This document shows, piece by piece, positions 1-64,000 of a DNA stretch of 64,000 nt (position 1 is its first letter; the number at the start of each line of letters is the position of its first letter). A program made the translations under genes and the position numbers. This DNA comes from Octopus vulgaris (taxonomy: Eukaryota): NCBI GenBank assembly GCA_951406725.2, contig OX597814.1, forward strand, positions 118,482,001-118,546,000. The letters are read 5' to 3'. The notes under the pieces are model-generated. The model was given only the letters and a program-made list of their open reading frames with translations. It ran no database searches and was not told the DNA's origin.

Positions 1-75
<75 letters not shown>

Positions 76-649
76 TCCATACCTAGCGGACCCTCGGAAG
101 CAGTAACTTCTCCAAACGCGGGGTAGACAGCAAGCTACTTTTTAGGCCAACGATACTTTGAATGTATGAAGTTTACACGGGATATTCTAACGACAATGCG
201 AATTTCATATAATCAAGGTATCTTTGGCCTGAAGTGTAGATTACGGTCATCCACACGTTTGGATTATTTATTTCTTCGCTGGTTCTGTCAGCGATAAAGC
301 ATATGTAGCCTGGATTCTATCTACTTCATTCCATATATTCTGGAGATTTATTCGATATGCAACAACTGCTGTGCCAACCGGGAACAGTAAAACAAACTTT
401 TTCAACTTGTATTCGAAACGGGAAAAATTCACAACCTTAACCTTCTGCGTCACTAAATCACTATCGTTCCTGAAATTTGTGTTTCATACTTCTGTGGATT
501 GCTTGAAGACCCCTAAATTCCTGCACCTCTGTTCTTGGCACTTTCATCTACATCCCTACCACACACATACACACGTACACACACACAAACACACATATAC
601 ATGCACGCATCCACAAACGCACACACACACACATATATGTATATATATA

Positions 650-1215
650 TTGGGTTGTCCTGAAAGTTCGTGCCGATTTATAGTAGCTTACCTTTCGATT
701 TATTTTAGAACATGGTTCGTCCATAAAATAGGATTTGACTACACATCCATTTAGAGCACAGTTTTAGCTATGTTTTCGTGGAAGAAGTTATATGTTCCTA
801 TAACCTGTGTTAAATCTGTAACCCTTTAAAATGGAAGGTAAGAAAGTTCATTTTCGGCACTTGATGCTTTGGGAACCAGACAATAATTGATGCAGCTCGA
901 CTGGGATGTGTTACCCCACCTTCCATATTCACCAGATATTGCTCCTTCGGATTTCAACTTACTCAGGTCTCTGCAGAATAGTCTTAATGGTAAAAAATTT
1001 CAATTCATTGGATGACGTAAAAAGATACCTCGATGAATTCATTGCCCTGAAACCACCTCAATTCTGGGAAGAGGTTATTTTCAAGTTAAAGGAAAGATGG
1101 AGACGCATTGTGCAACAAAATGGTTCATATTTGGTTGATTAAAAATGTAATGGCAATTATTTATTGACCATATTCTTTCCTTTAAAGATCGGCGCGAACT
1201 TTCCGAACAAACTAA
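650..1215 (+). mobile_element. Internally deleted mariner element (566 bp) with both TIRs and TA target duplication
   Basis: ~30-bp TIRs TTGGGTTGTCCTGAAAGTTCGTGCCGATTT and AGATCGGCGCGAACTTTCCGAACAAACTAA, flanked by TA. Transposase N-terminus MEGKKVHFRHLMLWE at 831 joins directly to the C-terminal WDVLPHLPYSPDIAPSDF...ERWRRIVQQNGSYLVD. Confidence 0.93.
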
Positions 1216-1589
1216 TATATATATACCAGCAAATATGCACACATAAATATGTGTGTGCGTGTGTGTAGAGAGAGAGGGTGAGAGAGAGAGTGAGAGAGAT
1301 AGAGGGAGAGTAACGGACAGAGAGAAAAGTTGACAAAGAAATGACTGCGTATATTTATGTAAAATATAATCACATGCTCTGTGCCATGTCTTTGACTGGA
1401 AGTAAATGAATAATTTCTTACGCTTTGTAATGCACATCTGAATTCAGGTTGAACAAGGCTTTGTTCTCCATAAGTGAATACGAGATATATGATTGAATAT
1501 ATAACCAGAAATATGAATATATTCTCAGGTATTCTAGTTCCCATAGGACTCTGTATAGAGCACTCGTTTCTCACTTAAAGTATCCATGC

Positions 1590-1626
<37 letters not shown>

Positions 1627-2929
1627 CTCTGTTTATATCTGCGTAAACTCATAAGCATAACATTTCTGCATAATTATATCTATGTATATGTGTGCGTGTG
1701 AGTATGTGTACGTGTAAGTAAATGTATATACGTGTGCGTGTGTGTGTATATATATATAGAGAGAGAGAGACAGACAGAGATAGTAACGCACTCATGTTTA
1801 TATTTGTGTGCATATGAATGCCTGCGAGTTTCCCTACTTAGCATATATCCATGTGTAAACATTTCTGTATGCTAATGGCGTGGAAATAATATGTGTATAC
1901 GTGTGAAAATAATATATGTAAGCACATAAAATTCATATATTCCAGAAAAGCAATACAAAATGTTATGTGCTTATAGTCATCGAGTCAATGAAGTAAGCAT
2001 TAAAATATTTAGGAGCAGCCTTCAAATTTCCATATACGTCACAGTATCTTACACATACTTGAAATCGTTTATTGTTAGCACGGAAAACTGCAACGAAGCA
2101 ATTGATTTTTGTCAAAACGGGCGGGTGAAATATTCTTCGCATAAAATTAATTAAAAACTATCAAATTAATGGAATTAAGCCCCAAAATGCTGCCATTAAA
2201 TATTTTATTTAAAACCTATATGCAACACTTCTACTGATGTATTGTTTAAAATTACTGCGGAGATCAAAGCTATCTATGTTAATGCCCGCTAAAGTGGTGA
2301 ATGGTAAAGTGGTGAATGGTAATTGCCGTCGTGACGGCGGTGATGGTGCTTGTGGAATCGTATATTGTTTCTCGGAAATGGGTTCAATAGTATAATTAGT
2401 ATAAATGACGATAAAGAGTTCGAAAGAAAAATAGGAGCAGTTTGTCTTTTAAAGTTCATCTCCGTTATTGTTGAGAGTGGAAAATGGAAAAGAAAAGGAC
2501 AAAATAATGTCGCAAAAATAAACTCAACATTGTAGCTTGATTCTATAAGAGAAGGTTACGCTCTCTTTGTAATTTAACTGGACATCGCCTATGGCTGTGT
2601 CGATGAACGAGAGTGGAAGAGAGTGATGGCGAGTGAATAAATACATGGATTTTTGTCATGTTTTTTTCTTTTTTTGGTAATAGCGGTTTGGTAATTTGAT
2701 TTTGCTGAAAATTCATACTGATCAGTCTAGTTGTCGAAAAACATTATATTGAATTTAACCTCACTTAAAGCATGGCAGCGTATCCCTTCTGTCTGTCTAT
2801 CTGTCAAGCTCTGTCCGTCCCTGTGCTCATCTGATCATCTGCTTCTTCGCTATTAGCTTTATTAACATCGCTCAGCTTAATCAAAGCTTCACTGATTTTT
2901 TCAATCACCGATTTTGGATTTGCTACAAA

Positions 2930-3001
2930 TTTGACTGACGTCAGTCAAAGATTTTGTTGTGTGGGTATTGGGTGTCATTGGTTGCATTCTTCCTGACGTC
3001 A
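2930..3001. promoter_or_regulatory. Candidate cAMP-responsive promoter/enhancer: two full CRE octamers and two inverted CCAAT boxes
   Basis: TGACGTCA at 2936-2943 (within a perfect 20-bp palindrome, 2930-2949) and at 2994-3001. ATTGG at 2967 and 2977. The surrounding DNA shows no recognisable repeat. Confidence 0.4.
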
Positions 3002-4159
3002 TTGTTTAATTTGAAACATCCTTTATCATTGTTTAAAAAGATCATTCTAGTTGAGAAAAGAATGCTGTTTCAAACTGAGACAGCGATGCAAGTGATAACG
3101 TTGGGGACAACATATTTTTGCATCTCTGATATATTTTCATTTACGTGCTATACAAAGTAGACCGTGTATTATATGCAAAGACAAAGATATGAAACGATTC
3201 GTATTATCAAAGTTAAGAATCTCAGTTTCTTTGTTCATGATAAATAGTCACGTATTTTATAACCACCTGCTTTAAGTTATCCGCTATTCATAAATGCCTA
3301 TGACAATTCAGTCTCTGAATATCATAACAAGCAGATTCTTCTATACATTTAATTGGATCTCGTGTTACGTATCAAGCCATAAATTTCATTTTTATTCTCT
3401 TTTTAATAATTAATGACATTACATACCAAATATAGATGCACAACTATAAAATCTCCATCCTCAGTATATAAAAATTTTAATATACATCATATCTAAATCT
3501 ATCTATCTATATAATAAAATGTTTATATAGAAAAATGGAGGTGGAAATAGTACAGAAGTAAATCTAAGGCAATTCAATTTGGAAACAATTTAATAAAATA
3601 ATTTTAAAATTATATATAGAAAATATGGAATATTACCTGTTTCAATGAGTAATCTCATCTGATCAAATATAATAAAATGTTATAAAAGTCTGAAGTCTGA
3701 ACATTTTATCTTCTACTTGGAGTTCAAAAATATGTATGGGATCTTTTCATTGAAACCTTTAAATATGGAGTTTAAGGTATTAGAGAGGAGGTATAGTTGT
3801 CTATTATCCGTAAAGAACTTTATTGAATAATCTTTATGTCCACCTGTGTGTGAGTGTGTGTGTTTGCGTGTGTGTGTGAGTGTGTGTGTGAGTGTGTGTG
3901 TATTGTGCTGAATGTCCTTTCAAATATATATGGACACATCTTCTGGGACATCCTCCTCAAACCCTTCCTGAAACATATACTGAGTTACATACGAGACGAT
4001 CTAGACATGCTAAAGCCTTGCCATAAACAGTAAATAAACATATAAATAAACGAATGGCGGTTCCCCAGCATGGCCATAGCTCGTGAGCTGAAACTAGATA
4101 AAATATAAAATATAATATAAAATAAAATATACAACTTTTACTTCGTTTATGTTGTGAAA

Positions 4160-4960
4160 CTATACAGCAACACTGGAATAACTGCAATCCAATACTAGTT
4201 AGATACTCATCAATATGAAATTTCCAACAGGCATTGAAAATATAATTTATCATTGATGGGCAAAGATTTATACCTGAAAGCAACTTTTTACTTTCAACGG
4301 TTCGGATGGCTGCCAAACATCAGAAACAGTGATGAGTATGAAAGTAACCTCCATATACGCCAGTATAGTCATGGGATTCCACGAACAAAATATATACAAC
4401 CAATCTCTTTTAATATTCCGTAACACGTTCCATACACAACTCTGAAAGAATTGGAAAAGTTAACTGGATGATTGCTTTATCTGACGGCAGAAAGACATTG
4501 ACAAGCTAAGTGAATTTAAAAACATGTCAAACAACGTCAGAAATAACATCCAATTTGCAATGGAATTTAATCCCCAAAACTGACTTTTCTGGATATCCTA
4601 ATCACAAACCAAGATGGCAAAATAGAAACGGGCATATTCTACAAACCCACTGAATCTATCCAGTACCCTCTTTTTACATCATGTCACCTGAAACACACCA
4701 AACTCAATATTTCCTTCTATCTGTCAAAACAAATTTGCCCCATGTTATCAGAAGTATCAAAACATGAACTGTAGGACGCATTTATTCAAAAAAACCTTTC
4801 CCCCTGGCATTAACATCAACGGAATAAACAAGGCGAAGTAAATAGATACCAATGAACTGAGGAAAACAAAAAAAGAAGAAAAAAAGGTAAATGTCTTACC
4901 GTTCATGTCAACCTTCAATCGCCAGAAACACTGAAATATTTGATCACATCCATAAAGACC
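4160..4960 (+). mobile_element. Degenerate Penelope-like element reverse transcriptase fragment
   Basis: Broken frames translate to SNFF.TFNG...VMSMKVTSIYASIVMGFHE, WKS*LDDCFI and FLDILITNQDGKIETGIFYKPTESIQYPLFTSCHLKHTKLNI, matching PLE RT motifs and the thumb. Confidence 0.85.
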
Positions 4961-4974
4961 TGTAGTGCTCCTAA

Positions 4975-5791
4975 AGGTTTAGATTTGTTGGTCCATGGGC
5001 TTCAAGATTGGTGTGGACTGCATGATAGGTGTGGTAAATGTTATAAATTTAAATTCGTCCAGAATATCATCTTCGAGCTTAAGAGGTGAGCAGGAGCATT
5101 GTCGAGGATGAGGGGACCCTTGAGAGGAAGATTCTTCTCCAGATGTTACTTTTTCATTGCTGGTCCGAAGACAAGGTTGACCCACTGGGAGAAGAATTGC
5201 CTGGTAACCCAGGCTTTAACGCTTGCCCTCCAGATAACCTGCGGCTCCTCCTTCAGGATTTTATTGGAATTGAGCGCTCGTGAGTTTTCAGAATAGTAGA
5301 AAAGAAGCTGCTTAGTCTTCAAATCTCCCCTCGCATTGGTACAAAGGGCGAGTGTTAGCCGACCTTTCATAGGCTTGTGACCAGACATTTTCTTTTCGTC
5401 TGCAGTTGTGTAGGTTTCTGCCTTCAATTCTATCGTAATAAGCTTTTTCTTCTTGTCAGCCCTGTCCTTTGCACTAACATTCGTAGGACCCATGGTTAAC
5501 ACAATTAACTATTATAAAATAATAACAATAAAATACACGAAACTAAACAAAAACACTGAGTAAAACGCAACAGGGATCCTGTCACAACGACATTTACACG
5601 ATAACCGAGCGAGCGGAGATTGCTCTTGTTTGGAGAGGGTGTGAGAGCTCAGCGCCGACCAGCAGTTACTTTATGCAACTCGCTCGTGTTGTAGATTTCG
5701 GCTCGTAATTCAAGACAAAAATTCGCACGAGCCTTCGGTGATACAGAAAATTACTCGTACAATATTGCACTCGTACTTCGAGATTCTACTC
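4975..5791 (-). mobile_element. Tigger/pogo (CENP-B-like DDE) transposon remnant, internally deleted, one terminus present
   Basis: ORF 5146-5502 reads GHKPMKGRLTLALCTNARGD...WRASVKAWVTRQFF, continuing as ILDNAPAH and LKPMDQ. A TIR-like GTAGAATCTCGAAGTACGAG lies at about 5770-5790. Confidence 0.88.
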
Positions 5792-6738
5792 GTATATATT
5801 TATATAAGTGTGTGTGTGCATGTATGTATTATGTATGTAGGAAGTTAGGTAAGTATGGAGGTAGGTAGTTAGGAAAGTGGGTAGACAGGTAGGTAGGTAG
5901 GTAGGTAGGGAGATAGGTAGGATAGGGTTAGGTGGGTAAATAGGTCGGTATACTTACATACATTCAGAGGGATAGAAAGTAAGTGAAATATAGAGAAATA
6001 CGTTTGCATCAATTTCTATATACGACTTATATCTTCGTATTTCCGTTAGTTTTAACAGGTCGCCCCAGTTGGTTTCATTTTTATCAAGCAAATGCGCGCT
6101 TCTTGTCCGTTTACGCATGTTAAAGCATTTCAGTCGCACCCAGTAAACCATATATTTAATTTTCTCAATGCGAGAATCAAACTAACATTACGTGCGATAG
6201 TTTATTGCAGTAATGCAGCTTAACATTTATTTGTGGTTAACGGGAAGGCGGAAAATGCAGAAAAACTCGAAAGAAAAAAAGATATCATCATCTGATTGCA
6301 TATAATCAGAGTTGTTTTTAATACGGTGTTCTCTTGTCGTTTATTAAACTGTAGTTACACGTATTTGTGTCAGATATGTCAGATGGAAATATGTAACAGA
6401 TCAAGGATATTAAACATGAAACAATAGGCAATATTGATTTCTAGTGTTAAACAAGTAAATTGGCGAACAGAAGTGCAAAAGTGAATGACTAAGACAGATA
6501 GAGGGAGGGGGAAAGAGAGATGAAGGGAGAGAGATGATGAGTGAGAGAGCGACCACGCAGATATGATAAATGATTCTCGTTCTTCGGAATTCAAATTCCG
6601 AAGAACGAGAATCATTAGTGTCGGAACAAGTGTATCATAAAAGCTTGTACTTTTGAAAATGCTTCATATTATTCATTAACCAAAAAATCTATAAAAAAAA
6701 ATAGGAAAACTAAATGTTGAATACTGCATGATATCTAG

Positions 6739-6954
6739 CTCTTTTACTCTTTTACTCTTTTACTTGTTTCAGTCATTTGACTGTGGCCATGATGGAGCAC
6801 CGCCTTGAGTCGAGGAAATCGACACCAGGACTTATTCTTTGTAAGTCTAGTACTTATTCTATTGGGCTCGTTTGCCGAACCGCTAGGTTACGGGGACGTA
6901 ATAACACCAGCATCGGTTTTCAAGTGATGTTGGGGTGGGGGACAAACACAAACA

Positions 6955-7027
<73 letters not shown>

Positions 7028-7180
7028 GACGGGATTCTTTCAGTTTCGGTCTACCAGATCCACTTTGGTCAGCCCAAGGCTGTAGTAGAAAACACTTGCC
7101 CTAGGTGCAACGCAGTGGTACTGAAACCGGAACTATGTGGTTCGTAATCAAGCTACTTACCGCACTGTCACTCCTACGCT
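6739..7180 (-). mobile_element. tRNA-derived SINE (family A, internal (TA)n/(TG)n tract, (GTAAAAGA)n tail)
   Basis: Reverse complement of the family A copy at 30630-31027. Confidence 0.9.
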
Positions 7181-8559
7181 TATAATTATATAGCTGTTAC
7201 TTATTTTTTCGTTTTATTGCTTGGAAGGGAAAAACTGTTTCTTATAAGACAATAAAGTGATGCAAAGTATCAAATGCTCAAAGGAGAGAGGTGTATACTA
7301 AATATAGACAAAACTAAACGATTAACTTCATGAATAGAAACAGTCATGGCGATTGTTCTCCACGCTATAGCCCGCTAACGATTGAGAATGATAACTTTGT
7401 AGTTGAACTGAGATTGTGTGTGAAAATACACACAATTATTGCAGTGGAATGAAACTTGAAGTATAGCAGATAAATAGGTTTCTACTATGTTTCTCGTAGG
7501 TATAATATTTTTCAATATTAGACACGTGAGTTCAAATCCAACCGAGTACGGTTTTTGCCTCTCGTTGTTTTAGAGACGAAATCTCTTTTTGTCTCTCATG
7601 ATATTTACCTTTAGATACATACGTGATATATGCGTAGAAAATTTGGTACCTTATTCTGGATGATATTTTGTGGTGGAAAACGGTAGTCAAAGAAAGTGGC
7701 TTTGATGCCGCAGTCAGTGAAAAAGATATTCTCTTTATTATAACACTTACAGAATTAGTGCTTTGCTGACAACATTTCCATAAGCAATACAAAACTTGCT
7801 ACGTATTCAAATATGCTGTATTCATAACATCCTTTTTCTAGGGACCAACATGTTTGTTATTTAGTCGCAAGCACTGATACAAATACCCTTCAAACACACA
7901 TTATGACCTCATTACTAAAGGAATCATAGGAGAATGAAATCTAGCGTTTGTTTGTAAAAGACTTACTATTGATCTCAAAGAGGAAGTGATGTTTCTTAAT
8001 AAAGCATTCTCTTTCGTGATAAAACAATGCAGGTGATAATCATTTTATTTCATGCATTAAAGTATTTTAGTGCTAAAATCAAGGGCCAGTTTTGATCCAT
8101 ATGACATAATATGAAATTTGTTCCTAATATTTTTGTGTATCCATACTTGCATTCTCCAATGTGCCCATTGTTTCCAAAACGCCGAAGTGTGATTTAATGA
8201 ATTTGCTGCCTAAATAAGTCATGCGGACAGGTAAAGCCTTCACTTTATCATAATGACTTCTCAATATTCCATATTCCCACATTTGCGACATAAATTATCC
8301 TAAAGATGAGATCTTCTAACTGTAGTTGAATGATTAACCTTTATAAGAAGAAAAGCTATTTTCTTGATATCTAGGATTCTAAGGAAATTTTAAATGTCAA
8401 TATCAACAATATAAGCTGTGGATTACAGAGATTTTATGCCATAACTAAGAACAGCTAGAATTAGCAGCAACGGGTTCAACAAAACACAATAATGTTCTAT
8501 GCCTCTGCCCAAAGATTTATGACAGACTAACTGTAGACAAAAACTTCGCTACGGGCTAG

Positions 8560-10220
8560 TTAGTGATCAGGTCTGCGTCGACGCGGACATCCGGTTAAAC
8601 GCGCTTTCTACTAAGGAGAATTTGACTGGGGGCTATCGCCCTCATGTATTTAAGTGAATAAATCTTTCGCCAATGCATTCTGGTTCTCCACAGAACAACA
8701 GCTATCACAATACTGGTCGAAGAGGTCTGAGCTATAGTTCGCTCAAGCGGAAGCGCAATATAACGTACTCAAAATAACTTCAGGCCTAACGAAATATTCA
8801 TACAAAGTAGCTGCACTAGATGAAGATACGGTAACGAGGATGCTACACATTTTAATCCAACCCCCAGCTACGCAAATTACACCACGTTAAAATGCAGGCT
8901 GGTGGATACTTCCCAGCGGAGCAACCGAGAAGCGGCAGCCAAGACACTGGAGGAATGATTAGGTGATTCCAATCCTTCGGAATTGATGGATAAGATATAC
9001 GCAGTAGTTTCTCCCGATGTGTCACCTTCCTTTTTGTTTACGAAAATATTCCACCGCAAGTTACCACCCCAGGTCCTGCCCCCATATCTCAGATCGAGAT
9101 CAATGTCCTACGGCAGTTAGCAAAGGAAGCGGACAAACCTTTGTTTTTTTCTTATCCAGTGGTGTTATGGTCAACGCGATAGAATCGGCTTTCTCGAAAA
9201 TCCACCTCATCTGAGGTTACAACCAAATATCAGCACAAGACAATGATGTACAGACAACTGCTCTGATCACTCGTTTCGGACTGTACGAATTCCAACGTAC
9301 ATCCTTTGACCTGAAAAACGCAGCACCATCCTTCCATCGCTTGATGGACACCGTAGGAGTCTGGAATTCATCTTTTCATACTTAGATGATATCTTTATCG
9401 CAGGCCAAAATGCGGAACTACACAAGAAGCACCTAGTGACTCTTTTTGATAGACTGGAACAGTATGGTCTAGTAATCCATCCTGTCAAGTGTGTGCTTGG
9501 TGTTACAGAAATCGACTTCCGGCGACATCGAATAACAGGAACTGGTGCTATACCCCAGCCACAAACAAAGTTCTACACCAATATCTGTGCATAGTAAACT
9601 TTTACAATCACATCACACTTTCTGCAGCATAAGTGATAAGATCCCTATACAAGGCATTGTCAAAAGGTGGTTCAAAGAGACAGGCGGAGTGGGATGATGC
9701 TATGACCTTAGCCATTAAATACAATAAACAAGCTCTGGTTAAAGTAACTATGGTGTCCCATCCTCATATGTAAGTTTCGATTGCACTCACAACCATTGGG
9801 AGGGGTGGGGGCTTTTGTAACAATGCATCAATGATCAGTGGCGACCACTTGCCTTCTTCAGTCGAAAATTGGACACCCTAAAAAGAGATAGAGTACTTTG
9901 GGCAGAGAACTGCTGGTTGTACATCTAGGTCTCCGTCACTTACGCTATTTCCTTGAAGGTCACATGTTATTGGTGTTCTCAAACCTAAAAACCACTTACT
10001 TTTGCTATGGGCAAACTCTTGGAAACATGTTCTGCATGCCAGAAACGACAGTTATCGACCGTTTCTGAGTACAACAAGGACATCCAACACATAGCTAGAA
10101 AAGGCAACCCAATCGCCGACGCCTCTCTCGTGCCTCTACCTGCTCTCAGATATATTTAGCCCCAATATCGGAAGGCCTGGACTCCGAGGCTATAGCTACA
10201 GCTCAACCTGCAGATGACCA
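8560..10220 (+). mobile_element. Degenerate Gypsy/Ty3 LTR-retrotransposon gag-pol remnant
   Basis: Protease LVDT at about 8900. RT motifs FSKIHL, TTALITRFGLYEF, LKNAAPSF and YLDDIFI (9379). RNase H WRPLAFFSRKL...RELL...HLRYFLEG and KGNPIADA. Many stops and frameshifts; no LTR pair recognised. Confidence 0.9.
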
Positions 10221-10492
10221 GATGAGATCAGGAAGAGAGAGAGAGAGCAAACAGAACGGGAAAAGAGATAACAGTACAGGGTAGAGTCACATGAAAATGA
10301 TTCAGATAAACTTACTTGGAATTGAATGCGTGTCGTTCAATCATCATATATATATATATATATATGAAGTAAAAAGAAAGACCACATGGATTTACGAAAT
10401 AGAAACAGGCAAAAATGAGCATGTGAACAACGAGAGAAACAAATGGAAAACAAGAAAAGTAACGTAAAGAAAGACCCTCAATCATATATGTA

Positions 10493-10554
<62 letters not shown>

Positions 10555-10556
<2 letters not shown>

Positions 10557-10775
10557 TGTGTGATTTTGTGTGTCTGTGTTTGTCCCCCTAGCATTGCTTG
10601 ACAACCGATGCTGGTGTGTGAATGTCCCCGTTACTTAGCGGTTCAACAAAATAGACCGATATAATAAGCACTGGGCTTACAAAAAATGAGTCCCGGGGTC
10701 GAGTTGCTCGATTAAATGCTGTGCTCCAGCATGGCCGAGGTCAAATGACTGAAACAAGTTAAAGAGTAAAAGAGT
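10555..10775 (+). mobile_element. SINE family A, 3' half
   Basis: Matches 30830-31027 (TTTGTCCCCCTAGCATTGCTTGACAACCGATG...CAAATGACTGAAACAAG). Confidence 0.88.
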
Positions 10776-10798
10776 ATATATATGTATATATATATATC

Positions 10799-10877
<79 letters not shown>

Positions 10878-11412
10878 ATATTTTTTTATATACACATACA
10901 TACCAGCCTATATTTTGTCTCACATATATAATTCACTTTAATGCCGATGTATTACAATAACACTGCAACGTTACTTAGCTGCTGAATAAATTCAGGAAAC
11001 ACCAATATTCCCAAGAAAATATTTCAATTGACTTTTCTATAACGATGTAGAACTTTGGAACGAATACGATCGAGGCATATTTAAATGCAGTCTTTACAAT
11101 ATACTCTATCTATAAATGAAAATCAATATAACCAATTATCTAAAGTATCTGCGATTTTTTTCACTGGATTTTTACTTCCGCTACAATGAAACACTAAAAC
11201 TAAGAACGAAGATATTTTTCAAATACCAGGGATCGCTAATAATAAGTCAAAGGCTTAAACTACTTTCCTTATGAATTCAGGAAAAGAATAATCGAGATAA
11301 TGTTTTTTTCCTTCTGACATGTTAAGAATTTTCTTTATATTTAAAGTAACGTGCCTCATTCAGATTTGTTCTCGTTCATGTCTTGATATGAATACATTTA
11401 TCTTAAAGGTTT

Positions 11413-11447
<35 letters not shown>

Positions 11448-11705
11448 TCTCTATGTGCGCATGTGTGCATGTATTCATGTGCGTACGTTTGTGTGAGCAT
11501 GTAGGTACGTTGGTATATATGTACAAACTGGTAATATAACACAATACATAAATTGTGGCATATTGAAACCCAAATAAGTGTAGAGGAAAAGTCAGAACAA
11601 GCATGTTTTTACATAACTTCATACACACGCATTCAAGCAAGAATATACATACATACACACAGAGGCACACACACACACACACACACATACAGATATATAT
11701 ATATG

Positions 11706-11782
<77 letters not shown>

Positions 11783-11857
11783 GCACATAATCTAATTACA
11801 AAAAGCCGTAACTTCGAAGTCACTCACAAAATAAATGTATGAATATATACTGAGAGT

Positions 11858-11911
<54 letters not shown>

Positions 11912-11915
11912 CCAT

Positions 11916-11947
<32 letters not shown>

Positions 11948-12604
11948 TTAGTTATATATATATACACACACACTCATGTATATGTATATGCATGTATACA
12001 AAAACACAGGCACACATAACCACACACACACAAACATATACACGCAGATATTGTATAACACCCCCGTATTGTTCCAATGAGGGGCAATTATATAAGCATC
12101 TTAGTAAGAGCATTGTCGTTATTTGCCAGTATTCATAATCTTATATGGCAAATAAGTGTCATTTACTGCGATCTATTCTTTCACGTCAATTAAACGTATT
12201 ATTCTACTAACAGTACAATGAATTTTGTTACATCGTATTCTCCGAAATAGCAATAGATACTGAACTCTCTCAAATGTCAATTGTATCGTTTTAAGTATTC
12301 CTGCCGCTGGATAAAATTACAAGAAACCAGGTTAAGATTGATCAATACTTAAGTTCGGAGTTGATCTTTTATAACGTTTCCGTTATTCTGAAAGCAAATG
12401 AAATAATTTGTTAAAGTTTTTATTCGATTTCTATGGAGAAAATTTTGTTTATAAGTAGGCATTTTCTGTCACGTTTTTGAAAATAGCGAAAAGGATTGAA
12501 TCCATAGAATTATGTATTTATGTCGATATATATGTGCGTGCTTGTGTGTATGTATGAATGCATGTATGTATATTTGTATGTACGCATCTATCTATCAATC
12601 TATC

Positions 12605-12645
<41 letters not shown>

Positions 12646-12715
12646 CACATGTATATATACATCCATACATACATGCATAACACATACGTATATACACATG
12701 TATGTATATATGTAC

Positions 12716-12755
<40 letters not shown>

Positions 12756-12829
12756 GGAGAGAGAGATAGAGAGAGAGAAAGAGAGTGTGAGAAAAGGGGA
12801 TTTGTATATATATTTATATATTTTTATTA

Positions 12830-13050
12830 TTTTATGTGTTTTGGATGTTTGACTGTGGCCATGCTGGGGCACCGCTTTTAGTCGAGCCAATCGACCGTAG
12901 GACTTATTTTTTGTAAGCCTAGTAGTTATTCTATCTCTTGTCGGACCGCTAAGTTACTCGGACGGAAGCATACCAGCATCGGTTGGCAAGCGATGTTGGG
13001 GGGTCCAAACACAGATACACAAACATACACACACACATACACACATGCAT

Positions 13051-13095
<45 letters not shown>

Positions 13096-13200
13096 AACAA
13101 AGGGGCTTTTTCCAGTTTCCCTCTAACAAACCCACTCACAAGGTTTTGGTCGGCACGAGGCTGTAGCAGAAGAGTGAACCCGGAAACTTACCACCCAACC
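12830..13200 (-). mobile_element. SINE family A, partial
   Basis: Reverse-complement similarity to family A, with the internal (CA)n(TA)n tract. Confidence 0.85.
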
Positions 13201-13202
13201 TC

Positions 13203-13264
<62 letters not shown>

Positions 13265-13780
13265 GTGCTATTTCCAACGTGGTGGTATCTCTTAGATACC
13301 CTAAATTATAAATTTGATAATAATTATTACATTTGAAGATATTATTCCCATGCTGGCTACCTGATAGGGATAGGAAGGAAATGTAAAGAATAAATATGGC
13401 CGAGGAGTGAGAGGCGGGTTGATCTGTTTGAAAGGCAATAAGGTGGAGAGGTGGGTAAAAAATTGGTACGGGTCGGGTTACTAAAGTGCGTAGTAAACCC
13501 TAGAAAGAAAGGGAAGAATAAAGTATATAATGGCCAAGTTTCTAAAAATAGACACAGGTCTTTATTGTACTGGCTAATATCATAGTGGAGACTGAGGAAT
13601 CAGAGTGAGAAAGATAGAAGTGTATATTGTTACACGCATGTGCGCACGCATATAAACATAAACTTGTGCATATGTACTATTATATAGGCCCGCATACTTA
13701 TGTAATTTTAAACCCATACGCATATATGCACACACAGTCATACACAAACACGTGCGCGCACACATACATACACACACGCG

Positions 13781-13828
<48 letters not shown>

Positions 13829-13979
13829 CCTTTACATATTCAGTTTGTAAGATTCTTGATGTGAATTCGTGTGTTGAAAGAGATATTGTTGTATTTGGGG
13901 ATGGTCAAATTACCAGTTAATCCACTGAAAACACGCGCACTACATATTTGGTGTTCACTTGCTTCAGCTTTATTTTATA

Positions 13980-14373
13980 CTAGCAGTATCGCCCGGCGTT
14001 TCCTCGGGTTTGTTTCGACCCTTTAGAACTGGAATTTTTGAAAAGTAAAAATTTTACATTATGTAGCTTACATTATGTAGCTCTTTAAGTGATTTTTTTT
14101 CTGATTTAAATACACCGAAAAATGGCGACACAGCAGTCAAAATATCATAAAAAATAGGAATTTTCATTGAATAATGCATCGTTACGATGTAAATAATTTT
14201 TGATCTTAACATGGTCCGATTTGAATTTTTTCCTTTTACAGAATGAAGAGCGAGCCTTCTTTTATCATGCTCTCAATTTTGGTCAACTTGCGCCGTAGTG
14301 TCTCAGAGGAGATAGTATTAGTTGAAGGCTACCAAACCTGCCATACACAGAAAACTTCAGCTTTATATATATA
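13980..14373 (-). mobile_element. Non-autonomous Helitron (~390 bp)
   Basis: The minus-strand 3' end is CCCGAGGAAACGCCGGGCGATACTGCTAG|T (hairpin plus CTAG). The 5' region TATATATAAAGCTGAAGTTTTCTGTG is abutted by the Tc1 insertion. Confidence 0.8.
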
Positions 14374-15997
14374 CAGTTGCGGCCAAAGTGTTCAGAACGG
14401 CATTGTTTTTGTCAGAAAAGTAGATATAAGTTTTTATCAAAGTTGTTTTATATTCTATAATTTTCACAGACAATAAATACAATATTATTTGTTATTGTCC
14501 GCGATTTTGGTGTAATTTGAGTAGATAATACAAAAGTTATGGATGATTTAGTGATTTACTGCAAAACCCATGGCGGCCAAAATGATCAGAACGGTTGAAA
14601 AAGTAACGAAATAATCAAAAAGTTACAGAGAATGCTGGAATTATTTCATATTTAGTGTGAAGCCCTTTCGCTTCATTCAAAGTTTGACATTTTCGACTGC
14701 ATGGGGAAATTAAATTTTCAATTTCTTGCTGGGTGACCTTATTCCATTCTTCCTGAAGGGCATTCCATAATTGCTCGGTTATTTTAGGATTTCTGGCTTT
14801 CAAACGTTCTCCTAGAATATTCCACTCATTTTCAATAGGATTTAGGTCTAGTCTTTGAGCAGGCCAATCCATAACAATAACCTATTCAGCCTTGACGAAG
14901 TTCATGACCACCTTAGCCTTGTGACATGGAGCATTGTCCTGCATGAATATGGGTGGTCGCTTAGTTGAATTTCTCAGCACAGGCAAGACATGATCTTTTA
15001 CAAGTTGTTTATAAACTCCTGCATTTACCTTTCCATGTAATCGCACCAAAGGGCCCACAACATCGCGAGATATCATCTCCCAAACCATGATACTTCCTCC
15101 ACCGAATTTAACACTGGTCTTAAGGTATTTAGACGACAATGTTTCACCGACTTTTCGACGAACGTACCTTTTCCCATCTGAGCCAAATAACATAAACTTA
15201 CATTCATCACTGAAATGCACCGATTGCCATTTTTCTTGAGACCACAACACATGTTCGGTTGCAAAAGTAAGACGACACTTTTTTATTCTTGGAGCTGATC
15301 AGTGGCTTCACTGCAGGTGCTCTTGCTTGTAGGCCATGTTCAACTAAACGACGAGACAGTTTTTCGAGATAAAGTTTTCGTTAGTACAATGCTCATTTCC
15401 CGAAAAACAGCAGCAGCAGTTTTAAATCTGTCCTTTTTAACCAACTTTACCATAGCACGATCTTCTCTCTTGGTCGTTTTCTTGGCCTACCTGTAGACTT
15501 TCTTGCTTCCCACGAACCACAATCATCGGAGACCTTATGAATACCGTGAACAACACTTTTTGATTGTTAACAATCTTTGCAATAGACCTAATACGTAGAT
15601 TATCCTTCTTTCGAAGCTTAATAATCTGCTGACGAATTGGTAACGGAGTAAGTGGCATTATGTTAACAAAGTACACTGCAGATATTCTTACTAATGTTTA
15701 GTAAACGAACTGTCACGTAAACAAATTCAAAACATTAGAGTTCGACAGTTAAATATACTAAAACATGGAGTAAAAGCAACCGTTCTGATCATTTTGGCCG
15801 CCATGGGTTTTGCAGTAAATCACTAAATCATCCATAACTTTTGTATTATCTACTCAAATTACACCAAAATCGCGGACAATAACAAATAATATTGTATGTA
15901 TTTTCTGTGAAAATTATAGAATATAAAACAACTTTGATAAAAACTTATATCTACTTTTCTGATGAAAACAATGCCGTTCTGAACATTTTGGCAGCAA

Positions 15998-16000
<3 letters not shown>
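14374..16000 (-). mobile_element. Tc1 (DD34E) transposon, IR/DR type, ~224-bp TIRs; transposase pseudogene ~14646-15658
   Basis: TIRs at 14374-14597 and 15777-16000, each with outer and inner direct repeats GCGGCCAAAATG.TCAGAACGG, flanked by TA. Motifs GRPRK, FSDECKF, QDNAPCH-(34)-NPIE. Contains a stop and frameshifts. Confidence 0.96.
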
Positions 16001-16030
<30 letters not shown>

Positions 16031-16032
<2 letters not shown>

Positions 16033-16378
16033 TTGTATTTCGACAAGAATTCTTTCGTCACACTCTTTGACCTCATCAGTGGTCCTTTGCTTTCTTCCGA
16101 TCTGCCATTTTGTATTCCTAATGTATGAGTCTTTATTTTAACTTCTATGTTGTCGAGCGAGCCTCCGTGCTCCTGCTTGGCCTGCTGGTATAGAACCGAT
16201 GAGCTCTTCTCTTCCTTAAGTTCTCTCCAATGCTCATTTACCCGCTCTCCTATGCTCCGTGTTATTTCCCCTACATACGGTGTTGTCTTGTTACTTCATC
16301 GTCCATCAATACATCTTATATTGTATGTAGATTTTAGCCCACAGACAAACTGTAAAGCTAGGAATGTAGTATATAGTG
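16031..16378 (-). mobile_element. 5'-truncated, 5'-inverted PLE fragment (same family as 40380-41960) with hammerhead motif at 16041-16083
   Basis: The minus strand encodes GIY-YIG TPYVGEITRSIGERVNEHW. 16322-16378 is the adjacent upstream segment in opposite orientation. The 3' end matches 41850-41960. Confidence 0.88.
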
Positions 16379-16379
16379 T

Positions 16380-18200
16380 GCTCGAATGGATTCCACTATT
16401 CAAAACTTCTGTTCTGTTCCCAGAAAATACTTCATCCTGAATAGTTATTTTCCACGGATTCCAGTATTTGACAATGTTGACAGGAGGATCTTGTAGTCGA
16501 CTCTGTCGAACGCTTTACTGAAGTTAAGCTATATGATACCAGAATTTTAAGGAAATCATCGATGTGATATAAAAGCTATGCTACACAGTCCCTACCACAG
16601 CAAAAGTCATGATGGTTGAAATTTAGAAGTTTATGGCACTCCAGGAAGTAAGTTATTCTTGATCTTACCGCTCAGTTTGATGATATGAGAATTGAGTGAA
16701 ATGAGACGAGAGTTAACTGCAATATACCTGCTTTCCTTTTTGAAGACGGGGATATGAGATTGGAATAACTACTGTTTCGGTATATAGCCTGAGTCTAAAG
16801 AATTTCTTCAGGAGTCGGTTAGAGGGATTGCAAGTATTGTCTACTTTCCTTCATAGCACTAGCGGATGATGTATCAGGACATACATTTATTGCTGTTATG
16901 ATGTCTAAAGCAGTAAATTTTATGCCCAAAATAATATGTTTAGCATTGATTTCGTTCATAACTCCTGCATCAATATCAGTGGTGTTACTAAAGACAAAAC
17001 AGTATTGTTTCTGCAGTATTTTTGCCATTATTTTTACGTCATGTTGGAGAGTGCTGTTATCATCAATCAGTGGATGAACGGGTGAGACAGTGGCCCAGTA
17101 GTTTTCGGCATAGAATAAAACACTTTCGAGTTCTATTTTATTTTTAATTATCCAGTTTTTCGTAATTGCTCTTTGATTTGAGATGTAGATTTTCATGGTA
17201 AACTGCAGACGATGTATTTCTCACTCGAGCCATTTAATTGCTGTTGAATGCGAATGCAGCTGTTGCTAGTATTTTAATTGGCGTATTTCTTCTATTATTA
17301 CGGTTTTTTTAAATTATTTTATTATTAAGTTTTTTTTATTCTCCTAATTAGTGTTTTTATTTTAATCTTTAGAGCCTGTATTTATTAGTGCTCACGCGGT
17401 TTGTAGGAGCATGATTTCAGCATGTATATGTAACAACAATTCTAAAACGCTGCATGGTTCTTTCAATGTCAGAGAAGCACTGAGTGAAGAACCATTCGGT
17501 GTGTGACAAATGTTTTTTAGTGGCTTTCCTGTTTACTTTGTGAAAGTTGATGTAGTCGAACAGATGTTCCGTTTGGTTATGACATATCGGAAACGACAGA
17601 AACCATGTTAAGGAAAAGGAGATTTTTCAACTGAAATGCTATGTATAGCTTTAGTTTGTTAATGTCAGGTCCAGGTTCAATTTGTCTTATCTCTTTGGGT
17701 CAAGCGCGTTCGATTTGGAAAAATTAATGCATTAAACCAAATAGTAATTCTGCTGCTGCTTTGCATGTTGTAGTGCAGTTCCCTAGCTTCAGAGTATTTA
17801 TAGGCAAGTTCACAAATGGGAGCATAATATATGTTCCCTGAATTGTATTTTCGAGAGGAGACTTGAATTCTTTGAGGCACATTTTAAAGCAGTGTAGGGG
17901 TGATTCATAAGGCGTGCAGAGACCGGCAATATTTATGTCATTAACTTCCTTGAATAACGATATGGATTCTGAGTTACTATTTGAAAATATGTATTTGGCA
18001 TCCAAAGAATCGTGGTTAAAAGTGGCTGCTCATTCATCGTATTGGTCTGTGCGATCTACACGGATGAATGTGATTTTTTTTTTACCAGCCCGACATTCAC
18101 ATGTATGTTGTTTATGTGAATTTCCTCACGGATGACGAAAAGGATGCAAAAGAGGGTGATTTCCACAGCCAGCTCTTCATGTATAAAATCTACCAGTTTG
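16380..18200 (-). mobile_element. Degenerate CR1/L2-group LINE ORF2 (APE endonuclease and RT)
   Basis: The minus strand gives NLDLTLTN and VNLP (endonuclease), MAKILQKQYCFVFS, IPVFKKG, NHHDFCCGRDCV and NFSKAFDRVDYKILL...GIRGK. Confidence 0.82.
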
Positions 18201-19489
18201 GGGTTATTCAATGAAGGGGTCGATGTCACCTAAATGTAGCAGTAATGTTGAACTGTAGTTTGGTTGTTGTTTGTATTGTAATAATTACTTTGTTTTAGGT
18301 ATTTTGTTATTCAGTGGCAAAATTCAGGATAGTTTTTGTAAGGAACTCTTTGTGAGAAGTGGTATTGTAATTCAGTGGTCTCAAGCATTTATTGCCTAGC
18401 GACCCCTTTGATTACTATTTTACTCATGTGAACCTCTACAGCCAGTTGATGTATATAAAAATCCCACTGAAGTTTTACAATTTAATATTATTAGGAATTG
18501 TACAAAACATTAAAATATTTTGCGTATTGTAAAAGTTACCCAAAAACAACTTCATATGGACGCCCAAATATCACATGGACTTCGGTTAAGATACACTATT
18601 CTAGTAAATGTTGCTGAGTATTCCTAGAGCTTTTAATATACGACTGCTGACAGCCGCTGAACCTCCAAGCTTTGGTCGGGCTTCGTGTTCTTCAGATTAG
18701 TCAGTAAAAAGAAATTTCCCTTTTGGTTTGTCATTAAATGAAGTGATATATAGTGCTTTTTTAGTTTATTTCGTTTCCCTATTGTTCTTTCTGATTGATA
18801 GGGTTATTCGACGGTAGGTGTTAGGAAGTGCACTGTGGTTTTATTTCGTTTTGGGTGCACCTCCCTTATGCTCTTTGTTTTTCATTTGTTTTGAGCCAAT
18901 CAGATGGCGGTAGCTGCATTCCGGATTCAGGTAAATTCTTACAGAGAGAGAATTGGGACATAGTTTGGGATGGAAGAAGGCACACATTTGTTGCATCCAT
19001 ATTTAGGGACAGGCTAAAGGCTTATTGAGGTGACCCCCAACCTGTTGTCATGGAATCAGGTGTTATTCTGCACCCACTGACCAGTATAACTTCTAGATTT
19101 TCCATATTCTCATGAATTCTTTGATTGCATTCGCAGTTTTTATGTTCTGTAAAAAAGATTTTGAAGCTAATGTTACCCCTATTTTACTGTAAATACTGGC
19201 TGTTTCATCATCGTAGGTCGCTAGGTGTTCCAAGCTTTTGTTAGAGCATTCATTTTATTATATAGCCAGTGACGTTCCATAGAGCTATTTGCCATGTTCA
19301 GTAGATAGAGTACTATTCTATACTAGACACTAGTTATTGGCCAGTTAGATAATTCAGTTTAATATATAATTGTATTTGATGCCTTTACCCAAAATTTCTC
19401 ATAAAAGCCTCTTCCTATAAAGCTAGTTTTAAGTCTCTTTCTACGTTGTTTCTGAGCATAAACTATAATTTTCTAATCGGATTATTTAA

Positions 19490-19705
19490 CCCTTTAGCAT
19501 TCAAACCATATCATGCCAAACTATTTAATCTGTTTTATGTTGAAACCGACCAGATCTGGCCTCTAAACACAACCCTACAACGTCATTCCAAAAATAAGCA
19601 ATCACATCATCTATATTTCTAAACTACAAGATAATGCATGATTAATTCAAAATAATATACACAAACAAGCATTATATTTTACGAAATAATCTGCAAACCA
19701 AAGGG
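19490..19705. mobile_element. piggyBac-type MITE
   Basis: TTAA|CCCTTT ... AAAGGG|TTAA, with TTAA duplicated at 19486-19489 and 19706-19709. Confidence 0.78.
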
Positions 19706-20323
19706 TTAAATATAATTTTAGAACAGTGTATAACTTAATATTTATTATCAGCTACAATTTCATTCCTAGCACAACATTTTACTACAGAGCACTCCTAATC
19801 CTACTAATTAAAGAAGAAAATATTGAAATCGTCGTTTTATTAAAAATTTAAGAAAAGAATTTATCCTGAAGGAAACTATCTTGCAAACAAATTTGAAAAA
19901 CAGAGACAGAAAAATATATATAAAATAAATGCACCTGAAATTCGTTTCTTTTGTGCTTTGTAATTTATTATTTATTAACAATCCATTGTGATTGTAAAAA
20001 CAACTATGCTCTCTCAATTGACTAATATGTGTGGTCTGAACCACTCCTTTTCCACTATTGTTTCTCTAACTAACAGATAACGAATGCAGCTCTATAAATA
20101 GAACTGGCAATGTTTTTGTTTAAGACTCAATGAATTTATATTTAGACTAGGAAGAACTAAAAAGGAATAAAAATGAAATAACATGTAAACACATACGCAC
20201 ACACATAGCGAAAACATTTTTGTAAACAAACATATAAGCGTGCAGTGAGTCAATGTTCTACTAAAGATAAAGGGAATCTCCAACGCAGGCTGTCTGTGAG
20301 GACAACTTAGAAAATCGGATAAA

Positions 20324-23300
20324 TCTCTCTATATATAAACGGCAGTTTGTCTGTGCGTGCTTCTGTGTGTCTGTTTTCTCGTACCCTCACTCTGACCACG
20401 GCTTTCAACCGATTCTGATGAAACTTGACACACACGTAGCCCAATGTCATAATTCAAAACTAACGCAGCGAAAATTTTGAAAAGTTCCCCCAGTTCTGAA
20501 AAAAATTGATAAAGTCGACATGGGGTCGAGAATCATAAACACGAACCACAGACTGTCTAGGGGGCGCAACTCGAGAATCTAAGCTTTTTTTATGCAACGC
20601 ATTATCTATGGTAGTTTTCACAACTTGCAATCGATTTTCACCAAACTCATGGTGAAGCTTAATGTTACCCTAAGAAACTCAATTCTGACGTTAGTTTTCC
20701 ATGCAATACCTTACCATCAGAAACAATCGATAAAATCATGCCATTTTGGGAAATCGCGTTCAAATTCAAGATGACATATTTTCGACAATATCTTTCACAA
20801 ATTGGCAGGAATTTTTTTTTTTTCACAACGAGCATCATGTCTGCTCCAAGGAGCTATATAGCCCTTTTTATTCCAATAGGATACATTATTGGAAAAAATC
20901 GGTTAATTTAATCATATGTGGCACACATAGCAAACAAATTTGTGTATTAAACACAAACCAGACTGTCTAGGGGACGCAACTTGACCTTTTTAGCTATCGA
21001 TAATTCGATCCAACCAATTCCTACCAGGAAGAAATTACATTCGAGACTTTACCCCCAACACCGCCACTTCTGCTAATAGCTGCTGCAGCCGCAAGTTATT
21101 CGAATACTTTTTTGTTTAAACTTTCTTTATAACTACCACCCCAAACGTTTTACCTTCAATTTTTGACGTACCCTAACGGTCCTCGGACGCTACTTGCAAA
21201 CTCTTGGTTTATTATAAACCACTTTTGTCGTGTGCATCAAAAAACTTTTCCTTTCGTTTGTTCAGTTTGATCACTTTTGACTTTTTCGTTGTTGTCACTC
21301 ACATTGCTGCCAGCTTTTTGGCCGTTTTTGTACATTTTTATACATTTTCGGATACTTACCCCACGAGCTCCTTTTTATTACACCTTTACCAAACACATTG
21401 CTATCCACCAAAATACTTACCCCACGTGTTCCTTTTTATTACACCTTTGCCAAACACATTGCTATCCACCAAAATGCCACCCAAGAAGAGAAGGACCCTC
21501 CTCAGCCCTCGGACGGCCAAGGCATCGACTGCTAGGGCTAGAAGGGCACGCGAGACCCACGAGGAAACCGCCTTGCGCCTCTCGCAAACAGCTTCCCGTT
21601 ATGCCGCTGCTCAGGCATCTGAAACTACTAGCGACCGTTCTACCCGACTTGCAAGGGTCGCAGCGTACAGATCTTCCCTCCGCTCGAGGTTGACGAAAGA
21701 GCAACAGTCCAGCCAAAACATGCGGGCTTCTTACTGTGCTTCCATCCGCAGAGCTCGCGAGAACCCCGAACAAAGGGCCATTCGGAATGCGGCTAACGCC
21801 ACTAGCACCGCCAGAACGCGATCTGTCGAAACCTCACAGCAGAGGAGAACTCGCCAAGATGCTGACGCCGCAAACAAAGCCATGGCTCGATCTGCCGAAA
21901 CTCCACACCAACGGATAATTCGGACATCCAGACATGCCATTAACACTGCTTCTGCTAGGGCTTCAGAGGGTGCTGAGGCGAGAGCTGAAAGGCTTTCAAG
22001 GGATGCCACTGCTACCGCTGTCGCACGTGCATCTGAATCTGCTGAGGCACGGTGCACTCGACTTGAGAGTATCAACAAACGTCGGGATATCATTCGTGGT
22101 GTACGTACCCCTGCCCCCGCTTTCTGGTTGTCACTAGCATTCAACTACGACGCCACAATTAACTTCTCCTTGCGTGACGACATCAAGATAGGGTCAATGA
22201 CAATTGTATGCCAATTTTGCAAAGCCAAGAAATGGCCCGGAGAGCCACCTGGTTTGTGCTGCTCTGGTGGCAAAGTGGACCTGCCACCCCTACGGGAACC
22301 ACCTCAACCACTGAAGGATCTCGCGGCGGGTTTAACCCCCGATTCGTCACAATTCCTTGAAATAATTCGAAAGTACAACTGCTCGTTCCAAATGACCTCT
22401 TTCGGGGCCAAAATTCCTCCCAGAGAAGGCTGGATGCCTACTTTCAAAGTGCAGGGACAGGTCTACCATCTTATTGGGTCACGTCTGCCAGACGAGATTC
22501 AGCAGTCTTCTTTCCTCCAAATATACTTCATTGCCGACTACAACCACCAGGTTGATGCACGCCTTGGAATAATACCGGGTACAAGCTATGTTCCCCGCAA
22601 AGACATTCTTCTCCGTCTCCAAACCATGCTTCATGATATCAACAGCTACGTCTGCAGCTTCAAATATGCCTTGGACAGTGCTGCATCTCCAAACTTCACC
22701 GTTGTCATTGATGCTGATAAACGACCCCACGGGGAGCACGAACGCCGTTTTAACGCACCTGCGTGCAACGAAATTGCCGCAGTCATACACGGAGAGCAAC
22801 CCAACAGCCGTGACATAATCATCTCCTCCCGTGGTAACAACCTACACAGGATCAGCGAGACTCACAGATCTTATGACGCGCTTCAGTATCCATTGCTTTT
22901 CCCTTATGGGGAAGACGGCTACCACTTCGGAATTCCTTTACGGCAGCTCTCCAATCAAACTACTGCGGCATCAAAGACGGTTTCCTGCAGAGCGTTCTAC
23001 TCATACCGGTTCGTGGTCAGGGAGGGTGAGTTCAACTTATTGCCCCGTTGTCGTCAGCTATTCAACCAGTTCACCGTCGACATGGCCGCAAAAATGGAAT
23101 CGGAAAGGCTGCTATACATTAAACTTAATCAGACCAAACTTCGCTCCGACTCCTACATTCATCTCCGTGACGGTTTGCAACAAGAAAATGACCCTCGCAA
23201 CATCGGCAAGCCATGCATTCTACCCTCCACCTTCACGGGAGGACCGCGATATATGTGTGAAAGGACCCAAGACGCCTTGACTTACGTGCGCATTTACGGC

Positions 23301-26300
23301 CGGCCGGACCTCTTTATCACCTACACGTGCAATCCCAGCTGCGACGAAATCACTCGCGAACTCCTCCCGGGTCAATCTCACACCCATCGACACGACATCG
23401 TTGCTAGGGTTTTCCGTCTGAATTTGGGCAAAATGAAGGATTTGATAGTTAAGGGTCAGATTTTCGGGCATGTCAGGTGCCACATGTTTTCGGTCGAGTG
23501 GCAAAAGAGGGGCTTGCCACATGCTCACATCTTAATTTGGCTCACTCATAAAATCGAGAATAATGACATTGACAAATTCATTTCCGCCGAGATTCCTGAC
23601 CCCGATGAGGACCCCGGACTCTACGAAATTGTCCGCACTACCATGGTACACGGGCCCTGTGGACCAAATTACGCCAACACACCATGCTACAAAAACGGAT
23701 TAGCCTGCTCAAAGGGATTCCCTAAACGGTTCACTTTGGAGACTCAAACAGGCGGCGATGGGTATCCGCTGTACAAACGAAGGAGTCTAGCCAATGGAGG
23801 CCGCACGATTACGGTTGGGCGACATCAAGTGGACAACAGCTACATTGTGCCCTACTGTCCTCTCCTGTCGAAGATATTCAAAGCCCACGTCAACGTTGAG
23901 TTCTGCAGCTCCATCAGGTCAATACAATATGTCTGCAAATATATCAACAAAGGCAGCGATGCTGCCATGTTCAGCATCCAGAGGACCACCAGTCACGACG
24001 AAGTGTCCAACTACTTGGCTGGCCGGTACCTCAGCAGCAACGAAGCGTTTTGGCGCATTTACGGCTTCCCGCTCCATCAGAGACACCCGGCTGTGGTGCA
24101 GCTTGCTGTACACTTGGAAAATGGACAGCGGATTTACTTCACAGAGCAAAGTGCTGTGCAGATAGCCACCAGCCCTAAAGACACAGCGTTGACTGGTTTT
24201 TTCAAATTATGCCAACGTGATGACTTCGCTCGAACGCTTTTGTACCCACAGGTCCCATCGTACTTCGTGTGGTCTAAAAACACCTGGGTTCGACGGAAAT
24301 CCGGCAAAAACGTCGAAAGCTTCCCAGGCGTCAAGTTTGACTCCTGCCTGGGTCGAGTTTACAACATCCCGCCAAACCAGCAAGAATGCTTCTACCTCCG
24401 TCTCCTTCTACATGAGGTCACTGGTCCAACAGGTTTCGCCAATATACGTACCATCAATGGGGTTCTGTGCGACACCTTCAGGGAAGCATGTATGAGACTT
24501 GGCCTTCTAGAGGATGACTCCCAGTGGGACGCCACGATGGCAGAGGGTGCTTTACTGCAAACGCATTCGGCCCTACGACATCTTTTCGCAATCCTTCTTC
24601 AAAAATGTCAGGTTAGTGATCCACTAAGTCTCTGGATGAAATACAGGGATGACATGTCGCACGACTTCTTACGTACGGCTCAGCAACACTGCCCTTCCGC
24701 CGAGATCACGTTCACCAACTTCATTTACAATGTTGCGCTCATTCAACTCGAAGACGCTGTCATCGATATGGGTGGGTCTGCTTTAACAGAGTACGGCCTT
24801 CCACCACCCACACGTGAACACGCCAATGTTATGTTTGCTGAATTGTTACGCGAAACTTCCTACTGCATTGAGGAACTGCACCAGTACGTCCAAGATAATG
24901 AACCACGGCTGCTTCCAGACCAGCGCATAGCCTACAACACCATCGTAGACTCTGTCAGACAGCAACGTGGGGGGATTTTCTTCCTTGATGCACCCGGCGG
25001 CACTGGCAAAACCTTCGTCACTAAACTAATTCTGGCAGAGGTCAGACGCAACACGGACATTGCCCTGGCTGTAGCTTCCTCTGGTATCGCGGCCACGTTG
25101 CTTCCGGGTGGCAGAACCGCCCACTCTGCCTTCAGACTCCCGCTCGATCTGGCAAAGTCCGAGTCACCTATCTGCAACATCGCCAAGAACTCAGAACAGG
25201 CCGACATTCTGCACAGATGCAAACTCATCGTATGGAACGAGTGCACTATGGCACACAAAGGCGCCCTTGAGGCACTGGACAGGTCCCTGCAAGACATCAG
25301 AGACTCTACGGCCCCCATGGGAGGATTAACTTTACTTCTTTCAGGAGACTTCAGGCAGACTCTACCTGTTATTCCAAAAGGAACCCGTGCCGATGCCGTG
25401 CGCGCGTGCCTTAAGTCGTCAGCTCTTTGGGCACATGTGCGGCCCTTGCACCTCCAAACTAACATGCGCGCGCAGTTAATTGGTGACAGCGGATCCGCTG
25501 CATTCTCCAGGGACCTCTTATCGCTCGGTGAAAATAGGATGCTGTCTGATGCGGATGGCTACGTTCAATTGGACTCACTTTGCACCATTGTCGACACCCC
25601 TGCTAGCCTCCGGGACGCTGTCTTCCACGACCTACAAAACAATTTACGCGACCTAAAATGGCTGGCAGGCAGAGCTATTCTCGCACCCAAAAATACAACC
25701 GTCAACTCCATCAATATCCAGCTACTTGAAGCTATTCCTGGTGATGTCCACGTCTACAAATCTATAGATAGGACAGCAGACCCCGCCCAGCTTGCCGATT
25801 ATCCTGTTGAATTCCTGAATTCACTTGAACCGCCAGGCCTGCCACCACACATCCTGAAGTTAAAAGTCGGTGCGCCCATTATGCTCATCAGGAATTTGGT
25901 TCCACCTAAACAGTGCAACGGCACACGTTTGGTTGTGAAACATTTGGCACCACATTTAATAACGGCCACAATACTTACCGGTTGTGGGAAGGGAGAGGAC
26001 GTCTTCATTCCACGGATGCACCTTCAACCGTCGGGCGCTGACCTACCAATCCACTTCAGGCGTTCTCAGTTTCCTGTTAAACTCTGCTTCGCAATGTCCA
26101 TCAATAAATCCCAAGGCCAAACGCTACAAGTCGCTGGGTTACATTTGGGCGAACAGTGCTTCGCCCACGGTCAACTCTACGTGGGCTGTTCACGCGTTGG
26201 GAGGCGCAATGATGTTTTCATGTTTTCGCCCAAACGGACAGCTAGGAACATCGTATATACAGAAGTATTCCAGTGAAGACAAGACATTGCAACGTCCACA

Positions 26301-26398
26301 TGCACCTTCGTTCCCTGGAGGGAAAGGACTACATTGGGATTAGTCGTTGCCTACAAGGGGCTCTTACATACCTGGGCAACGCCGGGCTATGGTGCTAG
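20324..26398 (+). mobile_element. Full-length Helitron (~6.1 kb)
   Basis: 5' end A|TCTCTCTATATATAAAC. 3' hairpin CCTGGGCAACGCCGGG (26371-26386) followed by CTAG|T. A/T insertion site with no TSD. Encodes RepHel. Confidence 0.95.
21474..26276 (+). CDS. Helitron RepHel transposase (1600 aa from first in-frame ATG): NLS, STPR-like repeats, Zn finger, HUH/Y2 Rep, PIF1-family helicase
   Basis: Uninterrupted ORF. Motifs: MPPKKRR, CQFC...CC, FITYTCNP, VEWQKRGLPHAHILIW, YVCKYINK, DAPGGTGKT, LIVWNE (Walker B variant), GDFRQTLPV, KSQGQT, HGQLYVGCSRV. Confidence 0.96.
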   Translation: MPPKKRRTLLSPRTAKASTARARRARETHEETALRLSQTASRYAAAQASETTSDRSTRLARVAAYRSSLRSRLTKEQQSSQNMRASYCASIRRARENPEQRAIRNAANATSTARTRSVETSQQRRTRQDADAANKAMARSAETPHQRIIRTSRHAINTASARASEGAEARAERLSRDATATAVARASESAEARCTRLESINKRRDIIRGVRTPAPAFWLSLAFNYDATINFSLRDDIKIGSMTIVCQFCKAKKWPGEPPGLCCSGGKVDLPPLREPPQPLKDLAAGLTPDSSQFLEIIRKYNCSFQMTSFGAKIPPREGWMPTFKVQGQVYHLIGSRLPDEIQQSSFLQIYFIADYNHQVDARLGIIPGTSYVPRKDILLRLQTMLHDINSYVCSFKYALDSAASPNFTVVIDADKRPHGEHERRFNAPACNEIAAVIHGEQPNSRDIIISSRGNNLHRISETHRSYDALQYPLLFPYGEDGYHFGIPLRQLSNQTTAASKTVSCRAFYSYRFVVREGEFNLLPRCRQLFNQFTVDMAAKMESERLLYIKLNQTKLRSDSYIHLRDGLQQENDPRNIGKPCILPSTFTGGPRYMCERTQDALTYVRIYGRPDLFITYTCNPSCDEITRELLPGQSHTHRHDIVARVFRLNLGKMKDLIVKGQIFGHVRCHMFSVEWQKRGLPHAHILIWLTHKIENNDIDKFISAEIPDPDEDPGLYEIVRTTMVHGPCGPNYANTPCYKNGLACSKGFPKRFTLETQTGGDGYPLYKRRSLANGGRTITVGRHQVDNSYIVPYCPLLSKIFKAHVNVEFCSSIRSIQYVCKYINKGSDAAMFSIQRTTSHDEVSNYLAGRYLSSNEAFWRIYGFPLHQRHPAVVQLAVHLENGQRIYFTEQSAVQIATSPKDTALTGFFKLCQRDDFARTLLYPQVPSYFVWSKNTWVRRKSGKNVESFPGVKFDSCLGRVYNIPPNQQECFYLRLLLHEVTGPTGFANIRTINGVLCDTFREACMRLGLLEDDSQWDATMAEGALLQTHSALRHLFAILLQKCQVSDPLSLWMKYRDDMSHDFLRTAQQHCPSAEITFTNFIYNVALIQLEDAVIDMGGSALTEYGLPPPTREHANVMFAELLRETSYCIEELHQYVQDNEPRLLPDQRIAYNTIVDSVRQQRGGIFFLDAPGGTGKTFVTKLILAEVRRNTDIALAVASSGIAATLLPGGRTAHSAFRLPLDLAKSESPICNIAKNSEQADILHRCKLIVWNECTMAHKGALEALDRSLQDIRDSTAPMGGLTLLLSGDFRQTLPVIPKGTRADAVRACLKSSALWAHVRPLHLQTNMRAQLIGDSGSAAFSRDLLSLGENRMLSDADGYVQLDSLCTIVDTPASLRDAVFHDLQNNLRDLKWLAGRAILAPKNTTVNSINIQLLEAIPGDVHVYKSIDRTADPAQLADYPVEFLNSLEPPGLPPHILKLKVGAPIMLIRNLVPPKQCNGTRLVVKHLAPHLITATILTGCGKGEDVFIPRMHLQPSGADLPIHFRRSQFPVKLCFAMSINKSQGQTLQVAGLHLGEQCFAHGQLYVGCSRVGRRNDVFMFSPKRTARNIVYTEVFQ

Positions 26399-26451
26399 TA
26401 CCCTTTAAAATCCAGAAACAAGTAGCCAGCAAATTGTCTACAGGGAATTGA

Positions 26452-26498
<47 letters not shown>

Positions 26499-26506
26499 CA
26501 TACATG

Positions 26507-26577
<71 letters not shown>

Positions 26578-26580
<3 letters not shown>

Positions 26581-26755
26581 GAATTTAAAAAAAACAGAAG
26601 ACGAAGACGGGTGTGTAAACAACAAACAGATGTATTAGTTCAACGTTGGGGAAGTGAGAAAGTCTTTTACGTTTCGAGCCGACGCTCTTCCACAGAAAGG
26701 AGCACAGAAATAAGCAAGGAGAGAAAATAAAAACAAAGGTCTAGTGGCTAGCGGT
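26578..26755 (-). mobile_element. PLE pseudo-LTR-like fragment with minimal hammerhead motif (26664-26699)
   Basis: The minus strand reads CTTT CTGTGGA A GAGC GTCG GCTC GAAA CG TA AAAG and is adjacent to (TA)n. Confidence 0.65.
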
Positions 26756-26759
26756 CAGG

Positions 26760-27490
26760 TCTGTTGGCATATTAACGAAGCTAAAGTATGTAGAGTAAAG
26801 ACCTTTGGTACAGTTTGGCCTTGACTTCTGTTGTGCAAGCGCTCTAAGTTTTAACGCTCTAGCTTACTTGCGCCGTTTACAGAAGTGCTTGGGAGGAAGG
26901 TACGATGCGTGTGATCGTCGCATTCACCATGACAGACAATGTTGAGCAGAGAATCTGCATCAAATTTTGCGAAGAGCTTGGCGATACCAGCTCAGAAGTC
27001 TACGCAACCATTTCAAACAGTTTTCATCTCTCCCGACTCAATCAAAGAGATGTTGTACAAACAAAACCCGAGTGAGCTTGTGGCCAGCTGAAAGTAGGTT
27101 TTGCGCAAACTTAGCACACACGCGTTTCATACCCCAAATCGTCAGTCATGTTAGACTGGACGGAACCGTAACTTATCGGTACATCCTCTGCAAGCTCACG
27201 GATGGCGATTCGATGATTTCCGTTCACAGCTTCGCCCATATCTGCGATGTTTTTCTCAGTTCAGCTGATTGCGTGTCTCCCAGAACGTTCGTCAATATCG
27301 ATATTGTTTCGGCCATCTGGGATACGTCTGAACCACATGTACACTTGTGTGCGGATGATATACTCCTCTCCATATCCTTTCTGCAACTTTGTGTAAGCCT
27401 CTGAATAGGTATCGCCATGGCTACTTTCTCTCTCATTGTCAATGAGACAATCACACACTACACACCTTCCTTTCAAGCATTGCTGAATAC
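26760..27490. mobile_element. Two mariner transposase N-terminal fragments in opposite orientation
   Basis: The plus strand at 26929 gives MTDNVEQRICIKFCEELGDTSSEVY. The minus strand at 27010-27420 gives GDTYSEAYTKLQKGYGEE...VYMWFRR...DERSGR...IRELAEDV...KRVCAKF. Confidence 0.85.
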
Positions 27491-27499
27491 CTCCGTAGC

Positions 27500-28310
27500 G
27501 GTTGACAATGGTGCTGCTACACCATATATTGCGTATGGAGTGGTTGGTGAGAGTTGTACAAGTCATGTACTGGCATGCTTTCCATAAACTGAGGGTTGCC
27601 AAAGAGTACAGGAAAAATTTTAGGGTACAAGTAGGTGTTCACCTCAGACCCCTCTTCTTCATCATAATCTTCCGGGCAATAACAGAGGAATTTAAGACAG
27701 ACTGCCGCTATGATGATGATCTCGTCCATATAGCTGATTAAATACCAGACATATAGTAGAAGTTTCAGTCTGGAAGCTAGGTCTAGAAACGAAGGGACTT
27801 CGAGTTCACCTCGCAAAAACCAAAGTTTTAGTAGAAAGGTAGATGAAACACAAATCCATTTATGTAGATGGCCCTGGTCGATCTCTAGAAAAGGTGTATG
27901 TAAAAACTCCATAGGATGTAACCGATGTAAGCTATTAACCCATAAAAGGTGCAGCAATATCAGAGGAAAGTTAACAGAGAAAATAGGTTTTGTGTGTGGA
28001 AAATGCACAAGTACAACAGGCAACAAAAATGCCCAAAAGATAAACCCCATCAACAGTCAGGTGTGTATGCTAGAGTTAGTAAATAATAGCTTCCGTATTC
28101 TAGTTGGCCAGTTAGTTGCGGAGGTGGATGCTCTGAGAGCTTAAGTGTGAGGATAAGAATACGATGGCAGAATTCCAGAGAGCCCCTACGTCTGATAGCA
28201 ACAGTGGGCCTCTTCCTCTTCCTCAGAGTTAAAGGCAGGTATTATGATGCCTGTGTACGGACAGCAATGCTACACGGCTATGAAACATGGGCTGTAACAG
28301 CCGAAGACAC
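27500..28310 (+). mobile_element. Degenerate RTE-clade LINE RT fragment
   Basis: EWLVRVVQVMY...FRVQVGVH...YDDDLVHIA, a Cys-rich insert (C..CKL.THKRCS...FVCGKC), and RVKGRYYDACVRTAMLHGYETWA. Confidence 0.88.
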
Positions 28311-28339
28311 GCAGATAGATAGATAGATAGATATAGATG

Positions 28340-28653
28340 TATCACCGTGATCACCGTGACGGATCAGGCTATCAGATGTTGCTACACATCGCTGGTCACA
28401 GTGCGCTTTGCATTGTTTTAGCTTTCAAATGACGCCACCCCGCTGGCTAAGCGAGGAGGCCAACAGAGGAAAGAGTGAGATAAAGTTGTGGCGAAAGAGT
28501 ACAGCAGGGATCAGCGCCATCCCTTGCCGGAGTCTCGTGGCACTTTATAGGTGCTTTCACTCAATAAACACTCATAACACCCGGTTTGGGAATCGAAACC
28601 ACGAGCCTACCACTACGAGTCCACTGCCTCAATCACTGGGCCATTTCGCCTCC
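28340..28653 (-). mobile_element. tRNA-derived SINE (family C)
   Basis: The minus-strand head GGAGGCGAAATGGCCCAGTGATTG...GGTTTCGATTCCC contains A and B boxes; short tandem tail (ATCACCGTG)x2. Confidence 0.75.
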
Positions 28654-28721
28654 ATACATGCATGCATGCACAGATACATGCATACATACATACATACATA
28701 TGTATATATATATATGTATGT

Positions 28722-28761
<40 letters not shown>

Positions 28762-30535
28762 GGCTGAATGGACAAACGAAAGATACATATTTAAACGGCT
28801 TGATTCGGCTCCAATGCGATACTTGAAGTTGCATGGGTACCGAATTAAGTATGTGTGTATGTGTTTATGACGTATTATGGCATATGCATGCATATTTACA
28901 TAAATGCATTCCTATTGGTCACTTGTGTGGTAGTGTGAAGCAAAATGTTTTTATCATGAGCTATAACTACTTATTTGCTTATATAAAGTGATATATAGTT
29001 TTGTGCGTTAAACGTAAAATATTGAGACGTTTCCAAACTCTTTATTCATATCTTTGGAATTATATTCAATCAATTCGTACATTGTTTTGTTGTTTGATGT
29101 GTACATCTGAAAAGAAACTATCAGTGAATTAGACAGATTTAAGAAGATTAATCCGTGTTAATATATAATCTGAGAAATATGGTATCCCGAGACTCAATAT
29201 TTCTCAAATACTGAATCGGAACACCGTATTACTTGAGACTAGAAGATTTACCTCACGGACGTTTGTATTGTATCTCAGCACATTAATAAGAAAGCGTATT
29301 TTCTTATGTCGTAATCTCTGAAGATTATGAATATAAGTAAGCGAGATATTAAAACTTACTATTTATGGGTTTTTCAGACGTAGGAGCTTGCATTCAAAGT
29401 AGTAATTTACAGAGTCGGATATCGACTAAAATCGATTAAATTGTACACAAATATCTTTCTATTAACGTCAGGTATTTAAACGAAACAATAAACACTTTCT
29501 GGATAAGTATATTACTACGGATTTTGTAATCCTCACAATATAATAGATACTGTTAAACTCGCTCGAAAGTAGACATATGATGATTTCAACAAATTGACAA
29601 TTAATATTTCCTTTGTAGACGATGTTAACCATATATCTAGGATTATATGCATGACCTATTGTAAGCTGTGTTGTCAAAGAGATGTGGCTCAGGCGTTCTT
29701 GTCTACGCCCCCTAAGCCACTAATCTTGTCCCTTATTTTGCAATGCCGAACACGACTTGTAGTATTGCAGTTGTAGGTCTTACTCTCAGAACAAACACAT
29801 ACACTCAGACGCGCACACACACCCACAGGCTCACACACCATACATTCTAACACATTATATTGACAGGCATCCTATCTAACGTTGTAGCACTTTCATAAAT
29901 CTACTGCTCAAGATCGGATTTTCTTTTTATCCAATACGAAATGATGGAATGAAAAACTGAAATTAGTATCATGTTAAATCAGGGTACGGGAAGTTGCAAC
30001 AATTACAGTGAGCAATTTTAACGTTTAAGTGAATTACTAAATCATGCACTTTTTGAAGAATTTACGAATTCATGATATGGACACGCGACCATTTGACATC
30101 AATACTAGTGAGATAGTTTTGGCGTATATTTCTGAAATTAGCGCACAGACACCTTTCTCTGATCTTGTACTTTTCACATCTCCACTCAGCCACTAAACAC
30201 TCTCAAACTACTATTATTCTCGAGCGGAAAAATATCAACATTGACAGGTCGTTCTTCTCATTTAAGGCATCTCGATTTATCCCTTGCTCATGATTTTCCT
30301 GTTCAGAAGCAACATTAGATGCATAGCACATCTTTGCAAAGTAACTGCAAATCTTATGGAGACAGAACAGTATTTACGCCAATATAGAAATATAAATATT
30401 TCCAAATGTAGACTCTTATAGAGTAATACATAACACTGTATTTACGACTGCGTTGAAAATTCGGTTAGATATGTTCTGCACTTCCGGAAAATAGGCAACT
30501 TTCTCAAAGTTTGAAAGGTGCAGTGACATTGTATA

Positions 30536-30629
<94 letters not shown>

Positions 30630-30631
<2 letters not shown>

Positions 30632-31027
30632 CGCAGGAGTGGCTGTGTGGTAAGTAACATGTTTACCAACCACATGGTTCCGTGTTCAGTGACACTGCGT
30701 GGCACCTTGGGCAACTGTCTTCTACTATACCTTCGGGCCGACCAAAGCCTTGTGAGAGGATTTGGTAGACGGAAACTGAAAGAAGCCCTTCGTATATATG
30801 TATATATATATATATGTGTGTGTGTGTTTGTGTGTCTGTGTTTGTCCCCCTAGCATTGCTTGACAACCGATGCTGGTGTGTTTATGTCCCCGTTACTTAG
30901 CGGTTCGGCAAAAGTGATCGATAGAATAAGTACTGGGATTACAAAAGAATAAGTCCTGAGGTCAAGTTGCTCGATAAAGGCGGTGCTCCAGCATGGCTGC
31001 AGTCAAATGATTGAAATAAGTAAAAAA
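30630..31027 (+). mobile_element. tRNA-derived SINE family A, full length
   Basis: Head GGCGCAGGAGTGGCTGTGTGGTAAG (A box) and GTGTTCAGT (B-box-like), internal (TA)n(TG)n; about 9 related copies or fragments in the window. Confidence 0.92.
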
Positions 31028-31096
31028 GTATATATATATATATATATATATATATGCATATTATATATATACCTCTCTCTATATATATATATATAT

Positions 31097-31152
<56 letters not shown>

Positions 31153-31159
31153 TACATAT

Positions 31160-31258
<99 letters not shown>

Positions 31259-32839
31259 TTGTTTGTTTGGTAAATTTTCTTTAAATGCGAGTCCCTAAAA
31301 ATGGTAGGTGCTTTTTAATCTAATATTTTGAAATATGTTCTGTTTGTCAATTTACGAAAGGCATTGTTAAAATATTATATACACGTCTTTGACATCGGCA
31401 CGCCGCCGAACTTTCGATTTTGTATTTCCATAGTCATTCTGACCTCTGTTCTTGCATAACAAGTAATACTGTTCACATAATTTTCACGCTAGATAACTTC
31501 GAAAGAATACTGACCACTATAAACACAGATAGAAAGAGAGACAAAAAGTCGAGCAGTAAAATAAAGAGATGAAATAGAAGTAGAAGTGATAAAAAAAGTT
31601 CTCTAAAAGGTAATATATTTGCAAGTGAATAATCGAAACGTGCAGAAATACAAGCCATTGTTCTAGGTTTCTTTGTAGCTTTAATGGCGTGACTTTAAAC
31701 CTCTGTCTAGAATTGCAGATACAAAGAACTATAGCCATACTTATTGTGGAAACAATGCCTTTTATGCTGGATTTACAAATACTTGAAAGCCTTTTTCGCT
31801 ATGAAAACACACAATATTCCTTTGTATTTTTTATCAACTTTTAATCCTTTATCAGTGTTGTAAGAAACGGACATAAAGGAAAGAATATAACCCTTAATGT
31901 TGCATCGCAAGTTAAGTATTAAGCTGTAATTTTCAAAGACCTTATAACTGTGTGGCATGAGAGACTCTCTTCACTCACTGCTATGTATCTCTATTTTCAG
32001 CTCTCGTATGACAAACTTATGGTCACACACATTCCAGCCTGGATCATCTATTTTCCTTGAGGTAAAGTAAATATATTTTTTCTGTTTTGACGTTCACTAA
32101 CATATAATCTTATGAGAACATGGTTGTAATTTCTAGGAGGGAGTATCAACAACAGTTTTAGAAATCTTATGAATTAGTTGCTTTTGCTATGAATAAATTT
32201 TAACTAACCAGAATGGAAATGCTATCAAAAGAATGGCAACCAAGTAGTTAAATATTTCATATTTCGAACGCATTAATCTCTATGCAGGAGTGACAACTAA
32301 CTGCGGTTGATAAAATATACCTCTGATAACAGTATGTTTAATGGATATTTCACAGCAAATCGAAAATTGTTTTAAATATTTTGAACTGATACACACATTG
32401 ACCAAACGATATTCTATGTAAAAGTGCAAAAGAATCCCTACAGACATACATACATATACACGCACAGATTTGTGTACATGTGTGTATACATATATGCACG
32501 TATACTTACATATACTAGATAATGAGCAAAGCTGAAGAATAAAACAAGACTTGATGGAGAAGTTTTGGATAAAAGTGTTCTTAGTAGAATGCTTGAAAGG
32601 AAAGGAAACGAAAGTCATTAGGGGTTCGGAAGCTAGTCCTCCTCCAGCAGAAGAAGACAAAAGAGAAAGGGGAAACAGGGAAATAAGAATAAAGTTAGTG
32701 TGAAAGAAAAATGACTTAGGGCCAGATGAGAATTGTTGTTCTATCGGAAGGACTTGGGAAGCGGGAATGGCCAATGCGGTGTGTGCGTCATACACAAGAG
32801 GGTATCCGTTTTATAGAGATGGGCCAACTTCCGCACTCC

Positions 32840-33085
32840 CTTTCACTTTCTTCCTTTCAGTGTATCTTGATGTCTCTTTCTCTCTCTCTCTCTCTTTCCT
32901 CTCTCTCTCCATCTATCTTCCCTCTCTCTTCCTCCTCTTTTACCCCTATCTCTCCCTCTATCTCCCCTCTCTCTTCCTCCTCTTTTTCCCTATCTCTCCC
33001 TCTACCTCCCCCTCCATTTTCCCCTCGCTCTTCCTCCTCTCCCCCTCACTCTTTCTGCTATACTTTCCTGTCTCTTTTCCAAGTC
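32840..33085. repeat. Polypyrimidine (CT-rich) low-complexity tract
   Basis: About 240 bp of almost pure C/T. Confidence 0.9.
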
Positions 33086-33649
33086 ACCTCCTGCTAATGC
33101 ACAAAACTACTTTCCCTCAACTATTTTGCCTCACGAGTGCCGCATGACCACACAAGCCCGTTAGATCATTCTCATCAAGAAGCACCTGACAAGCAGTCTA
33201 TTTTCTAATTTCATTCTACGCTAGTATTTTCCATGTATATCTGAAGTCGAAAACCCCACTTCCAAATACACCGCATTTGTTTGTTTTTGTTTTTCCTATC
33301 AGCATTTTCTCATTGTCATCTCTGTTTTCAATCGAATGATTTCTTTCATGTCTCGTGTATTTTCAGCCTCAAGATTAATCTTCCTTTGTTTTGTGAGAAC
33401 CCTGGCATTTCCAGCTGACGGACACCAAGATATTTTCAAGTGCCGAAATCAGGAGTTCTAGAACAAAAGTAAATCGTGTTCTCCGTGTCTATAGTTTGTC
33501 TTTTCCGTTCCTTGTTGAACACGTTTCACATCATTATTTTCACTTAAACACACACACAAACATGCACACACATATTCACACATGCGCATACACACACGCA
33601 CACACAGGCACACATACATATAAATACATATATATCTTAGTAGGAGTAA

Positions 33650-34385
33650 GGCGGCGAGGTAGCAGAAACATTAGCGCGCCGGGCGAAATGGCCAGCAGTA
33701 TTTCATTTGTCGCTACGTTCTGAGTTCAAATTCCGCCGAGGTCCACTTTACCTTTCATCCTTTCGGGGTCGATAACTTAAGTACCTGTTACGCACTGAGG
33801 TCGATATATTCCACTGCATCCGTTTGTCTGTCCTTATTTGTCCCCTCTGTGTGTAACCCCTTGTGGGCAGTAAAAAAATGGGTATTTCGTTTGCCGTTAC
33901 GTTCTGAGTTGAAACTCCGCCGAAGTCGACTTTGCCTTTCATCATTTCGGGGTCGATAGATTAAGTACCAGTTACGCACTAAATAATCGACAATCTGTTT
34001 AACCCCATGTGGATAGTAAAGAAATAGGTTTTTCGTCTGCCGTTACGTTCTAAGTTCAAATTGTGCCGAGGTCGACATTGCCTTTCATCCTTTCGGGGTC
34101 GATAGATTAAGTACCTGTGACGCACTGAGGTCGATGTAATCGACTTAATTCCTTTGTCTGTTCTTGTTTGTCCCCTCTATGCTTAGTCCCTTGTGGGTAA
34201 TAAAGAAATAGGTATTTCGTCTGTCTGTACGTTCTGAGTTCAAATCCCGCCGAAGTCATCTTTGCCTCTAATTCTTTCGCGGTCGATGAATTAAGTACCA
34301 GTTACGTACTGAGGTCGATCTAATCGATAGCATCCCCCCACCCCAAAAAAGATTGCGGGTCTTTTATCAAGAGTTGTAAAGAATA
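33650..34385 (+). mobile_element. SINE family B (Deu/Nin-domain-like) with four tandem internal units
   Basis: One head GGCGGCGAGGTAGCAG, then units starting at about 33698, 33881, 34028 and 34211, each with GAGTTCAAATTCC and GCCTTTCATCCTTTCGGGGTCGAT.AATTAAGTACC. Confidence 0.88.
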
Positions 34386-34813
34386 TCTTAGTATGCGTGT
34401 ATAGGGAGCTGGGTAGATTTTCGTGTGACTGCGAGTGTATAGACATAGAAAGAACAAGAACGTTATATGCCTTAGTAACGAGGAAATAAGAGGCACTGGA
34501 ATTCAAAAAGTGTAAGTCTTCCTTTGATTTTATCAAAAAAATAAAACCCACTTAATTTTTCACTGACTGAATTCGATTTTCGTGAGTAAGATATATTACA
34601 ATAAACTTGTCATGAAAAGCCTACTAATACATTTGGCATGTTGCATGATGGAATATTCTGCAAAATTCTCAAATAACTTTAATGTCAGATGATGGTATTA
34701 CATAAGTTTGTAATCACATAAATATGGTTGATTGATAGAAGTGTACACACACACACACTCACACGCGAAGAAGATCTTACGCATTTTGTTCTTTATATAT
34801 GTGTACACACACG

Positions 34814-34848
<35 letters not shown>

Positions 34849-35767
34849 GAGTGTGTGTTTATGTGTTGTGAGCGTTGTGTGTACTTATGTACGGGCTTGT
34901 CTATGTGTGTGTGTTCTTGAAGGAGGAAGAGAGAAGAGAGTTGAAGCTAAAAGAGAAAAAATGTAAATGGAGAGATGTTTTAAAAAATGGGGTAAATAGG
35001 CGTGTGTATTTATGAATGTATATCTCAGGCACTTAACATGTCACATAATAGGATGAAGTTGATGTAGTGAGAAATATATGTGAATCTTAATGCTTAGTGG
35101 TAGGAACACACTCATGCACAATCCCATACACAGTTAACACAAACATTATATATTTATATGTATGTACATTTATTATATAATACAAATATTATATATGTGC
35201 ATACACAAATGTATACATGTGTACGTCTTTATATAATATACATTCACATATTACATATACGTGTGTAGTATAGAATATGTAATATACTTAAAATATCAGC
35301 GTATTTATGTGTGTTGTCTATGCCTTCACACGTGTATGACACTAAGCAATAATACAAACATCTACATCTCACTATACCATCTTCATCCTATTCTATCACA
35401 TATTAAAAGCCTAAAATATACGCATATAGAGACACGCTAATTTTTACATATTAGCAAAATTCTCTCTTTTTTCTCCATTTGTTTCCTTTTTCTTATGTTT
35501 TCCTATTTCCTGTATCATACATGATTCAATCTTACAGATAGCTATGATGTTCAAAAAACAGATGCATATATGAGTGGGGGTCTATATATCTATGCGTGTG
35601 AGAGTGTGTAACCGCGTGATCATCTGTATACACGCATATATAAGTGTAAGAGGGTGCGTGTGTTCTTTGCATTTCCAGGTATAGACAACGTATTGTGTAC
35701 AAGGATACATGGTTGTATAATCACACACACAGGTATATTCCTATATACATACATGCGTATACGTATG

Positions 35768-35804
<37 letters not shown>

Positions 35805-36170
35805 ACACATATAATATGCACTAATTCGGGATTGTTCATGAATCATACTAACTTTCTTATCTATCGACTCCATTGATTCTAATACGGACATTCGGACCTC
35901 TCAAGTACATCTATGTATTCATATGCATGTGTTTATATATCTATAAATTGTTACATATTTGAAATTTATATATATATATACATATGATTTTTTATATATT
36001 TATAAATCTTCGTATGTTTATATGCATTTATAAATTGTTATAAATTTTTATTATGTCTCATATATATAAACACATCTATGAATACTGTATATTGGGGAGT
36101 CCCTCAATATTTTGAAATGGACTGAATGAATATATACACCGACCTCTGAAACTTGCTTCCCTCCTTCTAA

Positions 36171-36225
<55 letters not shown>

Positions 36226-37747
36226 ATGTATACAATCCATGCACTATTGAAAATCACTGCCAGTATCAATTTGAAGAAATATGTTATTTGTGTTTACACT
36301 GAAATTCAGTGACATCAGTACACATTCACAAACAGTGCTGTATGTGATAATATGTGTGTAAGTAACAATGTATCTGTGCACGTGTGTGTGTAAAGTCGAA
36401 TTATTATATATTAGATTATATCAATTATAAAAGCGTAGCTTTTTTGTGAAATTGTCTTCACTTCTAGTGGGAAATAGAGAAATGCGCTCAGACCTAAATG
36501 AGGTGCGTTAATATCCAGAATTTAGAATTCTCCGTAATTGTCATACCTTGATCAAAAAGAAGTTTTATTCATCGGCGAGCAAAATGAGAGCTATCCAACA
36601 ATGTACTGTCGAAATAGGCGTCGTTAACCCAACGTTTACTTTACGTTGAAAACTACCGACGGGTTAGAAACCTTTTGAGCCCCACAATAATGTATATAAC
36701 TAAAATAAAAGAGAGGAATGAAGGGTTATATAGCACATGTCATATAATACTTTATAGATAAATATTGCTGTATCAAATATTATTTTGGTTTGAGTTATTT
36801 CAATAACATTTTCTTAATCAAGAACTCATCTTGTATTTTATTGATCAATGCCAGAATGTACTATGGTATATTTTGCTCGTAACTTTGAAAACAAATGCAG
36901 AAATTAATTAGCCATTTGAAGTTTCAAAATATATTTGGTGGTTGAGTTATAAACGAAAAAGAAAATATATGACACAGAAAATCCATATCGAACAACTTCT
37001 TAATTAATTCATTTCGTTTATTGTAGGATCAAATGCTACGAAACCACTTTAATGGACAGCGACACTTTAGCAAGCATCCTAGGTTCAGCAAGCGAAATGA
37101 TAGAACATTTCAAGTCAAGCTAGAAAACACATGTTAAGCTACATGTTTAACTTTATAAATACTCGTCTCTCAACTACTTAAAAGCAACCTTCAGCGTCAT
37201 GATATGTGGTTTATTCAATTTTTCCAATATTACATCCAAAACAACTTACAATTTGTTGTATGATTGTAAGGCAAGTATTACTTGATTAATCACCAAAGAC
37301 CTTAAAACAAGACATGTTTCTCTTGCATAAACAGATTTTTAGCTATTACCTGTTTATCTCTAAACCAAATTCCTTAAATCTTTACAATATACATAAACCA
37401 ATATTCAAAACGAACCCACAGAATTTAATGGTATTCCTGAACGCAAGAAAATAAATTCATCTTCAAGACAATTTCAGCTAAGCCATTTGACATGAGCAAA
37501 CGTTTGAATAATTCTACCAAATATGGCGATCCTGTGGTTTCCATACCATACGGATTTAATGCAAGCAATTTTCTTTGCTTCAAACTGTTTGTAAATGGAC
37601 GAAGATTGACGTCTAGATAAAAACGTCAACCTATCTTTAAATATAATTTAGTGTCAAGGTAAACACATGCGTATTAAAGGAACAGAAGAACCTATATTTT
37701 ACCATATGTAAGTATGTATTCAATCACACACACATATAAAGGTATAA

Positions 37748-37828
<81 letters not shown>

Positions 37829-38846
37829 TATGTGTATGCATGTGTGTGCATGTATACATATATGCATATATATGTGTGTGTATATCAATATATATGTATA
37901 TATATATTTATACATATATACATATATATTGATATACACGCAAACACGTATGTATATGAATATATTCATATATACTTATATATTCGTATATATATATATA
38001 TATACAGATAGATATAGATATATAGATATATACATATAGTTTGTAAATGTTCCGAAATTATATGTAACCTTTTCAAAGGCATTACTCACATCTATGAAAG
38101 GCATTTCATCTGTGTCCTCTTAAATCATAGGAGGTCTTATGCCTCAAATTAAAAATATTAATGAAATACCATCATGGTTATTCCTCGCTGATACTGGACT
38201 TTAGAAATATTTACTTACATATATCGAAATATGAATATTTCGGTGATGGCTATCAATGCAATTATCTATGAATAAACATATCGCTGACTCTATCTAACCA
38301 TCTATCTGTCACCCTCCCGCTACATTCAGACATATACACACGCATGAATACACGAGCACAATTATGCAAGCATTCATATACAGACATGTATGTCTATCTC
38401 TGAATATGCATTTTTGTTAGTCTGAATATAATCTATATTACACAACAATAGATAAACATGAGATGTATGAGATGCACATATACAAAAACAATGCGTATGT
38501 AGAAAAGTTAAGTTACATGATTTAACATGTATGGTTAGAAACTTTCGCTAAGTGCATTCACCAATGCATCGATCATTATTTCGACCAGAACAATGGCGTT
38601 TTTGAAAACTGTTGCTGGAAGTCATACTCGAATGTACACAATAGTGAATTAGATTTTCCAGTTGGTTTATTTAGAAAGATCAAAGCCAAAGAAAACAATT
38701 AATCACTTATATTTACTCGAGTATATCTTGCTGTTTGTGCAGGTATTTGTGCAAGAATATTCAGGCAATAACTTATATGAATCATTTTCAAAATATATAA
38801 AAATCAATAAATAAACCTACATACATATGTATATATGTATATAGAA

Positions 38847-38896
<50 letters not shown>

Positions 38897-39084
38897 CTAT
38901 ATACATATATACATATATATATAATATATATAAAACAAAAACAACTAATATGTACGAAGAACATTATATATTTCTTTTAGATCACAACTTAAAAATCCAA
39001 CAATTGTTTCAATTCCCTTAAAATATGTACACACACACATACTTACATACATACATACATACACATACATACATACATATATAT

Positions 39085-39295
39085 ATAGTTAATCCAAACA
39101 TGAACAAAAAGAAAACACAACAAGGCGAGGACGTGGAACTAATATAGTGTTATTGGACGCTCAGGAAAAGAAAGAAAGAAGGAGCATTTAACGTTTCTAG
39201 CGGAGATTTTCGTGAGAAATATAGAAAAAGGAAAGGTCCAAGGAAGGGAAGACGGAGGAAGAAAGTCGCCAACGATATACTTGCGGTGTCATATT
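39085..39295 (-). mobile_element. PLE pseudo-LTR-like fragment with decayed hammerhead motif (39187-39219)
   Basis: The minus strand reads TTT CTCACGA A AATC TCC GCTA GAAA CG TT AAA. Layout is similar to 26578-26755 and it sits next to (TA)n. Confidence 0.5.
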
Positions 39296-40379
39296 GAACA
39301 TTATTACAATTAACAATATCATGCACGAAAATTTGTCAACATAACATCATCCAGGTAATACAAATTTATGAAATGCTAACTGAAAAACTCAAAATATTTA
39401 GCTATTAAAAAAGCACTAACAAAAAGAAACGCCAAACCAAATTTTGCTTTAGACTTTCATTCTTTCCAGGAAGAGCCACGTTATTGAATAACTAATTTTG
39501 TTTATAAAAATAAAATATAAAAAAAAAATTTTTTTGATACTTTTTGACAATTCGTAATATACATAAAAAAATCGAACGTAGACAACGAGTATATACCTAC
39601 AAAAATTGATGACGTGACCGGGTGTCTAAATAACAAAAACAGCCGACAAGTATTCTACGTTAAGCTTAACTGTAGAATAAAACTACATATAATAATTCTA
39701 CGTAATGCTTAATAGAAACTTATATACTTTACGTCGCAATAAATAATTACATATCTATTTATTTAATATAATAAACCCTTCTAGAGGAATTAATGCTATT
39801 TAACAATAACTGAATAATGAGAATACTGAATAACATATACCATCATCGAACATCTTGCCGGGTAAATAACACATAAAAATTAGAGATAAACCAACTAAAT
39901 AGCTATTTATTCATTTTAATACCTCTTATGTAGGAATTAACCTTATTATATCGTAATTGAAAAAGTAATATAATTAAGAATAAGATATACAATTATTGAT
40001 GACTATGCTAGATTACTAAAGAAAAAATGCTTTAAGATAATTAATACTTATTTATTCTGATATGATACCATTTTACAAGAATTATGGTTATTTTATAATG
40101 ATCGTAAAATTACTATAAATGATATATACCATTCTTGATGACCTCGGTGGATAATCAAAAGAATAAAAATTATAGATAAGAATTCTCCGGTGCACTTCAT
40201 CGTTCATCGTAATAATAAATAACAAATATCTTACTCATTATATTAGCCATATTAATTGAAAATAACCTTCTTATATAATAATTAATTCAAATATTATTAT
40301 AATTAATAATTGAAATAATTAAATGTCTTTCTAAATTTATGGCAACACCTTCAAGTTTAGTGCCCATTAGAATTCATTA

Positions 40380-41960
40380 GAATACTTCGAGGCAAAGATC
40401 ACAGGTAGAATTACCAACATTATACGATGGTGCATAATTAATTATAAAACCACTTTCATAGACTACCAGTACTAGACACAGAACTCTGGCTAGAAACTGT
40501 GAATAATAAAACCCAAATCCTTCATTCGTACCATGCCAAACCTATGGCCTCAAAATACTTGATCCTCCGGAACTCAGCCATTGCGGACAATGCCAAATTC
40601 AATATTTTGATGGCAGACCTCATCAGAATAATGAGAAACGTGTTACGCATGTGCGAACCTACAGAGTTAAAGAGACGCATACAATATTTCATTCACCGCA
40701 TGCAGTTCTCAGGTTACATCCATAAAGAAAGGATCAGAGTATACAAAGGAGCCATGAAGAAATTTGATAATATATTATGTAATGATAGGAATGGGATTTG
40801 CCCACTCTATAGGAACAAGTCATGGAACACTATAGAAAGGACAAAAAAGAAAATAGGGAAGGCCAACTCTTGGTATGATATCCATACATACCAGAGTGTC
40901 ATGTTCCTTGACACCACCCCTGGAGGTGAACTGGCGTACCGTTTTAGAAGGACCCTAGACAAACTTAAGCTAATGATTAAGGTTGTTGAAAAGCCAGGCA
41001 ACCCTATCAAATCTATAATTGGTAGAACCTACCCTTTTAGTAGAACCCCCTGTACGGATAAGTACTGTACTGTATGTAGATTTAGCCCACAAACAAACTG
41101 TAAAGCCAGAAATGTAGTCTATAGTATAAGATGTATAGAGGGACGATGCAGTAATAAGACAACGACATACGTAGGGGAAACGGCAAGAAGCATAGGAGAG
41201 CGGGTAAATGTACATTGGACAGAACTTAAGGAAGGTAAAAGCTCATCAATTCTGTACCAACACGCCGAACAGGAACACGGGGGATCAATCAACATCATAG
41301 AAATTAAAATATTGTCCACACATAGAACAGATGCAACAATCAGACAAATTACAGAAGCTAAACACATAATAGAAGATAAACCTAGCCTGAATAGGAAACT
41401 GGAATGGAACACAAGCACACACCACAACATATGACGGTAGAGGATCCCCATAAACTGGTTACAATATAAACAAAACCAAAAACATAATAAATAAAATACA
41501 CAGATAAATAAACAAATAGAAATAGATAACTATATAGGTTTTTAAAAAATTTTTTATTTAATTATTTTTTTATTTAAAATATTTTAAAAAGAATATTATT
41601 ATTTTTATTATTATTACCAGTATTGTTGATATACATACATACATAGAAGCATACGTAATGATAATAATAATAAGTGGATGTAAACACATGAACAAAATAA
41701 GAATAAACAAAACAACAACAACAAAAACAAATTACATGAATATATATAAACAGAAGATACAAATATTACAGGCATCCCCCCACACATACACTAAATAAAC
41801 ATTAACGCACATAGAGATATAAGCATGCGCAAATGAAAACATACAATAGAAATACAAAATGGCTGACGGTTAGTAAAGGGAGACACAAATAAGAAAGAAG
41901 AAAACAAAGGACCACTGATGCGGTCACAGGAGTGTGACGAAAGAACTCTGTGGGAACAGG
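40380..41960 (+). mobile_element. 5'-truncated Penelope-like retroelement with 3' hammerhead motif (41912-41953)
   Basis: RT thumb to GIY-YIG ORF, followed by an AT-rich 3' region ending in CCA CTGATGC GGTCAC AGGAGT GTGAC GAAA GAACTC TG TGG. Confidence 0.9.
40499..41434 (+). pseudogene. C-terminal part of PLE polyprotein (RT thumb, Cys linker, GIY-YIG endonuclease)
   Basis: LPVLDTELW upstream, KPMASKYLI..NSA, C-x4-C-x2-C-x7-C linker, NVVYSIRC...YVGETARSIGERVNVH, RQITEA..I...P.LNRK.EW. The RT catalytic core is missing. Confidence 0.9.
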
Positions 41961-42550
41961 AGACTAGAAAACATTATTATTATTATTTATTTACCATCAC
42001 AGGTACTTCATTGTGCATGTGGGCAAAATTTATATGATATCTCATATTAGAAACTCTGCTTACAGTGCACCAAGCAGTATTTATTCAAATAGTCAAGTCA
42101 TAAATATTTCATTGTCTGAAGAACTTTATGGGAGATATCTTACCAATTTATCCTACCCATGCCATTTTGTAAATCCTATTACCGAAATAAATGTAATAGT
42201 AAATAAATAATACCAAAGACATTTTCCAATCCACCCTTCGGACATGTATTAGTATATATATTATATATATGTATATATATGTATATATTTTCTATTATGT
42301 TTCTGATGAATATATATGGCTGAATTATTAAATCAAGCTTTTGTAAGGAAGGTGGTTTTTATGTAATCGCCTAAATAACGCTTCTAAATGACAACTTTGA
42401 GACGCAAAGAAAGATTATAATGTATTTCGGTGTAACCTTGCAAAGAATACAGCAGAAGGTTAAAGATGATATCTTTAAACATAATTGATAGCAGCTTAGG
42501 TCATGCTTCAACACATACACATACACACACTCAGACACACAAGCACACAC

Positions 42551-42614
<64 letters not shown>

Positions 42615-44149
42615 ACATGTGTGTATCTCTGTTCCATATGACGAATATAAATACAAAAGAAGCGAAGGCGAGGTGAAAAATCAAATTAGTTGTTTGAGAA
42701 TAATGTTCAGGGAAATTGGAAGAAGACTTTAACATTTCGAACCCAGGCACTTCTACAGAATACTGATACGCTTGTTCTTTTCTGTTTGATTTTCTTTTCC
42801 GTCTTAATCTATCTTTTCCACAGAAGAGCATAAGCACGAAACTAGAAAGACTTCTACTAATTTTCCTGATCGTCACCCCAATGCACCGAGATTGCTCAAT
42901 ATATTATTTCTCTTTTCCTTGTATGAGATTCTTTTATTCATTTCTTGTAACAATATATCACATATGCTCATATGGTCACTCCACTTTGATCCACCCTGAA
43001 AAATGTCCGCCTCTGTCGTCTTCATGTTGAGCCCCTTCTCTGATAACTGTCACCTCTCACCGACTAATTTACCACTGTACTCTAATTGGATTACCAACTG
43101 GAACTGCATTTGAACACCTTTACATTGATTAATAACATCGTAGATCTTACTAAGCGCTCTTGTTGACATACATACATACATACCATACGTATTTGACGTA
43201 GGAGATTATCTATCGAAAATACGATGAATTTTATCTCCCACTTCGGAACCATAACCAACAGCCTTGTTAAATAACGGGTTAATCTTCAGATAAATTGACT
43301 GAGGGAGACTTTTATCACGACCGTAGTGATTAACAACTGAAACTTGAATTTAGCATGCTACAAACAATTTAGTTACTACGAACAACAAGGCTGAACACAA
43401 CATCAACAACAGCTCAAGAAGTAAAAAGTTTCTTTGTAGCTGTGGAAGAAACGGTAAGTACAAAACTCATTTCTCTTGGAGAATAATGATCTGTTTACCT
43501 GCTATGAGATAGCGAAACGAAACTCAACTGTTGGCTATATGAGACGATTAGAATCATTGGGACGATCTGCATCCAGAATTAAATCATTTTACTGCGAAGC
43601 AACTACGCCAAAAGCCAACATTTGTAGAACATAGAAAGAAGGTTAATAACTGCAAATTTATTAATAAATCGAAAATTAATCTTCTTCCCAACTCTATAGA
43701 CCAAAACAGAAACGTGAATGATATAAGACAACCACGTGTTTTCGCGGTTAGGGACATTCCAATATATTCTATAGTGCCTGCCAGCCAGCCAAACTACATT
43801 ACTGGCTCAAGTAAGTGACCTCTGTCCCCTTACTACGACTATGGTATATAGCAGGCTCACCAAGATAGTTGCCACAACTTTTCCATACGAGTAACCAAAG
43901 TTGGCGGTGCTGGATTCGATTTTGTGCAGGGGGTGTGTCAGTATGGATGATGCTGTAGTCTATACGGGTTAAGTGCTGTGCTCGCTGAATTTGGGGATGG
44001 CAATGCTAATGCAGTATATCTGAATTGTTCGCTTCCAGTCGCATGAATTTTATTATCAGAACTTAACTCTGGTTGTAACAAAAAAATAATTCATTATTTC
44101 TTTTCATGGATATGCAGATTGATTCCTTGTAACCTCCTGTGGATGCGGA

Positions 44150-45050
44150 GTGCGTACTTGTGAACTCCGGGTGAATAGACATCCTGTCAGTCATACTCCT
44201 TATGAAATTAGAAAAGGCCTTCGTGTGGTCACGAATATAACGGTAAAATGGAAAAAAAGGACTATTACATATTTCATTTCACGAAAGAGTGTATATGCTG
44301 GAGTGTATATGCTGAACACTTGAGAGGCTGCATCTTCCAAATAGACAATTCTCAGTATTCTGGATGAAGCAACTTAGGTTGTGTATTGCATGTTGTGTAA
44401 ATCTGAGTTCACCTGTATTATTGTGTGCAATGTTAGAGACGATGATGTTTAAACAGTAGTAACTAACTTTGACGTTAGAGTAGTTAAAAAGTTTATAATA
44501 CATATGGGTTCTTGAGAACTGTTTCTTAATTTCCATCCAGACGCCCCTAATTATATTGCTTAAAACTTCTACGTTATAAGGAAAATAAACCCAAAATACA
44601 TTTCCCTTTCTGGTCGTCTTAGATTTCAGACTTGAGATGGGATAGCCTCCATATCTCTGAGTGAATCTACTTCTTGCTGCTCTCTTGTTACAATGGGAGT
44701 CAGTTTTGTATAAGATCTATCCACTAGTAGGTTAAAGGTTCTTATTATTAGACATGTAACCATGTTTTAAATTATAGCTTTTGGGTGGTTGGAGTTTCCT
44801 TCGTTGAGCTACCTTGAAGGGTAATATTTGCCTGCCTTTAGGTTTAGAATTTCGTCCAGGAAATCCATTTTTTTTTCAGAATTGGCGGTCGCCGTTACAA
44901 ATAGGCTGAATTCGTTGAAGAGATTATCAGATTTTTCTTGATCTAGTCCATGAAATAGCTGTTTATATGACCTGAGACTGACAGTCCGTCGTCCGGAATT
45001 GGAGCCGAAAAAATAGGGTATGGACACGAGATCAGCAATTTCAGCCTCCT
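44150..45050 (-). mobile_element. Degenerate PLE fragment (different family)
   Basis: MDFLDEILNLKAGKYYP, KQFSRTHMYYKLFNYSNVKVSYYC...IAHN, and a decayed GIY-YIG region (FYRYIRDHTKAF). Confidence 0.8.
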
Positions 45051-46571
45051 ATATACGTCGGACAATAGGTCACCTTCCGTCCTTACCAAATTGGTATCAT
45101 CGTGAACCAAGATTGACTGATTTCTATATTCAGGTCTCTGATATTTGCATATTACCTACCAAAATATAAAGCTCTCTGGAAGAGACATTTCGATATTAAA
45201 GAATAGAAATTTACGATATTCAACTGGTACAGAGTACATAGTGCTTTATTCTCAATGCCGAGAAATCAATTGATTATTGTGATTCTCCAAACTCATTGGA
45301 TCAATTCCACCCGCAGCCCTTCTGATATCGGAGTTGATAGTATTCGAATATGTACACTGATTGAGTTTATATCTCTCTACGTGTGTTAATCGACCTACAT
45401 TTATGATTAAAAAGTGCGTTGGGTTTATGCTCCTTCAACGTGGTATTAAAGTGCGACATAACGTTGCACGCATTCCTCTACATTTAGAAGAGTGGTCAGC
45501 ACTTTCACTTCTGAGTTTTAATATGTAGAGATGTTTTTCATGTACGTTACGGTGATTCGGTTTGTAATAAGTATTGAATACGTGGACGTATTTGTCTCCT
45601 TTGTTTCGTCGTCAAATAACTGCTACATTTTAGTCCTCAAATTGTTGAAAGAGTTTAGGATGCCAATATCTTACCTTCTTTACGATGTTCAATAACTTAG
45701 CCTAAAATTTCCCAAGGTGATTTATCTAGGGAGGACAATTTCGGCATTTAAAGCCGAACATTTCCGCAGTTGTGATGGTGGAGAGATTCTCATAGAAAGC
45801 ATTCCAACGCATACATTTGGCGACACTTTAATCTTTTCCCGATAAGGCGCAATAAATAACACTTCCTAGGTGATATTTGGAGTACAACAGCTTTTATCTC
45901 TCCATTATGAACTGTTTTCTGTCGTTTGCCGACGGAGAATTTGGAGCACGAATACGAATAAGTGAACAAAGGGAAGAAAGCTTCTCTCAACGCATTTGCT
46001 TGGAGTTACATGTAGTATTTGATTACAGCATGACTGAAAGCGAAATTAGTTATCATTGTTCTCATGTACACATACACTAACATGCTAATGTTTGGTGCAG
46101 CATTGCCGTATGTGGCTTTTCCAACCGAAAGGGTGTTGTCGTCTTTGTGTTACCTCTACATTAACACGTGATAATACACCACCCTTCTGTGTATAGCAAC
46201 ATACGCAACGAAGTGTTGTCTCTATGTAAACTATACAGAAGGCACCCGTCGTAACGGTATCAGCTGCCTACATGCGCCTGTCCAAATACGTGGACCTGGA
46301 AAGGAAGATAAACTGATGTATATTTCCAGACCACTAACATGTCGTGGCCTGAGAAGACTCATAACGGCCTAACATGCCTAACATCTAGGAGTTATATAGA
46401 ATTCACCTTATTCCCCCTTGATTTCCAAGTGCTTCAAAAGATAAGTTCGGTTCCTTGTACTAGTCTACGGAATTGTAAGTTGCATTGAGACAGAAACAAT
46501 CTGTTATAAGATAATACGTGTAAATAGCACCAAATATGCTGAGTACAACTTTCTTTCGTTTGTCCACTCGC

Positions 46572-46690
<119 letters not shown>

Positions 46691-49600
46691 GCACGAAAGG
46701 CCTTTCCAATCTAACACGTTATGTACTGTAAATTAGAAACAACTTACTCAACTTAAGACTACGTAGTATATACGACAGAGCAATGGATACTGCGGAATAG
46801 TGTTGTTCCTCTCCTTCCTAAAATCTCAATTGTTCTTGGATCTTAGATATAAATAAATATTCGTAATTCTATGCCATTTCTTATAGTAAACAATTAGACA
46901 ATTACACATTAGTTGACTATACAAACCTAAATGTAAAACTGTTTGGCTTCCATAATTTCAGTCAGTTTTGGCATATAACATTTAATTTTGATTTGTCGGT
47001 TTCATGTTACAAACTAGCACCTGGAAAGCCCATCGGTACATGTCTCCAGTGTTAATACACGTTCACCTTTCCGTTACGTGGTGGGTGTAAGTTTGTATTT
47101 TTATGTATGACTTTAAAAGAAGATATGTCTCTGAATCCCGTGTCATATCTTCCAGAGTGGTTTATATAAAATAGCTTCTCTTATCATTTTGTGAGATGCC
47201 TTGGATGCATTATCTATCCCCAAAGCCTCACATCTGCAGAAAATAATAAGCCTGCATATATTATGATCTTTCCCTTTCTCCTGTCGAAACACTTGCACAT
47301 CAGCATTTATGTATCAGTGAAAACAAGATCGATTACATTAAAACAATGGTACCACCTCCGTTTCAGACGTTCAGGAGTGGTTTCACACCGACAGATTCTC
47401 GCAGTTCTCAATTTCAAACAATGACTGAAATCTTGAATATCAATAAATAATCATTCTCAATCTTCAACCTGTCATGCGTTGAATCCTGCAAAAGCAAACA
47501 ATAAAACTACTGGAAAATATTAATTCAAAATTCTGGCGTCGACACTCCGCTTGCTGTAGCCAACTTAATGCTGAAAAATGATGTTTTGATGCCAGGCAAG
47601 AATTTATTAAAATGTATATTATATTCATATAATTTACACATTCTAAGCTTCATAAATTTTGATGATGTTACATGGCAACTGCAAATCAATAAAGTATCCA
47701 ATTTTACATCGCTTATTTAGCGCAGAAAATATTTCAATGCTGAGCAATGACCGACATTGTATAACATAAAGTGACCGAGTATTAGTTAAAGTAATACCCA
47801 CATAATTATAGTGCCAGCGCCGCTTCACAGACATACGTAGAATATTGCAACACAAATTAATTCTGTGTTTGTCAGACCGTGTTCTCTCTCCCATCTAACA
47901 TTTTGTATTTGTTGAAATCTCCATTTATCATTTTACTTCAGTGACGTACTAAACGCCATGCTAAAAAGTGTGAAAGAACGAAATATTGGCCTGCACAGCA
48001 CTCCATAGATCACACTTGTCAAATGAGAAAAAGAAATCTCATTTAGAGCAATAGGCAGACGTTTCCTTTTCATATGTTTAGAGGTATCGCCTTCCATTCA
48101 TTCATCTTCTGAATATTTTAATGGTTAAGAATGATCACTCATTTGTGAGCAACCCTGCGATCATTTCGAGAGCAAGATCTCCATCTTATATTTTTATTTT
48201 AAACCTTCCTTCATCAGTGAAAGTTTCTCACTATGATGTATAAAACACAAACAATAGGATGGATTACAATAACAACCTGAACAATTAACTAACTTTTTCT
48301 GGAAGTGGAAAATAACTTTTTACCACCAGAGAACGATTACAGAATTTACAATATTTATAAAATCTGATGTTCTTTGTACATTGCATTTGAATCAAGAGGA
48401 ATATATTGTGAGGTGACTCGGTAGAAAGGTAGGTACACTAGCGTTAGTGTGAATAGTGTGCAAGGTTTGCATTGACAATACACGAAAGAAACAGCAGATT
48501 GATGAGAAATAATTTATTTTCTATTATTGAAAGAAAAATTACAAAGAAATAACTCTTCTTTTGTTACAACGGCAATATCTGTTCTTTTGAACTATCAAAC
48601 GTGTAACCAAGATTTTCTCTCGTCCTCTCATTTCTTTTATTAAAATATTTCAAACTAAAACACTCGACCGAATTCATACTAAAAAGTATAACTCTAAGGG
48701 AACATTGCCCAGCTCGCACATTACTTCAAATGGTCAGCTTCATCAATATGACTCGTCGCTAATTTATACAAAAGGTTATATTAAATGTTATATGCCTTTG
48801 ACTATGGAGTATGTGACGAGAATTGAAACTGAAATCGCGTTTTAATATAAATAAGTGTGCTGGCATATTTAATATTAAGATTTTTGAATGCATCATTCAA
48901 ATAGGAAAAAAGTTAATTTGCGAGAAAAGTATAATCATAGGTTTATATCATCAACATTTTTTCCACAAACTACAGCTGCGTATTTATTTATTGATATTCT
49001 GAGATTTTAAGCATCGATAATTATACATAAACGTCCAAAATAAGCCTAATATAATGCTTCAACACAAATATATTGAAATTATGTAAATTGCGATGCAGAA
49101 ATATGCATATTTAAATGCAATATGGATGATTATCACATGTTAATTTTACCGCAGTAAGTTTACATTGTTGTTTTGATTTTTTCCAACTAACATACGAGAT
49201 AGAGGAATCAATGAACAAGAGAAACTGATCGTGCGGTAATCGATATTGTTAATTAAAATAAGATGTAAAAACAACATAATATATTCTATTGTTATTCTAA
49301 TTCGTAACAGCTTGCAACTTATGTTATTTAATACGTTTTCACTGACTTTGGAAAAAAGTATTTTCAAGTTTCCTGAACTAATGTATTTTGTATCTCCCGT
49401 ATTTAGAATTTTAACAGGGTGGGTAGAGGATGTGGCAGAGTGACTCTGGTAATATTGGGCATGAATTATTCAAGGTGAGTATATTTTCTACCACAAGAAA
49501 GAAACAAGCATCTGTGTGTTACAAGTTTTCTTTTTCTTTCAAGGTGTAGTAGAATGTGATGGACGTCAAGCAAATACAGCATACTAATTTGAGATAAACA

Positions 49601-50066
49601 TTCCAAACAAACGTATGTTCAAGAGATTGTAAAAAAAAAATCGATGTCAAATTTGAAGTGAAAAGAGCAAAATAAACGAATAGTGTTAGAATGAGATATC
49701 ATTTTCCAAGCAAAAAGATATTTCGAAGAATTTGTGATCAATAATAATAATGCTCATTGTCAGTTGATTAGTAACAATAGAACTACCATGCTACTGTATA
49801 TACAATTGATCAATATGTTTCTTCTGTAATTAATTCTTTTCAAACAGTAGTATTTATAATGATATCATGTGTTCATTGCAAATATACTAGGGAGAGGTTA
49901 GTATTATTTAAGTGTGTTTTAAATTTCTATGCTGAAAAATGTTACACAATTCATTATTCTGTATAGGCACCATGACAGTAGATGGATTAAATTTATCATT
50001 AATAATTTTAGATAAAAATATCACTTGAAATTACCGAGTGGGGAAAGTGAAGTATATATCATATAA

Positions 50067-50143
<77 letters not shown>

Positions 50144-50465
50144 AAGAGACAGTGTCTGTGTGTGTATTAGGTGTGATCAACAGAATTGAATATTGAGAAA
50201 AATGTCGTCAGAGTTTTTGGAAAAAAATCCTTTCATATCTATATTATTAGTAGTACTTTCGTTCCCCTGTAGAACTTGTCGAATACAATTTTGTGAATGT
50301 AAAAACAGCTTGTTCATTTACATGAAACATATTATTTCGGGAGGCTTTGTTTAGAAGAGAACATTGTTTTTAGGTGAGGTTCCGAGACAATGTAGATGGA
50401 GAGATAGAAATATAGGTAGGTAGATGGGCTGATAGATAGATAGATACATACATAATTAGATAGAC

Positions 50466-50518
<53 letters not shown>

Positions 50519-50519
<1 letters not shown>

Positions 50520-51037
50520 CATCATCATCATCGTTTAACGTTCGTTTTCCATGCTAGCATGGGTTGGACAGTTCAACTGGCGTCTAGGAAGCCAGAAGGC
50601 TGCGCTAGGCCCAGTCTGATCTGGCAGTGTTTCTACGGCTGGATACCCTCCCTAACGCCAACCACTCCGTGAGTATAGTGGGTGCTTTTTACGTGCCACT
50701 TGCACAGGTGCCAGACCAGGGTGGCAAACGGCCACGATCGGATGGTGCTTTTTACGTGCCACCGGCAAGGAGGCCAGATGGGGCTGGCAACGGCAACAAT
50801 TGGATGGTGCGTTTTACGTGCCACGGGCACGGAGGCCAGTCGGGGCGGCGCTGGCAACGGCCACGTTTGGATGGTACTCTTACGTGCCATCGGCACTGGT
50901 ATCACAGCTACAATTTCCATTGATGTTGATCGATTTCGATTTTGATTTTCACTTGCCTAAACAGGTTTTCACAAGTAGGGTTTGTGTCACAAGAAGGAAA
51001 GGTATGCATAAGTGGGCTGGCTATGTCCCAGGTAGAG

Positions 51038-51040
<3 letters not shown>
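50519..51040 (-). mobile_element. Retroposon 3' end (SINE or RTE-type 3' UTR) with (GAT)n tail and internal ~60-67-bp tandem repeats
   Basis: (CAT)n at 50519, conserved GGTTGGCGTTAGGGAGGGTATCC core on the minus strand, and GGTGCTTTTTACGTGCCAC four times. Confidence 0.7.
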
Positions 51041-51133
<93 letters not shown>

Positions 51134-51213
51134 CGTGTGTGTTTCTATGTATGTATGTATGTATGTATGTATATATATATATGTGTGTGGGTGTATGTAT
51201 GTATGTATACATA

Positions 51214-52637
51214 CAGTAGCGGCCAAAATGACCAGAACGGTTGAAAATATAACAAAATAATCAAAAATGACAGAGAATACTGGAATTATTTAATATTTAG
51301 TGTGAAGCCCTTTAGCTTCAATCACACTTTGACATCTTCGACTGCATGAGGAACTTAAATTTTCAATGTCTTTCTGGGTGATCTTATTCCATTCTTCCTG
51401 AAGGGCATTCCATAATTGCTCGGTTGTTTTAGGATTTCTGGCTTTCAAACGTTCTCCTAGAATATTCCACTCATTTTCAATAGGACTGAGGTCTAGTCTT
51501 TGAGCAGGCCAATCCATAATAATAACCTTTTCAGCCTTGAGGAAGTTCATGACCACCTTAGCCTTGTGACATGAGGCATTGTCCTGCATGAATATGGGTG
51601 GTCGCTTAGTTGAATTTCTCAGCACAGGCAAGGCATGATCTTTTACACATTGTTTATAAACTCCTGCATTTACCTCTCCATGTAATGGCACCAAAGGGAC
51701 CCACACCATCTCCAGATATCATCCCCCAAACCATGATACTTCCTTCACCGAATTCAACACTATTCTTAAGGCATTTATGCGACAATTTTTCACCTACTTT
51801 TCGACGAACGTACCTTTTCCCATCTGAGGCAAATAACATAAACTTAGATTCATCACTGAAATGCACCGTTTGCCATTTTTCTTGAGACCACAAAACATGT
51901 TCGGTTGCAAAGGTAAGATGACACTTTTTATTCTTGGAGCTGATCAGTGGCTTCACTGCAGGTGCTCTTGCTTATAGGCCATGTTCAACTAAACGACGAG
52001 ACAGTTTTTCGAGATAAAGTTTTCTTCAGTACAATGCTCATTTCCCGAGAAACAGCAGCAGCAGTTTTAAATCTGTCCTTCTTAATCAATTTTACCATAG
52101 CACGATCTTCTCTCTAGGTCGTTTTCTTGGCCTACCTGTAGACTTTCTTGCTTCACACAAACCACAACCATTATAGACCTTAAGAATACCGTGAACAACA
52201 CTTATTGACTTGTTAACAATTGTTGCAATAGACCAAATACTTAAATTATCATTCCTTCGAAGCTTAATAATCTGCTGACGAATTGGTAACGGAGTAAGTG
52301 GCATTATATTAACAAAGTACACTGCAGATATTCTTACTAATATTTAGAACCGTCACGTAAACAAATTCAAATCATTAGAGTTCGCCGGTTAAATATACTA
52401 AAACACAGAGTAAAAGCAACCGTTCTGATCATTTTGGCCGCCATGGGTTTTGCAGTAAATCACTAAATCATCCATAACTGTTGTGTCCTCCTCTCAAATC
52501 ACACCAAAATCTCTGACAATAACAAATGATATCGTATTTATTGTCTGTGAAAATTATAGAATATAAAACAACTTTGATAAAAACGTATACCTACATTTCT
52601 GACGAAAACAATGCCGTTCTGAACATTTTGGCAGCAA

Positions 52638-52640
<3 letters not shown>
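51214..52640 (-). mobile_element. Second Tc1 copy of the same family; transposase pseudogene 51290-52304; one TIR collapsed to a single direct repeat
   Basis: Highly similar to 14374-16000 with TA flanks. Motifs FSDESKF and QDNASCH-(34)-SPIE. The right TIR is long; the left end is ~30 bp. Confidence 0.96.
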
Positions 52641-52674
<34 letters not shown>

Positions 52675-52699
52675 GGTGTGTGTGATTGTGTATAGAAGA

Positions 52700-53133
52700 A
52701 TATATTAATAAAAAGAATTCCAACCTTGTCTGATTTTCACGTTTTATTTACAATCTTATAATGATATATTATAAGATAATATATTATAATTGAATAAAAT
52801 AAAATGAAATAGTAGAATGTTAAATATTCATTCTGATTGAACTAGTACTTTCATGCATTGAATTCTGCAATCTTCGGGTTCATGTAGTAGTGTTGACAGT
52901 CATGCTTCACAATTTTTGACTGTCAAAAATTGTGAAGCATGACTGTCAACACTACTACATGAACCCGAAGATTGCAGAATTCAATGCATGAAAGTACTAG
53001 TTCAATCAGAATGAATATTTAACATTCTACTATTTCATTTTATTTTATTCAATTATAATATATTATCTTATAATATATCATTATAAGATTGTAAATAAAA
53101 CGTGAAAATCAGACAAGGTTGGAATTCTTTTTA

Positions 53134-53142
<9 letters not shown>
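52700..53142. repeat. Perfect palindrome: two 221-bp arms, 1-nt spacer at 52921
   Basis: Centre reads ...CACAATTTTTGAC T GTCAAAAATTGTG...; no mismatch found by eye along the arms. Confidence 0.96.
52960..53004 (+). ncRNA. Minimal type I hammerhead-like motif (mirror copy on minus strand at 52838-52882)
   Basis: TGAAC CCGAAGA T TGCA GAATTCAA TGCA T GAAA GTAC TA GTTCA: 5-bp stem I, 4-bp stem II, palindromic stem III. U4 is replaced by C. Confidence 0.62.
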
Positions 53143-53179
<37 letters not shown>

Positions 53180-53221
53180 AGTGGCTGTGTGCTAAGTAGC
53201 TTGTTTACCAACTACATGGTT

Positions 53222-53527
53222 CCTCCCCCATCCCCCCTACTCTCCTGACATTGCAGCCTCTGATTTTCACCTCTTCCCAGCCATGAAGTTGTTTTTGAAA
53301 GGAAAGCGTTTCCCAGATGATGCAGCCTTGATTTCTGAAGTCACGTCGTGATTGGAGGACCAAGCTGGGGTCTTCTACAAAAACGATCTCCAGAGCTGCA
53401 TCAAACGATGGGAAAATGCGTAACTCTGGGTGGTTTCTTTGTAGAAAAAGACTAATAACTGTGCCAAGTTGTTTTGCTCTACTGCTATGGGAAGTGGGTT
53501 AGGGGCATTACTTATTGAACGCCCCTC

Positions 53528-53528
<1 letters not shown>
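53222..53528 (+). mobile_element. mariner 3' fragment with right TIR, preceded by a SINE family A head fragment (53178-53222)
   Basis: PHPPYSPDIAASDFHLFPAMK...IKRWE...GGFFVEKD*; ends TTATTGAACGCCCCTCG|TA. Confidence 0.9.
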
Positions 53529-53612
<84 letters not shown>

Positions 53613-53744
53613 TAGATAGATAGATATATATATACAGCGTGAGAGATAGAGAGATAAAGAGAAGGAAAGAGATAAAGGGAGAGAGAAATAGACAGACAGC
53701 TATTCAACTGAATGTAAAAATATAATGTTGAAATGTAAACGAAG

Positions 53745-53935
53745 AAATTGATTTCAAATTTTGGCAGAAGGCCAGCAATTTAGGAAGAAGGAAAAGTCGA
53801 TTAGATCAACAGAAGAGCTCAACCGTTACTTACTTTATCGACTTCAGTAGAATTTGAACTCAGAAAAAGCAGACGGATGTACTACAGATAAGCATTTTGC
53901 CCGTCGTGCTAACGATTTTGTGAGCACGCTTCTTT
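53745..53935 (-). mobile_element. SINE family B-related, diverged
   Basis: Reverse complement of the 33650 head (GAATTTGAACTCAGA...AAGCATTTTGCCCGTCGTGCTAACG). Confidence 0.7.
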
Positions 53936-54549
53936 GAATATAAAGACTTATTAAATGTATTATGAAGTTTTTAGTATTCTCGATAAATTATTCGCATAAA
54001 TGTTTATGTTAAATTATTAAACAATTTATGCATCTTTAGAATTAATAGCTGTATGTGTAGACATGTTCTTATTGCCAACATTATATACATATGTAACACA
54101 TTAATTATTAAATAAATGGATATAATATTTCTGAAAATATTGTATGATTTAAATTCCGAATTTTAATTCTATAACTTCAATTCTATGTATGTTAAACTTA
54201 ACCAGAAATATTCTTGATACCTGTATCATATTTTCTAATCGTCAATAAAAATAATCATTACACATTTGTATTTTTTTTTTCAAATTTAATAATTACTTAA
54301 ACTTTATTTTATGGGGACATTTAATGTTTTCGGTGCATTGAAATAAACCTCGTTGTATACGTGATTTCTGAGTTGAAAATTATCTCCGAAAGAAGATGTT
54401 TCCAACTTCACCATATCATTATAGATTATCTTTGGATATAATGATGAGGGACTTGTTGCGGTCGAAGTATGTTAAAAGTGCATGAAATTTATTAAATATT
54501 TAATTTATTAAATATATATTAAATATATTAAATATTTAATTTATTTATA

Positions 54550-55170
54550 GGCGCAGGAGTGTATTTTTGATAAGTAGCTTTGCTACCAACCACATGCTTC
54601 CGGCTTCAGTCCCAAAGTGTGACAACTTGGGCAAGAGTCTTCTACTATAACCTCGGGCCGACCAAAGCCTTGTGAGTGGATTTGGAAGACGGAAACTGAA
54701 AGACGCCCATCGTATATATGTATATCATGTACTCTTTACTCTTTTTACTCTTTTACTTGTTTCAGTCATTTGACTGCGGCCATGCTGGAGCACCACCTTT
54801 AGTCGAGCAAATCGACCCCGGGACTTATTCTTTGTAAGCCCAGTACTTATTCTATCGGTCTCTTTTGCCGAACCGCTAAGTGACGGGGACGTAAACACAC
54901 CAGTATCGGTTGTCAAGCAATGCTAGGGGGACAAACACAGATACACAAACATACATACACACACACACATATATACACACATACATATATATATATATAT
55001 ATACATATATACGACAGGCTTCTCTCAGTCTCTCTCTACCAAATCCACTCACAAGGCATTGGTCGGCCCGGGGCTATAGCAGAAGACACTTGCCCAAGAT
55101 TCCACGCAGTGGGACTGAACCCGGAACGATGTGGTTGGTTAGCAAGCTACTTACCACACAGCCACTCCTG

Positions 55171-55221
<51 letters not shown>

Positions 55222-55484
55222 CTGTGTGTGTGTCTGTGTCTGTGTGTGTGTATGTGTGTGTATGTGTGTGTGTGTGTTTGTGTGTCTGTGATTGCCCCCA
55301 CACCCCAACATCTCTTGACAATCGGTGCCGGTGTCTTTACAGCCTCGGAAATTACCGGTACGTCAAAAGAGACCAAATAGAATAAATACTAGGCTTACAA
55401 AAATAAGTTATGGGGTCGATTTGTTCGACTAAAGGCTGTGTTCCAGCATGGCCGCAGTGAAATGACTGAAACGAGTAAAAGAGT
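54550..55484 (+). mobile_element. SINE family A split by a nested antisense copy
   Basis: The 5' half (54550-54712) and 3' half (~55200-55484) flank a minus-strand copy. Confidence 0.85.
54731..55170 (-). mobile_element. SINE family A, near full length, nested
   Basis: Reverse complement of family A from the tail (CTTTTACT)n to the head CCACTCCTG. Confidence 0.92.
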
Positions 55485-57464
55485 AATTATTTATTTCACA
55501 GACTATTTCAAATAAAAGCTGAACGAAGTGAATTTTTAATTAATATTGATCAAGTATATAATGACCCGGCATTTTACAAATTGTAATTCTAGTGTGTTTA
55601 TACACAAAGAATGAGTTGAAATTCATGACATGGTATCTTTGTTGTCTAGTAAAATTTAGCTTGAAATATTTTATTCAACGGGCTAGGCCTTTTGTTATCA
55701 CACTTTTATGTTATATGAGTGAGTTATCGATGATATTTCAAAAGGTTTAACCCATCAAAAAGAGATACCCTCATTGGATCATAGATCTAGGCAGTTAGGA
55801 TTACAATAGTGCTCATTGCTAAATCTCAGCTCCTAGCACACAATATATAATATTTAATGTTATTGATAGGCGTGCCGTCTATCAAGGTATGTAACAAAGA
55901 CATTTATGAGCAATCGATATAGCGCGCTGGTATACTTAACATAACACTAGAAAGTATAAAAAGTCAACAAAGTGCGTCAGCATAGCTTTCCACTTACTAG
56001 CAATGGGAATCAAATCTCCCACAAATGATAACCTATTGTGTTAGTAACAAAAGCAGACTTTAGTTAAAGTATTCAGTGATATTATGTGCGTGAATTAAAA
56101 CCAAGATAGATTGGGTAGAACGACATTGATGTATAGTTCTGCTTAAATGTAAACCAAATAAGACCAACAAATACAAATATAAAGAAATCATTGAATTTTT
56201 GCTGTGAATGTCGACAAATTTATATATAATCTGAGTCTGTGTTTATGTTTGTATGTAAATGTGTGTGTTTACGCATCTGTGCGTGAATATGTATGTCAAT
56301 GCGGTTGTGTAAGCCAATAAGTCAGGTGAATGATTAATGTAGTTCCTTTAGCCATAAATGACTTCAAAATCTATTAACCATTGTATGTTATTAATCTATT
56401 AATTAGCTTTGCGCCATTCCTATTATTTAACGGCATGTTTGGTGAGACGACTAAGGAGTGTAGAATACTAACTTTACACTTAGACAATAATTGCAGAAAC
56501 GTTGTTTGACCGAGTCTGCATAAACATTCGTTGTTATCTCTCGAATTGCAGAATTAAAGTTAGTTAGTGCGTAAGAGTGCGAGCGAATAAACCAGTCAAC
56601 ATAATCATAAATTTGTTTGTTCACATTACAGTCTAGCTTAAACGCTATGGATACCATTGCTGCTGTTGTTGTCAGCTGCAGGTTAGGCCTGCTGGAGCAT
56701 AAATATGATCAAACATACCGGTATTCCAGTCATATAATTCTCTCATGTTAACGTATCTAAGTCTTCTTTTACAGGGACACGTTTTGCTTAGAAGGATTCG
56801 TTGTGTGTATTTAAAGTAATTAAGATGACATTTGTGGCAAAGCCGGCAAGCAGAGCAGAAGAGCCTGTTAGTTCAAAAAGCGAGGGATTAAATGTGTTGG
56901 TGTACGGTATTATATGTGTCTTACTATGAATATTAGGGACTCGGATAACGCAATGCTCTGAGAATATGTTTGCTTTGTATTTAGTACATTGTGGCGGAAC
57001 AATGAATATTATATCAGCTAACAGAAATTGCTATTAGATCTATGAATATTGTTGTTGATGATGTTCTTGGTGCTACAGTAGTTTAGCCCCCACCCTTGGT
57101 AAGATATAATCGACAGATCGATCACCAAAGAAATTTTAGCCGTATGCACCCTATTTTCCTCATTGACAAGAAACACAAAATTGATAGAAACGAATTCTTT
57201 CGTAAAGCGGTTTATTAGGACTCGAGGGAGATTTATTTTTCTAATCCATGTAGTTCTAGGGTTCCTGCAGTATTTTACTCTTGCACGAGTATGGAGGAAG
57301 TTGGAGTGAATGTCAAATTATTTGCTAATCCTTTTTTTGCCGGTTCTCCCCTTTGGTATATTATAATCCCAGACAAAATTAATAATCCCAATCATGAATA
57401 TGGTTAACCATTATTTGAAACGAAATATGATCAAAACGTGCAATCTGACTTCTTTTCTTATATT

Positions 57465-57675
57465 GTTTTCAAAGTTTTGCTCCAGGCCAGCAGTTTGCGG
57501 GTAAGGGCTAAGTCAGTCAAATGGTCCCCCGTACTCAGCTGGTACTTATTTTATCGACCTTGAAATGATGACAGGCAGAGTGAACCCCAGCGGAATTTGA
57601 ACATAGAATGTAACGACGGACGGAATGCAGCTAAGCATTTTCTTCGGCGTGCTGACGGTGCTAGCAGATCACCGT
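57465..57675 (-). mobile_element. SINE family B-related, diverged
   Basis: CTGGTACTTATTTTATCGACC...GGAATTTGAAC...AAGCATTT is the reverse complement of the family B core and head. Confidence 0.72.
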
Positions 57676-57699
57676 CTTCTCTTTTCCTTACTTTAATAT

Positions 57700-57960
57700 C
57701 TACAGGAGGAATTACAACCGTGTTTCGTGGTCTGCTACCACAACAGCTCCTTTATGGGATCCAGTTAGCTCAAGACATCATCAGGAGGAACCACGTCCGG
57801 TTTCGGCCCCTATTCCTCTACCGTTTTCACGTGCCCCCCCCCCTCCGGAGGTGTCTTCAGCTCTGGTGTTGGGTGCATGTCTTCTTTCTTCTTCTTTCTT
57901 CTGTTCTCTAGCCTCTTCGATGTAACGTCAGCGAGTGTCAGCCTGTGACTGACTGACTTA
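57700..57960 (-). other. GC-richer island with two tandem hammerhead-like core sets
   Basis: The minus strand reads CTGAAGA...CGAAACC-GGACGT-GGTT, then CTGATGA...CGAAACA-CGGT-TGTA. Confidence 0.42.
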
Positions 57961-59333
57961 TTCGACAATGCATGTTTATTTTTTTGATACGGCAATACGG
58001 TGTCATTTAGAGACGATCTGGAATGCTCTTGCCGTTGATTATCGTTTACAATCTTTGAGTATTTCATGTTTTGTTGAGCTCATAATAATTCCGTGTAAAC
58101 CAGCCTACGTAGGAAACAATTTTGGCAATGCATTGTCAAGAGAAAGAAAGTTTACAGCAAACCTCAGTCACTCTGGCTAAAATGGCTTCACGTTTTAAAT
58201 CCTCCTCTATTTCTTTTCATTACTGTAACTGTACAGTTTGAAATTTTATGTAGATGTTTTTATTTTCGAGAATAAATTCCCTCGAGTGCTGCATTAGCAA
58301 TATTTCATAATTTTCTCCAAAGGATTTGCCACTCTCAAGAAATAGTGTGAATTTCCAAGTGAATACATTATTGATGACTGCTACTTCAATTTTTTTCTCC
58401 GGTTAAAGTAGAGGAATATTGCTGAACCAATACAGCTCTCCTAATTTTAGCTGAAATGCATTCAACGCAGATTTATAAAATCAATTTTCTAAAATGGAAA
58501 TATCTCGCTGTATTGCAGTTCAGAATGTTAAAGCTTCTGCTAATTTCGTACAGCGAGGGCTTAAGCATTTTATGATCAGACAAAAGAAGAGCTTATTTAT
58601 ATGTAGTAATTCTTGTATATTTTATATGTCGCTTTCATTTACGCCTATACGGCTTGAATATTAATTGCTAGTCAATAGGAATTTTGTAACAGATTTGATA
58701 CTACTCACATTATTCTCCTCCCTTCATATAAATGAATATTATGTTGTTGTTCTTGAAACTGTTTTAAAATAACATGAATTTTACAGATATACACATACAT
58801 AAAGGTACAAACACGAACATACGCACACACGCATACACACACACATATATACACACGCATATACGAATAAGTATGGATATGAAAATTTATGAACGCGCTT
58901 GCTTCTTTCTCTTATCGCCCTGCACGCCAGCTGTAAAACACATTAAGTGCAGAAACTTGACGACGCCGTGAAACGTTGCCGTTGATATATGGGCACACAT
59001 TTACCTAATATATTTCCTATCTGGATGAAGCGTTGCTATTTAGCTGTAGCACATACATATAGATTCGTTAAAGAACCCCTGTTTCGTAAATAGTTTCAGA
59101 GAACTTTCATTTAATACGTTTATCGATTAATTGAATAGGGATCACACTTGTAAATCATCGATCAAATTTCTCTTACGTATTTAAAATTTCTAAAATCTTT
59201 AACAAAAATTTGTAACTAAATAAATTACTCATTAGAATAAGAGGAAGTATTTTCAATGGCACAGGATTTTATCGATTTCAGATACACTCACACACGCGCA
59301 CACACACATACATATACAAGCATATATATATAT

Positions 59334-59400
<67 letters not shown>

Positions 59401-59454
59401 CATATATACAAAACGTTACTTAAACGAATTTTAAAGATACACACAGACACACAA

Positions 59455-59569
<115 letters not shown>

Positions 59570-60230
59570 CGCTTGGTTTGTTCTTGGAAGTTCGTGTCAC
59601 CTGATATTCTACTATTATAACAAATTGCTAATTAAAACATGGCCTTACTATCTGAGCCGAATTTTTGCATATACAGTATATTATCTGGAAAAGGAGTATC
59701 GGTTAAATATCCGCGTATATTCTTAATAGGGGTATATTCGAAATTCATTTAATTTCCGTTTGTTTATTTCTCAATGACTTTCACTATTAACGTCTCAGTC
59801 CTTATTGAGTACATTCAATCAATAAATTTTTGGATTATACAATTACACTACTCTCAGTCAGCCCCACGCACTGTTTCATATATTATATGAATGCATAAAA
59901 CAAAGGCGATATCGTGCTTCCACTTTGATAAGCAAAATTATCGAAGTATTTCTGTACTCGTATAATAGGCGTCGTATAGTTGGCTGCTTGTAGAACACAT
60001 CTTAAAGCTCAACTACGCGATAAGGGTACACCAAACTGCATTATATACTCTTCAAAGAAACTTATAAAATCTAAGACTACAGGTGTCTTATATGAGACGA
60101 GAAATAAACGATTTCGGCGAAAAACAAATCGATATCTATTCCATATAAAACAGTTATGGAAATTGCATATGCACACATATGTGTGCACTTTGTTCATTAC
60201 ACACACCCACACATACTCTCTAATTTTCTT

Positions 60231-60325
<95 letters not shown>

Positions 60326-60517
60326 TTGTGTGTGTAAAAGCGTGTGTGTATGTGTATCTGTGATTAAATGAGAGTCTGTGTGTGCTTGTATACACAAACA
60401 AATATATACATTTATACATATATGTAGATTTATAACATACTCATATATGTATATACATATGTGTGTGTATATGTATTAGTGTGCATGCATGCGTGGGTGA
60501 GTGGCTATGTGCAGGCT

Positions 60518-60662
60518 TAGGTGTGGCTGTGTGTTAAGAAGCTTGCTTCCCAACCACATGGTCCCGGCTTCTATCCCTCGAGGGCAAGTGTCTCCTAACA
60601 TAGCGTAGGGCCAAATAAAGTCTTGACGTGATTTGGTAGACGGAAACTGAAAGGAGCACGTC

Positions 60663-60725
<63 letters not shown>

Positions 60726-61035
60726 TGTGTGTGTGTGTGCGTGCGTGCGTGTATGTGTGTGTATAATAAAATATCATAATAATATATATATATTCCGATT
60801 CCGTCCGTATCTTACAAATCCTTTTGGGTTATTTATATATATAGTATGTGTGTGTGTGTCTTTATGTCTGTGTTTCTGTGCTTGTACCCCAACCCCGTCA
60901 TCACTTGATAGCCAGTGTCGGTGTGTTTACGTCCGTGTAGATTAGCGGTACTAGGCTTTAAAAACGTCTTGTAGTCGACGTGTTCGACTAAAATTTTCAA
61001 GGCGTTGCTCCAGCATGGCCACAGTCAAATGACTA
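60518..61035 (+). mobile_element. SINE family A, diverged, expanded internal microsatellite
   Basis: Head GTGGCTGTGTGTTAAGAAGCTTGC and tail CCAGCATGGCCACAGTCAAATGAC. Confidence 0.85.
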
Positions 61036-62192
61036 AAACTAATAAAAGAATAAAACATATATATGTGGGGATGAAGTGTGAGAGAATTAAACTATCAGAA
61101 TTTTACTCTCAAACAGTTTCTTCGTAAAAGTATTGTGATATCAATAAGAACGTTTTGGGACTCATCACCTCGCGCGTTTGGTTGCATCTCTTCATGGAGT
61201 GAGGAGGGTGGATTACAGCTATTGGACGTCGACCATTCATTCAAGTAAATAGCCTGTTTCTGCATTTATGTGAATGTTGTTTGACTATACAGGCACATGA
61301 AGGCATGTTGTCATTATAGGGAGAATCAGCATGTGATACGACTGTGCTTATTCAATTCACTCAATTGACTTCTATAGACTGTTTCTCTTTCCATAATCAG
61401 TCATAAACTGTGGTTACAGAAATCATATTTTTGCAAATCCTTTGCAAGATAAATGCTGTGTGGACGCCCCCCAGACGATGAAGTAGACTAGCCCAATACG
61501 TAGATATAGAGGGAGAAGTCTTGACATCAATAGAGCACAGTCGAGTAGTAGACTAGTGAGTAGGGTAGAGCATAGTTGAGTAGAAGGCATCCGAACGTGC
61601 GACGTAACAATAAACGAATCTGGAGTCTCAAAGTTGTGAAGGGGATTTCCTATCCAGACGATCAGATTTCAACTGTATTTGATATGCAACTGTATGGAAA
61701 ATAGCTTTTAATACATGCATGTTTTGCAATTTGCTGCTGTCTTTTCAGCTTTGAACTAGGACCTAACTTCGCAAATAAGGATTTGTGAACGACTTGTATT
61801 TTTCGGTCCACTTGTTTCACTTGTTTGGACTTGTTGAACATTTGGAGGACAAGTTATATGAAATATATCAGGCATTTTCCAGATTTATATCGTTCTAAAC
61901 GTCTATCATGTGCATCGTATTGCAGTATGAATATTGAGTGTATCCTGTGTAGCTCTTAGTACGAGCTCTACTCTCGGTATCACAAAAGCCTTTTTTTTTT
62001 TACACCATGCAAAACAGTAAATTAAGTTCCTTCCTTTTAGGACCCGTGCTAAACAATTATTTCGACATATAAAATAAAGTTTAGGATATTTGACGAGTTT
62101 CTCCGTTACGTAGATTTCATTAATAGATGTGTGGTAAAGGTTGATCATTAATCACAATTTAACCAGGCACTTCGCTAATTACTATACAGATT

Positions 62193-62237
<45 letters not shown>

Positions 62238-62266
62238 GAGAAAAAAAGCAACAAGAATGGATTAGT

Positions 62267-62357
62267 TTTTAGTACAATTGTTTCATACAAAGACAGGTTT
62301 TATTAAAAGTTGCAAATATTGCAGCAGATAAAAGTGTCCCGTACTCATCAGCTAAAA
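62267..62357 (-). ncRNA. Type I hammerhead ribozyme with extended stem II
   Basis: TTTTAG CTGATGA GTACGGGACA...TGTCTTTGTAT GAAA C AATT G TA CTAAAA: intact core, 6-bp stem I, GUA cleavage triplet, palindromic stem III. Confidence 0.82.
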
Positions 62358-62729
62358 TACATATGAGTTCTCCAAACATCTTAGTGGGTGAGGCTACACT
62401 CATGAAGTATTGGAGATAATTTCATTAAAAGCAGATTCAGGTTGTAAACAGACTTCCAAAGTTCTTTAATGATGATGCACAGTCTTATCACAGGTTTTAA
62501 AAAGCTTATTAGTTTCACAGAGAAGTTTAATCCATCCATAGTGTAGGTGTAAATTTCCAGAGATATGAGGAGGTATTTCATACTCACAGACGATGAATTT
62601 ATCCATGGTTAATCCACAATGAGGTGGGTATAATTTCATGCTATATTATAAGGTATTTGCCACATTACTGTTCTCTTCACAAAACTGCTATGTTATGACT
62701 TCTAAAGGGTGAAGGAATTTTGTGGAGCA

Positions 62730-62880
62730 AAGAAAAGAAAAGGAAAGATAGGAGAAGAAAAAAGAAAAGAAAGAAAAAAGAAGAAGAAAAAAAGAAAAAA
62801 AGAAAAAAGAGAAGAAAAAAAAAGAAAATAAGAAAAAAGAAGAAAGAAGATAGAAAAAAGAAAAGAAAAAGAAAAAAACG
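62730..62880. repeat. Polypurine (A/G) tract
   Basis: About 150 bp of nearly pure A/G; source of the spurious K/R- and F-rich ORFs. Confidence 0.9.
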
Positions 62881-63322
62881 CCCACATAGAGTATACTGTG
62901 ACAACTGAGATGGGAAAGGGTCGCAGGTAACCCTCTACACAGAAAAAAAGTCTCTTAAATATGGAGACGGTCAGGCTGGCTAAAAATTTGCAGGAATCTA
63001 AGAACTATAAGGAGAATATTATTTTTGACCAGTAAACAGCTATTAATTGCCAAACTGACGTAGCTAAAGCAGATATGAGAATCTAAAGAGAGAACAGGGT
63101 AAGGGATTGAGGGGTCAAAGGCTATCATTAAAGGGAAATACATTAAGTGAAAATAAGTGCAATACTAGAAAGAGGTCATTTAATTTAATTTATTTATTAC
63201 TGTTACTGCATTATATTGTTGATATTACTATCTATACATTGACAGACTATAGGTTTATACTTAGAAGTCAGTTTACAAGGTGTGAGGGAATTGCTTATTA
63301 TATTGAAATTTCTTATACTACG

Positions 63323-63503
63323 ATATATATATATATCAATATATGTATATATATATATATGTATATAAATATATATATGTATATATATATATATATATAT
63401 ATGTATATGTATATATATATATGTATATATATACATGTATATATATATATATATATCAATATATGTATATATATGTATATATATGTATATATATATGTAT
63501 ATA

Positions 63504-63555
<52 letters not shown>

Positions 63556-63669
63556 AATATATGTATATATATACATATATATGTATATATATATATGTGT
63601 GTGTATATATATATATGTATATATATGTATATATATATATGTATATATATATGTATATATATATGTATT

Positions 63670-63742
<73 letters not shown>
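63323..63742. repeat. Long imperfect (TA)n/(TATG) microsatellite; representative of dozens in the window
   Basis: Direct reading of the sequence. Confidence 0.97.
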
Positions 63743-63745
<3 letters not shown>

Positions 63746-64000
63746 GTTATCCTATAGTGTTTGTGTCAAAAATTTGATGGAGGCATTTAGCAGGGAAAAT
63801 TGAAGATTTTCGTTCATTTTAAAGCCCAAAATGAAGAGCTGGAATAACGATCCAACTCCTTAATATAAACAAATTAATTTTTAGATTCTCAGATATATAT
63901 TATGTTATGGTGACCAAACCTCCCTTTGTGTGAACGAAAGACATTTTAATATTCCATTATTACATAACTATCAATTGCGATTACATACCCCACCTGCAAA

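Follow-up and report, generated by a model that had tools for sequence, protein, structure and literature searches.

The window analysed here, 64,000 nucleotides of the Octopus vulgaris genome (contig OX597814.1 of assembly GCA_951406725.2, positions 118,482,001 to 118,546,000), very probably contains, on its minus strand, a hammerhead ribozyme in the 3′ UTR of a 5′-truncated, dead-on-arrival copy of an autonomous Hydra-clade Penelope-like retrotransposon. The copy is inserted in (TA)n, and self-cleavage is predicted after a GUA triplet. A first-pass annotation of the window had recognised the hammerhead and had put forward the 1.1 kb around it as a candidate novel retrozyme-like or non-autonomous Penelope-like family. 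All coordinates are window positions unless a locus (L) or chromosome (C) is named.

The hammerhead module and its conservation

The layout of a type I hammerhead was read on the minus strand at 62267-62357, and all the elements named in the first-pass annotation (CTGATGA, GAAA, GUA, and stems I and III) were confirmed in the sequence. The 6-bp stem I pairs TTTTAG (62357-62352) with CTAAAA (62272-62267). The core box CUGAUGA (C3-A9) is at 62345-62351 and the GAA box at 62284-62282, GAAA occupying 62284-62281. Stem III is the palindrome ACAATTGT at 62281-62274. In the GUA triplet, H17 is the A at 62273, which places the predicted cut between 62273 and 62272. The copy has the bases of the hammerhead core throughout: C3 U4 G5 A6 N7 G8 A9, G12 A13 A14, A15.1-U16.1 and an H17 that is not G. 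The 10.1-11.1 pair is G-U, not G-C, in the window copy, as it is throughout the copies sampled from its family.

The whole window gave zero matches to Rfam at gathering thresholds, and a search of 1801 bases at E<=10 gave no hammerhead match; the sub-threshold mir-297-like rows of this 1.8-kb search correspond to (TA)n and (CA)n repeats. When 141 bases were searched, Hammerhead_1 (RF00163) aligned end to end (model positions 1-45 of 45) with exactly 62267-62357 on the minus strand, stem II accounting for a 54-nt insertion. Its 19.4 bits (E = 0.017) fall below the gathering score of 34. Our own hammerhead scanner, whose criteria are the core boxes and three stems, found 68 sites in 381,756 bases (window plus loci) and 0 in the reversed sequences. 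The corresponding figures for a 159,776-base subset not chosen for this family were 5 sites, 0 reversed and 0-1 per shuffle (10 local shuffles). Among sequencing runs recorded as RNA, none contained the stretch. Contigs assembled from runs that were guessed to be RNA variously span the cleavage site or stop at different places, and such contigs carry no RNA-end information. Judged by its sequence, the window motif is a type I hammerhead, close to canonical and of the kind found in Penelope-like elements, whose stem II is unusually long and whose self-cleavage is putative.

The earlier observation that the hammerhead has an extended stem II and closes the 3′ end of a repeat inserted in (TA)n was supported. 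Stem II occupies 60 nt (62285-62344, minus strand) and, when folded alone, formed a closed hairpin in four of four lineages. Two of the three stacked helices originally proposed for it stood up to comparison between lineages: the basal helix, which consists of G10.1-U11.1 and nine further pairs with one bulge, and the apical hairpin of 5-7 bp with a 3-nt loop both covary, and a near-invariant A-rich strand adjoins the latter. The third, the AU-rich middle helix TTTTAT/ATAAAA, did not. It was paired in 76.9% of cells, a value reached by all 500 shuffles, it showed no covariation, and the support for an alternative register was no better. On the 3′ strand of this unsupported middle part, position 62298 (minus strand) is A in the window copy and G in all 31 aligned family copies.

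The fold energy of the 101-nt stretch around the motif is not beyond that of shuffled sequences (z = -0.30, with 69 of 200 shuffles folding equally well). The monomer hammerhead fold of the 91-nt RNA from the window lies 2.5 kcal/mol above the minimum-energy fold, and across the lineages folded the full monomer hammerhead fold is 2.5-5 kcal/mol over the minimum.

Stem conservation and covariation among copies had been put forward as a check on the motif. An alignment was made of 13 lineages, all from one genome and each represented by a single copy. Stems I, II (base and tip) and III were paired in 90.9% of cells, against 31-50% when the partners were slid, and compensatory changes on both sides were seen in 10 of 27 pairs, which 0 of 500 shuffles reached; in both figures the structure was read from the same related sequences, and related sequences may beat shuffles without structure. 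The 8-nt palindrome ACAAUUGU of stem III was paired in 100% of cells, and at its pair 97-100 ten lineages have A-U, two G-C and one G-U. The core is near-invariant: only 3 of 143 core cells departed from the column majority, compared with 113 of 676 cells where columns are paired and 81 of 390 in the remainder. CUGANGA is kept in 12 of the 13 lineages and the full core in 10, the remaining three being single copies with one core substitution each (G8, G12 and G12). The 10.1-11.1 pair is more variable, with A-U in four lineages, G-U in four, G-C in two (those of L045 and L123) and an unpaired U/U in three.

The L045-type module is homologous to that in the window (~73% identity). The L045-type family, with 1900 first-look candidates, represents the 3′ end of a different element belonging to the same clade. 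A 160-aa probe from its reverse transcriptase (RT) region gave 7914 first-look candidates with identities of 54-100%; 3′ regions were taken from 20 of these and the module was present in 15. Where the G-C relative and the window copy differ at 11.1 and in stem III, every change is of the CpG-decay type, so these changes speak less strongly for selection than do the non-CpG ones in stem I, in the basal helix and in the apical hairpin. Within the window copy's own family (31 aligned copies), the hammerhead showed 38 differences in 2821 cells, 31 of which are the private window base at 62298, and the 363 nt upstream of it showed 399 differences in 11153 cells. As far as sequence comparison can tell, the hammerhead motif is no chance match.

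The 1.1-kb unit and its parent element

The unit that carries the motif (62237-63321, minus strand) corresponds to the last ~1.09 kb of a ~1.6-kb 3′ UTR and is 95.6% identical over 1088 columns to L118rc 6428-7502. It has the short form of the 3′ end described below, without the optional tail. Between the hammerhead and the insertion end is a 30-nt stretch (62237-62266, minus strand) with a motif, TTCTTGTTGC, that sequence comparison showed to be conserved across lineages. Tandem Repeats Finder identified (TA)22 at the 3′ end of the insertion (62193-62236) and a long imperfect (TA)n at its truncated 5′ end (63323-63742), both part of the target microsatellite. It also identified an internal microsatellite of the 3′ UTR at 62729-62878, pyrimidine-rich on the minus strand (purine-rich on the plus strand), which is the most variable part among copies, with mean pairwise identities of 0.69-0.74 in its bins.

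A 478-base probe from the 3′ half of the unit was used to search the 2.8-Gb genome. There are at least some 2000 family candidates (2103 at first look); 40 of them were scored and gave 44 matches, the full-length ones having 95-100% identity. The 3′ end is common to all the copies and the 5′ limits of the alignments are variable. Thirteen of 29 sampled loci continue upstream past the equivalent of 63321 and into an endonuclease reading frame. At L006 a GIY-YIG-like endonuclease frame ends 345 nt upstream of this point, and in L118rc a 672-aa RT-endonuclease frame ends at 6041. Ten sampled copies of the exact subfamily have 5′ ends at 542, 651, 701, 701, 1060, 1521, 1560, 2113, 2316 and 2467 on a 4750-nt full-length relative; none is full length and eight distinct positions are represented. 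The common 5′ end of L118 and L119 had suggested a fixed-length non-autonomous derivative, which was ruled out when eight more copies were found to differ. The element's ORF is absent from the window copy and from the sequence beyond its upstream (TA)n.

The position 63321 is thus only the truncation point of the window copy, so the unit is a 5′-truncated insertion that holds the distal 3′ UTR alone, and the earlier description of it as a discrete 1.1-kb element bounded by (TA)n was not borne out. The earlier remark that no RT or endonuclease was recognisable is correct for the window copy, but only on account of its truncation. A search for tandem arrangement, which had also been proposed, was negative: the window has a single copy of the unit, the genomic copies are dispersed, and no tandem arrays were seen in the window or among the matches. 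On the sequence comparisons, the unit is a broken-off tail fragment of an autonomous Penelope-like element, and an ordinary copy among the very many of this repeat.

An autonomous partner had likewise been suggested as something to look for, and full-length relatives were found by walking upstream from copies of the related L045-type family. Intact relatives at L121 and L122 have frames of 980 and 984 aa, respectively, encoding an RT together with a GIY-YIG endonuclease at the C terminus. More generally, RT-endonuclease frames of 941-984 aa are found in relatives that carry the same hammerhead and whose 3′ UTR is 72-90% identical, and many relatives with 54-58% identity to the 160-aa RT probe have open frames of 750-984 aa. 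An approach to the partner by way of Pfam GIY-YIG matches (148 in all) was abandoned, as these were mostly another element type, with a 781-aa frame, that does not share the 3′ module. The module is absent from this 781-aa type and from three further endonuclease groups, even with 3 kb more of downstream sequence.

The 980-aa protein (P0002) contains RWK, DKT in place of DKG, a linker CxCX5C, and CxxC and CxH around conserved E and N. In the parts of Craig et al. 2021 (PMC8557442) consulted, RWK, DKT, CxCX5C, CxxC and CxH are given as features of the Hydra clade, along with (TA)n insertion and mollusc hosts. The RT blocks FDI..., MGS.DSAE... and YRDD agree, by eye, with those rows of the Hydra-clade alignment in the supplement of that paper with which they were compared, including an Octopus bimaculoides family. 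For the CCHH motif, which GIY-YIG cores of the Hydra clade are expected to lack, the observation is again by eye: P0002 appears to be without a CxxC between the GIY and YIG strands, and the genome's other element type has one. Pfam matches were weak or absent. GIY-YIG scored 20.1 bits on the 672-aa protein (P0001), below the cut-off of 22.6, RVT_1 matched neither P0001 nor the 980-aa protein, and the 980-aa protein and two relatives gave zero families at E<=0.01; these results fit the clade's stated divergence. A database search returned nine relatives at E<=1e-5, 35-45% identical over most of the query apart from one at 68% over 38% of it. The named ones are cephalopod, mis-named gene models. 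Two models that hold the element ORF (P0005 and P0007) are called 'GATA zinc finger domain-containing protein 14-like' and 'putative ankyrin repeat protein', names that are likely to be mis-annotations arising from the asparagine-rich linker and fusion to a host gene. Judged by its motifs and by the RT blocks compared by eye, the parent is a Hydra-clade Penelope-like element.

Several other hammerheads and elements were encountered. Within the window, a hammerhead-like site at 16038-16100 (minus strand) has CTGATGA, a 4-bp stem II preceded by an extra G, GAAA and the palindrome AGAATTCT, and lies ~20 nt upstream of (TA)n. Its stem I pairs only after a 2-nt offset, so that it fails the scanner, and Rfam gave nothing there at gathering. 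Also in the window, 3941-4759 (plus strand) has a weak RT-like match to the protein of the 781-aa element (29% over 303 residues, E = 1e-19) and is probably an old copy of another retroelement. The 781-aa element itself is a different, very abundant Penelope-like element, seen at L043, L048 and 19 further loci, with an intact frame (Pfam RVT_1 and GIY-YIG) and a ~1.1-kb 3′ UTR of ~60-nt tandem repeats with TGACGTCA-like cores, ending in (TA)n; neither Rfam at E<=1 nor our scanner found a hammerhead in its last 1.5 kb. Elsewhere in the genome, type I hammerheads of 108 nt, in which stem II measures ~75 nt and stem III is ACGATCGT, occur at L032 (C7:15930010), L033 (C1:98507175) and L036 (C15:53489332). 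They are above the Rfam threshold (34.2-35.6 bits) and have no RT or endonuclease within 1.5 kb. A long stem II with a short palindromic stem III was also seen at L018 2282-2361(-), L044 45-123(+), L031 1065-1146(-), L040 626-690(-), L048 2961-3015(-) and L098 2395-2453(-), in modules that are mutually unrelated in sequence except for the L018/L044 pair. Within 1.5 kb of these other long-stem-II families no RT or endonuclease was found, except for the 781-aa type beside three of them. Finally, three copies of the window family on one strand at C2:206284669, 206293172 and 206301648 (L008, L011 and L007), two of them with the same truncation point, are spaced by ~8.5 kb; this looks like a segmental tandem duplication carrying the insertion.

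Insertion ends, alternative readings and proposed mechanism

In L122 the hammerhead is present at 2089 and again at 6739, with the ATG at 2377, so that the element has a pseudo-LTR, and in full-length relatives the second hammerhead is ~290 nt upstream of the ATG. A tandem transcript of such an element would therefore hold two hammerheads ~4.65 kb apart. At L121 an inverted truncated copy is found upstream. Among 37 3′ ends in 29 loci, 23 are long, with ~115 nt more, 13 are short and run into (TA)n, and one is neither. In the short form, that of the window copy included, (TA)n begins 30 nt after the cleavage site. The extra ~115 bases of the long form are the first bases of the 5′ UTR of the next unit, and seven of eight head-to-head pairs combine a long end with a short one. 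Hallmarks of Penelope-like elements are present: (TA)n insertion, a pseudo-LTR (pLTR) with the hammerhead inside it, inverted 5′-truncated copies and an optional tail at one end. Elements with only 55-58% identity in the C-terminal region of the RT nevertheless share a conserved 3′ module in its entirety: the hammerhead, the 30 nt that follow it and a further ~115 nt.

An alternative is that the module serves mainly as a platform for RT binding and priming, hammerhead cleavage having been lost or become negligible in this lineage, a reading that we regard as unlikely. In its favour, the module has persisted between elements with RTs that far apart, the 10.1-11.1 pair has drifted from G-C to G-U, A-U and U/U, and in the PAc element of Anolis carolinensis, the one Penelope-like element tested in vitro, hammerhead mutants had no effect on insertion and RNA-seq gave no read with an end at the cleavage site (Frangieh et al. 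2024, PMC11167929). Clades that proliferate without canonical hammerheads are also described in the consulted parts of Craig et al. 2021 (PMC8557442). Against this, the core is kept some eight to ten times better than the helices and loops, and there are compensatory changes in stems I and III that are relevant only to the hammerhead fold. Moreover, G10.1-U11.1 is found in published canonical Hydra-clade rows, Penelope-13_HM and Penelope-17_HM, among those compared from PMC8557442.

The reading of the first-pass annotation, a discrete 1.1-kb non-coding family bounded by (TA)n, draws on the window copy's want of coding capacity, the (TA)n on both its flanks, the 12 of 29 alignments that stop exactly at 63321 and the single 5′ end (position 701) shared by the longer copies L118 and L119. 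It is nevertheless very unlikely, since 63321 is simply the end of the query, the 13 loci mentioned above run on into the endonuclease frame, the 10 copies begin at eight different positions, and neither the window nor the matches hold a tandem array, whereas non-LTR retrozymes are tandemly organised small units (PMC7229834 and the preprint of Li, Clavereau and Pollet 2026, in the portions consulted). That the motif is a chance look-alike in AT-rich repeat DNA might be argued from its Rfam score and from a fold energy no better than that of shuffles. The scanner's 68 real sites against none in reversed sequence speak otherwise, as do the homologous module in 13 lineages and its position, which is where Penelope-like elements carry their hammerhead; covariation and core conservation rule chance out for practical purposes.

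The reading preferred here, a hammerhead in a truncated copy of a Hydra-clade Penelope-like element, leads to the following proposal. As a palindromic stem III of 8 nt is too short for a monomer fold to be held, the ribozyme is likely to act as a dimer or with the help of the element's protein. There are precedents for both: short-stem-III hammerheads of Penelope-like elements act as dimers, according to the sections of Cervera and de la Pena 2014 (PMC4209133) consulted, and the hammerhead studied by Frangieh et al. 2024 (PMC11167929) was protein-assisted and was not required for insertion in vitro. From tandem transcripts, cleavage would set free RNA of unit length, and RNA left uncleaved would be the template for insertion. 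The two forms of 3′ end may reflect two internal start sites of reverse transcription, by analogy with another Penelope-like element in vitro, whose tail was traced to two such sites (Frangieh et al. 2024, PMC11167929). Stem II, long and conserved, may double with the sequence after it as a recognition site for the RT.

A bolder form of this last idea is that the 54-nt insertion in helix II is an RT docking site built into the ribozyme, and that the element's protein gates the choice between cut RNA, as the unit-length message, and uncut RNA, as the template for target-primed reverse transcription with its start site 30 nt downstream. This is a speculation that we consider rather improbable. 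If it were true, this Hydra-clade radiation would be a natural protein-gated hammerhead fused to a retrotransposition signal.

Relation to known systems and significance

In the literature searched on hammerhead ribozymes in octopus, the account of the Hydra clade by Craig, Yushenova, Rodriguez and Arkhipova (2021, PMC8557442), which includes Hydra-1_Obim from Octopus bimaculoides, was alone relevant. In the parts of it consulted, the clade has in common with the present element RWK, DKT, CxCX5C, CxxC and CxH, (TA)n targets, molluscan hosts, and, close to the 3′ end, a type I hammerhead whose near-palindromic stem III is of 4 bp. The same parts give the published families as generally <3 kb (2507 bp for Hydra-1_Obim), whereas the relatives found here are ~4.75 kb and, unlike the families described there, have an ORF of 980 aa, a long linker rich in asparagine and a 3′ UTR of ~1.6 kb. 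Stem II is 3-7 bp with loops of 4-8 nt in seven Hydra-clade rows compared from File S2 of that paper, against 60 nt here.

The survey by Cervera and de la Pena 2014 (PMC4209133), in its sections drawn on here, likewise describes hammerheads in flanking repeats with a 6-bp helix I and a short palindromic helix III that implies a dimer, and families that covary within one genome. There, helix II is of 4 bp (canonical) or 7-8 bp (minimal) and far shorter than in our module, G10.1-C11.1 is highly conserved and an extra base stands between 9 and 10.1; here the pair is G-U and the extra base is absent. PAc, an element of the Poseidon type from Anolis carolinensis (PMC11167929), shares the tandem or pseudo-LTR arrangement, the hammerhead near the pLTR-ORF junction, AT-rich targets and two alternative insertion ends that bound an optional tail. 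It belongs to a different clade, its ORF begins inside the hammerhead, whereas ~290 nt separate hammerhead and ATG here, and its tail is 30-40 bp, compared with an optional stretch of ~115 nt that in our case is read from genomic ends. Animal non-LTR retrozymes (PMC7229834; Li, Clavereau and Pollet 2026, preprint) have in common, in the portions consulted, a type I hammerhead, a short stem III and a proposed link to Penelope-like elements; as described in PMC7229834 they are tandem, small and non-autonomous, whereas the window feature is a dispersed, 5′-truncated piece of a coding element. No description of the long-helix-II variant was found in the literature searched, which includes a part of the supplement of PMC8557442. 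The element, then, is a member of a published clade with a hammerhead of a published kind, and differs in the size of the element and, above all, in the conserved long helix II.

An apparently novel ribozyme-bearing element can now be classified as a truncated Hydra-clade Penelope-like copy. The clade has radiated strongly in the Octopus vulgaris genome, to judge from the number of first-look candidates given by the 160-aa RT probe. All sampled lineages have a long-helix-II hammerhead of a kind that Rfam misses; annotation by Rfam or classical descriptors will under-count such ribozymes. The series G-C, G-U, A-U and U/U at 10.1-11.1 offers ready-made variants for gauging the weight of that pair in vivo, and the clear division of 3′ ends into two forms is natural material on which the model of internal initiation in Penelope-like elements can be examined.
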